Shown: positions 1 through 64,000, counted from the first letter of the stretch. The stretch: DNA of 64,000 nt from Candidatus Babeliales bacterium (GCA_963701665.1 OY969622.1:352001-416000), one strand, 5' to 3'. Program-made: numbers and translations. The notes: generated from the letters alone by a model not told the origin.

Positions 1-240
1 TGTTTCTGTAGGTGCGTTGTAGTGAGGATTCCGAATGAAAAATTCGCGAATTAGGTCTCGATTATTGTAATGAGGATTATCAGATAGAATCTCTTGGGCT
101 TTTTTAATTACTAGAGGAACTAATTGTTCTGTTGCAGAATTTTGAAAATTTTCCTCCATTGCAGCAAGAAAGCTAATGCTTGAGAAAATAATTAAAACAA
201 TTGTTTTTTTATTAATAAAAATATTTCTGATTTGTTCTAT
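1..240 (-). CDS. Hypothetical secreted protein, 3' end truncated by the window edge
   Basis: Hand translation of the minus strand is open from 240 to 1: IEQIRNIFINKKTIVLIIFSSISFLAAMEENFQNSATEQ... It has a signal-like N-terminus. The only candidate start after the AGGA RBS is a non-canonical ATA at 240. Confidence 0.5.
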   Translation of the reverse strand, partial: MEQIRNIFINKKTIVLIIFSSISFLAAMEENFQNSATEQLVPLVIKKAQEILSDNPHYNNRDLIREFFIRNPHYNAPTET

Positions 241-249
241 AGCTTTTTC

Positions 250-486
250 CTAATTAGAGTTTTTAAAAGATGAGGCAGTTTCCCATATCTCAGTGCTTAT
301 ATTAAATGCTGGCCTAACAAGGTTGAGAAAACGATATACTGAAATCCTATCATGTTGTAACACATTATTAATAAATTGAATCGACATGCCGATTTCAATA
401 TTATCTCCTTTGCATTCATCTACAGCAAATTTAAGATCGTCATTTAATAGCCGTATATATTTTTCGGTCTCTAAATTATTTATCAT
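250..486 (-). CDS. Hypothetical protein (~78 aa)
   Basis: ORF track 250..552; the ATG at 486 (MINNLETEK) is preceded by AGGA and is the more likely start. Confidence 0.5.
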   Translation of the reverse strand: MINNLETEKYIRLLNDDLKFAVDECKGDNIEIGMSIQFINNVLQHDRISVYRFLNLVRPAFNISTEIWETASSFKNSN

Positions 487-653
487 TTTTTTCCTAATGT
501 ATGTTACAACCAATTGTTTTTTAGCCCAAAGATAACTCTGACAATTTTTCAAATCAAGTTTCTGACGAAAAATTATTTACTTGATTTTATTTCCAAATCG
601 AATATACTCTCCCTTTGTAGTAATTGAAGTATCTCTTCATCAAAGGAACAATC

Positions 654-779
654 ATGTTCTTGCCTAACAGAACTCAGATTCTGTATCTCCCTTCACAAAA
701 TTGGCTTGCAATGGGCCTCATGGCTATTTATTTAGTATTTCGTGAGATTATTGAGCAAGATAACTGCTGCGCAGCTTAA
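654..779 (+). CDS. Small hydrophobic peptide (41 aa)
   Basis: AAAGGA RBS followed by MFLPNRTQILYLPSQNWLAMGLMAIYLVFREIIEQDNCCAA*; below the ORF track cutoff. Confidence 0.35.
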   Translation: MFLPNRTQILYLPSQNWLAMGLMAIYLVFREIIEQDNCCAA

Positions 780-879
780 CCCAATCGTTAGTTCCTAAAT
801 TCCAAAAATGGTTTTATAACCATAAAAATTTAAAAAAAGAAATTTAAGATATTTTCAAAAATATCTTGAGGAGATTTGT

Positions 880-1116
880 ATGAGAAATCCCCCTAGAGTA
901 AATATAATATTATCTGTTGATGATAGAAGAAACTTTGTTGATCTTTTTGTAATATTGATTGCGGTTGACAGAAGAGTTAACGCAAGAAATAAGCCTAGAG
1001 CAAAGAAAAGCACAAAAGCAAAAACTAAGCGCAAAGAAATAGGCTCGCAAGTGCGGGCCTTGTTTTTTGTTATCAATCGTATTACCATTGAGCTCTTGAA
1101 AGGTATCTTTTTTTAA
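880..1116 (+). CDS. Small basic protein / leader ORF upstream of rep
   Basis: GAGGAG RBS, 78 aa, ends 19 nt before rep. Confidence 0.55.
   Translation: MRNPPRVNIILSVDDRRNFVDLFVILIAVDRRVNARNKPRAKKSTKAKTKRKEIGSQVRALFFVINRITIELLKGIFF
1041..1071 (+). terminator. Hairpin plus T-tract inside the leader ORF
   Basis: AGGCTCGC-AAGT-GCGGGCCT followed by TGTTTTTTGTT. Confidence 0.45.
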
Positions 1117-1135
1117 AAGCTAGTGCAGACAACAT

Positions 1136-2245
1136 ATGATCGACACCATTGTTTTTATTCTCGGCAAAGATAGCTTTCAAATCATTCATCCTGATAAATT
1201 CCAGCCTTCTGCAGCACTCTTGTTATCAACGTATTCTACAATACAGGCAAAACAGAACCCAACACGTCATGAACTCCTGAAAGGGAACTATAAGCCTCGC
1301 TTAACGCTGCAAAAGCGCCTTGATGCAAATGGCCATTTAGATCTCGTGTTAAAGGTTGAGCTTTCTTTACCAAAGCTTTTATTTGGCAATAATGTTGATG
1401 AGCTTTGCTATAAAGATTTTCCTCTAGTCATCAAAAAATTAGCGGCTGTGTTGCAGGAAATGGGCATTGAGACAACAGCGCAAGCCCTAGAGCATGCACC
1501 GCTCTCTAGCGTGCATTATGCCAAGAACATTCCCTTAACGGACGGCTCTACGCCCTATCATTTCATTAATAAAATCAAAGAAGCAAACATTAAAATCTCT
1601 CTAGACACAAACCAAACTGATTATCGCAACGATGGCCACAGTTATAAATGGCATTGCAACTCATATGAAGTTGTTTTCTATGATAAGATTCAAGATTTGG
1701 AAAAAGCCAAGAAAAGCAGCAAGCGATCGATTGATAAAGATAGTGCAATGAATCATTCGCTTTTCCCCTTTTTCAGGAAAAGAAAGAAATTTGAGATCCT
1801 TCGGATGGAAGTTCGATTGAATACACGGAAAAAAATAAAACAGTTGTTTAAAACGCTGGGGATAAAATCTGATTTAACATTAAAGAAGTTATTTAAGCCT
1901 GCAATTGCAAAGAAGGTTTTGTTGTATTATTTAGATGAACTGGAGTCAAAAAGGCCTGCCTTGCTTGATTATAAGCCTGCTCATGAAAAGGCTTTGCTTG
2001 CTGACTTAGTTCTTAATAATCCAGAATTAAGCCCTCGACAAATTATCCAGCTCTTTGGCTTAAAGCAAGCATTCAATGTTATGAGCCCTAGAGAGTTAAG
2101 AATGATATTTGCAAAATATAATCAGCGAGCTTGGTATAGGCTGATGAGTGATGCAAAGAAAGTGAAGTTGCCGATTGCACATCGGCCTCTAGCAGTTATT
2201 CGTAAAGAGTTAGCAAAGTTTAAGACATTAAATATGAAATTTTAA
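1136..2245 (+). CDS. Putative rolling-circle replication initiator (phage gene II/X / Rep_trans-like)
   Basis: MIDTI N-terminus and ELSLPKLLFGNNV, FYDK and ILRMEVRL motifs typical of gene II/X-like Reps; mobile-element context. Confidence 0.6.
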   Translation: MIDTIVFILGKDSFQIIHPDKFQPSAALLLSTYSTIQAKQNPTRHELLKGNYKPRLTLQKRLDANGHLDLVLKVELSLPKLLFGNNVDELCYKDFPLVIKKLAAVLQEMGIETTAQALEHAPLSSVHYAKNIPLTDGSTPYHFINKIKEANIKISLDTNQTDYRNDGHSYKWHCNSYEVVFYDKIQDLEKAKKSSKRSIDKDSAMNHSLFPFFRKRKKFEILRMEVRLNTRKKIKQLFKTLGIKSDLTLKKLFKPAIAKKVLLYYLDELESKRPALLDYKPAHEKALLADLVLNNPELSPRQIIQLFGLKQAFNVMSPRELRMIFAKYNQRAWYRLMSDAKKVKLPIAHRPLAVIRKELAKFKTLNMKF

Positions 2246-2256
2246 ATAGGGATTCA

Positions 2257-2808
2257 ATGGATATATCAAAACGACAAGAAAATTTTGAGCGTGCTCGTGA
2301 ATATATGAAAAAGCATATTGGCGAGCCATTAACACATGAACTTATTAATTCTATCCATGCAGAAATGGAACAAGTTCATGGATATAGAACTGGATCAGGA
2401 GCACCACCAGTTAAGAATGATTCTAAAATAGTTTATTGGCCTCCTGTAAGTAATGTTGTGTATAGTATTCCAGCAGAAATGCAGAAGCTTCTTGAATTGC
2501 ATAATCGCTCTCAAGAGCCAGCTATAGAACTTGCAGCTAAATTGCATTGGGGAATTGTTAAGATACATCCCTTTCTTGATGGCAATGGACGGACTGCACG
2601 TATCCTTTTTTCCTTCGTGCTTCTTAATCATGGTTATGATGATAATGTATGTAAAAAACTAGAAGAACATTTTGAATCCAATAAGAAAGAATATTTTGAT
2701 GCTCTTGATGATGGCCAAATATCATATCTAAGTTATGATAATGCAAGTCAGCAATGGTTAGCATATGTATGCAAAGCATACGAAGAAGTTAAATCGTTAT
2801 TGTCTTGA
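2257..2808 (+). CDS. Fic family protein
   Basis: Canonical HPFLDGNGRTAR Fic motif. Confidence 0.9.
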   Translation: MDISKRQENFERAREYMKKHIGEPLTHELINSIHAEMEQVHGYRTGSGAPPVKNDSKIVYWPPVSNVVYSIPAEMQKLLELHNRSQEPAIELAAKLHWGIVKIHPFLDGNGRTARILFSFVLLNHGYDDNVCKKLEEHFESNKKEYFDALDDGQISYLSYDNASQQWLAYVCKAYEEVKSLLS

Positions 2809-2902
2809 AAATAATAATGATTAAATTTGTGAACAGCTGCTGCACAATTATAAATTTGAAGAATAGTTTAGGGTAAGACTTCAAAGAGTGCATTTAAGAG
2901 CT

Positions 2903-3253
2903 TTATTTATGCAAAGCAACTGCCTCATGTACGATTTTTGCGATTGTTTTTAGGGTAGGATTACCTTTTTTAGAGAAAGCTTGTGTAATGGTTGCTCTTG
3001 TTAGATTTGTCTTGGATGCGATGTGCGTTCTATTTACACATAAATAGGCATCCAATATTTCCATAAATGTTTCAGTGTCATTTTCGATTAAGCATTCTAG
3101 CAATGCTTTAGCAACTTCATTCTTATTTCTAAAAAATTCTGATGCTTTTGAAGCATGTAATTTTGATTCATCAATTTTAATGGGTTGCAAATCGTCTAAG
3201 GATAATACGTGCTTTTTTAATGTCTTTTTCTTGTTCATTTTTGTGTCCACCAA
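2903..3253 (-). CDS. Addiction-module antitoxin (HTH, HI1420-like)
   Basis: IASKTNLTRATITQAFSKKGNPTLKTI HTH signature; lies downstream of a RelE-like toxin. The start may be 3238. Confidence 0.8.
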   Translation of the reverse strand: MVDTKMNKKKTLKKHVLSLDDLQPIKIDESKLHASKASEFFRNKNEVAKALLECLIENDTETFMEILDAYLCVNRTHIASKTNLTRATITQAFSKKGNPTLKTIAKIVHEAVALHK

Positions 3254-3470
3254 TAATTAAAACAATTTTCTTATGACCAATACGACTAAAGTATACTCTC
3301 CAGCCATTCTTCCATCTTAATTCAGCAAGATTATCACCTAACGGTTTTGCATCGCCAAGGTGTTCATCGTGTTCTATACGACTTATTCGAGCTTTAACCT
3401 TGACTTGTTCTTTCTTGGTTAAATTATTCAACCAGTCTAAATAATCATCTGTTTCTTGGATTTGTATCAT
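3177..3470 (-). CDS. Type II toxin, RelE/ParE family (HI1419-like)
   Basis: ARISRIE..LGDAKPLG..LAELR..GWRVYF..GGHK..QEKDI signature. Confidence 0.85.
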   Translation of the reverse strand: MIQIQETDDYLDWLNNLTKKEQVKVKARISRIEHDEHLGDAKPLGDNLAELRWKNGWRVYFSRIGHKKIVLIIGGHKNEQEKDIKKARIILRRFATH

Positions 3471-3510
3471 GTTTTAGCCAAATAAAGAATTTATTACCTA
3501 TCTACTGACT

Positions 3511-3540
3511 ATTATATCATGCGCATATTATAATTGTCAA
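3511..3540 (-). promoter_or_regulatory. Sigma70 promoter and palindromic operator of the toxin-antitoxin operon
   Basis: Minus strand TTGACA-N18-TATAAT; the near-palindrome ATTATATCATGCGCATATTATAAT (3511-3534) overlaps the -10 element. Confidence 0.7.
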
Positions 3541-3557
3541 TGGTATGGTAAAAATTC

Positions 3558-3663
3558 ATAAGATGCAGGGTTTGGAACCTGTATTAATTCTTACATGGGT
3601 TCTGAATGCATCCATCAAGAGCCGGTTACTTCACTCCAGAAATAATACTTTGCTACAATGCTA
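3558..3663 (+). repeat. Imperfect direct repeat, copy 1 (~106 bp)
   Basis: ATAAGATGCAGG..CTGTATTAATTCTTA..GGTTCTGAATGCATCC.ATCAAGAGCC..TTCACTC..GAAATAATACTTT..GCTACAATGCTA matches 4775-4884. Confidence 0.85.
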
Positions 3664-3669
3664 ATGAAA

Positions 3670-4662
3670 TTACTTTATTAAAAAATCTTCTAATTCTGGA
3701 ACTATCTTACCGTTGAAAAATTCCTTAATATTCACAGCATCAGGCGGTATTGCTTGACCACTAGAATTCAAAATGAAATTCTCACCTAAAGTTTTTACAT
3801 TTTCATAACCAAGACTTTTCAATACTGGTAGAATGTTATCTATATGAACACCACCAGCCAAAATAAAAATATTGTCATTAATACTTTGATACATATTATG
3901 CATTATAAGAGCATTTAAAAGTTGTGAATCATAATAAAAGATTAAAGCTTCCTTCTTTTTTTCGGATGACCAATTTAAAGGAATTCTTCCATATGCTTTT
4001 TCTAAAGCATTATCGTATTGTTCTTTATATGTTAATAAAGGCAATATGTCTTTTAACGACTTCTCAGAATTTTTTAATGCCTCAAAAAAATCTTTACAGT
4101 CTTCTAAAATGGAATAGTAAATATCTAATATTTTTTTATAGTATGCATTGAGAATTTCATTATCATCATAACCTTTTATTTCTTGGGCAATTTTATTTGA
4201 AACATTTAAAGCAGAAGAAGCTTTTATATAGCCCCAGAGTGAAACTTTCTTAGGAGATCTGAATTCTACTGTTTTATTAACGATGCCATTATAATGACAA
4301 CGAGAAGCTAATGAATTAAGAGGACAGCCTGAGGCATCGTTTTTTACTTTCTCAAGTTCTTCTCGTGATCTATAATAATTTGAAGATTCATATTTTAAAG
4401 GATCTTCGAATATCATTTTCATTCCCTGATTGGTAGTGGCTTGATCTTCCACGATGACATTTGCATTTAATGATTTAGCTGATAATAAAATATCATTGGT
4501 TTGTGCATGACAGATGTTTAAGGGCACATCGCCATGAAAATCATAAAATAAATAAATGATTTTATTATTGTTTGGCAATTGGTCAATTTTATAGATGTAA
4601 CTAAAAGCAGGAAAAATAATATTACATAAAGATAATAAAATTATATAGAATTTTTTGCCCAT
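3670..4662 (-). CDS. Hypothetical exported protein (cargo gene)
   Basis: 330 aa ORF with GGAGA RBS and a Sec-type signal peptide; very AT-rich. Confidence 0.8.
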   Translation of the reverse strand: MGKKFYIILLSLCNIIFPAFSYIYKIDQLPNNNKIIYLFYDFHGDVPLNICHAQTNDILLSAKSLNANVIVEDQATTNQGMKMIFEDPLKYESSNYYRSREELEKVKNDASGCPLNSLASRCHYNGIVNKTVEFRSPKKVSLWGYIKASSALNVSNKIAQEIKGYDDNEILNAYYKKILDIYYSILEDCKDFFEALKNSEKSLKDILPLLTYKEQYDNALEKAYGRIPLNWSSEKKKEALIFYYDSQLLNALIMHNMYQSINDNIFILAGGVHIDNILPVLKSLGYENVKTLGENFILNSSGQAIPPDAVNIKEFFNGKIVPELEDFLIK

Positions 4663-4774
4663 TCTTGTCTCTCCATTTCAAATTGAAATAAGCTAAGGAT
4701 AGATGCCAAGATAATATTATAATTTAATTTTATAAAATTGCGGATCTTCTTGTCAAGCTTATAATAAATGGCCT

Positions 4775-4884
4775 ATAAGATTCAGGATTTTGAATCTGTA
4801 TTAATTCTTAAATTGGTTCTGAATGCATCCCATCAAGAGCCTGTAATTTCACTCTCGAAATAATACTTTTATGCTACAATGCTA
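4775..4884 (+). repeat. Imperfect direct repeat, copy 2, upstream of the recombinase
   Basis: Aligns by eye with 3558-3663; ends in an extended -10-like TGCTACAAT. Confidence 0.85.
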
Positions 4885-4929
4885 TGGTCTAAAAATTACA
4901 TAATAATCATAAGCATTAGAGTATTCATC

Positions 4930-6396
4930 ATGAAAGCTATTGTCATTGCTCGTGTCAGCACAGAAGAACAAAAAGAAGCGGGCTTGTCATTGCCAGCTCA
5001 AGTTATGCGCCTTGAGAATTATTGCAAAAGCAAAGATTTTGATATTGTTCAAAGCTTTAGTTTTGATGAGAGCGCCTATAAAGATGATCGTGCGGAATTT
5101 GATCGCATCTTTGATTTCATCATGCAGCAAAAAGAAAAGATTGCCATTTGTTGTGATAAAGTCGATCGGCTTTCTCGCAATATGTTTGATAAGCGCGTAT
5201 CATTTCTCTATGAAAAGGCATTGCGTGATGAAATAGAACTGCACTTTGTCTCAGATGGTCAGATCATTAATAGCCGCATTTCTGCATCTGCAGCAGAAAA
5301 ATTCCATTTTGGCATCAGCCTCGGTTTGGCAAAATATTATTCAGATGCCATTAGTGACAATGTCAAACGAGCGTTGGAGCAGAAATTACGAAAAGGCGAG
5401 TGGCCTGCAAAAGCGCCCTATGGCTATCAAAACGTGCGCTACGCCGATGGCAAAGCCGATATTATTGTTGATGAATATTCATCACGCATCATTCAAAAGG
5501 CTTTTGAACTCTATGCAACAGAAGCATTTTCAATGGATCTACTACGGCAGAAATTGAACAAAGAATATGGCTTGAATTGGTCGAAAGGGTATGTGGATCA
5601 TCTGCTTAAGCTGCAATTTTATTGTGGTATCATGGTCTGGAATGACAAAATGTTTCCTCATCGTTATCCGCCTCTTATCTCAACAGATCTTTTTAAGAAG
5701 GTGCAACAAGTGAAAATGAACTTTAACAAAAAGCCCGTCAAATATGCCGGCATGCCGTATATCTATCGTGGGCTCATTCGTTGTGCAGAATGCGACCTTG
5801 CTATAACGCCGGAAAAGCATAAAGGCTATGTGTATTATCATTGCACACAATATAACGGCAAGCATGGAGCGCAGTGGCTACGACAAGAGGAAATCACCAA
5901 GCAACTAGAAAAAGTTTTTAAGAATTTGATAATGCCACAAGAAATAGTGCAGCAAGTTGTAGCAACACTCAATGCTGTTCATTTGGAAAAAATCGAATTT
6001 CATAACAAACATTTTACGAGGCTTACTAAAGAACACAAAGAGACCACTAAAATGCTCGATTCTCTTTATATGGATAAACTCAAGGGGAGAATTACTGAGA
6101 GCGAGTATGACAGATTTTACACAACACTCCGTGATCAAATCACTGATATTGATATTCAACTAGGCCAATTACAAGAGGCTGAAGATAACTACTATATTAC
6201 GGCAAAATACATACTGGATCTATCAAGCCGAGCATATGAATTGTTTGTGAGTTCTGAAGTTGAGGAAAAACGGCAGCTTATCAAGCTTATACTATCGAAC
6301 TTAAGGCTAGAGGGGAAAAAGCTCGTATTTGACGCTAAAAAACCGTTTGATTTGATACTAGATTATGGGGATCGTCAAGCATGGTGTGCCCGATAG
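4930..6396 (+). CDS. Large serine recombinase (integrase)
   Basis: ARVST catalytic Ser motif, DRLSR, APYGY, CAEC..YYHC zinc ribbon and a coiled coil; runs into a tRNA. Confidence 0.92.
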   Translation: MKAIVIARVSTEEQKEAGLSLPAQVMRLENYCKSKDFDIVQSFSFDESAYKDDRAEFDRIFDFIMQQKEKIAICCDKVDRLSRNMFDKRVSFLYEKALRDEIELHFVSDGQIINSRISASAAEKFHFGISLGLAKYYSDAISDNVKRALEQKLRKGEWPAKAPYGYQNVRYADGKADIIVDEYSSRIIQKAFELYATEAFSMDLLRQKLNKEYGLNWSKGYVDHLLKLQFYCGIMVWNDKMFPHRYPPLISTDLFKKVQQVKMNFNKKPVKYAGMPYIYRGLIRCAECDLAITPEKHKGYVYYHCTQYNGKHGAQWLRQEEITKQLEKVFKNLIMPQEIVQQVVATLNAVHLEKIEFHNKHFTRLTKEHKETTKMLDSLYMDKLKGRITESEYDRFYTTLRDQITDIDIQLGQLQEAEDNYYITAKYILDLSSRAYELFVSSEVEEKRQLIKLILSNLRLEGKKLVFDAKKPFDLILDYGDRQAWCAR

Positions 6397-6458
6397 GATT
6401 CGAACCTATGACCTACGGATTAGAAATCCGTTGCTCTATCCAGCTGAGCTACGGGCAC
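6382..6458 (-). tRNA. tRNA-Arg(TCT)
   Basis: GTGCCCGTAGCTCAGCTGGATAGAGCAACGGATT-TCT-AATCCGTAGGTCATAGGTTCGAATCCTATCGGGCACACCA. Confidence 0.97.
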
Positions 6459-6522
6459 ATGGCTAAAAGATAAGATGTGAAGAAGTATATCTTAGAACAA
6501 AATTAATCTCAATGCTAAATAG

Positions 6523-6550
6523 AAAAAGCGGGCTTAAGTGCCCGCTTTTT
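6523..6550. terminator. Bidirectional intrinsic terminator
   Basis: AAAAAGCGGGC-TTAAGT-GCCCGCTTTTT. Confidence 0.85.
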
Positions 6551-6574
6551 GTTTACAATGAAAGAAAATTTTGT

Positions 6575-6730
6575 TTATTTATTTTTGCGATACACGCGTT
6601 CAGATTTAGGAAGTTTGCTTAATGTTTTTCTAGATCTTTTAACGAGGCCTTTTTTAGTTGCAACGCGCGCATTTCTTCCATGTTTTTTAGAATTGCGGCC
6701 TTTTCTTTTATTCATTGGCTTGCTTATCAT
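6575..6730 (-). CDS. rpmH: Divergent 50S ribosomal protein bL34 (51 aa)
   Basis: Hand translation MISKPMNKRKGRNSKKHGRNARVATKKGLVKRSRK...; HGxxARxATKxG matches the L34 core. It has an AAGGGG RBS and a downstream terminator. Confidence 0.65.
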   Translation of the reverse strand: MISKPMNKRKGRNSKKHGRNARVATKKGLVKRSRKTLSKLPKSERVYRKNK

Positions 6731-6784
6731 TTTGTTTCCCCTTTTTTATTGAAATATCTAACCCTTATAGAAGGATTTTTCTAT

Positions 6785-6812
6785 TTGACAATTTTAATAA
6801 AATCAATATACT
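6785..6812 (+). promoter_or_regulatory. Sigma70-like promoter
   Basis: TTGACA-N16-TATACT upstream of 6854. Confidence 0.55.
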
Positions 6813-6853
6813 AAAATCATACTGTAAATTACAATATATTATATGGAGACTCT

Positions 6854-7912
6854 ATGCTTTTTTTTACTAAAAAATTGTTTTTTCCCATGCTATGTGCCTT
6901 ATCGATTGCATTATTGCATCAATCATCGTGCGCAATGATACATATGCCTATAGAAACTCTTTATAAATCATGGTTTAAGCCAGATCGTCGCTTGCCAACA
7001 CTTGAGCAACTGAATATTGTTACCTTTTTGCCAATCGAGCATTGTGCAGATGAAAAAACGATTATTAATGAAGATACACATGGCCGCAGTGAAATTATAA
7101 AATTACTTGAAAAAAGGGAAGGAATAATCAAAGTCGGCGATAAACTGTATAGGGTTCACCGTGGCATTCCCGAAGAAATTAGCGCCATCAAAGAGCCAAT
7201 TAATCTCTATCTGGGTGGCGTTTCCAACGCATGTAACCCGCATGCTTTTTCCATCTATAAAGGAATCAAAGAGGGGACGATGCAAGGTGCTTGCGTAATA
7301 TTTGAATGTCCCGAAACTCGTCGTAGTTTTAATTTTTGCCAAGAACAAGATCTTCATTGTGTTGAACTTGCTTATAATGATCTTTTAAAAAAACATGCTG
7401 ATGCTCAAGTTATTTTAAAAGGTGGTTGTAAAGGAGCATCAGTTCTTTTGCGTTTTCTAGCAGAAAAAGCTGAAGCTGGTGATATTGATAGCTTAAAAAA
7501 TATTAAAGCGTTTATTGCGAGTTATCCTCCAATTTCAGTGAAAGATGCGTTAAAAGATATTCGTTATGGCGGAGCGCTGGGTTATTGGTTCTGTCGATTT
7601 ACCTTGCCAAATTATAATCCTCATGCAAAAACAATTTTTGATGCAACAGCTTTTCCTAAGGATATTCCTGTGCTTCTTTCATGCCTTCCACAAGGATTTG
7701 ATAGGATGACTGATCGTGATGAAATGGAACGAATCGAAAAGCATCTCACTTGCCTGGGGGCAAACATAGAATTCTTTGTATCTAAAGGTTTTGCAAAAGA
7801 TAGCAATGGCAAAGAGATAAAACTTGGCCATGGAAAATTAGGCAGGGCACAAGATTATCGAGAAACAGTGAAAGAATTTTTGGCAAAGCATACGTCACTA
7901 AAAGATACTTAA
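6854..7912 (+). CDS. Exported alpha/beta-hydrolase-like protein
   Basis: Signal peptide, GGCKG nucleophile-elbow-like motif, C-terminal GHG. Confidence 0.55.
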   Translation: MLFFTKKLFFPMLCALSIALLHQSSCAMIHMPIETLYKSWFKPDRRLPTLEQLNIVTFLPIEHCADEKTIINEDTHGRSEIIKLLEKREGIIKVGDKLYRVHRGIPEEISAIKEPINLYLGGVSNACNPHAFSIYKGIKEGTMQGACVIFECPETRRSFNFCQEQDLHCVELAYNDLLKKHADAQVILKGGCKGASVLLRFLAEKAEAGDIDSLKNIKAFIASYPPISVKDALKDIRYGGALGYWFCRFTLPNYNPHAKTIFDATAFPKDIPVLLSCLPQGFDRMTDRDEMERIEKHLTCLGANIEFFVSKGFAKDSNGKEIKLGHGKLGRAQDYRETVKEFLAKHTSLKDT

Positions 7913-8424
7913 TAAAGATTATTAATAAGCAATGCCTTGATTTGATTACTATCAACTAAGTTTGGATTAATTTCAAAAAAATATAATAATTGCCATGCTT
8001 GTGTTTTTATTGCCTGTGGACTTTTTGGTATATCCCACGATGGATAAACTCTCAATGCCCTTTTTCTATCCTGTTCGTTTTTGGATAAAATTTTATGCTC
8101 TAGTAATATATGTTTTGGAAAAATAAAGTATCCGAAGCGATTGCCATGCCGAGCATTAACTATCAATATATCAAATTGATCTTGTACATCATAAGGAATA
8201 ATAGTCCCAACTTTATTTCGTTTCCAAAAAGTTACAAATTGACCGACTTTGGTGGGAGTTATTTTTGCTGTTCTAAATTTAACAATATGATCTTGAAGCT
8301 TAAATTGACAAGCCCCATATTCTTGGCTTTCTTTTTCAATTATTACATCTGTACTTGTCATACCCATCGGTTCAAATAGATATTTTTGAGCAATAAGAAG
8401 TTCAGAATAAATATTTGCACTCAT
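7909..8424 (-). CDS. MepB family protein
   Basis: ESQEYGA..FRTAKITPTKVGQFVTFWKR..RALRVYPSW signature. Confidence 0.85.
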   Translation of the reverse strand: MSANIYSELLIAQKYLFEPMGMTSTDVIIEKESQEYGACQFKLQDHIVKFRTAKITPTKVGQFVTFWKRNKVGTIIPYDVQDQFDILIVNARHGNRFGYFIFPKHILLEHKILSKNEQDRKRALRVYPSWDIPKSPQAIKTQAWQLLYFFEINPNLVDSNQIKALLINNLY

Positions 8425-8444
8425 AGTTTTGCGTTACGATCTTT

Positions 8445-9950
8445 TTACTGCGACTGTGATACGTATATTTTATCAAATTCTTTCGCAGCATCGAGAAGTA
8501 ATGCATGATTCTTATCACTCAAATCTTTTGACGTAGCGATTGAATCATACACTTCGTGATATACCGATTTAACATAACTCAAAAATTGAAGAGCAAAAAG
8601 TTGCACGTCTTTGAGTGGAATAGGTGCCAAAATATTCTCACGCAGTAAGAATAATAAGACGGTTTCATCAATGAAGGAATACGTGATGTGTTGTGGCTGT
8701 TTGAGCAGTTCAACGGCAAGTGCGCCACGAGTAAGTCGTTTTTGAGAAATGATATCAAGTTCTGTGCCAAATTGTGAAAAATCAAGCAACTCATGATACT
8801 GAGCAAGTTCCAAGCGCAATGCTTTGGTAACTTTTTTAATTGCTTTTGTCTGTGCAGCACTGCCAACACGCGATACTGATAATTCTACGTTCACGGCCGG
8901 GCGAATGCCTTGGTTGAATAATTTTGTATCTAAGAAAATTTGGCCATCAGTGATCGAAATTAAATTTGTTGGAATGTATGCCGTGATATCATCACCTTGA
9001 ATTTGAACGATTGGCAATGCCGTCAATGAGCCGCCGCTCAACAATTTACCCGCACGTTCAAGTAAGCGCGAGTGCAAGAAAAATACATCGCCAGGATATG
9101 CTTCGCGTCCAGGTGGTCGGCGCAATAAGAGTGACATTTCACGGTAGGCGATTGCATGATTACTGAGATCGTCGTAGACCACTAACACATCTTGGCCGTT
9201 ATCACGGAAATATTCGCCAATTGTGCAGCCAACATATGGTGCTAAATATTGATTCAACACTGATTCAGCAGCATCTGCAGCAACAATGACGCAATATTCT
9301 AGGGCATTATGCTCTTCAAGAGTACGGATCATGCGCGCTAGATTTGCTTGTCGTTGGCCGATGGATACATAAATACAAAAAACATTTTTACCTTTTTGAT
9401 TCAAAATGGCATCAAATGCAAGTGCTGTTTTGCCGGTATTTCTGTTGCCAACGATAAGCTCACGTTGGCCTTTACCAATGGGAAATAACGCATCAACAAC
9501 GAGCGTTCCAGTTTGCAGTGGCTCATCGATCGGGCTGCGCTCGATAATGCCAGGAGCCATTGCTTCAACAGAGCGGAACTCGCTCGCAACAATGTCGCCT
9601 AAACCATCAATGGGGACACCAATTGCATTCACCGTGCGGCCTAAAAGGGTATTGCCAACAGGAATTTTGAAGACGCTGCCTGTGCGTTTTGCCACTTCAA
9701 GCTCAGCAACGGGAACCGCTGTATATAATAAGAAAATAGCAACGTAATCTTCTTCAAGGCTTAAAATAATTCCTTTATTGCCACCTTCAAATTCGATGAG
9801 TTCGCCATAGATTGCTTTCTTAAGGCCATAGACTTTCGCGATATTATCACCAACTTGAATAACAATACCAATCTCTTCTAAAGTGCCTTGAGGAGTACCT
9901 TGTAATGATTTTTCAAAAAGTGAAACGAGATCAGCACTTTTTATATTCAT
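8445..9950 (-). CDS. atpA: F0F1 ATP synthase subunit alpha
   Basis: GQRELIVGNRNTGKT, PPGREAYPGDVF, ITDGQIFL. Confidence 0.97.
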   Translation of the reverse strand: MNIKSADLVSLFEKSLQGTPQGTLEEIGIVIQVGDNIAKVYGLKKAIYGELIEFEGGNKGIILSLEEDYVAIFLLYTAVPVAELEVAKRTGSVFKIPVGNTLLGRTVNAIGVPIDGLGDIVASEFRSVEAMAPGIIERSPIDEPLQTGTLVVDALFPIGKGQRELIVGNRNTGKTALAFDAILNQKGKNVFCIYVSIGQRQANLARMIRTLEEHNALEYCVIVAADAAESVLNQYLAPYVGCTIGEYFRDNGQDVLVVYDDLSNHAIAYREMSLLLRRPPGREAYPGDVFFLHSRLLERAGKLLSGGSLTALPIVQIQGDDITAYIPTNLISITDGQIFLDTKLFNQGIRPAVNVELSVSRVGSAAQTKAIKKVTKALRLELAQYHELLDFSQFGTELDIISQKRLTRGALAVELLKQPQHITYSFIDETVLLFLLRENILAPIPLKDVQLFALQFLSYVKSVYHEVYDSIATSKDLSDKNHALLLDAAKEFDKIYVSQSQ

Positions 9951-9958
9951 GATAATCC

Positions 9959-10495
9959 TTATATCTCATTGTTTTTTAAAGCTCGTAATTGTTGAGCGAG
10001 CGAATATTCTAAAAGAAATGTGCTGCTTTGTGCGCGAATGCCAGCGATGAGTTCTTTATCTATTGTGGTAGTCGCTATGATCGAGCGGCCTGTTTTTGCG
10101 GCAAGATATTTTTTTACGCTATCAAGCTGATTATTTGATAAAGCCTGAGCACTTTTAATGGAAAATGGCATAATGCCATGCCGCTCTTGATAGAGCTCTA
10201 TAATGTTGTTACATACATCTGCAAGTAATTCAATTCTTTGATCTTCAAATAACAAATGCACTATCGGTGTTAGCGATGCAGGTATCTGTGCTGTGGCAAG
10301 AAAATGTTCTAGGCATTGCTTTTTTTGCGCCGGCGAAAGTGCAGGCACCATGAGTAAAACGAGTAATGAGTGGTGTTTTTGTATGTACGGGAGTGCTTTG
10401 ATAAGATCATCATAATCTTGGTTTGTGAATGAATTACTAAAAACGTTTAAAAAAGCAGTAGCATATTTTTTTGCAAGAATAGAACGGCTGTTCAT
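9959..10495 (-). CDS. atpH: ATP synthase subunit delta
   Basis: AKKYATA..IDKELIAGI motifs; immediately upstream of atpA. Confidence 0.9.
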   Translation of the reverse strand: MNSRSILAKKYATAFLNVFSNSFTNQDYDDLIKALPYIQKHHSLLVLLMVPALSPAQKKQCLEHFLATAQIPASLTPIVHLLFEDQRIELLADVCNNIIELYQERHGIMPFSIKSAQALSNNQLDSVKKYLAAKTGRSIIATTTIDKELIAGIRAQSSTFLLEYSLAQQLRALKNNEI

Positions 10496-10986
10496 GCATG
10501 ATCCTCGAGATGCTGAAAGAGTGTATCGATATATGCTTGCGCGCGTGCGGGATCTTGATACTGTTGTGTAAGTATTTCTTTCGTGTTTGTGATAATTTTA
10601 GGAATAGCATGGTGATATGCTTCCTTTTTTGCGCGATAGACTTCTTGTTGTTCTATTTTTTGTTCAAGAAGACGTTGCAGATGCTGATTATTTTCTCCTT
10701 GCTCGCGCATCTGTTTATTATGGGTAGTTGCCCATCCCTCAATTTTCTTTTGTAACACTTTCGCAATTAATGCTTGTTGAGCAATAGCAGTTTCTATATT
10801 TGCTTCCTGGTTTTGCAATCCTCGACGTTCATGTTCAAGGTTAGGAATGATGGCCTGGCGTTCACGCATTTTTTGATAGAGCTGTGCGAGCAGTTTTTTA
10901 TGAATATAATACCAACAGAGTGCTATGAAAATAGCAAAGTTAAGAACTTTGAATAGAGCGGTGATGAGCAACGCTTTATCACTCAT
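10492..10986 (-). CDS. atpF: ATP synthase F0 subunit b (divergent)
   Basis: N-terminal TM (KVLNFAIF) plus coiled coil; operon position. Confidence 0.75.
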   Translation of the reverse strand: MSDKALLITALFKVLNFAIFIALCWYYIHKKLLAQLYQKMRERQAIIPNLEHERRGLQNQEANIETAIAQQALIAKVLQKKIEGWATTHNKQMREQGENNQHLQRLLEQKIEQQEVYRAKKEAYHHAIPKIITNTKEILTQQYQDPARAQAYIDTLFQHLEDHA

Positions 10987-11332
10987 GAGTAAGCCTTGCT
11001 ACTAACGCGTGAGCAACTTCTTTTGTATCAATGTTGATAGCAGGATGAACGCGCGTTTTGTGTGCGAGGGTGATTGATTGGCGAATCTCGTGATCAACGC
11101 GTGGTATTGTTTGAGCAAAACTAATTTGAAATTCACGCCATTGTTCATGCTTGAACTGTTCCTTCATGCCTACCCGCTCTTGAGCCTGTTTTAAGAGATC
11201 TTGGTGTTCTTTTTTTTCATTGAGGTCATTCATCATAGCGCGTGTCCATGGTTTGATCAACAAACGTTCAAGAATAATAAAACCAATGATGATGTGAATG
11301 ATCTGGACAAAAAAAGTGGCATTAAAATTCAA
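10979..11332 (-). CDS. ATP synthase F0 subunit b' (divergent)
   Basis: NATFFVQII..LLIKP TM segment; lies between atpE and atpF. Confidence 0.7.
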   Translation of the reverse strand: MNFNATFFVQIIHIIIGFIILERLLIKPWTRAMMNDLNEKKEHQDLLKQAQERVGMKEQFKHEQWREFQISFAQTIPRVDHEIRQSITLAHKTRVHPAINIDTKEVAHALVARLTHE

Positions 11333-11343
11333 TTGTGGGACCT

Positions 11344-11592
11344 TTAGCGATTAAAAAAGATAAGGATCAAAGCAATAAGAAGTGCATATAATGCTGAAGA
11401 TTCCACAATAGCTAATGCCATAAACATTGTTTTAGTAATGTTATTAGCGCTTTCAGGGTACTTACCTATGTTCTTACATGCTTCAGCGCCGATTAATCCC
11501 TGGCCATACGCGGGCGCAATACAACCGATTCCCATAACAAGTGCCGCCCCGATCGAAGCTGCCGCTTTGACAATATAGATTCCGTCTTCCAT
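11344..11592 (-). CDS. atpE: ATP synthase F0 subunit c
   Basis: Two TM helices, KYPE loop, ESSALY. Confidence 0.95.
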   Translation of the reverse strand: MEDGIYIVKAAASIGAALVMGIGCIAPAYGQGLIGAEACKNIGKYPESANNITKTMFMALAIVESSALYALLIALILIFFNR

Positions 11593-11805
11593 GATCGTTC
11601 CCCACTGTAGTAATATGATTTGATAAATTTATTTTAGTTTAACTCTCTTTTTTGAATTTTTACAAGGATGATACAGCATTTTTTTCAAATTATAAGCAAA
11701 AATGGCATAATTGTAGGGTTTAAAGCTATTTTTGGTAAGAAAGTTCGAATTTTTCAGATATTGAGCTACTATTGGGGAAGCACACCAAAAAGAAAGGAAT
11801 AAGCG

Positions 11806-12198
11806 ATGAAAAAAGTCATATATGTTTGTATACTGCTAGCTTCATTTTCCTCTGCTCTTTATGCAATGGAAGATGCCTTATCGGTCGAACTACAGGCGCA
11901 AAAAGCATTTGCTGAGGAAAGAGCAGCTAATAAAAAGACAATTGAGGATCTGAAAAAACGTGTCGCAGCAATGGAAAGGCTGCAAAAATCTATTATTGTC
12001 CATGACCAAATGCAATTAAAAACCTATAGAAAATATGCACGTGACTTAGACCCTAATTATGTGTTGCCCAATGGTGAATTTAATGTGGGATACTATGAAG
12101 CAACAAAGGAGAAGCAGGCGAAAGAGAAGAAATGGGCGGTAGAAAAACTTGAGCACGTATTAGTACTAGCGCAGAATATGGAAAACACAAAGAAATAG
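11806..12198 (+). CDS. Hypothetical secreted coiled-coil protein
   Basis: AAGGA RBS; signal peptide LYA|MED; paralogous to the next gene. Confidence 0.8.
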   Translation: MKKVIYVCILLASFSSALYAMEDALSVELQAQKAFAEERAANKKTIEDLKKRVAAMERLQKSIIVHDQMQLKTYRKYARDLDPNYVLPNGEFNVGYYEATKEKQAKEKKWAVEKLEHVLVLAQNMENTKK

Positions 12199-12241
12199 AT
12201 GCCATAATAGTTAAACATCAATAAAACGAAAGGAATTATCA

Positions 12242-12895
12242 ATGAAAAAATTTGCAAAAGTTTGTGTATTATTTGTATCTTCATCTGTTCTTTATGGCAT
12301 GGACAGTATATCTCGAGATCTTTCCGAGCTGGAAAAAAGCCTTATGAAAAGCGAAATTGATGAGCTGAGAGAACGTATTGAAATGGTAGAGAAGCACCAT
12401 AAAGATATCATGAATATATTACGTGGTCGGCCAGAACTGGTTATTATGAGTGAGGTGCTTCAAGTTATACCGGATGAAAAAAGAACACCAGCCCAAAAGC
12501 AACTTGCAGTTTTTAGAAAATTTGCCAGAGACATGCATCGCGATTATGTACTGCCTACTGGTGAATTTAATGTAGAATTCTATCTAGAACGCAAAGAAAG
12601 AATTAGAAAGTCAAAACTATATAAAGATCTTGCGGAAAATTTAGATGGATATATAGATAGAAAAAAGAAAGAATTAGTTGTAGAGGAAGCAGAAGAAAAG
12701 AGGCAGCCGGACGTCGACGCATTTAAAAAAGCTGAAGCAGAGTACTACGAGGCAAAAAGGGTTAGAGAAACATTTTTAGCTACCAGACAAGAATACAAGG
12801 CAAATAGAAGTAGCAAGAAGAGAAGCCAAAGCGATTCTGGCCCGCGAAGCCCTCGCTACCTATGTAGCAGCGAGAAACAACATAAAGATAACTAG
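12242..12895 (+). CDS. Hypothetical secreted coiled-coil protein
   Basis: AAGGA RBS; signal LYG|MDS; shares the RKxARD..YVLPxGEFNV motif with 11806. Confidence 0.8.
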   Translation: MKKFAKVCVLFVSSSVLYGMDSISRDLSELEKSLMKSEIDELRERIEMVEKHHKDIMNILRGRPELVIMSEVLQVIPDEKRTPAQKQLAVFRKFARDMHRDYVLPTGEFNVEFYLERKERIRKSKLYKDLAENLDGYIDRKKKELVVEEAEEKRQPDVDAFKKAEAEYYEAKRVRETFLATRQEYKANRSSKKRSQSDSGPRSPRYLCSSEKQHKDN

Positions 12896-12896
12896 G

Positions 12897-14498
12897 TTAT
12901 AACAGTATTTTAATAAACATCCACAAAGAATTTGCTGCAAAAATGCCAGACCAGAATGGATACTGGCCTTCTTTATCTTTAACAAAAACGCTCGACAAGC
13001 CGCCTAGAACGAGGGGGAGTGCAAGATTTGTCGGCATTAATAAGCCACCAAGCACCATGATTGCATTTATTTTTAATTCTTTGAGTATGGAAGCAAAAAG
13101 CGCGCCAAGAATGAGTGCATAATAATCAAATGATTGTACCATAACAAGCAACGCTCGCCCTCGGCTTCGTTGAGCAAGAAGTTGAGCGGATCCCAATCCT
13201 AAACGCGTGATGAGCAACCAGAAACACGCGCCAATTACGAGCGCACAGACGATGAGGCCAAGCCATTGCCAGCAACGAATCCTTTTTGATGGCAGCGAAC
13301 TTAAATAGCCCAATTTTCTGCCAAACAAAAGTTCAACGGCAATGCCGCCACAAATTTCAACAAACGTTGAAATAATCGTGATATGTACTGGATTGGAACC
13401 AAAAAACATCATCGCAGGAATCATGACGAAGGTGGCATAACGTGCCATTGGAGCGATACCGGCTTTTCCGCCAATAACAAGTAATTGATAGGTACATACT
13501 GCCGTTGCAAGTAAAAGATATACAAAAGCAAGCAGCGAAAATTCAAAATAATAAAAGAATGCATAGGAAATCAGTAAAAAAAGGCACCATTGTAGTAAGG
13601 TATTTTTTGTAAAATGCCCAAAAAAGTTTTCGGCATTCTTTTTTTCCTGTTTTGTTCCCCAAAGCCCTTTAAATGCTGAAGGAATTGTCAGAAAACTTAT
13701 CAAGGCACCATACGCAACCATACCGCTTGAAAAAGCAACTAAAAAGTCGTTGAAGGCAAGTTGCGTAAAGCATGCGGCATGAATAGGCAGGCATGCAAGA
13801 TTTTTTGCAAGAATGCCAATGCCAAGAGGAATTGCAATTGAGCGCCCTGCAATAAAACCAATTGCCCATAACATAGGTAGTTCTGCTAAGGAAATGGTAA
13901 GCGCAGGGATAGTGATCATGCGATATGATAATGATGGCAATAAGGTCATGCTTGATGGTATTGAGCGTATGAAACTAACAAGAACGCTATAAAGGAAGCT
14001 GATGACAAAACCAACAGAAAGTTGGCGTGTATTCTTGTGTGAATCTTGAGCAGCGATCATTTTATACGATAGCTCGCCAATGGGGAACGGCATTTTTTCT
14101 ATGACTAAACAACGGTTTTCAAAAAGGTTTGCAAGCAGAATGCCATAAAAACCTGCACAAAATACTAATGCACCCATCACGGCACAAAAAAAGAGTGGAT
14201 TGGCAACCCACGTAGCAAAAAGGTTTTTATCAAGGAAGTACAGGGTAGGAAATGCAAATGCGCACGCAGTTGCAACAATACCGCCCACGGATGCACCAAT
14301 GGTAACGAGTGCAATTGATTGATGGCGCGTGTTTACCGATATTGTGCGCGCGCAAAGGGCAAAAATGATGCTCGTACCTAACACAACCGTGGAATCAATC
14401 CATGGCCCCAGCATAACTGCCATTGCTATATAACTTAAAATTGCGGTGGAGGCGCATGAAAAAAGTATGGTAAGTAAAAGCGTTAGAAATGGTATCAT
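12897..14498 (-). CDS. OPT/YSL family oligopeptide transporter-like membrane protein
   Basis: Many TM helices and a KMPFPIG motif; GAGGA RBS before the ATG at 14498. Confidence 0.7.
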   Translation of the reverse strand: MIPFLTLLLTILFSCASTAILSYIAMAVMLGPWIDSTVVLGTSIIFALCARTISVNTRHQSIALVTIGASVGGIVATACAFAFPTLYFLDKNLFATWVANPLFFCAVMGALVFCAGFYGILLANLFENRCLVIEKMPFPIGELSYKMIAAQDSHKNTRQLSVGFVISFLYSVLVSFIRSIPSSMTLLPSLSYRMITIPALTISLAELPMLWAIGFIAGRSIAIPLGIGILAKNLACLPIHAACFTQLAFNDFLVAFSSGMVAYGALISFLTIPSAFKGLWGTKQEKKNAENFFGHFTKNTLLQWCLFLLISYAFFYYFEFSLLAFVYLLLATAVCTYQLLVIGGKAGIAPMARYATFVMIPAMMFFGSNPVHITIISTFVEICGGIAVELLFGRKLGYLSSLPSKRIRCWQWLGLIVCALVIGACFWLLITRLGLGSAQLLAQRSRGRALLVMVQSFDYYALILGALFASILKELKINAIMVLGGLLMPTNLALPLVLGGLSSVFVKDKEGQYPFWSGIFAANSLWMFIKILL

Positions 14499-14754
14499 GA
14501 GTTCCTCATTACTGCTTAAGAATGCATATACAATAATTGCCTTTAAGAATAGCACATTATAAAGACTTTTCTATTGATAGAAAATACATAATTTATGCTT
14601 TATGAATTGCGCGCGTTCTAAAAAAAATCCTTAAACTAGTGCATAATTTTTCACTATTTTTTCTAATAGAAACTAAATTGTTGCAAATATTTTTTGCGAT
14701 CTGTTACCCTTGAGGTAAGAACGATTGATAAAAATAATGAGTGAGGAGATAGTA

Positions 14755-15501
14755 ATGATTCTTAATATAAAAAGATATATGCTTCTGATGAGTATTCTTT
14801 TTGTAACCAATGTATGTTCTTATCAAGGTTTTTTGCGAAAAGATACTATTTCACCAAGAGTTTTAGTTAATGGTGGGTTTAAATCCAAATATAATACTGA
14901 ACAATACACAGTTTTTAGCCGTGCAATGGCAAATAATAAAGTTGAAGTTGTACAAAAATTGTTGGAAACCAAGGCGGTTAATGTTCCAATGGTTCTCGAT
15001 GCTATAGCAAAAGAGCATAATATGGTTATGCTTGAGCAACTTTTGCAGAAAGGTTGTATCAAAGGAGATTGCAAGCTTATCTGTAACGGCAAAAAAGTAT
15101 CATTGGTTGATTTTGTTATTTCGCAAAATATAGCGCTCAGTAATTTACCTGATTCAATGGTAGTAAGTATGGTAAAAAATGGTGCAAGTATTAACAGACT
15201 GATTGGCGATGAGCGTGTTACGCCGCTCTTTAAAGCTTTACAAGCAAAAAATGTACCATTGTTTGAAACGTTATTAACACAAGGTGCAGATCCTGCGTTA
15301 AAAAATAAAGATGGAAATTCAGTAGTAAGTTACCTAAAAGATAATATGAATACGAGTGAACAGTTTTGTTCAGCGCTCGTTTCGCATGGTTTTGATATAC
15401 AAAAAGCCGCTTTAGCCAAACGAGGGAGAAAATTCACCGTTGCTCGCAAAAAAATGAAACACTCGTGGGGCAAAAGCATGATGGCGCAAAGTTTTAATTA
15501 A
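14755..15501 (+). CDS. Secreted ankyrin-repeat protein
   Basis: TPLFKAL..LLTQGADPALKNKDG ankyrin repeat; signal peptide; GAGGAG RBS. Confidence 0.75.
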   Translation: MILNIKRYMLLMSILFVTNVCSYQGFLRKDTISPRVLVNGGFKSKYNTEQYTVFSRAMANNKVEVVQKLLETKAVNVPMVLDAIAKEHNMVMLEQLLQKGCIKGDCKLICNGKKVSLVDFVISQNIALSNLPDSMVVSMVKNGASINRLIGDERVTPLFKALQAKNVPLFETLLTQGADPALKNKDGNSVVSYLKDNMNTSEQFCSALVSHGFDIQKAALAKRGRKFTVARKKMKHSWGKSMMAQSFN

Positions 15502-15526
15502 CATTCTCTTTATAGCTACTGATTTT

Positions 15527-15559
15527 TAAAAGAGGAAGAGTAACATCTTCCTTTTTTTT
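15527..15559. terminator. Bidirectional terminator
   Basis: AAAAAGAGGAAGA-GTAACA-TCTTCCTTTTTTTT between convergent genes. Confidence 0.6.
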
Positions 15560-15568
15560 GTTTGTATA

Positions 15569-16657
15569 TTATGCTTGTGACCCTTGAGAAATTAAGAACG
15601 CTTCTATGAATGGCATTATGTCGCCATCAAGCACCAAATCTGGTTGTGGCGATTCGTAGTCAGTGCGATGATCTTTTACCATTTTATAAGGATGCAATAC
15701 GTACGAGCGAATTTGCGATCCCCACTCAATTTTTTGTTTCTGTACTGATGATGCTTTGGCAAATTCTTCTTCTTTTTGTTTTTGTACTAATTTTGCCATG
15801 AGCATTTTCATGGCTGTTTCTTTGTTTTGTAATTGAGAACGCTCGTTTTGGCATTGTACGACCGTGTTTGTTGGTATATGTGTGATGCGTACGGCAGATT
15901 CTGTTTTATTAACATGCTGCCCGCCAGCACCGCCGGCGCGGTAGGTATCAATACGTAAATCTTTTGGATCAATGGTTATGGCAACATCGGCAACTTCGGG
16001 CGTGACGCTTACTGCTGCAAATGAGGTGTGGCGTCGCTTATTAGCATCAAAGGGTGAAATGCGTACGAGGCGGTGAACGCCTTGCTCGCCTTTTAACAGG
16101 CCGTACGTTTTTTTGCCTTTTACATACACGGTCGCGGATTTAATGCCGGCGCCCTCGCCAACTTGGTAATCAAGAACGCTCGCATTAAATTTTTCCCGCT
16201 CGCAAAAGCGTACGTACATGCGCAACAAAATTTCGGCCCAATCTTGTGATTCGGTGCCACCCGCGCCAGAGTTTATAGTTAAAAAACACGCGGCATTATC
16301 TTGTGCCTCATGCAGCAAAAGATCGATTTTGAATTTTTTAATGTTGCGGCAGAGCTCCAGGACGTCCTGTTTAAGGGATTCTAGCTCGTTTTCATTCTGA
16401 GCAAAAAGCTCAATAAGATCATAAAGTTCCTTGTGGGTGCCGACAATATGATGGTAATGATCGCGCTGGAGTTTTATTTTTTGTAGCTCTTTGCTGATTT
16501 CAGCCTGCTCAGGGTGTTGCCAGAAATTTTCCTGCTTGCTGATAGTAGTAAGGTTCTGAAATTCCTGCTCTAGGTTAGCCGTTTGCCAGTATTCTTTAAT
16601 AACGCCTAAATCAGGTTCAGCATTTTTAAGATAGTCTTTTAATTCATCAATAAGCAT
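15569..16657 (-). CDS. prfB: Peptide chain release factor 2
   Basis: SPF tripeptide (RISPFD), GGQ motif, WGSQIRSY. Confidence 0.97.
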   Translation of the reverse strand: MLIDELKDYLKNAEPDLGVIKEYWQTANLEQEFQNLTTISKQENFWQHPEQAEISKELQKIKLQRDHYHHIVGTHKELYDLIELFAQNENELESLKQDVLELCRNIKKFKIDLLLHEAQDNAACFLTINSGAGGTESQDWAEILLRMYVRFCEREKFNASVLDYQVGEGAGIKSATVYVKGKKTYGLLKGEQGVHRLVRISPFDANKRRHTSFAAVSVTPEVADVAITIDPKDLRIDTYRAGGAGGQHVNKTESAVRITHIPTNTVVQCQNERSQLQNKETAMKMLMAKLVQKQKEEEFAKASSVQKQKIEWGSQIRSYVLHPYKMVKDHRTDYESPQPDLVLDGDIMPFIEAFLISQGSQA

Positions 16658-17340
16658 GCGCTAATGTTCCTTTATATAGAGTATATAAAGATACCATAAA
16701 AAATATGCTCAACCTAGAAATGAAAAATTACTAATTCAGGAATAGTGGCAAAAGATCATTAAATTTATCATTGGTCCCCATATTTAGGACCGAGTTTTAA
16801 GGCATATTGGAAAAGAGGTTACTAGGAGGCCGGTAGCGGATATGTTGTTGGAGATACATATAATTAAGGTAATTCAAAAGCCATGCTATGGAGGCAGCGC
16901 CGAGTAATCCAGTTAGTAATGAAAAATTTATAAAATTTAATTATAAAAAATTGACAAATGAAAAATATAGAATATAATAAAACTATATACTTTACAATCA
17001 GCAGTGCCAACAGGCTTATATGGGTAAGTTATTGAAATAGGTAGTCTATCCCACTTAATCAGGTTGGCCTTTTTATAATGAACTTTGTTAAGTTGATGGC
17101 CAAAAAGTAAGCTTCCTAAGACAAAGATTATTATTAAAAAAAGTGAAATTTCTGCACAAATACACTCAAGAATTTTATTAGCACAAAAGAAAATGAAGAA
17201 GAAAAGCGGAAAAGTTTTCATCTTCGCCGTTAATAATAATGCACTATTTGGGAGCTCTCTTCCAGAGCATTAATTGACAAGAAAAAGGGCTGTTTTTGCC
17301 ACAAAAACAGGAGGGTAAAAATACCTGTTTTTTTGGTGAA

Positions 17341-17401
17341 AAAAGTTTTTAAAAAAAAAAGAAAAAAAATTTGTTGACTTCGCATATAATACCTGTATAA
17401 T
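17341..17401 (+). promoter_or_regulatory. rrn promoter with A-tract UP element
   Basis: A-tracts, then TTGACT(17374)-N16-TATAAT(17396). Confidence 0.7.
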
Positions 17402-17559
17402 TTGTTTTGTATTTGAAAAATAAATCGCAAACGAAATCAATGCATCGTGCATCAAGCACTTAGCTTTTTTGTCTGAAAATTTTGATTTCTTTGAAATTCA
17501 CGAGAAATCCTAAAAATTCGCTTATGAGTCTTACGAAAGTATATCTTTATCATAAATTT

Positions 17560-19104
<1,545 letters not shown>

Positions 19105-19249
19105 GAGGGAGAAAAGTGATTCAAGAGCTTCGGCTCTTTGATCTTTAAGGTGTAAATTAAGAAACTTCCGTAAGATTCATAAGCGTAAAAATAATTACTA
19201 TATTAACGCGCGTCGCGTGTTGATAAAAAATAAACTAAGTATATAAAGC

Positions 19250-19326
19250 GGGCCTATAGCTCAGTTGGTTAGAGCACCCCGCTGATAACGGGGAGGTCAG
19301 TCGTTCGAGTCGACTTAGGCCCACCA
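19250..19326 (+). tRNA. tRNA-Ile(GAT)
   Basis: Cloverleaf, CCCCG-CT-GAT-AA-CGGGG, CCA end. Confidence 0.97.
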
Positions 19327-19400
19327 GATGTGGGTTAAGTTGCAAGATTGATCTGTTCCGCAGTGGTTGTTACTTACCAAGTTGCTTCTAGATTTTTCTA

Positions 19401-19476
19401 GGGGATGTAGCTCAGCTGGTAGAGCGTCCGTTTTGCACGCGGAAGGTCAGCGGTTCGATTCCGCTCATCTCCACCA
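19401..19476 (+). tRNA. tRNA-Ala(TGC)
   Basis: GGGGATGTAGCTCAG..TT-TGC-AC..CTCCACCA. Confidence 0.97.
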
Positions 19477-19613
19477 ATCTACGCCTGCATGGGGGAAAGC
19501 TTCGATGTGAAATTTGGCTTCGATTGGCTCCGCCAGTTGCTCTAAGGAATTGATGCGTAGATTGCCCGTCGTAGCTTGCCAAGCCGGAAGGCGTGGATAA
19601 GCGAAGACTGGGC
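19475..19613 (+). repeat. tRNA-adjacent structured repeat, copy 1
   Basis: CAATCTACGC..GCGTAGATTG followed by GCCCGTCGTAGCT..AGCGAAGACTGGGC; homologous to 42081-42226. Confidence 0.85.
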
Positions 19614-19744
19614 CCCGAATCTATCTTAGTGATTCTCGTGAAATAAAAAATTTCTTGTGATCTTTGAAATATTTGTAATATAAGCGTCTAGCAAATTCAA
19701 AAAGAATTTTAGTTATTTACTGATCATTAGTCATAAAAATTTGT

Positions 19745-22765
<3,021 letters not shown>

Positions 22766-22906
22766 CTTTTAACTTTTCTATGACTGTTGCAGATCGGTAG
22801 AGAAACTATAAAACCTAACGCTTATATTACAAATATTTCTCGCAAGAAAAAATTTGAAAAATTTGATCAACGTGGTATCTTGAATAAGAACCTTGATCTA
22901 AAAATT

Positions 22907-23022
22907 TCCTGGTGGAAATAGCTGTGGGGAAACACCCGTTCCCATCCCGAATACGGCAGTTAAGTCTACGGCGCTGATGATACTTGTCTGGTAACGGACT
23001 GGAAAAGTAGGTACTGCCAGGT
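22907..23022 (+). rRNA. rrf: 5S rRNA
   Basis: CCTGGTGG..CACCCGTTCCCATCCCGAA..AGTAGGTACTGCCAGG. Confidence 0.96.
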
Positions 23023-23029
23023 TTAAATT

Positions 23030-23065
23030 AAAGAGGCACTATTTAAAAATAGTGCCTCTTTTTTT
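23030..23065. terminator. rrn terminator (bidirectional)
   Basis: AAAGAGGCACTATTT-AA-AAATAGTGCCTCTTTTTTT. Confidence 0.9.
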
Positions 23066-23079
23066 CTTTTAAAACTTTT

Positions 23080-24351
23080 TTATTCCTCGTCTTTTGGTAT
23101 TTTCAATTTTTCACTCACAATTTTATTCGTGATGTTTTTCATTTTTTGTTTATATCTTTTTTTATCATTCTCTGGGATCAAATCATGAGAATAGAACAAT
23201 ATATTGCTGCTTGGATTCAAAAGAAGTTGATCGGTAAAAAGTAATCGTGCTTGTACATTTTGAATACCTGGAATGGCAGCTGGTGTGTTGGTATATTTCT
23301 CTAATAATCTCGATAATCTAAATCTTCCTTTTTTAATATGTTTTATAATTTTTGCATAGAGCGGATCTTTTTCTTTATCTTTTTTGAATTGTTCTCTAAT
23401 TTTTTTCAAAATCGGTTCTGTTCCGCCAGAGAAAGTAGGGGGTCTTGTTAATGATGAGCGTGCAAGATTATCAATCACGGCAACAAGTTCACGTTCATAA
23501 GGAATACCTTGTACCCATGCAACGTATCCTACATCATCAACAATGGATTTTGGGATAAAAATTTGTAACAATACTTGTTCGCGTGGTTCTCCATGTGCTG
23601 CGATTTCGGGAGAAAGATATTGTTCATTTAGCGCTAAAATATCATCAAGATATGTTTCTGGTGCATCATATATTTTGAGAATGCCTTTGATGATTTGCGC
23701 ATCGACTTTGGCATGACTTTTGGGTTTTAAGAAATAATCAAAAGTACTTTCACCTTCAAAGCCCACATTACCAAATAGGGCGAGGTTGACTGATAGCAGC
23801 GAGGCTCTATGCCCAGGACTGTTATCGTTAATTAATCCTTCTGAACTAATTTCATTCATCAAAAAATCAGTTACATTTTGTTGCACAAATGCTTGCCAGC
23901 GTAAAAATCTAAATTTAGGCAAGGTTGTTGTAAGGGGACGTAATGCTTTGGTGAGTTCTAACATTAAATCTTGTGGAACGAGCCACGCCTTGCTAAAGGC
24001 ATGATAAAAAACATAATGTGATTGCTTATATTTTTTTTCAAGTGCTAAGATTTTTGCAAGAAATTTTTTACCACGAGCTTCTTTTAAGATAGGATATTTT
24101 TTTTTAACGAGTTTTTTGATTGCAGGAATACTTAATAAGGCTTCCGTTTGGGTATATCTTTGTTGCAGAGGTGGGGGCAGTTTTTTAATGGCATCACTTA
24201 AAGCTGTAAGTTGCTTTGCAAGATGATTAAGTTCTCTATTTAAAACCTCATAAGGGTGGTTGACTTTGGGAGGTGCCATTTCTATTGATTGTGGCAAAAG
24301 TGGCAAGTGCCATATAATAAAAAGAATTAAAATTTTACTACATAATTTCAT
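23080..24351 (-). CDS. Hypothetical secreted protein
   Basis: 423 aa ORF with AAGGAG RBS and a signal peptide. Confidence 0.8.
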   Translation of the reverse strand: MKLCSKILILFIIWHLPLLPQSIEMAPPKVNHPYEVLNRELNHLAKQLTALSDAIKKLPPPLQQRYTQTEALLSIPAIKKLVKKKYPILKEARGKKFLAKILALEKKYKQSHYVFYHAFSKAWLVPQDLMLELTKALRPLTTTLPKFRFLRWQAFVQQNVTDFLMNEISSEGLINDNSPGHRASLLSVNLALFGNVGFEGESTFDYFLKPKSHAKVDAQIIKGILKIYDAPETYLDDILALNEQYLSPEIAAHGEPREQVLLQIFIPKSIVDDVGYVAWVQGIPYERELVAVIDNLARSSLTRPPTFSGGTEPILKKIREQFKKDKEKDPLYAKIIKHIKKGRFRLSRLLEKYTNTPAAIPGIQNVQARLLFTDQLLLNPSSNILFYSHDLIPENDKKRYKQKMKNITNKIVSEKLKIPKDEE

Positions 24352-24510
24352 AGCGCTCCTTTTATGATTTGTAATTTATAATGAAAGTTTATATCCTTTA
24401 AATGCAATATTTTCGTAAGGACATAATTTCTAAGAAATAATGCGGTTCTTTTTTTTTGTGGTAGACTTTTTCTTAGATACAATATTAATCAAAACTTAAA
24501 AGGGATTTTT

Positions 24511-24966
24511 ATGAATCTATTATTCAAAAAACTTTTGTGCGCGATGAGCTTTATGGTGTTACCTCTTTCAATGCGAGCGAATGAGCCAAAAGAGTTCACT
24601 TTGCAAGATCTATCATCTGAAGAACAGCAACAGTTATTTCAGGAAATGATGTTAAGAAAATTGGTTATGGAAGTATTAATAGATTTATTGAGAACAAACG
24701 TAACAACAATTGATTGGTTGTTAGAAAATTATTTAGTACATCCAGAAGAAAGTATCAAAAAGATTATGCATGTTGTACAGCTTCATAGCAAACATCGCTG
24801 GGAGAGTATTCTCAGCACGTTCGCTTCCGAGCTTGGCATTAAGAGTGAAGAAGATTATGCAAGTTTCATGAATGAAAGTGCTGTCTTCTTGCGCCAGGTA
24901 ACTGCTTCTGAGCTGGAAAAATGGCTCTACTGTTCTGCACACGCCGGAATGATGCGTAAACAATAA
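24511..24966 (+). CDS. Hypothetical secreted protein
   Basis: RBS, signal peptide and a downstream terminator. Confidence 0.75.
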   Translation: MNLLFKKLLCAMSFMVLPLSMRANEPKEFTLQDLSSEEQQQLFQEMMLRKLVMEVLIDLLRTNVTTIDWLLENYLVHPEESIKKIMHVVQLHSKHRWESILSTFASELGIKSEEDYASFMNESAVFLRQVTASELEKWLYCSAHAGMMRKQ

Positions 24967-24975
24967 CAAAAGCTT

Positions 24976-25011
24976 AAATGCCCCAGGAAAAAATCCTGGG
25001 GCATTTTTTTT
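24976..25011 (+). terminator. Intrinsic terminator
   Basis: AAATGCCCCAGGA-AAAAA-TCCTGGGGCATTTTTTTT. Confidence 0.9.
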
Positions 25012-25029
25012 ATAACAGGAAAAAATGCA

Positions 25030-25263
25030 ATGATAAAAATTGGAGCTATTTACGAGCATTACAAAGGAAAGAAATATAAAATAATAGCCATTGCTCGTCA
25101 TACTGAAACACTTGAAGAGTGTGTTGTGTACCAAGCGCTATATCATGATGACGCATTTGGAGATAACGCATTATGGATTCGTCCATTAAGTATGTTTATG
25201 GAATCAACTGAATATAATGGCATACTGCAATCGCGATTTAAATTGTGTTCTCTAGAAATATAA
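25030..25263 (+). CDS. DUF1653 family protein
   Basis: YEHYKGKKY..ARHTETLE..VVYQALY..WIRPLSMF signature. Confidence 0.9.
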   Translation: MIKIGAIYEHYKGKKYKIIAIARHTETLEECVVYQALYHDDAFGDNALWIRPLSMFMESTEYNGILQSRFKLCSLEI

Positions 25264-25343
25264 AGCTGAAGTGCTAGTTGCTTTTTAATATGCGTTCTCT
25301 AAAATAGGGAAAAACTAACGGCACCATCATAAAAAGGAGCAGC

Positions 25344-26057
25344 ATGGTAATGAAAAAATTTATTTTCATCTTATTTATTCTTATCTTCAATGGCAGTTTT
25401 GCAGAAACATATTACAGCCAAATTGGCCAAGATGAATTTATGCACAAAAATTTTTTTCTTGATAAAACTGATGGCACTTTTGTCGATATCGGTGCGGGTG
25501 GTGTTAAGTTTAGCGATTCATTATTCTTCGAGCGTCGAGGGTGGCGGTGCGTGTGCATTGAACCACATCCGCGCGCGTTCAATGAGCTCGTAACAACCCG
25601 CGCGTGTTTATGTATTCAAGCGTGCGTTTCAGATGTCGAGGGCGTTGCTAAATTTTTAGAAATTAGGGGCGCGTGCGAAATGTTAAGCGGGTTAATTGAT
25701 AAATATGACCCTCGCCATGTTAATCGTATTATTTTTGAAGTACAACAAAATCGCGATTCGTATCAAATAATTGATGTTCCCTGTGTCACATTGAATTCAG
25801 TGCTTGAAGAAGCTGGCATTTCACATATTGATATTCTCAAATTGGACACAGAAGGTGGAGAAAAAGATATCTTAAAATCCATTGATTTTGAGCGTTACAC
25901 TATTGACGTAATTTGTGTTGAAGATAATTATAAAGATCCTGAATTTTTCGAAATTCTTGAGCCTAAAGGATTTGTTTTAGTTAAAGCACTGCAATTTGAC
26001 CCGAATAGTACTGAGCGTGAACTTATTTTTAGAAATAAAAACTTTCTATCAAATTGA
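25344..26057 (+). CDS. FkbM family SAM-dependent methyltransferase with signal peptide
   Basis: YSQIGQD, FVDIGA, IEP and LKLDTEGGE motifs. Confidence 0.9.
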   Translation: MVMKKFIFILFILIFNGSFAETYYSQIGQDEFMHKNFFLDKTDGTFVDIGAGGVKFSDSLFFERRGWRCVCIEPHPRAFNELVTTRACLCIQACVSDVEGVAKFLEIRGACEMLSGLIDKYDPRHVNRIIFEVQQNRDSYQIIDVPCVTLNSVLEEAGISHIDILKLDTEGGEKDILKSIDFERYTIDVICVEDNYKDPEFFEILEPKGFVLVKALQFDPNSTERELIFRNKNFLSN

Positions 26058-26080
26058 TTGAAAAAATAAAAGGAGAGTCG

Positions 26081-26992
26081 ATGTTTAAAAAGATAGTATC
26101 AAGATCATGTATTACATTTTTTTTGATCTTTATGACAAGTTCACTGTTTGGGTTAGAGCTTGAGCCGATCCCCTATATTGACTTTGATATATCAATGCAA
26201 AGATATCGTTTTGAAGATTTTTTGAAAACAGATGAGCGCCATATAGCAGTTTATAATCTTTTTAAATCTCTGTATCAAATTACAAGTCCGCTTATTTTTA
26301 AGCCAGGAAATTATGTACGAATTCCAAAAAAACTTCATTTTATTTGGCTTGGAAGGCCGTTGCCAGAAGAATATAAAAAGTATATATATTCTTGGCAGGA
26401 ATTCCATCCAGATTGGGAATTTAAATTATGGACTGAAGCTGATCTGCCGACATTTAATTTTATCAATAGAGATATTTTTGATGAAGCAAATAATTATAGC
26501 CGAAAAGCAGACATTTGGTGTCTGGAAATTCTAGAACAATTTGGCGGTCTATATCTTAATATTGATTTTCAATGTCTCAAAAGAATGGATACGTTACACT
26601 ATACCTATGATTTTTATATTGCGATGCAGCCCCTGGATACGAATATTGTACAAATAGGTACAGGGTTGATTGCTGCAATACCTAATCATCCAATCATACG
26701 TTTCATGAGAGAACAGATACGTGAAACGAGACATATAAAACAAATTATTGTCGCAACAGGTCCTGTTTTTTTTACGAGAAAGTATGTTGAGTATTATGTT
26801 GCTTGTGGTGGCAAATGTCTTGAACGTAATGTGGTATTTCCAGCAAGTTATTTTTACCCGTGTGGGTATACACAACGGACACAACCACTTGAAGAATGGT
26901 ATAAAGATGAAGCTAAATTAGCATATGGCGTTCATTGGTGGGCAGGCAGCTGGCTCGGTAAAGAAGCCTTTGTTCCAGGAGCTTATCAATAA
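26081..26992 (+). CDS. GT32 (OCH1 / DXD sugar-binding) glycosyltransferase
   Basis: IPKKLHFIWLG, ADIW, GGLYLNID, TGP, HWWAGSW; AGGAG RBS before 26081. Confidence 0.85.
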   Translation: MFKKIVSRSCITFFLIFMTSSLFGLELEPIPYIDFDISMQRYRFEDFLKTDERHIAVYNLFKSLYQITSPLIFKPGNYVRIPKKLHFIWLGRPLPEEYKKYIYSWQEFHPDWEFKLWTEADLPTFNFINRDIFDEANNYSRKADIWCLEILEQFGGLYLNIDFQCLKRMDTLHYTYDFYIAMQPLDTNIVQIGTGLIAAIPNHPIIRFMREQIRETRHIKQIIVATGPVFFTRKYVEYYVACGGKCLERNVVFPASYFYPCGYTQRTQPLEEWYKDEAKLAYGVHWWAGSWLGKEAFVPGAYQ

Positions 26993-27047
26993 AATTGGAA
27001 TGAATTATATTCCTTTTACCGCATTAACATTGAAAGAAATATGAATC

Positions 27048-27944
27048 ATGAAGAAATTACAGAATCTGTTTATTATTACTCTATTGTGCGTTAGTAGCCA
27101 TGCTGCACAACATGATATTCCGACGGTTGATTTTAGAACTTCAATGAAAATTGATGCATATCCTAATATATTAAAAAATGAGTACTATAAAAAATTGTTC
27201 ACCTATTTAGAATTATTATATGGTTTGTTTGCACCTGAACATTGTATTCCTTTTGAAAAACCACTCATCCGTAATAAATTTCACTGGATTTGGCTAGGTG
27301 GACCGAATCCAGAACGGCATGAATTGCCTGAAAAGTATCGCGCGTATCAACAAACATGGTTAGATATGCATCCAGATTGGGAATTTTATGTTTGGACCGA
27401 AGCAGATATTGAAACATTTCGTTTTATTAATCGAAGCTTATTTGATAATGCGATGAATTACGGAGAGCAGTCTGATATTTGGCGCTATGAAATTTTATAT
27501 CAAGAAGGTGGTGTGTATCTTGATATTGATGAAGAGTGTTTAAAGAGGATCGATGACTTTAATCATATGTATCATTTTTATATTGGTATCCAACCTCTTG
27601 ATACCCATAATGTACAATTGGGTATTGGCATTATTGGTTCAATCGCGCGGCACCCGATTTTGAAGGAATGCATTGAGCAATTACCATTAACTCCAAAAAC
27701 AAAAAAGACTGTCGCTGTAACTGGGCCTATTTTCTTTACTAAAATATTTACAAGAAAAGCTGGTCAAACTGGTTTACGTGATATTGCACTTCCTCCTTCC
27801 TATTTTTATCCATGCGATTATGAACAAAAAGGTATGCCGAGCGAACTATGGTGTAAGCCAGAATCATATGCAGTGCATCATTGGGCCGGGAGTTGGCTTG
27901 CCCCAGAAGCTCTGTGTCCATTAGCAAGGAGAGAAGGATTGTGA
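27048..27944 (+). CDS. GT32 glycosyltransferase (paralog)
   Basis: HWIWLG, SDIWRYEILYQEGGVYLDID, TGP, HHWAGSW. Confidence 0.9.
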   Translation: MKKLQNLFIITLLCVSSHAAQHDIPTVDFRTSMKIDAYPNILKNEYYKKLFTYLELLYGLFAPEHCIPFEKPLIRNKFHWIWLGGPNPERHELPEKYRAYQQTWLDMHPDWEFYVWTEADIETFRFINRSLFDNAMNYGEQSDIWRYEILYQEGGVYLDIDEECLKRIDDFNHMYHFYIGIQPLDTHNVQLGIGIIGSIARHPILKECIEQLPLTPKTKKTVAVTGPIFFTKIFTRKAGQTGLRDIALPPSYFYPCDYEQKGMPSELWCKPESYAVHHWAGSWLAPEALCPLARREGL

Positions 27945-29602
27945 AAAAAATTTTCTTTAGTTTATTTTTATTTGCTCAATGTTTTTTACCCTCACTTCTA
28001 GCTCTTGAGGAACAAAAGATAGTAGTTGTTATACCTTCGTATAATAATAAGGAATGGGCAGAACGAAATATCGTATCATGTTTGTCTCAGAAGTATGACA
28101 ATTATACTGTTTTGTATTATGTCGACTGTTCCGATGACGGTTCGTATGAATGTATCCAAGAACTTTTGGCACTCTATGACACAGATCATCGTGTAACTCT
28201 CATTCATAATGATATCCGTAAAGGGGCTTTAGCAAATCATTGGGATGCTGTTCATCGCTGTGATGATACTACGATAATTGTACATTGCGATGGTGATGAT
28301 TGGTTGGCCCATAATGAAGTACTGCAACGTGTTAATGAGGTATATGCCGATCCTGAAGTATGGGTTACCTACGGACAATATAGAGAATATCCCGCAAATA
28401 CCCTTGGCCATTGTAGAAGTTTACCATCGCGGGTAATAGAGCAGAATATCTGGCGTTATCTATCATTACCATTACCCACAACGCACCTTAGAACATTTAG
28501 AGCATGTCTGTTTAAACAAATTTTGTTACAAGATCTCATTCACAATGGGACATTCTTGCCAACAGCGGGTGATATTGCCTTCTTCTGGCCGATTTTGGAG
28601 ATGGCAGGTAAACATGTCAGATTCATACATGAAGTTTTGTACGCTTATAATATTGATACTGATATTAATGATTTCAAAGTTCGCCTTGAACAACAACTTT
28701 TTTATTTCAATTTTTTACGCAAAAAAAAGTGCTACGAACCTTTAGCAGAGTTGCCACTAACAAAGAGTACGCAAAAAAATGCACAAGCAGATATTGTTAT
28801 CTTTTCATATAATCGTCCCTTGCAACTCTATGCTTTTTTAGAATCACTTTTTTATTACGTAAAAAATATTGGTACTGTAACGATACTCTGTCGCGCAGAT
28901 AATCAACAATATTCTGATGCCTATACTGAGGTTAGTAAAAACTTTCCTTCAGTTACGTTTGTTATGCAACCTGCACAATTTCCCCAACGTGATTTTAAGA
29001 AAAACCTCATGGATATCATTGAGAACAGTCCAAATGAATATATACTTTTTTCCGTTGATGATATTATTGTGAAAGATGTTTGTGATTTGCAAGAATGCAT
29101 CGATGCACTGCAAAAAACTCACGCCTACGGCTTCTATCTTCGTCTTGGTAAAAATATTACTCAGTGCTATATGCTGAGACGTTCCCATGTGCTTCCATTA
29201 CTCATGCCAATTTCTCAGAATATTTTTGCTTGGCAATTCAAGGATGGATCTTACGATTGGCGTTACCCAAACACTGTTGATATGACGGTATATAAAAAAG
29301 AAACCATTATCGATGCTTTGCGCAAGCTTGATTACACGAACCCAAGTAATCTTGAAGGAAATTGGTTTATTCCTGAATATGTTGACTACGAAAAGGTTGG
29401 TTTGTGTTACGAAACTTCAAAAATCGTCAATGTTCCTTTGAACGTTGTGCAAAAAGAACGCGCCAATGCGCACATGAATATTACGACGGAATATCTTTTA
29501 CAGCTCTTTAACGAGGGTCTAAAAATTGATATAACACCTTTGCATACGTTTGCTAATCAATCTCCTCACGCAGAATATAATTTCTCATTGATCGCTCGGT
29601 AA
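27941..29602 (+). CDS. Two-domain glycosyltransferase (GT2 plus a second GT-A-like domain)
   Basis: VVIPSYN, DCSDD, DGDD; second domain IIFSYNRP..VDD. The GTG start overlaps the upstream TGA. Confidence 0.85.
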   Translation: MKKIFFSLFLFAQCFLPSLLALEEQKIVVVIPSYNNKEWAERNIVSCLSQKYDNYTVLYYVDCSDDGSYECIQELLALYDTDHRVTLIHNDIRKGALANHWDAVHRCDDTTIIVHCDGDDWLAHNEVLQRVNEVYADPEVWVTYGQYREYPANTLGHCRSLPSRVIEQNIWRYLSLPLPTTHLRTFRACLFKQILLQDLIHNGTFLPTAGDIAFFWPILEMAGKHVRFIHEVLYAYNIDTDINDFKVRLEQQLFYFNFLRKKKCYEPLAELPLTKSTQKNAQADIVIFSYNRPLQLYAFLESLFYYVKNIGTVTILCRADNQQYSDAYTEVSKNFPSVTFVMQPAQFPQRDFKKNLMDIIENSPNEYILFSVDDIIVKDVCDLQECIDALQKTHAYGFYLRLGKNITQCYMLRRSHVLPLLMPISQNIFAWQFKDGSYDWRYPNTVDMTVYKKETIIDALRKLDYTNPSNLEGNWFIPEYVDYEKVGLCYETSKIVNVPLNVVQKERANAHMNITTEYLLQLFNEGLKIDITPLHTFANQSPHAEYNFSLIAR

Positions 29603-29610
29603 ATTTCATC

Positions 29611-30693
29611 ATGAAAAAATTATTATGGTTCAGCGTAGGTTTTGTAGGATTATTGCAAGCGGCAAGCATTCAGCTTGTGCCGCTTTCAGGGAGTAATAAT
29701 CCTGCTCACTTTTTTGATCGCAATGCACGCGATGATTGTATGAAAGCAGTATGTGATTTGAAAGTTGCTCTTTCCAAATTTGGCTATGAATTACAAGCAA
29801 CCACATTGGAGCAAGCATTTCAAAATAAAGATAAGACCATAGTTTTTGATGCGCCGTGTACTTTTAGTGAAGGCCATGATCCTTCAAACTGGTTTTTATT
29901 TTTATGGGAGCCGCCAACAGTTATCATGCAAACGTATAATCCTTATTATCATAGTTATTTTTCAAAAGTATTTACCTTATTTGACAAATTATACACATCA
30001 AACCAAGTTAAATTTTATTTTCCTCAGCCTTCGTTGAAAATGATTGAAGAGTTAGTCCCCTTTAAACAAAAAAAGTTATGTACTCTTATTGCTTGCAATA
30101 AGTGTTCTCCACATCCTTGGGAATTGTATTCTCATCGTGCAGGGGTGATTAGTTATTTTGAATCGAATGCACCGGAAGAATTTGATTTTTATGGTATTGG
30201 ATGGGATTCTCAAAAGTTTAAAACATACAAGGGCGCCGTTGATCATAAAGTTCCTTACTTAAAGAAATATAAGTTTTCTTTTTGTTACGAAAATATGCTC
30301 AACGATGCTGGCTACATTACGGAGAAAATTTTTGATTCATTTGTGGCAGGTTGTGTGCCCATTTATTTAGGAGCGGTGAATATTAGTTCATATATACCTG
30401 ATAATTGTTTCATAGCACGCGAGAAATTTTCTAGCCTATCTCAGCTCCATGATTTTTTGAAAAACATGACTGAGGAAGATTATAACACCTATCTAGAAAA
30501 TATTCGTATCTTTTTAAGCAGTAAAGAAGCGTTTCTTTTTTCCATTGAATTTTTTATTGATTTGGTGATCGAAATGCTTATTCCTGGCTATGATCAGTCA
30601 GTATTGTTTTCTCAAGAACAACGCGAAAAAATAAATCAAAGTAAAAAAATCTATGCAAAAAGGCATGACACCATTTCGGTGGCATGCCTTTAG
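29611..30693 (+). CDS. GT10 alpha-1,3-fucosyltransferase-like protein
   Basis: YKFSFCYEN..GYITEKIFDSFVAGCVPIYLG fucosyltransferase motif. Confidence 0.9.
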   Translation: MKKLLWFSVGFVGLLQAASIQLVPLSGSNNPAHFFDRNARDDCMKAVCDLKVALSKFGYELQATTLEQAFQNKDKTIVFDAPCTFSEGHDPSNWFLFLWEPPTVIMQTYNPYYHSYFSKVFTLFDKLYTSNQVKFYFPQPSLKMIEELVPFKQKKLCTLIACNKCSPHPWELYSHRAGVISYFESNAPEEFDFYGIGWDSQKFKTYKGAVDHKVPYLKKYKFSFCYENMLNDAGYITEKIFDSFVAGCVPIYLGAVNISSYIPDNCFIAREKFSSLSQLHDFLKNMTEEDYNTYLENIRIFLSSKEAFLFSIEFFIDLVIEMLIPGYDQSVLFSQEQREKINQSKKIYAKRHDTISVACL

Positions 30694-30695
30694 AT

Positions 30696-33600
30696 TTAAT
30701 CTTGTTGATGTTGCACTAAAACGCGTGTCCAAAGAATCATCATAAGTATGATTAAAATAATGCCTAAAATCCCGCCAATGCGTGCACCATAGTATGCATT
30801 AAAAATTGCTTCTTGCGCGGTTGTTAGTATAAAGTAACTGCCAATAACAACTGGTAAAAGAACTTTATCGAATCGCAGTAGTAAGTCGTACGCACAATAA
30901 AATAATCCACCTAAAATAGTTCCTGCTATGAGACACTTTAAGAGTGTCGTTGATTCAATAGAATGTCCCATAGAGAGAATGCCGAATGTTAGGGAAAGCC
31001 CAATGAATAAGATCTTATTTCTTTTCCACCCGTTCGTTAAAACATCACTTGCTAATACGAGTGTCATAAAAGCAGTGGCAGCTTCAATATATGATGTTAG
31101 CACACTGAGTGCAGCACTTAAAAAAGGCAGAAAGGCACTCGCTGCTGCAAAATCTGCAACGCGCGGAATCAAAGATGGACTAAAATACGCGCCGAGTGCC
31201 GATAAACTTGCGGGTATAACACCAATGCTCAATGCTGTAAGAACGCGTGTAACAAAATTATTCTTAAATTGTGGAGAAATAGTGCAAATGTCGACAATGG
31301 ATGCTACTAAGAGTGCAATAGCTGTTGATTGTGCGAGTGCAACGACAAACCATAAAAGAATAGTTTGCCAGAGTTGATGACTAAATGGCTCGATCGTTGT
31401 GAAATGTATAGCTAAGCTAGGCCACATATTTAAGACTTGGATGCCTGATTTGATAAAAAGAATGCCAAAGAATAGTAAAAACGTGCGCATCGAGAAATAA
31501 CGAAAGTTATTGTAAAATCCAAGTAAAACGAGTGCACCAATAAGAAGGAGCGCAAGTAAGAAGTCGCATACCATTTTGATGATAGCTTTCTGTGTTCTTT
31601 CTTCTGTGTATGAGCGTTTCCAAGTTTCTGGGACAAAAATAGAACGGTAGGCATCACTGATGGTGTTGCCCGCTAAACTGATGGTAATGCGTTGTTGCCC
31701 ACCTTCATGTAAATCAGCAATTAAAGGGACTTTAAAAATAAATGTCCAATCTGTTCTATGAGGAAGTTTTTTAGGTGAGGCTGAAATTTCAACCATATCT
31801 TTTGGATTGAGGGCAAATTCTTGCTGAAGAACTTCGTGAGCTTTTTTGCGAGCTTGTTGCAAGGTGAATGATGGCAGTGCTGCATCTTCTGCGAGGATAT
31901 GCCTTTTTTCAAGAGCTGCTTGATCATTGTGTACTATGATTTGATATTCTTCAGCGCGCTGCGTTACATCACCATTGAAATGCACAAGACGCACAAACCA
32001 AGCAAAAGGTTTTAAGTATGATAATTTTAAAAGATCACGGTATACATCTTTGCCACTCGTTTTCCATATAAAATGATGCTGCAGTTTTTGTTCCTCTTCT
32101 TGTTTCTCTAGTTTGTCCATACTTTGAGGGAATGCTTGCATGACGCTCGCCAGAGTTTGCCATGCGCTCGTTTTTTGTTTTGTCATTGCGTACGCTTGCT
32201 CAATTGCGCGTGCTCTTGTTAAAGCGAGTGGCAATCCATCAAATTCAAAACGTAACGTCGCACACCATGCAATGCATGCAATCAACCCTGCACAACAGAA
32301 AGCATAGAGAAAATTTTTATTGCTGGAAATAAAAGTTGTTGCATGGGTAATATTCTTTGCATGTGCGTGCGCTTTTTGAGGCGTAGGTTTCCATGCATCA
32401 TTATAACAAGAATCGGGTGCATTGGTGATTTTGTGTGCTGAAATGATGCGCCATAAGACGACCAAAATAGGAATAATGGCGCCAATAATAATAAGAACTT
32501 TACTGATAATAAGGGTAGGGGCCGATGCGATAAAAATTGGTAAAGAAAACCAAATCACATCGTATACATAATGAGAAACGATAGGCACAAGAAGGCCAAA
32601 TTTAAGATACAAAAATCCAAAAACAAATGAAGGTATAATAAGTTCAATAACACGAACATAGGCAGGTTGTGCCGGGTAGTTTGCATGAGCGGCACCAAAA
32701 ATGACTGCCTGAAGAATAAAGGCTCCAACCATCCACCATGTATGATTGCCATATTTTTTGCCTATAAGATGTGCACACGAAAGAGGTATTGCTCGAAAGA
32801 GGCATTCTTCAAGAAGTCCCGCGCTCAGTGAAAGAGCGAGTGGCGATAACCAGGGTAGATAATGGGCGAGAATGTTTGGATCATACAGTTGTTCTGCAGG
32901 AGACCACCAACCAAAATAGCGCAAGGCAAGATAATACAAGCCAATTGCAAAAGCAAAGTCAAAGCCTAAAATTAAATAACTTCCTATTGTTCGCCCAAGG
33001 ACTTGCCGTGAGTGTCCTGCGGTTGCGCCCCATATGCGCCAAAATTGTAAATGATGGCCGAACGCTTTGCGTGTCAAACTTTCTGCAGTCATGATGATTA
33101 ATGTGGCAAGACCGCTAAATACTACCATGATGACTAAAATACGTACGAAGATAAGAGAAAGAAAGCTATACCAAGAAAGTGAAGTAGGGTAGAATTTCAT
33201 CAAAAGTGGTAATTCATTTACCATGACTGCACCTTGCAAAATGCCGATGAAGCTACCAAGAATCAATGGCATTTTCCAAAGAATGATACGTTGTCGCAAA
33301 AGAAAGAATAATGCAACTAATCCACCAAGTGCATAGAGAAATAGTGCCGCTATTAAGGCGATAAATGCGATAATATTGTTATCTGAGCGCATTTCTTTAT
33401 AACGACGTATAAAAGCATCGGGAACTTTCAAAGAACGTTCTAATTTTGTGAATCTATCACCACTAACAACCAGTTGTAATCTATAGGGTGCTTCACCGAC
33501 TTTTTTATCATTGCGCTCGTAAACGAAGGTATGATCGATGCGCCCGTTCGGACGAACTTCTTGCGAGGTTTCAGCTTCTATATAATGAGTAAAATTGATA

Positions 33601-34097
33601 TGCCACTCGTTTGTTGCGTGTGCCAAAGCTATTGCGCGCGCTTGATCTGGCGCGAGTGCTGGACCTTGTTGATCTTCTGCAATTATTTCAACAAATCCAT
33701 ACGGTTTTCCAAGAGGGGTAAATTTGATTGTCGCTTCATTAACTTCATGTTCTTTGAAATGGCGCACTGACCATGTATAAGGCGAATAATCAGCATCATG
33801 AAGCATTTCTTTAAATTTTGCCAATCCGCCGCCTTCAAGTTCGATGAAATTTTTTGTTTGAGAATCAACATCAAAAGAAGCCGCTCGTTTATAGGCGTCT
33901 GGGCCCCAATGATTGCGGAGCATGAGATCTTGAGCGGTACTTAATGCATGCTGACGATCCATGGTAATTTTGAGATCAATAATAGGGAATGCCTTAGAAA
34001 AATAGTTGAATGAAAACCAACAACCGCCTGCAAATATTAAGAAAAAAAGTATCCAGAAGATTGGTTTTTTTGTCAATCCTTGAAAGTGATACATCAT
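30696..34097 (-). CDS. Large CPBP (Abi / type II CAAX protease) family intramembrane metalloprotease
   Basis: EECLFR, FGAAH and HYVYD motifs; many TM segments; duplicated extracytoplasmic domain. Confidence 0.85.
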   Translation of the reverse strand: MMYHFQGLTKKPIFWILFFLIFAGGCWFSFNYFSKAFPIIDLKITMDRQHALSTAQDLMLRNHWGPDAYKRAASFDVDSQTKNFIELEGGGLAKFKEMLHDADYSPYTWSVRHFKEHEVNEATIKFTPLGKPYGFVEIIAEDQQGPALAPDQARAIALAHATNEWHINFTHYIEAETSQEVRPNGRIDHTFVYERNDKKVGEAPYRLQLVVSGDRFTKLERSLKVPDAFIRRYKEMRSDNNIIAFIALIAALFLYALGGLVALFFLLRQRIILWKMPLILGSFIGILQGAVMVNELPLLMKFYPTSLSWYSFLSLIFVRILVIMVVFSGLATLIIMTAESLTRKAFGHHLQFWRIWGATAGHSRQVLGRTIGSYLILGFDFAFAIGLYYLALRYFGWWSPAEQLYDPNILAHYLPWLSPLALSLSAGLLEECLFRAIPLSCAHLIGKKYGNHTWWMVGAFILQAVIFGAAHANYPAQPAYVRVIELIIPSFVFGFLYLKFGLLVPIVSHYVYDVIWFSLPIFIASAPTLIISKVLIIIGAIIPILVVLWRIISAHKITNAPDSCYNDAWKPTPQKAHAHAKNITHATTFISSNKNFLYAFCCAGLIACIAWCATLRFEFDGLPLALTRARAIEQAYAMTKQKTSAWQTLASVMQAFPQSMDKLEKQEEEQKLQHHFIWKTSGKDVYRDLLKLSYLKPFAWFVRLVHFNGDVTQRAEEYQIIVHNDQAALEKRHILAEDAALPSFTLQQARKKAHEVLQQEFALNPKDMVEISASPKKLPHRTDWTFIFKVPLIADLHEGGQQRITISLAGNTISDAYRSIFVPETWKRSYTEERTQKAIIKMVCDFLLALLLIGALVLLGFYNNFRYFSMRTFLLFFGILFIKSGIQVLNMWPSLAIHFTTIEPFSHQLWQTILLWFVVALAQSTAIALLVASIVDICTISPQFKNNFVTRVLTALSIGVIPASLSALGAYFSPSLIPRVADFAAASAFLPFLSAALSVLTSYIEAATAFMTLVLASDVLTNGWKRNKILFIGLSLTFGILSMGHSIESTTLLKCLIAGTILGGLFYCAYDLLLRFDKVLLPVVIGSYFILTTAQEAIFNAYYGARIGGILGIILIILMMILWTRVLVQHQQD

Positions 34098-34225
34098 CTA
34101 TCCTTATTTTTAAAAAAGAGTAAAAACATTCTCAACTTACAAGGATTTGTTATTTTGTCTATGATTGGAGATTTAAAGAATAAATGCTCGCAAATGTTAA
34201 TGTTGCGAGCATCTGCATTAATTAA

Positions 34226-34801
34226 TTATTTATTTTGTTCGTTAGGGGAGAATAAAGCGAGCGCTGCCACGTATGCGGGGACAGCATCTACGAGATTTGC
34301 AAAGTCAAGCTCTATAAATATCTTTGTATCAATGTCATAAACGGGAGTAAGCCGGCCTGAAGAGTCTTCTTTATAAAATAAAAGTTTTGGTTTATGTGTT
34401 GATGTACGCATGCGTTTACGCATTGGCTTCACTGGGGCATTCGGTTCTTTGCATGAGTCATCCAATTTGCTAGATGGTGTTGTAGTTCCATATTCCTGAA
34501 ATAAACGGTGTGTGCGTTTATGTGTTGGTTTCTCTCTTCGTTGATGCTTTGATTTCATGGGTGATTTTATTGGTGCCCCTGGCTCTATGGGGATTAATTT
34601 GCAAGAGGACATTTTTCCGCGTTCCCGCATTGCATCTTCTTTAATATTTTCTTTATAAAGCTTATTCAGTTCTTTATCAACTTCATTAAATTCTTCATTG
34701 CAGCATAACAATGGGCTATCTGCCGTTTTTTCTTGCATCGCATATAGAAAAGAAAGTGAGGATGATAATAAAAAGGCCGTTACTAATGGTAGAAGTTTCA
34801 T
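34226..34801 (-). CDS. Hypothetical secreted, low-complexity basic protein
   Basis: AAGGA RBS; signal LYA|MQE; internal repeat. Confidence 0.75.
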   Translation of the reverse strand: MKLLPLVTAFLLSSSLSFLYAMQEKTADSPLLCCNEEFNEVDKELNKLYKENIKEDAMRERGKMSSCKLIPIEPGAPIKSPMKSKHQRREKPTHKRTHRLFQEYGTTTPSSKLDDSCKEPNAPVKPMRKRMRTSTHKPKLLFYKEDSSGRLTPVYDIDTKIFIELDFANLVDAVPAYVAALALFSPNEQNK

Positions 34802-34889
34802 TGAATTCCTTTATAAGTTTTTATAGTTTTAAATAGAATTGTTGTAGCTCATTTCATGTTGTTTTAATTCATTCAAAACTCCTTCAAAA

Positions 34890-34927
34890 AAAATCGGTTG
34901 GTTAACATATTTTAACCAACCGATTTA
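34890..34927. terminator. Hairpin terminator
   Basis: AAAATCGGTTGGTTAA-CATATT-TTAACCAACCGATTTT. Confidence 0.8.
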
Positions 34928-34956
34928 TAAAATCCAATGAAAAATAATTTGAAGTT

Positions 34957-35298
34957 TTATTTTGTCTTACTCAGGAATTCAAATTTAGCAGCATTTATTC
35001 TTTTGACTGGATCAGAACTATTTTTATGTTGAGCAACATAATTTTGTATTTCTGCATCAACAACTTCTTGCTCATTTTCTTCAAGCTCAGATCTGTTGAA
35101 GTGTGCATTCATTAGCCCAATTTCTGTAGCGCCAAAAGATGGATTTTGGTAAATTTCAGGTGCTAAGAGTGTATCCAATTCTGCTTCAATGGCATCTTTG
35201 TCTACGGGAGTGTTACCCCAAGGAAATGGTACCTGCATTGAAAATGTAGGCAAGATAACCATGCTTGATAAAATAAGCATTAAAAATTTACTGTTCAT
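34957..35298 (-). CDS. Hypothetical secreted protein
   Basis: AAGGGA RBS; signal TFS|MQV. Confidence 0.7.
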   Translation of the reverse strand: MNSKFLMLILSSMVILPTFSMQVPFPWGNTPVDKDAIEAELDTLLAPEIYQNPSFGATEIGLMNAHFNRSELEENEQEVVDAEIQNYVAQHKNSSDPVKRINAAKFEFLSKTK

Positions 35299-35408
35299 TT
35301 ATGTCCCTTTGTTTATATGAAATTAAATATTATTTTGAATAATATACGATAGAGAGATTATCTCATAAAAAATTCTGATTGTCAATAAGTATTGCGGGTT
35401 TTGCTTAA

Positions 35409-36749
35409 TTATTCAGAGAATAAGGTAAGAAGCTCGTAAACGCTGCCGAATTTGACGACTTTAGGGATGGACTTTTCTAGCTTCTGGTTTTGAGCGACAA
35501 AGAGGGTAGAAATGCCAAATTTTTGGGCTTCAAGGGCATGAATGCTTATTTGATTAATGGGTTTTATTTGCCCAGTTAAGCTGATTTCGCCAAGAGCAAT
35601 TGATTTTTCAGGGAGCGGTTTTTGGAAGTAGCTTGAGAGCAACGCGAGCGCTATGCCAAGATCAATGCCATGTTCTTTAATCTTAAAGCCGCCGCTGATT
35701 TTAAAAAAAATATCATGGGCGCTGAATCTGATTTGCAGATATTTTTCTAGGATTGCTGCAATAATGATAACTTGCTTTTGATCAATGCCAGAAATCACCC
35801 GTTGTGGCATACCAAATTTTGAGCTGACAGTGAGTGCTTGTAATTCAATAAGTAAGGGTTTTGAACCCTCAATATAACTTATAAGCATGGAACCTGGCGC
35901 ATAGGAAGCTTCATTAAGCAACTGCTGATTTATGTTGGCAACTTCTTGCAAACCATATTCTTTCATTTCAAAAAAACCAAGTTCATTAATGCCCCCGAAC
36001 CGGTTTTTTACCGAGCGCAAAACGCGTGTCTGCCAACGATCTTCTCCTTGTAAATAAAAGACGGCATCGACCATATGTTCAAGAAGTTTTGGTCCTGCCA
36101 TGGTGCCTTCTTTAGTGATATGGCCCGTTAAAATAACACTAATCATATGTTCTTTGGCAAGACGCATGACATGAAATGCTGCTTCGCGTAGTTGTCCTAC
36201 CGTGCCTGGAATAGTCTGCGAAGTGGAAGTATAACAGTTTTGAATAGAATCAATAACAATAAGATCAGGTTTTTGTTGTTCTGCCATGCTCAAAATAGTT
36301 TCCAAATTGCCGTGATCTGAAAAAAGCAATTTAGTTTCTTTGCATTGCAAACGTTCAGCGCGTTGAGATACTTGCTCAAGTGATTCTTCTGATGAAAAAT
36401 AAAATATAGTGTAATTGCGTGCAAGGTGATGGGCAACTTGCAAAAGTAATGTTGATTTTCCGATACCTGGATCGCCCGTTAAAATAAGTAATGATCCTGG
36501 CATAATACCGCCGCCCATAACTCTATCCCATTCATGGATACCCGAGAGCATGCGTTTATGATCAGTTTTAACAATTGTCGAGAGCGATGTTAACGTAGCT
36601 GGCTTGCCGCTAAAAGAAGAAGGGGCATGTTTTGTTTCTTGTTTTTCAGTAATGCTTCCCCAATCTTGACATTCTGGGCAACAGCCAAGCCATTTTGGCG
36701 GACGGTAATCGCAATTAGTACAATAATATTCAATTTTTTGTTTGCTCAT
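35409..36749 (-). CDS. radA: DNA repair protein RadA/Sms
   Basis: CxxC..CPEC zinc finger, GDPGIGKST, KNRFG. Confidence 0.96.
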   Translation of the reverse strand: MSKQKIEYYCTNCDYRPPKWLGCCPECQDWGSITEKQETKHAPSSFSGKPATLTSLSTIVKTDHKRMLSGIHEWDRVMGGGIMPGSLLILTGDPGIGKSTLLLQVAHHLARNYTIFYFSSEESLEQVSQRAERLQCKETKLLFSDHGNLETILSMAEQQKPDLIVIDSIQNCYTSTSQTIPGTVGQLREAAFHVMRLAKEHMISVILTGHITKEGTMAGPKLLEHMVDAVFYLQGEDRWQTRVLRSVKNRFGGINELGFFEMKEYGLQEVANINQQLLNEASYAPGSMLISYIEGSKPLLIELQALTVSSKFGMPQRVISGIDQKQVIIIAAILEKYLQIRFSAHDIFFKISGGFKIKEHGIDLGIALALLSSYFQKPLPEKSIALGEISLTGQIKPINQISIHALEAQKFGISTLFVAQNQKLEKSIPKVVKFGSVYELLTLFSE

Positions 36750-36890
36750 GCGCTCATAATTTTTTTTGTGCAACAGACATCTCTTGTAAAAGAGTACGTT
36801 TTATATTAATTTTTGACAAATGGTTTTATGTGCATCATAGTGCATTACCTTAATAAAACTTTCTACATTAATGTTGGCATAGGATTTTTA

Positions 36891-38237
36891 ATGAACATAA
36901 ACCCTGATAATCAAGCAAGTACGCAGTACGGAACATCGAAACCAGTAACATTGCCGTGTGCGAGTGATGCGTCATTAAAACTTGAACAATCACTTGATCT
37001 TCGTGGCACGGTATCTTTAATTGGCGCAAAAAATGCAACGCTTGTTATTATGGCATCATTATTGCTTACAGAAGGTGTTTCAATTCTTACGAATGTTCCA
37101 TGTTCTGATGATGTTTTGCAAATGATTGAGTTGTTGCGCGATCTTGGGGCAACCGTAATTTTTTATTCGGATAAAAATACGCTTGAAGTTGACACGCGTT
37201 TTGTTAATAACTATAAAGTTAATCCCGCAATTATGAAAAAAATGCGTGCGTCTGTGCTTGTTATGGGTCCTTTATTGGCACGATTCTCACGCGCAGATAT
37301 TGCATTGCCCGGTGGTTGTGCCATTGGTGAACGGCCAATAGATTTTCATATTAAAAATTTTGAAAAAATGAATGTCGAGTGCGTCATTGATGGAGAATTT
37401 TTAATTGGAGCTACGACAAAATTAAAATCTGGAACGCTCGTTTTGGATTATCCAAGTGTTGGTGCCACTGAAAATTTAATGATGGCTGCGACGCTCACGC
37501 GGGGAACAACGCGTATTATTAACGCGTCTCTCGAACCGGAAGTATTAGATTTGATTGCAGTGTTACGTGCGATGGGCGCTCAAATTGAAATTGCGCCACC
37601 CGCTACCTTACTAATAACGGGTGTTTCTGAATTGTTACCCATTACGCATCATATTATGTACGATCGTCTTGAAGCAGGAGCGCTTTTATTAGCAGCGGCA
37701 ATAACCGGCGGCAGTGTGACATTGCCTGATGCTGATGCGAATGTCATGGATGTTTTCTTGCTCAAATTACAAGAAATGGGCCATGCCGTGAAAGTTGGTA
37801 ACAATGGTAAAGGCATCACCTTGCACGCGACCAAACAGCCGCGCGCTGTGTCATTTAGCACGGCTCCTTATCCAGGTTTTCCGACCGATTTGCAAGCGCC
37901 TATGATGGCTGCTCAATGTTTAGCGGCTGGAAAAAGCATAATCCATGAAACGGTGTTTGAAAATCGCTTTCTTCATGTGCGCGAGTTACAAAAAATGGGC
38001 GCACAAATTACTATTCAGGGTGATCGCGTGACGGTAACTGGCGTTGATGCTTTATATGGGGCTTCTGTTATTGCTCCTGATATACGTGCATCATGTGCGC
38101 TCGTATTGGCAGGACTTGCAGCAAAGGGTACAACATTTGTGACGGGCATACATCATTGGAAACGAGGGTATGAAGCGCTTGAAAAGAAATTATCATCACT
38201 TGGCGCGCGTATTATCCTAAAAAAAGCTGCCGGCTAA
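36891..38237 (+). CDS. murA: UDP-N-acetylglucosamine 1-carboxyvinyltransferase
   Basis: GAKNA, LPGGCAIG, YPGFPTDLQ, RGYE. Confidence 0.96.
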   Translation: MNINPDNQASTQYGTSKPVTLPCASDASLKLEQSLDLRGTVSLIGAKNATLVIMASLLLTEGVSILTNVPCSDDVLQMIELLRDLGATVIFYSDKNTLEVDTRFVNNYKVNPAIMKKMRASVLVMGPLLARFSRADIALPGGCAIGERPIDFHIKNFEKMNVECVIDGEFLIGATTKLKSGTLVLDYPSVGATENLMMAATLTRGTTRIINASLEPEVLDLIAVLRAMGAQIEIAPPATLLITGVSELLPITHHIMYDRLEAGALLLAAAITGGSVTLPDADANVMDVFLLKLQEMGHAVKVGNNGKGITLHATKQPRAVSFSTAPYPGFPTDLQAPMMAAQCLAAGKSIIHETVFENRFLHVRELQKMGAQITIQGDRVTVTGVDALYGASVIAPDIRASCALVLAGLAAKGTTFVTGIHHWKRGYEALEKKLSSLGARIILKKAAG

Positions 38238-39068
38238 ATCAGTAAGTTCGCGCGTAATTTTACTTTGACGTAATTTATTATAGTTCAATCGCATTTCTTC
38301 AAGTAACGTTGTTGCATTACGGGTAGAATTATCCATCGCAATGAAACGTGATGCTTGTTCAGCAATAAGTGATTGAAAAAGAAGATGATAAAGATTGGTA
38401 TACAAAACATGCTCTACCAAGAAATCCATAATTTCTTCGGGTGATTGTTCCCAAGCATATTCGGATAGAATATCATTACCGTTTGTAACGGCATGCTGTT
38501 CAGCTAGGGGAATGATCATGGTTTGTTGGGGCCGTTGCGTGAAGAAAGTTTTTGAATAACTACTAAAAACGATCACTGATGTGTAAGGGATTGCACTCGT
38601 TTTTATGTGGGCAATAATACTTTGTGTGATACTTGGCAATGTATGCATAGTAAATTGATGAAATTCCTTCACAACATGAGATTTTTGTTGGAGATATTCA
38701 GCCATTTTTTTTCCAACAACTATGATGTCGTAATCATATGCGGTAGTTTTTGCTAGTTCGTCTAAAAAAAAAGTGCATACTTCTGTATTGAAACTACCAC
38801 AAAGCCCTTTTTGAGAGCCAAGCACTATGAACAATGTTTTTTTGTGTGTTGTTTGGCTTTTTTTAAGAAGCGAGTGGTGCCATTTTTTGCTCGATGAGCT
38901 TAACAACGTGAACAGTGATGAAATTTCATGAGTATAGGCATCAAGCGCAGTTTTTTTTGCACGTAAACGCAGATGCGTTGACATGGCAATAAGGCGCATA
39001 GCGTGAGTTATTTTCTTGATCGTTTCTATCGCTTTTATGCGCTGTCGCATTTGAATGAGTTGTGCCAT
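38217..39068 (-). CDS. atpG: ATP synthase subunit gamma (isolated from the atp operon)
   Basis: KKITHAM, KGLCGSFN, YNKLRQSKITREL. Confidence 0.95.
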   Translation of the reverse strand: MAQLIQMRQRIKAIETIKKITHAMRLIAMSTHLRLRAKKTALDAYTHEISSLFTLLSSSSKKWHHSLLKKSQTTHKKTLFIVLGSQKGLCGSFNTEVCTFFLDELAKTTAYDYDIIVVGKKMAEYLQQKSHVVKEFHQFTMHTLPSITQSIIAHIKTSAIPYTSVIVFSSYSKTFFTQRPQQTMIIPLAEQHAVTNGNDILSEYAWEQSPEEIMDFLVEHVLYTNLYHLLFQSLIAEQASRFIAMDNSTRNATTLLEEMRLNYNKLRQSKITRELTDLAGSFF

Positions 39069-39285
39069 AGAGAAGCCTTACCGATGCACTAGGAACAGAT
39101 TTTGTACATTAAAATTAAAATAACCAGTATTTCATTATTTTGCAATACATACTCAAAAATTTCGATTTGTAAAAATGTTTTCGAGGGATATGCTACAATT
39201 TTAGACAAAAATGTTTAGAAATATGGCTTAATGCTTTACGCTTGAAAGCGGAAGGTAATTAAGTGATATGTAACGTGCGGGGAAT

Positions 39286-39858
39286 ATGATACTTATTGTA
39301 GATGGTTATAACGTACTTAAAAAATCGGTTGGAAGCTCAGCGAGTGTGCGTGAACGAGATGCTTTCATTAAAGCAGTCACTCGCTATGCGCATGCAAAAA
39401 AACACATGATAGTACTTGTTTTTGATGGGGGTGCTTCTTCATGGCTCGAAACATTCGCCCCTTCTACCCATGTGAAAGTTATCTATGTTGGTCATGGCAA
39501 ATCTGCCGATGATTTTATTAAAGAATACCTAGAAATGCACAAAAAAGAAGACATTGCACTCGTTTCAAGTGATCGAGAGCTCAATAGATTTGCAGATAAA
39601 CGCTCGATTCCTTCTCTTGAAGCGCACGCGTTCATGGAACTTGTCGAGGGCGTTGTTGCAGGCAACGATAAAAACGAGCGCAAAGGAACGAGTGCTTTAC
39701 ATAAAGTTTCGTCAACGGAAAATGAAGCACTCGATGAACTAATGGCCGCATTAGAACCTGAAATGAAAAAAGAAGAAGGCGACAAAATGCCACCTTCAAA
39801 GAAAAATATGCCTTCAAAAAAAGAACGATTTTTGTTAAAGAAGGTAAAAAAATTATAA
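39286..39858 (+). CDS. YacP-like NYN domain ribonuclease
   Basis: IVDGYN, VFDG, SADDFI, VSSDR. Confidence 0.85.
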   Translation: MILIVDGYNVLKKSVGSSASVRERDAFIKAVTRYAHAKKHMIVLVFDGGASSWLETFAPSTHVKVIYVGHGKSADDFIKEYLEMHKKEDIALVSSDRELNRFADKRSIPSLEAHAFMELVEGVVAGNDKNERKGTSALHKVSSTENEALDELMAALEPEMKKEEGDKMPPSKKNMPSKKERFLLKKVKKL

Positions 39859-39861
39859 AAG

Positions 39862-40227
39862 TTACGGCCTAACTAGATGTATAAAAGCAAGATAAAGCAA
39901 CGCAGCTTCCATGCCTAACGCCGTTAACTCGCGCCAACATTTTTCAGGAATTGCACTGAGCCCTTGTACCGTTGACCATGCCAATAGTTCATTATCTGTT
40001 AAAAGCTCTTGCTTATCATACTCTTTTAATTCATCGGCGTAGGTAACAGCTACTTTTTTGCAATGCAGGTAGCGGTGTCCACAATCTTTTAATATTTCTC
40101 CACCGAGCCATGTTGCCGTTACTAATGCTCCTGCTGCAATAGCTAAGTTGACTGGATCACGTGTAATTGGTGAAGTTTTTTGTGGGATAAGCAGCAAAAG
40201 TAAAGTTGCCAAAATAAATACTTTCAT
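39862..40227 (-). CDS. Hypothetical membrane or exported protein
   Basis: AGGTGG RBS before the ATG at 40227; hydrophobic segments. Confidence 0.6.
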   Translation of the reverse strand: MKVFILATLLLLLIPQKTSPITRDPVNLAIAAGALVTATWLGGEILKDCGHRYLHCKKVAVTYADELKEYDKQELLTDNELLAWSTVQGLSAIPEKCWRELTALGMEAALLYLAFIHLVRP

Positions 40228-40417
40228 GGTCCACCTATAATAAAAAATGTAATAATTATTTAAAATCTTGAAAATTCTCGATCTTAAGCATCTTAATTGT
40301 ATATAAGGAAAAGTAAAATTGGTATAGAGAGAATCAGCTGGCAAGTTATTATCTACAGGATACCCGCAGAACTTTCGTGATAAATAAAAGTATGGTGAAA
40401 AAGCAAAGGGAAAAAGA

Positions 40418-41104
40418 ATGAAGATACTTATGGTGCTGACATCTCACGATCAACTCGGCAATACCGGCCGCAAGACCGGTTTCTGGCTCGAGGAGTTCGC
40501 AGCTCCTTATTATGTATTTAGGGATGCAGGTGTTGACTTAACGTTAGCCTCACCTAAAGGTGGACAACCGCCAATTGATCCCAAAAGCGATCTTCTAGAT
40601 AATCAAACTCCCGCAATGACGCGGTTCAAACAAGATAAAGTAGCGCAACAAGCGCTTGCTCATACAGTTAAGCTCGCCGATATGAAGGCGAAAGATTTTG
40701 ACGCTATATTCTATTCGGGTGGACATGGCCCTATGTGGGATCTTGTCGATAACCCCGATTCAATAGCTCTGATAGAGTCTTTCTACAACGCAGACAAGCC
40801 TGTTACCGCGGTCTGCCATGCGCCGGGAGTTCTTCATCGAGTGACTTATAAGGGAGCTCCAATTGTGAAGGGTAAGAAGGTGACGGGTTTTACTAATGGT
40901 GAAGAGGAAGATGTCCACCTCACCAAGGTTGTGCCATTTCTTGTCGAAGATGAGCTGAAGAGGCTGGGCGGTCTTTATGAGAAAGGGCCCGATTGGAAGA
41001 GCTTTGTGGTAGTTGATGGTCGACTTATTACCGGGCAGAATCCTGCATCATCGACTGCGGCAGCACGTGCACTTTTGGATTTATTGTCGCGCAAATCTGC
41101 GTAG
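40418..41104 (+). CDS. DJ-1/PfpI type 1 glutamine amidotransferase-like protein
   Basis: TGFWLEE, GGHGPMWD, VCHAP, ITGQNPAS. Confidence 0.93.
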   Translation: MKILMVLTSHDQLGNTGRKTGFWLEEFAAPYYVFRDAGVDLTLASPKGGQPPIDPKSDLLDNQTPAMTRFKQDKVAQQALAHTVKLADMKAKDFDAIFYSGGHGPMWDLVDNPDSIALIESFYNADKPVTAVCHAPGVLHRVTYKGAPIVKGKKVTGFTNGEEEDVHLTKVVPFLVEDELKRLGGLYEKGPDWKSFVVVDGRLITGQNPASSTAAARALLDLLSRKSA

Positions 41105-41182
41105 TTGCTTGGTATTTTGCTAAAATTAATACTATCATGATAGAAATAGCTCATTTTGAAGGCAAAGTACATTAAAAAAGAG

Positions 41183-41629
41183 ATGAAAAAAATAGCAGGC
41201 ATTCAACACACGTATACTCTTGAGAACCTGGCAGCAATTGTTGACGAGCTTTATGGGCTTAAACAGAAATGTAAGATTTTTACGTTGACTGGTGATTTAG
41301 GGGCAGGTAAAACGACGTTAGTAAAAGCATTATTAAAAAGATTTGGCGTGCATGAGCCAGTAACAAGCCCGACCTTTAGCTATGTTAATACCTATACAAA
41401 TGCTCAAAACGAAAAGCTACATCATTTTGATTTGTATCGTCTTTCAAATAGTGATGAATTTTTGCATGCAGGATTTGATGAGTTTTTGTATGAACCGCAT
41501 AGTTGGGTGTTTATTGAATGGCCTGCAATTGTTGAGCCTTTATTGCAGCATAGTGTATGCAAAATTGTGCTAGACTATGATCCCCAAAATCATAAACAAC
41601 GGATTATAACCTATCAGGTTATTGAATAA
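41183..41629 (+). CDS. tsaE: tRNA threonylcarbamoyladenosine biosynthesis ATPase
   Basis: GDLGAGKTT, VTSPTF, HFDLYRL, IEW. Confidence 0.95.
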   Translation: MKKIAGIQHTYTLENLAAIVDELYGLKQKCKIFTLTGDLGAGKTTLVKALLKRFGVHEPVTSPTFSYVNTYTNAQNEKLHHFDLYRLSNSDEFLHAGFDEFLYEPHSWVFIEWPAIVEPLLQHSVCKIVLDYDPQNHKQRIITYQVIE

Positions 41630-41682
41630 GGGCGAATGGGTCGAGACCTTTTGCCTTTTGTTAAAAGCCATAAAGGAAATGT

Positions 41683-41907
41683 ATGACCTATCAGAGCCCC
41701 TTAGCATCAAAGCCAGATTATCTGGTATGTACCTGCATGGGGGTTATGTATTCTGAAATAGCTGCGGCAATAAAAAATGGGTCTGTTACCTATGAATCAT
41801 TATCTGAACATCTTATGGTTGGTAGTGGCTGCAGCAGTTGTGTGCAAGAAGTGCATGATATCCTGCGTCAAGAGCTAGAATTATCATTAAAAGGTAAACA
41901 AAACTAA
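41683..41907 (+). CDS. BFD-like (2Fe-2S)-binding protein
   Basis: VCTC..GSGCSSC motif. Confidence 0.8.
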   Translation: MTYQSPLASKPDYLVCTCMGVMYSEIAAAIKNGSVTYESLSEHLMVGSGCSSCVQEVHDILRQELELSLKGKQN

Positions 41908-41996
41908 GAACATTCTTGTGAAAACGAGTATCAAATTTATTGAAATTTGATAAAATGATTGAAATCTTTGAGAAAAACAATATCATAAAATCCATT

Positions 41997-42082
41997 GGTG
42001 AGATTCCCGAGTGGCCAAAGGGGACGGACTGTAAATCCGTTGGTTTATACCTTCGCAGGTTCGAATCCTGCTCTCACCACCA
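41997..42082 (+). tRNA. tRNA-Tyr(GTA)
   Basis: ACGGA-CT-GTA-AA-TCCGT, long variable arm, CCA end. Confidence 0.96.
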
Positions 42083-42226
42083 ATCTACGCCTGCATGGGG
42101 AAAAACTTCGATGTACTATTTGGCTACGATTGGCTGCGCCAGTTTCTTTAAGGGAGTGATGGCGTAGATTGCCCGTCGAAGCTCAATTTTGCTTCGAAGA
42201 TATGCCAATGCAAGCGAAGACTGGGC
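42081..42226 (+). repeat. tRNA-adjacent structured repeat, copy 2
   Basis: CAATCTACGCC..GGCGTAGATTG followed by GCCCGTCGAAGCT..AGCGAAGACTGGGC. Confidence 0.85.
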
Positions 42227-42300
42227 GGCAGTAGCTCACCAGAGCGTAGTAGGGCTGGTTAGGTTTGCCCCTATTGACTATTATGGTAGTATTGAAATAT

Positions 42301-42376
42301 GCGGGAATAGCTCAATTGGTAGAGCGACAGCCTTCCAAGCTGTAGGTTGCGGGTTCGAGCCCCGTTTCCCGCTCCA
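42301..42376 (+). tRNA. tRNA-Gly(TCC)
   Basis: GCGGGAATAGCTCA..CT-TCC-AA..CCCGCTCCA. Confidence 0.97.
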
Positions 42377-42406
42377 AAAAAGAGAATATACAACAAGGTA
42401 AGTAAT

Positions 42407-42482
42407 GCTGGCGTAGCTCAGTTGGTAGAGCAGCTGATTTGTAATCAGCAGGTCGCTGGTTCAAGTCCAGTCGCCAGCTCCA
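42407..42482 (+). tRNA. tRNA-Thr(TGT)
   Basis: GCTGA-TT-TGT-AA-TCAGC. Confidence 0.97.
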
Positions 42483-42579
42483 AAAAAGCGGTAGGTAATT
42501 TGCAGCAGAACAATTTGTGTTTTTATTAATTTTTATTTATTCTATATCATAACTCATGCGTAATCGTGTGTTATTTTTG

Positions 42580-42655
42580 GCCCACGTAGCTCAGTCGGTA
42601 GAGCACTTCCTTGGTAAGGGAGAGGTCACCGGTTCAAATCCGGTCGCGGGCTCCA
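42580..42655 (+). tRNA. tRNA-Thr(GGT)
   Basis: CTTCC-TT-GGT-AA-GGGAG. Confidence 0.97.
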
Positions 42656-42698
42656 TGAGAAAAATTCATCAATACATGTAGCGTTAATTGGTAAAAAA

Positions 42699-42854
42699 AT
42701 GGCAAAAAATAGAGTAACTACCCATTTATCCTGTGAAGTGTGCAAAGAGCGCAACTATACACAGGTAGCGGGAAAAAGAACCGTCGGGTCATTAAAATTA
42801 AGTAAATATTGTTTTCGATGCCGAAAGCATAACCCTCATAAGGAAACAAAATAA
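42699..42854 (+). CDS. rpmG: 50S ribosomal protein L33 (Zn-binding type)
   Basis: Hand translation [36 protein letters not shown]. Confidence 0.95.
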
Positions 42855-42862
42855 ATTTCTGG

Positions 42863-42939
42863 AGGCCAGTAGCTCGAATTGGTAGAGCGGCAGACTCCAA
42901 ATCTGCGGGTTGGGGGTTCGAATCCCTCCTGGCCTGCCA
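42863..42939 (+). tRNA. tRNA-Trp(CCA)
   Basis: GCAGA-CT-CCA-AA-TCTGC. Confidence 0.97.
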
Positions 42940-42984
42940 AGAAAATTTGATAGGTAAACAAGTTGCAATGCTTTCTGGTGTGTA

Positions 42985-43164
42985 ATGAAAAATGTTAATA
43001 ACTTTTTAAGTGAAGTTAGAATTGAGCTTTCTAAGATTATTTGGCCAAAATTCGATGAACTGGTTGGCTCGATGATTATTGTGTTGCTAATCGTAACAGC
43101 ATTTTCAATCTATCTTGGCATTATAGATTTCATATTTTATAAACTTGCTCAACAAATTTTCTAA
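42985..43164 (+). CDS. secE: Preprotein translocase subunit SecE
   Basis: FLSEVRIELSKIIWP plus a TM segment; upstream of nusG. Confidence 0.93.
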   Translation: MKNVNNFLSEVRIELSKIIWPKFDELVGSMIIVLLIVTAFSIYLGIIDFIFYKLAQQIF

Positions 43165-43209
43165 TAATTACAGCCTTAAGCACATGAATGCTATTGAACG
43201 GATAACTAA

Positions 43210-43731
43210 ATGAAACGTTGGTATGTTGCACAAATATATGCAGGGTATGAAGAAGCGATAAAATCGGATCTCTTGCGTCGTGTGGCTGAAGAAGGGTTGA
43301 GTGACTTCTTCGGTGAGGTTTTAATACCAACGGCAAAACTAAAGCAGATGTTTGAATCGGCTGAGCAAAAAAATGATCATCAGCTCTTTCCTGGGTATTT
43401 GCTCATAGAGATGGAGCCTGTTCAGGAGGCGATTAGGTTGGTTACAACAACGCCGCGCATTATCCGTTTTTTAGGTGGCACAACGCCCGTTCCTCTTTCG
43501 CAGAAGGAAATTGATCGCATCATATCTCAAATGAAGGGTGAGGTTACGGTAGCTCCTAAAAAGAGCGACTTTATCACTGGTAGTGAAGTGGAAATTGCCG
43601 AAGGGCCATTTGCTGGTTTTGTTGGCATTATTGATAAAATTGAAGAAGAAAATGAAAAATTGGTTGTTATGGTCAGTATTTTTGGCAGAATGACGCCGGT
43701 AGAATTAGGTTTCGATCAAGTAAAACACTAA
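43210..43731 (+). CDS. nusG: Transcription factor NusG
   Basis: WYV..FPGY; KOW motif GPFAGF; IFGRMTPVEL. Confidence 0.97.
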   Translation: MKRWYVAQIYAGYEEAIKSDLLRRVAEEGLSDFFGEVLIPTAKLKQMFESAEQKNDHQLFPGYLLIEMEPVQEAIRLVTTTPRIIRFLGGTTPVPLSQKEIDRIISQMKGEVTVAPKKSDFITGSEVEIAEGPFAGFVGIIDKIEEENEKLVVMVSIFGRMTPVELGFDQVKH

Positions 43732-43751
43732 AATGTCTGTGAGTTTAAAGA

Positions 43752-44174
43752 ATGGCAAAAGAAATTAAAGCAAAAGTTAAAGTTTTAATCGCCGGTGGTG
43801 CAGCAACGCCAGCGCCTCCAGTTGGTTCTGCGCTTGGACCTCATGGTATTAATATTATGGATTTTTGTAAGAAGTTTAACGCAGAAACAGCCAATAAAAA
43901 AGGCCAAACAGTTCCTGTTATTATTACTATTTATAAAGACAAATCTTTCGATTTTATTATCAAAACTCCTCCTACTTCAGAGTTAATCAAGAAGAAAATT
44001 AATATTGCTAAGGGGGCGTCAAAGCCAAGCACTGAAGAAGCGGGAAAAATTTCTTGGAAAGATATTGAAGATATAGCCAAGATTAAGATGCCTGATCTCA
44101 ATTCTAATGATTTAGAAGAGGCTAAAAAAATTGTGGCTGGAACTGCTCGCAGTATGGGAATAAAGGTATTTTAA
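43752..44174 (+). CDS. rplK: 50S ribosomal protein L11
   Basis: [16 protein letters not shown]. Confidence 0.98.
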
Positions 44175-44194
44175 TATTAATTTAGGGCTATAAT

Positions 44195-44893
44195 ATGGCA
44201 ATGCATGGTAAAAAATATAGATCAGCCAAAGAAAAAATATCACCGGATAAAAATTATTCTTTAGCTGAAAGCTTAGCAAAAATAAAAGAATTAGCGTACG
44301 TAAAATTTGATGAGTCAGTTGATGTGCATGTCAATCTTGGTATTGATGCATCAAAGGGCGAACAAGTAGTACGTGGTTCTGTTTTATTGCCTCATGGTAC
44401 CGGAAAAAAAGTACGAGTCATCGTTTTTGCAAAAGGTGACTATGCGGAACAAGCTTTAAAGGCTGGGGCTGATGCTGTTGGTACTGATGATTTGGTTGAT
44501 AAGATTTCTGGGGGTTGGCTCGATTTTGATTTTGCTGTTGCAACGCCAGATTTAATGGGGATGGTTGGTAAACTTGCAAAAATTTTAGGGCCAAAGGGAC
44601 TTTTACCAAACAAAAAAGTAGGCACAGTAACATTTGATGTTGCTGAAATTGTTCGCGATCTTAAAAAAGGTCGTGTCTTTTTCAAAAATGACAAAAATGG
44701 TATTGTGCATTTTTCATTTGGTAAACGGTCATTCGAAGTGCCTCAATTGCAAGATAACTTACAGTCTTTCGTGAGGGCACTTATCTCTGCCAAGCCTTCA
44801 ACCTCAAAAGGTAAATATATTAAAAAAATAACCGTTACTTCGACCATGGGTGTTGGCATTCCTGTGGTAGCAGAAGATGTAATTAAAGTTTGA
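44195..44893 (+). CDS. rplA: 50S ribosomal protein L1
   Basis: KFDESVD, LPHGTGK, STMG. Confidence 0.98.
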   Translation: MAMHGKKYRSAKEKISPDKNYSLAESLAKIKELAYVKFDESVDVHVNLGIDASKGEQVVRGSVLLPHGTGKKVRVIVFAKGDYAEQALKAGADAVGTDDLVDKISGGWLDFDFAVATPDLMGMVGKLAKILGPKGLLPNKKVGTVTFDVAEIVRDLKKGRVFFKNDKNGIVHFSFGKRSFEVPQLQDNLQSFVRALISAKPSTSKGKYIKKITVTSTMGVGIPVVAEDVIKV

Positions 44894-44915
44894 TGTTGGA
44901 TAGAAGGTACCAAAG

Positions 44916-45443
44916 ATGAATCGTCAAGAAAAAGAACATATTATTGAGACATTAAAAAGTAGCTTTGCCGCAAATCAAACTTCTTTTCTGATAAATTACA
45001 AAGGAATGGATGTTGCTGAGGTTACCACATTACGTAAAGAATTACGTAATAAAGGGGGCTCATTTAAAGTTGCGAAAGTAACATTAATAAGACGTGCTGT
45101 GCATGATTTGCCTGCTATTGAGGGATACCTTCCTTTAATTAAGGATCAAGTAGGCATTGTTTTTGCTGAAAAAGAAGCGACTGCGGTTGCCAAAGTTCTT
45201 AATGAATTTTCAAAACAAAATCCAAAATTACATATTCTTGCTGGTCGCATGGAAGACACAATCCTAACTAAGGATTCTGTTGCTGTCCTTGCATCACTTC
45301 CTTCTAAAGAAATCTTGTTGGCAAAAGTTTGTGGTTCATTGAATGCTCCAATTGCCGGATTTGTAGGAACCTTGAACGCATTGTTAGTCAAATTGGTCTT
45401 AGTGTTAAGAGCAGTTGAAGAAAGTAAAAAATCAGCTTCGTAA
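44916..45443 (+). CDS. rplJ: 50S ribosomal protein L10
   Basis: LASLPSKE motif; operon position. Confidence 0.95.
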   Translation: MNRQEKEHIIETLKSSFAANQTSFLINYKGMDVAEVTTLRKELRNKGGSFKVAKVTLIRRAVHDLPAIEGYLPLIKDQVGIVFAEKEATAVAKVLNEFSKQNPKLHILAGRMEDTILTKDSVAVLASLPSKEILLAKVCGSLNAPIAGFVGTLNALLVKLVLVLRAVEESKKSAS

Positions 45444-45520
45444 AAGTAGTGACAAAGGATTGTCTACGTTTTTGAAGCACGTTTAGTTAGTAGTTAGTTT
45501 ATTATTTTATCGGAGATCTC

Positions 45521-45907
45521 ATGGCAAAGACATATGAGCAAATTATTGACCAAATTGGTGGCATGACCGTTTTAGAATTAGCTGAATTGGTCAAAGCTTT
45601 AGAATCAAAATTTGGTGTTACCGCAGCGGCTCCTGTTGCAGCATCATCAGCGGCAGCAGCTTCTTCATCAGAAGCACCAGCTCAAGCAGAAGCTAAATCA
45701 GAATACAAAGTTACCTTGAAAGATGGTGGCCCTGAAAAAATTAAAACAATAAAAGCATTGCGTCAAGTAACAACGCTTGGTTTGACAGAAGCTAAGAAAG
45801 CTGTCGAAGAAGCGCCAACCGTTATTGCTGAAGCAGCATCAAAAGATGATGCTAAAAAGATGAAAGAAGTTTTAGAAGCTGCTGGGGCAAAAGTCGAATT
45901 GGCATAG
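45521..45907 (+). CDS. rplL: 50S ribosomal protein L7/L12
   Basis: Ala-rich hinge, [18 protein letters not shown]. Confidence 0.98.
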
Positions 45908-45993
45908 CTCAGAAACAGTAAGGACAGAGTAATTTAGTCGGGTTGATCGATGGGTTTGAAAAAGCGATTTTTGATATAGGGAGGAACAGTTTA

Positions 45994-54417
<8,424 letters not shown>

Positions 54418-54431
54418 TAGTTAATCAGGGA

Positions 54432-54507
54432 AGGCGCGTAGCTCAGTTGGTAGAGCACTGCTTTGACGTAGCAGGGGTCAGCGGTTCGAGTCCGCTCGTG
54501 CCTACCA
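54432..54507 (+). tRNA. tRNA-Val(GAC)
   Basis: CTGCT-TT-GAC-GT-AGCAG, CCA end. Confidence 0.97.
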
Positions 54508-54537
54508 GTTTTTATAGAATATTACCCTTTTAATAGG

Positions 54538-54816
54538 ATGAATACTACGATGATACGTAAAGAAGAAAAGAACAAAATCATTAATGATTTTAAACAACAT
54601 GCAACTGACACGGGCTCAATTGAAGTCCAGGTTGCTCTTTTGACAAAAAAAATAGAGGATCTTAAACAACATTTCAAAGATAACCATAAGGATTTCGGTT
54701 CAAAGAGAGGCTTATTAAGTATTGTTAGCAAAAGAAAGAAATGTTTACAGTATCTTGAAAGAATAGATATACATAAATATAAAGATATAATTTCACGCTT
54801 GGGGCTTCGAAAATAA
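54538..54816 (+). CDS. rpsO: 30S ribosomal protein S15
   Basis: DTGSIEVQVALLT..LGLRK. Confidence 0.97.
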   Translation: MNTTMIRKEEKNKIINDFKQHATDTGSIEVQVALLTKKIEDLKQHFKDNHKDFGSKRGLLSIVSKRKKCLQYLERIDIHKYKDIISRLGLRK

Positions 54817-54849
54817 CATGCAATTTTTTTTTCTCGTTAATAGGTTTTT

Positions 54850-56940
54850 ATGGTAAAAAAGTTTTATTTAAAAGATTTTGATTATGAAGTAGAGATAGGT
54901 AAGTTTGCAGCTCAAGCTGATGGTGCTGTTTGGTTAAAGCAAGGAGGCACTGTTGTATTGGCAACTGTCGTTTCTGCTCCATCGTCAGAATTTCCTGGTT
55001 TTTTACCATTGACTGTCGATTATCGAGAGCAATTTGCCGCAGCCGGTAAAATACCGGGCGGTTATTTCAAACGTGAAGGTCGAGCGACTGACAAAGAAAT
55101 TTTAACCGGTCGTTTAATTGACCGCGCGATTCGTCCCTTATTTCCCGTAAATTATTTTGATCAACTGCAGCTTCTTGTTACCGTGTATTCGGTGGATAAA
55201 GAACATCAGCCGCATACGAGTGCATTACTTGCTGCCTCCCTCGCTTTGACGATATCAAAAATCCCGTTCTTAGGGCCTGTTGGTATTGCTGAAGTAGGAA
55301 GATTGGATAACGAGTGGGTTATGACTCCAACGTATACGCAATCGATGCAATCTGATGTAAAAATTATTGCTGCTGGTACTGCCGATGGCCTTAACATGGT
55401 TGAAGGATGTACAAATGAAATCAGCGAAAAACAAATGGTTGACGCTTTTTTCAAAGCGCACGAGATAATCAAAAAGCTCGTTGCGTGGCAAGAAGAAATT
55501 CAAAACGAAGTTGGCGTGCAAAAAGAACCGATCAAAGAACATTTTGATTGGAAAGCATGGGAAAAGAAAGTTGATGATTTTCTTACGCACGATCGTGTTA
55601 AAACAACATTCGTGCAAGATAAATTAAAACGTGCGGCAGCCATTGATGCATTGACACAGGAATTTAAAGTAACGTACGCAAAAGAAATTGAAGAACAAGC
55701 ATTCTCAGATAAAATGCTTGGCTATGTTATCGATAGCGTGCTCAAAGTAAAAATTACTGATCTAACATTCCAAATTGGCAAGCGTATTGATGGAAGAGCT
55801 TATGATGAAATACGCCACATCAGTACTGAAGTTGGCTTACTTCCTTTCACTCACGGTTCTGCACTGTTTAATCGTGGAAGAACACAAGCGCTCGTGACCG
55901 TTACACTCGGCGGTGGCCAAGATGAACAGAAAGTTGAAGATCTCATGGGCAATACGATTGAAAAATCGTTTATGCTTCATTATAATTTCCCCCCATTCTC
56001 AACGGGTGAAGTTCGTCCGATGCGCGGACCTGGCCGTCGAGAAATTGGTCATGGTTATTTAGCAACATCGGCACTCGAACATGTTATTCCCGATAAAGAA
56101 ACATTCCCTTATACCATTCGTATTGTTGCTGACATGTTAGAATCTGATGGTTCAACTTCTATGGCGACCGTATGTGGTTCCACTATGGCATTAATGAATG
56201 GTGGTGTGCCTATTAAAAAAATGGTAAGCGGTATTGCTATGGGATTGTTAGGAAGTTCTGATGGAAAATTCCAAACAATTAGCGATATTTCTGGCATTGA
56301 AGATGCTTTTGGTTTGATGGATTTTAAAGTTGCTGGTACTGAACAAGGTATTACGGCAATTCAAATGGATATCAAATATAAAGGTGGCTTGCAACGTGCG
56401 GTTTTTGAATCTGCATTAGAGCAATCGCGCGGTGGCCGTGACTACATTTTAAAACAGATGCAAAAAGTTATGTCCAAACCTGCTGCGCAACTTTCTGAAT
56501 TAGTACCACACATTGTTACCTTCAAAGTACCAACCGATAAAATTGGTGCAATCATTGGAACAGGTGGTAAAACGATTCGTGAAATTATTGAAAAGACCGG
56601 CACCACAATCGACATTGAAGGCGATGGCTTAGTTAAAATATTCGGTCACCCTGGTCCAAAAATGGATATGGCGATTGAATGGGTCAAAGTACTTGGTGGT
56701 AAGATTGAAGCGGGTACTATTTATCATGGAAAAGTTAAACGCGTTGCTGAATTTGGGTTATTTGTTGAATTAGTTCCTGGTGTTGATGGCCTTGTTCATA
56801 TTTCTGCTATTCCAAAACAGAAACAGACAAATTTAGCAAAAGAATTCCCAATAAATGAACCCGTAACCGTTCAAGTGATGGAATACGATGAATCAAATGG
56901 TCGTATCCGTTTGAAACTTCTTTCAGATGCAGCTAAGTAA
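54850..56940 (+). CDS. pnp: Polyribonucleotide nucleotidyltransferase
   Basis: FLPLTVDY, RREIGHG, MDFKVAGT, KH and S1 domains. Confidence 0.98.
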   Translation: MVKKFYLKDFDYEVEIGKFAAQADGAVWLKQGGTVVLATVVSAPSSEFPGFLPLTVDYREQFAAAGKIPGGYFKREGRATDKEILTGRLIDRAIRPLFPVNYFDQLQLLVTVYSVDKEHQPHTSALLAASLALTISKIPFLGPVGIAEVGRLDNEWVMTPTYTQSMQSDVKIIAAGTADGLNMVEGCTNEISEKQMVDAFFKAHEIIKKLVAWQEEIQNEVGVQKEPIKEHFDWKAWEKKVDDFLTHDRVKTTFVQDKLKRAAAIDALTQEFKVTYAKEIEEQAFSDKMLGYVIDSVLKVKITDLTFQIGKRIDGRAYDEIRHISTEVGLLPFTHGSALFNRGRTQALVTVTLGGGQDEQKVEDLMGNTIEKSFMLHYNFPPFSTGEVRPMRGPGRREIGHGYLATSALEHVIPDKETFPYTIRIVADMLESDGSTSMATVCGSTMALMNGGVPIKKMVSGIAMGLLGSSDGKFQTISDISGIEDAFGLMDFKVAGTEQGITAIQMDIKYKGGLQRAVFESALEQSRGGRDYILKQMQKVMSKPAAQLSELVPHIVTFKVPTDKIGAIIGTGGKTIREIIEKTGTTIDIEGDGLVKIFGHPGPKMDMAIEWVKVLGGKIEAGTIYHGKVKRVAEFGLFVELVPGVDGLVHISAIPKQKQTNLAKEFPINEPVTVQVMEYDESNGRIRLKLLSDAAK

Positions 56941-56945
56941 AGCGT

Positions 56946-57728
56946 ATGGAAAATCACGTATCACGAGCTCACGGTCGCGCGTTTGATCAAATTCGGCCTA
57001 TCAAAATATCGTATGATGTTTTTGAATATGCAGAATCATCAATATTTTTTGAGCTCGGTAGAACAAAAGTTTTGTGTGCGATTTCGGTGCAAAATAGTGT
57101 GCCACCTTTTTTAAAAGGGAAAAAGGTTGGCTGGTTGAGTGCCGAATACGCGATGCTCCCAACATCAACGCACACGCGCAAAGATCGTGAAACCTCGTTT
57201 AAACAAAATGGTCGCTCGATCGAGATCTCTCGTTTGATTGGGCGCGTGCTTCGTTCCGTAGTTTCTCTTGAATATTTTGGCGAGCGTACTATTGTTGTTG
57301 ATTGTGATGTTGTGCAAGCTGATGGCGGCACGCGTACGGCATGTATTAGCGGCGCTTACCTTGCGCTCAAAATTGCTGTCGAGCGTTGGCTTGCATCAGG
57401 AAAAATTGCGCAAACAATCCTCAAAGACGATCTTGCAGCAATTTCTGTCGGCCTGAGGGATGATGAATTGCTTCTTGATTTAGATTTCGCAGAAGATAGT
57501 TGTGTTGATGCTGATTTTAATTTTGTGCTCGCACGTTCTGGCGATATTGTTGAACTGCAAGGATGTGCAGAACAGAAGCCAATTAGTTGGCATCATGTTG
57601 AGAAGATGCGTGCGTTAGCGCATAAAGGTGTGCAAGATATTTTCAAACAAACACTCGGTGCGCAGACAACGCCAAAAAAACAACCGTTTAACAGCATTCG
57701 GATGCGCCCAGAAGAAACAACGCTATAA
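56946..57728 (+). CDS. rph: Ribonuclease PH
   Basis: EYAMLP, EISRLIGR, ADGGTRTA. Confidence 0.96.
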   Translation: MENHVSRAHGRAFDQIRPIKISYDVFEYAESSIFFELGRTKVLCAISVQNSVPPFLKGKKVGWLSAEYAMLPTSTHTRKDRETSFKQNGRSIEISRLIGRVLRSVVSLEYFGERTIVVDCDVVQADGGTRTACISGAYLALKIAVERWLASGKIAQTILKDDLAAISVGLRDDELLLDLDFAEDSCVDADFNFVLARSGDIVELQGCAEQKPISWHHVEKMRALAHKGVQDIFKQTLGAQTTPKKQPFNSIRMRPEETTL

Positions 57729-57733
57729 CCATC

Positions 57734-58675
57734 ATGGATTTACTTTCTTTTCTTGAGAAAATTATTAATAAAACTGGCAGTAGTTCGCTACCGCCAGTTT
57801 TTTGTTTTGTAGGCAAAAAGTATCCTGCATTATTTTTTCAGCATCTGCACAAATTATATAAAAATAATAATCACGTCCTACAATTTCTCGATGCGCAGTC
57901 CTTGTTGGAAGATGCATCAGCGCGCTCAATGCTTGAGATGTCTTTCTTAGGATCAAAGATGCTGTATGTGCTGCAGGATTTTTCTGTGTTTGATCCTAAA
58001 AAACAAAATACCTTGTTGCAATACCTTACTGGGTATAAAGGCCCGCATACGATTCAATTTTTTTCCGAGCAACCAATTATGGTGAAAATTCCTACCGTTG
58101 TGTTGCCTCATGATATCGATCAACAGTTGTTTGTAACTCTATTTACGATGTTCTTTCCTGAACAGCAGCAAAAAACAAAGAGCAGCGTCATTCAAGCTTT
58201 TTTTAAAAAATATACCTTTTGTTCGCTTGAAAATGCATGTCTCTTAATGAACTATGTGTTAGTGCTGGGAGCAAAAAGCGAGCATGCAGTTGAAGAGCTT
58301 TTTGAACATCTCTTTGTGCCAGAAAAATCATTGTTTGTGCTCAGCACCTATTTTTTTTCGCGTCAGGAGAAAGAATTTTTTGGTTGGTGGCAGCTCATCA
58401 AACATGATTATTCAGATGTGTTTTGGACGACCTTCTGGTCAGAGCAGTTATTTCGTGCACACGCTTATAAAGAATTGATGCAGCAAAAAGATATATTCCA
58501 AGCAAAGAAATGTGCGTTCAGATTGCCATTTTCATTTGTGCAACGTGAGTGGAAGCAGGTGACATTCGAGCAACTCAAGAAAGCGCATGATACCATCACT
58601 ACCATTGATTGGCACATCAAAAATGGTATTGCGCCACATTTTGAGCAATTCTTTCTAGGCTTCTTTAAAGTTTAA
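57734..58675 (+). CDS. holA: Probable DNA polymerase III delta subunit (divergent)
   Basis: Size, a MSFLG motif and a C-terminal ..IDWHIKNG pattern typical of HolA. Confidence 0.5.
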   Translation: MDLLSFLEKIINKTGSSSLPPVFCFVGKKYPALFFQHLHKLYKNNNHVLQFLDAQSLLEDASARSMLEMSFLGSKMLYVLQDFSVFDPKKQNTLLQYLTGYKGPHTIQFFSEQPIMVKIPTVVLPHDIDQQLFVTLFTMFFPEQQQKTKSSVIQAFFKKYTFCSLENACLLMNYVLVLGAKSEHAVEELFEHLFVPEKSLFVLSTYFFSRQEKEFFGWWQLIKHDYSDVFWTTFWSEQLFRAHAYKELMQQKDIFQAKKCAFRLPFSFVQREWKQVTFEQLKKAHDTITTIDWHIKNGIAPHFEQFFLGFFKV

Positions 58676-58679
58676 GTAG

Positions 58680-60089
58680 CTAATTTTTTTTCTCTGCCAA
58701 TTGTTTTGCTAACGTATCGTAATCAAAAATATCCTTGAATTCTTCTTGAAAAGCTCCTGGTAAATGGCCAAAAAGATAGAGATAACGCCAATCAAGTGGT
58801 AATAGCTGTAGAGTGCCGTATTCTTTTTTATCAATTAGGTATTGTAGAAAGAATAGCGTTGCAAGGCTGAATTCTTTTTTTAAGTTATGAAACTTAGCAA
58901 TTTTTATTTTTTTGCCGCCTGGGTTATCAATTGATGAAGTTGAAGCATGAACGCTGAAATCTGATGAATACATTTCGCAATTGCAGCCGTATTTTGATGA
59001 TCCTTTCAATGTCTTCAAGCAGACTCCTGTATTAACATCCCATAACTTGAAGGTATTATCATAAGAAGAACCTGAAGCAAGAATTTTATTATCTGGAGAG
59101 AAGCAAAGAAAATGAACCGGAGAAGAATGTCCTTCTAATGCTTGTATCGATTTAACTGTCTTTATTTTGTCATGGTATCGGATATTATCACAGCTGTATT
59201 CAAATATTTTAAAATAGTGATCAGTTGCCTCTATTTTTCCTATTAAAGTCAGTGCATCATGCAAATTTTTTGTATGTAAGGTTAAATATTCAAGTTTATA
59301 AAGCATTGCTTGTATGGCGATATCATAAAGAGGCGAGCAATCTAAGTAATTTGCTGCATCAAGTAATTTAAAAAGATCTTCATCGGTATAATTATATATA
59401 TGTTCAATTGATTTTTTAAATCTCAATGTTTGATTATGAGAGGACTTAATGGAATCTAGCACTGCTCTATCACGGTATGCTCTCTGTTGGCATAAAATTT
59501 TAATTGCTTGTAAAATTTTAGGGTTTGTATTATCTGATATTGATTGAGAAGATAAATGGAGGCAGCGAAATAATTCAAAAAGTTTTTGTTCAGAATGTTT
59601 TACTTCATTATGTGCTTCTTGAATTTTGCGCTCTTGTTCTAACTGTTCCATGGGACATGTTTTGAGAAAATCTAAAATAACGCTAAAAGTTTCAGCTGAA
59701 AGATTGCTAGATGGGATAGTGATAGTGTTATCGACTAGTGAAATGTTGTTGCAAAGTACAGAGCATGATTTGATAATGTTGTATGGTACTTTCATTGTAC
59801 GTGCAACTCTATACATTACATCGCCATCAAGCTCAATTGTAGCTAAAGTATCGTCATATTCTTTTTCACTATTTCTTTTCTCAATATTGTGTGTGAATAG
59901 AATAGTAATTAAATCATCATCGTTAAATGCTTGAACGGTACTTTCTTGAGTTTCTTCTGTGATATTGACTTCCATAGCTTGAGTCATATGTTCTTGCGAA
60001 TTTTCTAAGCCCCACGCTTCCATGGCCTGCATGCCTGAAAACCATACCCATGAACCTATAAAGAGTAAAAATAAGTTTTTGCTAAACAT
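58680..60089 (-). CDS. Secreted Skp1/BTB-like plus WD40 protein
   Basis: LFKLLDAANYLDCSPL (Skp1-like); LEGHSSPV..FSPD..LASGS..LWD (WD40); signal peptide MQA|MEA. Confidence 0.8.
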   Translation of the reverse strand: MFSKNLFLLFIGSWVWFSGMQAMEAWGLENSQEHMTQAMEVNITEETQESTVQAFNDDDLITILFTHNIEKRNSEKEYDDTLATIELDGDVMYRVARTMKVPYNIIKSCSVLCNNISLVDNTITIPSSNLSAETFSVILDFLKTCPMEQLEQERKIQEAHNEVKHSEQKLFELFRCLHLSSQSISDNTNPKILQAIKILCQQRAYRDRAVLDSIKSSHNQTLRFKKSIEHIYNYTDEDLFKLLDAANYLDCSPLYDIAIQAMLYKLEYLTLHTKNLHDALTLIGKIEATDHYFKIFEYSCDNIRYHDKIKTVKSIQALEGHSSPVHFLCFSPDNKILASGSSYDNTFKLWDVNTGVCLKTLKGSSKYGCNCEMYSSDFSVHASTSSIDNPGGKKIKIAKFHNLKKEFSLATLFFLQYLIDKKEYGTLQLLPLDWRYLYLFGHLPGAFQEEFKDIFDYDTLAKQLAEKKN

Positions 60090-60114
60090 TGATTGAGTCC
60101 CCCCTGTTTTTATC

Positions 60115-60234
60115 AAATAATTGCAATATAGAATTATATCTATATTAAATTAGTTTAGATTAAATAAAAATAATTGCAATATAGAATTATATCTATATTA
60201 AATTAGTTTAGATTAAATAAAAATAATTGCAATA
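60115..60234. repeat. Perfect 53-bp tandem repeat (~2.3 copies)
   Basis: TTGCAATA recurs at 60121, 60174 and 60227 with identical intervening sequence. Confidence 0.92.
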
Positions 60235-60350
60235 AGGAAATGAGATATGGCCGGGTTTGCCCTGAAATCTTTTCTATTTGTAACATTATTAGTGTATAAT
60301 GAAGAAAGCGGGGATTAAGCTACATAAACATATTTTGGGGGGGATGAACT

Positions 60351-60908
60351 ATGAGGGGATCAATCTTAATCACTATTGCTTATCTGGGCCTTGGCATCAA
60401 TATACTGAAATCGATGGAGGATAGGCATGGAAAGAGGCCTTTATTTGGGCCGAATAACGGCGAGTGCCAGGCCACTGAAAAGTCACCTGATGATTTTGAA
60501 TCATTTATCACATCACTTGCGCAACAGGAAGAGCTCGAATCAGCGTGTCCTTTCTTTACTAAATTATCTGGCTTATCGGTTTTATCTGAAGAATCGCTTT
60601 GTGATTACTTATCTGGCATGGAAAATGACGCAGCTGGAATAGCCAACAATGAATATAGATGTCCTAAATGTAAGGATGAGTTTGATTATTTAGCTGATAA
60701 GGAGGCACATGATCGATATCACCACCAAGCTGTTGTTTGGTACTGCGGTTGTATAATAACGCACAGTATCAGTATAGCGCATCAACTTTTTCATAATGTT
60801 ACAGTTGCAGATAATTTAAAATGTAAACCTTGTAAAATGGGTTTTAGGGGTTCAGAAGCATTGAAGCGACATTTAAATGATGTTCATAAGGATGATCTTA
60901 GTTCTTAA
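60351..60908 (+). CDS. Secreted C2H2 zinc-finger protein
   Basis: CPKC..H..H and CKPC..F..L..H..H fingers; signal-like N-terminus. Confidence 0.75.
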   Translation: MRGSILITIAYLGLGINILKSMEDRHGKRPLFGPNNGECQATEKSPDDFESFITSLAQQEELESACPFFTKLSGLSVLSEESLCDYLSGMENDAAGIANNEYRCPKCKDEFDYLADKEAHDRYHHQAVVWYCGCIITHSISIAHQLFHNVTVADNLKCKPCKMGFRGSEALKRHLNDVHKDDLSS

Positions 60909-60996
60909 CTATATTGAAAATGGTATGACTACATAAGCCTTTTTTGTTAATATACTATCCATAATTAGTTGGCGGATTCAATTATAGGTTACACCC

Positions 60997-61665
60997 ATGA
61001 TAAAAGCTTCAAAAATAGTTATTATGTTGTTTTTCATTTCAATCAACGCTTTAACATCAATGGAGAATAGTAAGAAAGATATTTTAGGCGTTACTATTAA
61101 GATTGGAAAAAAAGGAAGACAAAGAAAACAATCAGTATTGCGTTTCAATGATCCAACAATTCCAGCTGCCCAGAAATGTTTTGAATGCAAGCTTGGCTTT
61201 AAAAGAGGTGGAAAACAGCACCACATGACGTCGATACATAATGCCCCTTCACGGATCTTTCAACAACAAAAGCAATCTAAAATTGTTTCTTGCGTGTGCG
61301 AGAAATGCGGTAAAGATTTTAGCAGGAAAGCAAAAGCCCATGCATTATTTCACGATGAAAACATTGCAGATGATCTCAAATGTTTTCCTTGTGAGCTGGG
61401 TTACCTGTATATGAGCGGAATGAAAATGCATAATGATTACCATCATGAGTCGAATTATTTTTGTGATTTGTGCGATCATAGAATGTTGGGAAATAGGGCT
61501 GATGCTCATAAACTTTTTCATGATGTAAGCATACCTGATGACCAAAAGTGTACAGAACACAGATTAGGATTTAGTACTAAAAATAGGTATAACAAGCATG
61601 TAAATGCACATGTCGTCGTTGCATTAGAGGAAGCAAACGCATTTGTAGCTGCGGTTTTAAATTAA
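60997..61665 (+). CDS. Secreted multi-C2H2 zinc-finger protein
   Basis: About five CxxC(H)..H..H units; signal peptide; basic KKGRQRK patch. Confidence 0.8.
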   Translation: MIKASKIVIMLFFISINALTSMENSKKDILGVTIKIGKKGRQRKQSVLRFNDPTIPAAQKCFECKLGFKRGGKQHHMTSIHNAPSRIFQQQKQSKIVSCVCEKCGKDFSRKAKAHALFHDENIADDLKCFPCELGYLYMSGMKMHNDYHHESNYFCDLCDHRMLGNRADAHKLFHDVSIPDDQKCTEHRLGFSTKNRYNKHVNAHVVVALEEANAFVAAVLN

Positions 61666-61678
61666 GTATAGCTAAATA

Positions 61679-62272
61679 TTAGGTGTTTACATCCGAAACG
61701 AGTGCTTTGTTTGCTGCATACATGAAAAGATCTCCAAAAATTTCCGAGGGCGAGACCATCAATGTTTTGATAGGTAAGGCGAGCGGTCTTCCTGAAGGGT
61801 CAACGAGCGCTTTGTTTTTAATAAGATCGGTGATTGAGGTTTCCTTAGTAAGAATAATGTCTTTACCGATTGTTTTTCCATTGAGCAACGTAACGCCATT
61901 GCCAGGAACAATAAAGTAACCATTTTTTGTTTTAACTATCTGATAATATTTTTCTTGAAAAGTAAGATTTGTTTTAACATAAGGGCCTTGCCAATGTTTG
62001 GGGAACTTTAAATTCATGGGCCCAACTTCAGATCCCTCAAATGAAATAACATTTAAAAAATCAATATTAATGCGATCGCCTTGAAAATCAACGATGCCGC
62101 ACGTTTCATTAATTTTTTCAAAGATTGATGCTAAGGTGGCAATGTCATTTGACATTACTTGTGTAGGAAATAGGCGTGCTTGATACCAATACGCAAGTAG
62201 AGTAATCAGAAACATAAACCCTAATAGTGTTCCTGAAATAACGGTATATGAAGGCTTCATTACATTTTTCAT
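61679..62272 (-). CDS. Hypothetical membrane-anchored protein (possibly pseudopilin-like)
   Basis: Single N-terminal TM; WQGPY motif. Confidence 0.6.
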   Translation of the reverse strand: MKNVMKPSYTVISGTLLGFMFLITLLAYWYQARLFPTQVMSNDIATLASIFEKINETCGIVDFQGDRINIDFLNVISFEGSEVGPMNLKFPKHWQGPYVKTNLTFQEKYYQIVKTKNGYFIVPGNGVTLLNGKTIGKDIILTKETSITDLIKNKALVDPSGRPLALPIKTLMVSPSEIFGDLFMYAANKALVSDVNT

Positions 62273-62348
62273 GTATTTCCTTTTTTGCTAGGGTATCTTT
62301 TTTCAATGTAGCAAAGTCCCCTATAAAAAAGGAAGTAACTAAAGGGTT

Positions 62349-63353
62349 TTATGAAAAGTAATGGAGGTGCATAGCCGTTTTTACTTGTGCAAGTGTTTGC
62401 TCTGTTACTTGATCCGCTCGTTCGGTTCCCTTCTTTAACATATCAAGAACATACGCGCGGTCTTTTTCAAATTTTTTACGGCGTTCTTGGATAGGTTTTA
62501 AAAACGCATCCAATACTTCCGTCAATCTCTTTTTGAGAACCATGTCGCCAAGGCCCCCGCGTTGATACTGTTCTTTTAATGTTTCAACGGCTGCTTTATC
62601 GGGATCAAACGCATCTAAATATGAAAAGACTACATTGCCTTCTATGCTACCCGGATCGCTTACCTTTACATGAAGAGGATCGGTATACATCTGTTTGACT
62701 TTTTGCTGCACAATGTCGGGTGTATCGGATAAATATAATGCATTACCTAATGATTTGCTCATTTTTGCTTTACCATCGATTCCTGGTAAGCGTGCAATTT
62801 TTGGTACTACAGCTTTTGCTTCAACAAGAACATCAGTCTTATAAATGCGATTAAAGCTGCGTACTATTTCATTGGTTTGTTCGATCATAGGTATTTGATC
62901 TTCGCCAACGGGCACGATTGATGCTTTGAACGCGGTAATATCGGCAGCTTGGCTTACGGGATACATTAAAAAGCCTGCTGGTAAATGCTCTTCAAGACCT
63001 TTTTGATGAATTTCTGTTTTTACCGTTGGATTGCGGCGTAAACGATTTACCGTAACTAAGTTGAGATAATATAATGTTAATTCTGGTAATGCGGGTAACA
63101 TTGATTGAATGAAAATCGTGCTTATTGTTGGATCAATACCAACGGCAAGATAATCAAGCGCAACTTGAAAGACGGCATCATGAATTTTCTCAGGATGTTC
63201 GTAATTATCAGTGAGTGCTTGCGCATCCGCGATCATAATGTATTGGATATGATCCTTTTGTAAGGCAACACGGTTAGCTAATGAGCCGACGTAATGGCCA
63301 AGATGGAGTGGGCCTGTTGGCCTGTCTCCCGTTAAAATAATTGGTTTTTGCAT
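62349..63353 (-). CDS. trpS: Tryptophan--tRNA ligase
   Basis: TGDRPTG..HLGH, VPVGEDQ, KMSKS. Confidence 0.97.
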
Positions 63354-63587
63354 ATTTTTTTTATTTCGTTCTAAACTTTTGAATACTTTTATAGAAGCTT
63401 ATCCGAAAATTTTAAAATCATAAAATTAGTTATGAACTTTAATATATTCTTATTACTTTTTTCTTTGTACCTCTTCATTTTGACTTACGCAGTCGTGCGG
63501 TCCTCATGCCGGACAGGCACAAGGTATTTTGCGCGCCCAAAATACCTTGAACAAAAGGGCGCCAACGTTCCGTTGGATCTTTCTCCC

Positions 63588-63642
63588 GCGCGACAAGCTC
63601 AAAATCATGATGCGCAGCATCATGATTTTGAGCTTGTCGCGC
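63588..63642. repeat. Perfect 26-bp inverted repeat
   Basis: GCGCGACAAGCTCAAAATCATGATGC-GCA-GCATCATGATTTTGAGCTTGTCGCGC. Confidence 0.95.
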
Positions 63643-63891
63643 TAGAGGACTATTATTTAATAGTTATTCTTGCATAACATTTGGACATTGCATCCAAGTT
63701 GTCATTGCGAGCCCTATTAAGGGCGTGGCAACCCAGATTATAAAATTAGTCCATTATAAGCACAACATGTTGGAGATCTTGTCACATGTTAGTGTGCAAG
63801 GTCGACTTGTTTGCGTTAGGGTGATAAATAAGAGGCTTGCCCTCTTATTTGCCCTTGTATCCAATGTATTGGGCACGCAATACATTGGCGT

Positions 63892-63941
63892 ATCCTACGT
63901 AGCTTGCCAAGCCGGAAGGCGTGGATAAGCGTAGGAGGATG
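63892..63941 (+). repeat. REP-like hairpin sharing 34 identical nt with 19570-19603
   Basis: CGTAGCTTGCCAAGCCGGAAGGCGTGGATAAGCG at 63898-63931. Confidence 0.85.
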
Positions 63942-64000
63942 CTGCCCGCACAGGGCCGCATACCTTGCGAAAGGTCAAAAAATAGATTTTAGTAAGATGT

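Follow-up and report, generated by a model that had tools for sequence, protein, structure and literature searches.

Bacterial glycan chains are normally built in the cytoplasm, and the periplasm is without nucleotide-sugar donors. A cluster of five glycan-assembly genes in a Babeliales genome, each opening with what looks like an export signal, raises the question of where its enzymes act and what supplies them. The cluster lies in a window of 64,000 nucleotides (GCA_963701665.1, OY969622.1:352001-416000), the whole stretch of DNA analysed, from whose first letter positions are counted. A first-pass annotation had read it as an exported, Golgi-like line that uses host nucleotide sugars to build a glycan on the symbiont surface, the vacuole or host proteins.

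The cluster and its enzymes

All five ORFs lie on the + strand where the first-pass annotation had placed them, their N-termini read as it quoted them, and profile searches uphold its family assignments (FkbM, GT32, GT32, a tandem GT-A GT2 and GT10). The features are as follows.

24976..25006, no strand assigned: 13-bp hairpin with T tails on both strands, a consensus match only
25344..26057, + strand: FkbM-family SAM-dependent methyltransferase (PF05050, TIGR01444), predicted 18-aa leader from ATG 25350
25350..25403, + strand: predicted Sec/SPase-I leader of FkbM, ending S-F-A (sequence and heuristic)
26081..26992, + strand: GT32a, Och1-like glycosyltransferase (PF04488), predicted 24-aa leader
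26081..26152, + strand: predicted leader of GT32a, ending L-F-G (sequence and heuristic)
27048..27944, + strand: GT32b, Och1-like GT-A glycosyltransferase with DxD (PF04488), predicted 19-aa leader
27048..27104, + strand: predicted leader of GT32b, ending S-H-A (sequence and heuristic)
27941..29602, + strand: two-domain GT2, a GT2 N-domain and a second predicted GT-A-like domain (PF00535), GTG start, predicted 21-aa leader
27941..28003, + strand: predicted leader of GT2, ending L-L-A (sequence and heuristic)
29611..30693, + strand: GT10, alpha-1,3/4-fucosyltransferase family (PF00852), predicted 17-aa leader (weakest in the cluster)
29611..29661, + strand: predicted leader of GT10, ending L-Q-A (best 8-residue hydropathy 2.15)

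The start codons are ATG 25344 or 25350, ATG 26081, ATG 27048, GTG 27941 and ATG 29611, and the successive intergenic gaps are 23, 55, -4 and 8 nt, with a 4-nt overlap between the GT2 start and the GT32b stop. Judged from its sequence, the hairpin is likely a terminator that parts an upstream leader-bearing ORF from the cluster. Homologues of the cluster are named Babeliales or Dependentiae, which bears out the Dependentiae lineage that the first-pass annotation had supposed. The gene content of such clusters is patchy and variable, as in surface-glycan loci; in a genome of the same genus (G001) the operon has four genes and GT32a is missing.

The FkbM protein matches PF05050 (E 5e-18), with TIGR01444 also above its cut-off, and has a SAM-binding loop one residue shorter than that of its relatives, a variant found in 1/120 homologues, namely the query itself. 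GT32a carries NxD in place of the DxD of most relatives, a change found in 3/120 homologues (including P0052 and P0117); as it nevertheless matches PF04488 above the cut-off (E 4e-10), we regard it as a family member with a variant site. GT32b has the features of an Och1-like GT32: a PF04488 match (E 2e-15), a canonical DxD and a GT-A fold. Its AlphaFold model (pLDDT 91) sets the leader apart as a separate helix of lower confidence, and the top Foldseek match is fungal Och1 (9n3s, TM ~0.5). In the GT2 protein, PF00535 (E 3e-19) covers residues 49-212 of a longer ORF that is modelled as two alpha/beta domains (pLDDT 95). The top Foldseek matches, heparosan synthase 2 and the chondroitin polymerase K4CP, share its tandem GT-A arrangement, but at a whole-chain TM of ~0.3 and an rmsd of 16-21 Å we reject membership in the two-domain glycosaminoglycan polymerases (K4CP, PmHS2) and describe it as tandem GT-A only. 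GT10 matches PF00852 (E 1e-14; score 54.8 bits, cut-off 23.9), and its nearest Atlas clusters are GT10, with Chlamydiota the commonest phylum.

Leaders and their conservation

Leaders were called by a crude hydropathy heuristic of our own (threshold 2.2, also run at 2.1), which flags 20 of 3159 internal Met positions and 0/15 NCBIfam-named housekeeping proteins of the window, and which wrongly flags the first strand of some Rossmann folds (3 Gmd rows). Four of the five cluster leaders pass at 2.2, while the marginal GT10 leader scores 2.15 and passes at 2.1. All have a basic n-region, a short uncharged h-region (best 19-residue hydropathy 1.1-2.1), a small residue at -1 and a neutral or acidic mature start, with no twin-arginine and no lipobox; the -3 residue is Leu in 3/5. 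By these sequence features, all five would be Sec/SPase-I exported proteins, and the genome holds two signal peptidase I genes (PF10502).

The leaders are widely conserved. In sets that include the query, they are found in 95/120 GT32b, 95/120 GT2 and 91/120 FkbM homologues, and the GT10 leader is called in 14/20 GT10 loci of Babeliales. They are kept in position rather than in sequence, are still present down to ~40% identity, and accompany kept catalytic motifs. Where the GT2 is split in two (G054 and G101), each half bears its own leader, and the fusions GT2-Gmd (G057) and Gmd-Fcl (G054) have a single N-terminal leader each. By contrast, none of seven free-living plasmid homologues used as controls has a leader, and a Verrucomicrobiales GT10 and Gmd are both without one. 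The presence of leaders on all five enzymes and their absence in the free-living relatives checked suggest that the glycan is likely built outside the cytoplasm.

This reading requires that the leaders deliver their enzymes across the membrane. If they were instead uncleaved anchors, the catalytic domains would remain in the cytoplasm and ordinary glycan synthesis would be tethered to the inner membrane. The cytoplasm could provide all sugar donors, and there is a Wzx-like flippase fused to a GT4 elsewhere. Some homologues fit such anchoring: charge bias among the GT2 homologues is split 45 versus 40, with 40/95 more positive after the hydrophobic stretch, and 3 of 11 tagged (leader-bearing) Gmd sequences still have a Met where the old start lay, so that a cytoplasmic form is possible. 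However, charge is more positive before the hydrophobic stretch in 76/95 GT32b and 71/91 FkbM homologues (7 reversed in each), and the 30 lysine-rich stems are all confined to a single clade of 59 rows with Rhabdochlamydiaceae- and 'Verrucomicrobia'-named members, with none in the other 41 rows, which include the cluster's own protein. The five leaders themselves combine basic N-ends with short cores, a small -1 residue and uncharged or acidic mature starts, and the same leader type is found on secretin, Omp85, Skp and peptidyl-prolyl isomerases. We therefore consider anchoring unlikely; the export-type N-termini of the first-pass annotation appear cleavable, with a predicted N-in/C-out orientation in this clade.

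Donor and cofactor supply

If the enzymes are exported, their donors must also be found outside the cytoplasm. For SAM, a host origin is likely: MetK was not found in this genome (G000) and is present in 4/41 genomes. APS kinase was likewise searched for and not found, so PAPS is also likely host-derived, yet three sulfotransferases with Pfam support and a leader are encoded, as are several tagged methyltransferases. Host nucleotide sugars, on the other hand, are not strictly needed, contrary to the initial claim, because the genome has an untagged manC-gmd-fcl pathway, the GDP-mannose/GDP-fucose route whose presence the first-pass annotation had proposed checking, together with leaderless GalE-like, GalU-like and GlmU-like genes and two phosphohexomutase genes, so that genes for UDP-glucose and UDP-GlcNAc are present as well as those for GDP-fucose. 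Its statement that no flippase, polymerase or nucleotide-sugar gene is adjacent thus holds for the immediate neighbours and fails for the genome and for relatives, in other families of which tagged GT32 or GT2 genes sit directly behind manC-gmd-fcl.

These genes would allow a self-supplied bacterial analogue of the Golgi, with the same export and the same envelope site, in which cytoplasmic nucleotide sugars are pumped to the periplasm by a candidate EamA/DMT exporter. Four relatives (G014, G020, G032 and G037) have a tagged GT32 directly behind a leaderless fcl, an arrangement that suggests donors of bacterial origin and would need an exporter. Eukaryotic nucleotide-sugar transporters are members of the DMT superfamily, and the genome has three EamA genes. 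None of the EamA genes is near a glycan cluster, however, and the profile search for the nucleotide-sugar transporter family PF04142 gave 0/1. That SAM and PAPS synthesis were searched for and not found also weighs against full self-supply, and a chlamydial DMT member acts, in the part of the report available, as a SAM importer (PMC3104491). Furthermore, export of finished donors would leave the tags on relatives' ManC, Gmd and Fcl without a purpose. On balance, we find self-supply improbable.

Leaders occur on 11/32 Babeliales Gmd sequences, and ManC, Fcl and GalE-like genes bear leaders in relatives. Among the tagged Gmd sequences is a second Gmd of this genome, which retains the STSE and YxxxK motifs but lacks an internal Met where the old start would be. 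The one Fcl found here is untagged, so the last step to GDP-fucose cannot be made outside by this genome alone. A Golgi-like assembly whose building blocks come at least partly from the protist host is likely.

Site of action and comparison with known systems

The site of enzyme action is most likely the periplasm or the cell surface. We give an even chance to the full model, in which five tightly packed, Sec/SPase I-exported enzymes build the bacterium's own surface glycan outside the cytoplasm from SAM and, likely, nucleotide sugars of the host. Each protein would pass the inner membrane unfolded and then shed its leader; the tandem GT-A enzyme would extend a backbone, the two Och1-like GT32s would add alpha-linked hexoses, GT10 would add fucose and FkbM would O-methylate. 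Donors from the host cytosol would cross an LPS-less outer membrane (LpxC was searched for and not found), and host transporters too if the cell lies in a vacuole, by the same route that imported ATP and SAM must take, and tagged Gmd, with ManC and Fcl in relatives, would convert them on the spot. The genome's four TLC nucleotide carriers and three EamA genes also speak for this model. The product would likely form a variable coat where an LPS O-antigen is lacking. Priming would fall, in two relatives, to a PMT-like GT-C together with a DPM-like GT2 encoded in the same operon; a PMT-like primer was not found in G000 with two queries. Against the model, TatC was not found in 11 genomes, and NAD(P)- or FAD-enzymes sent through Sec without Tat must refold and reload their cofactor outside.

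Whether host molecules are the targets can be judged in part from the residues that follow the leader. A Met-first junction, defined as small residue-Met-polar after the leader, occurs in 31/47 host-type proteins, 1/30 envelope, 0/9 cofactor and 2/18 glycan enzymes (Fisher p 7.5e-5); both glycan-enzyme matches are apparently spurious, and 0/5 cluster proteins have the junction at the leader end. We therefore reject the host-directed Met-first secreted class for these enzymes, and the leader class disfavours host proteins as the glycosylation targets that had been suggested and favours the envelope and a self glycan, provided that the junction does mark host delivery.

The same result bears on the possibility that the enzymes are type II-secreted effectors that modify host molecules with host donors at the vacuole membrane or in the host cytosol. 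The genome has two secretin genes, and for Babela no secretion system other than type II is reported in the part of that account available (PMC4378268). GT32b is structurally near the effector glycosyltransferases Legionella SetA, YeGT and PaTox (TM 0.40-0.49), with which, as with the TcdA/B catalytic domains, the cluster shares a related GT-A fold, a weak PF12919 match in profile search and possible host donors, and GDP-mannose, NADPH, SAM and PAPS of the host cytosol would suit tagged Gmd, Fcl and sulfotransferases. Yet GT32b is only ~300 aa with no delivery or translocation domains, and the cluster proteins lack the junction common in ankyrin/WD40/DnaJ-type proteins. They belong to a multi-step set of chain-building enzymes, found in operons with wecB/wecC-, DPM- and PMT-like genes, rather than to single-domain effectors, and the best structural match, Och1, is a chain-extending enzyme. 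We are accordingly doubtful of an effector role.

Returning to assembly at the bacterial surface, a precedent is the glycogen system of Chlamydia trachomatis, whose enzymes work inside the inclusion with UDP-glucose that SLC35D2 brings in from the host and, in the available part of that study, have type III signals and no Sec signal peptide by SignalP (PMC4829429). Both place usually cytoplasmic nucleotide-sugar enzymes of an obligate intracellular bacterium outside the cell with a host donor, in the Babeliales case as a prediction from sequence. The chlamydial product is a storage glucan, whereas Babeliales have Sec-like leaders, tag the donor-making enzymes too, and use many families (GT32, GT2, GT10 and FkbM here; STELLO, RXYLT1-like and sulfotransferases elsewhere), and we exclude the cluster from the chlamydial type (type III, GT5).

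The likeness to the eukaryotic Golgi (Och1 9n3s, GT10, STELLO, RXYLT1) lies in shared families, predicted trans-side catalytic domains, assembly-line logic and the PMT-like/DPM-like priming pair of relatives, and the fungal Golgi enzyme Och1 as best structural match of GT32b bears out the comparison originally drawn. Golgi systems keep ManC/Gmd/Fcl in the cytosol, whereas several Babeliales tag them. The cluster leaders, short and apparently cleavable, differ from type II anchors; longer, anchor-like leaders occur in 52/95 GT32b and 42/95 GT2 homologues. PF04142 was not found in the one Babeliales genome searched. The named homologues are Babeliales and Chlamydiae. O-antigen and capsule loci share the variable GT2/GT32/GT10/FkbM operon, often beside manC-gmd-fcl, but their transferases are cytoplasmic and leaderless (0/7 controls). 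A Wzx/Wzy- or ABC-dependent O-antigen locus was rejected given the leaders, the lack of adjacent export genes and the LpxC result.

A bolder extension, which we regard as possible but on the whole would not expect, is that an entire glycan assembly line has been relocated from the cytoplasm in Babeliales and, independently alongside them, in environmental Chlamydiae. Exported ManC, Gmd, Fcl, Och1-like, STELLO, RXYLT1-like, fucosyl-, methyl- and sulfotransferases would work in a periplasm awash with GTP, NADPH, SAM, PAPS and nucleotide sugars from the host, Golgi-like but lacking any transporter of its own; glutamine synthetase and thioredoxin reductases would work there too, and a sulfated, methylated, fucosylated, eukaryote-like coat would replace LPS. 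A literature search found no description of such export-tagged glycan enzymes. If the leaders work, reactions that depend on nucleotide sugars, SAM, PAPS and NADPH take place outside the cytoplasm in a widespread set of protist parasites. This would be a counterpart of lumenal glycosylation in bacteria and would also show a possible covering of LPS-less Babeliales cells.

Rather than being peculiar to this operon, the trait is genome-wide and order-wide. Leaders occur on 535/1200 ORFs (~45%), 448 of them without a further TM, and the genome has 14 runs of at least four consecutive leader-bearing ORFs. At this frequency, tagging may be easy to acquire and a run of five (p ~0.007-0.018 per position) is weak evidence alone; it is the family-level conservation that exceeds chance. 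That the leaders are neutral by-products of a genome flooded with signal-peptide coding sequence, the exported copies lying idle, is very improbable, since the leader frequency, the odd FkbM loop and the variant GT32a motif fit such drift but leaders are lacking on all 15 housekeeping proteins, no ribosomal, tRNA-synthetase or polymerase family appears among 347 tagged ORFs scanned, and leaders persist in distant homologues and are re-supplied on split genes while catalytic motifs are kept. In the available parts of the published accounts, Chromulinavorax has leaders on 44% of its ORFs (PMC6561590), close to the rate here, and Dependentiae secretomes share Sec, a type II system and ankyrins (PMC6561590, PMC4378268). 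These accounts, so far as available, cover ankyrins, proteases and nucleases, and the term 'glycosyl' is absent from the available text of PMC6561590. The glycan enzymes of the cluster differ from that secretome in their envelope-like leader class and, if exported as proposed, would give a concrete function to part of the very large Babeliales secretome.

Composition and setting of the cluster

Five plus-strand genes at window 25344..30693 encode an FkbM methyltransferase, two GT32 enzymes (GT32a and GT32b), a two-domain GT2 enzyme and a GT10 enzyme. The observation made in the first-pass annotation is real: five ORFs carry five leaders, that is, N-terminal Sec/SPase I-like signals predicted by a heuristic, and the enzyme families that it named are matched by Pfam. 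Genes with a leader are termed tagged and those without one leaderless. The genome (G000) is assembled as one contig of 1.337 Mb, on which the window spans C1:352001-416000, with a G+C content of 37% and a completeness of 93.6%. Those cluster homologues that bear names belong to Candidatus Babeliales or Dependentiae, and four TLC nucleotide carriers in the genome agree with this intracellular lineage.

Ahead of the cluster lie an rRNA operon, a hairpin at 24976-25006 and a 77-aa ORF, and its 3' end meets a gene for an 1133-aa multi-TM protein (window 30696-34097, minus strand) that is convergent with GT10. This membrane protein, for which searches of Pfam and NCBIfam gave no match, also adjoins the cluster in a genome of the same genus (G001); its EE..R...H pattern presumably resembles that of CPBP intramembrane proteases. 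The G001 cluster has the order FkbM-GT32b-GT2-GT10, with every gene tagged and GT32a missing. A promoter scan was uninformative (33 sites versus 25.5 +/- 4.7 in shuffles), and a look at the sequencing runs showed none listed as RNA. Both rpoB and rpoC (window 45943-54417) are split into several ORFs, which suggests indel errors in the assembly, and single-residue oddities should therefore be treated with caution. The SAM-binding loop of FkbM (window 25490-25520) is one codon short relative to its homologues, a state seen in 1 of the best 120 of 208 sequences. The corresponding 235-aa protein cluster is also recorded from a separate 7-kb contig.

In the AlphaFold models of GT2 and GT32b, the leader forms a separate, lower-confidence helix lying outside the fold. 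GT2 is modeled as two alpha/beta domains, and structurally it comes closest to heparosan synthase 2 and K4CP, both of them two-domain polymerases, at a TM of only about 0.3. The best match of GT32b is fungal Och1 (TM about 0.5), followed by effector glycosyltransferases (TM 0.40-0.49). With this GT2 as the query, no relatives were found on viral contigs; an Atlas search with its C-domain returned clusters that were for the most part unnamed and rich in phage, plus a single partial GT2 cluster, which we treat as a lead only. A GT10 search of genome contigs returned a single locus, from Verrucomicrobiales.

Conservation and orientation of the leaders

The leader heuristic requires a basic N-end, an uncharged stretch of at least 10 and a hydropathy threshold, and allows alternative starts within 45 codons. 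Four of the five cluster proteins pass at a threshold of 2.2, and GT10 passes at 2.1. The heuristic fires on 20 of 3159 internal methionines and on none of 15 NCBIfam-named housekeeping proteins, its false positives including some Rossmann first strands. Genome-wide, 535 of 1200 ORFs pass, matching the leader rate of 44% given for Chromulinavorax in PMC6561590. Since the genome contains 14 runs of at least four tagged genes, we rejected the run of five as proof: the run itself is hardly beyond chance, and it is the leader as a family trait that exceeds chance.

Among the best 120 homologues, query counted, of 393 for GT32b, 357 for GT2 and 208 for FkbM, the heuristic passes 95, 95 and 91, respectively, and the N-end is hydrophobic in 106, 111 and 107. 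Of 20 Babeliales GT10 loci examined, 14 are tagged and have a clear start, another runs off the edge of its locus, and five are misses, two of them having a hydrophobic leader that lacks a basic residue. None of seven free-living plasmid homologues has a leader (5 of 15 listed GT32 matches and 2 of 15 listed FkbM matches, an incomplete eighth being dropped). Within G000, all four other GT2 genes above the cut-off and one of the three FkbM genes are leaderless. Where the GT2 domains occur as two separate genes (genomes G054 and G101), each has its own leader, and where enzymes are fused, as GT2-Gmd in G057 and Gmd-Fcl in G054, there is one leader, at the front. We regard this pattern as the strongest sign of selection that the sequences offer.

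The fusions, each seen in one assembly only, form a set that also includes one tagged ManC:
L099 (G057:C2) 10073-12091, leader-GT2-Gmd
L100 (G054:C3) 8371-11715, leader-Gmd-Fcl

The five cluster leaders have basic N-ends, short cores and mature starts that are neutral or acidic. Charge is more positive ahead of the core in 76/95 tagged homologues of GT32b and 71/91 of FkbM; the tagged GT2 homologues are split, 45 versus 40, which speaks against a simple reading of leader orientation. In an alignment of 100 GT2 sequences, all 30 lysine-rich stems fall within one clade of 59 rows, which includes members named Rhabdochlamydiaceae and 'Verrucomicrobia', and none falls in the other 41 rows, the GT2 of the cluster among them. 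'Verrucomicrobia' labels of this sort often denote Chlamydiae. The genome has two signal peptidase I genes and two secretins, and searches of it for TatC and LpxC found neither. For Babeliales, PMC4776705 describes a loss of LPS genes and two copies of gspD.

Export is, with good confidence, the best reading of these enzymes when its three variants are summed: envelope residence with partly host-derived donors, envelope residence with self-supplied donors, and type II-secreted effectors. The likeliest mechanism, to which we give roughly even odds, would be an envelope-resident line that builds a self glycan from donors partly derived from the host.

Supply of donors

MetK is present in 4 of 41 genomes and was not found in G000, nor was APS kinase when searched for there, and SAM and PAPS are therefore likely to be host-derived. 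Chlamydia imports SAM via a DMT carrier, according to PMC3104491, and G000 has three EamA genes. Apparent APS kinases in 24 other genomes were rejected as enzymes except in G037, the remainder being short P-loop matches. PF01747 matched in none of 11 genomes, a profile that is also silent on E. coli, such that CysDN-type sulfurylases could escape notice.

The evidence on sugar donors is mixed. The first-pass annotation had the line depend on host nucleotide sugars, a necessity that does not hold, as a check of the GDP-fucose/GDP-mannose pathway found a leaderless manC-gmd-fcl set in G000, alongside leaderless GalU-like, GlmU-like, GalE-like and wecB/wecC-like genes and two phosphohexomutase genes ('-like' names being our reading of the families). 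The nucleotide-sugar transporters whose presence it proposed to check were sought in G000 with PF04142, and none was found. The bacterium may supply its nucleotide sugars itself, and in four relatives (G014, G020, G032 and G037) a tagged GT32 lies directly behind a leaderless fcl. Tagged Gmd, ManC and Fcl, however, argue for a donor pool outside the cytoplasm, and host sugars remain plausible. A Wzx-GT4 fusion shows that a conventional, predicted cytoplasmic glycan route is also present. The operons of G032 and G094 include a DPM-like GT2 and a PMT-family GT-C; two queries for a PMT-like primer orthologue found none in G000.

The tagged Gmd of G000 shares 75% identity with its leaderless counterpart and keeps the catalytic motifs, the Met of the old start being gone. 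Gmd was above the cut-off in 70 of 151 genomes, and the 30 best loci contain 32 Babeliales sequences, of which 11 have a leader, three of these retaining the old Met. A Gmd tree gives four label changes (bootstrap 3-5), and its well-supported branches also permit a single origin; for this reason, we do not claim repeated leader gain. Leaders also occur on ManC in two genomes (G054 and G028), on Fcl in G094 and on the GalE-like and RmlD-like genes of G057.

Destination and extent of the trait

When proteins were assigned by us to classes from Pfam, a small residue-Met-polar junction after the leader was found in 31/47 host-type and 1/30 envelope proteins and in 0/9 cofactor and 2/18 glycan enzymes (p 7.5e-5), with both glycan cases apparently spurious. 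If this junction marks host delivery, its putative role, the glycan enzymes would group with the envelope proteins. Presence is patchy (GT32b in 12/41, GT10 in 16/61 and GT2 in 83/151 genomes), and this patchiness, together with the reshuffled gene sets, resembles that of variable surface-glycan loci. PMC4378268 describes growth of Babela inside a vacuole, and PMC6561590 that of Chromulinavorax in the cytoplasm of its host. Among tested systems, the closest precedent is the synthesis of glycogen by Chlamydia within its inclusion (PMC4829429), which differs in both secretion route and product. No description of Sec-tagged glycan pathways in Dependentiae was found in the literature searched, although supplementary tables of PMC4378268 and PMC6561590 may list such proteins; the term 'glyco' is absent from the passages of PMC12172432 that were searched.

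Further tagged genes in G000 include three STELLO, three RXYLT1-like and three Pfam-supported sulfotransferase genes, more methyltransferases and a second GDP-mannose dehydratase. A Pfam scan covered 347 of 361 tagged soluble ORFs of at least 150 aa (12 had been scanned earlier and two over 2000 aa were omitted). It returned envelope proteins and ankyrin/WD40/DnaJ proteins. Several enzymes also appeared: glutamine synthetase, a pair of thioredoxin reductase fusions, one cyclopropane synthase and one radical SAM enzyme. None of the 347 matched a ribosomal, tRNA-synthetase or polymerase family.

Other loci observed are as follows:
G000:C1:1118000-1150000 (L024, L025), a further region of glycan genes, some of them leaderless (asparagine-synthase-like, GT4, the Wzx-GT4 fusion, GtrB-like GT2s, multi-TM proteins that have no Pfam match) and others tagged (Gmd, three STELLO, a sulfotransferase, three RXYLT1-like, two of them Methyltransf_24 fusions, and FkbM)
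G000:C1:43037-44431 and C1:684526-687747, glutamine synthetase and two thioredoxin reductase-thioredoxin fusions with N-terminal leaders or anchors, despite their need for ATP/NADPH
G000:C1:722835-723494 (L142:10598-11254), tagged DOT1-family methyltransferase, a candidate host-directed enzyme
G000:C1:338752-340248, tagged MavL-like macrodomain protein, likewise a candidate host-directed enzyme
G000:C1:824470-843343 (L146, L147), four tandem tagged proteins of ~1550 aa each, with weak, low-complexity-type Pfam matches
G020:C1:338000-392000 (L034-L036), 50-kb island with nine GT32 and at least nine GT2 copies, many of them tagged
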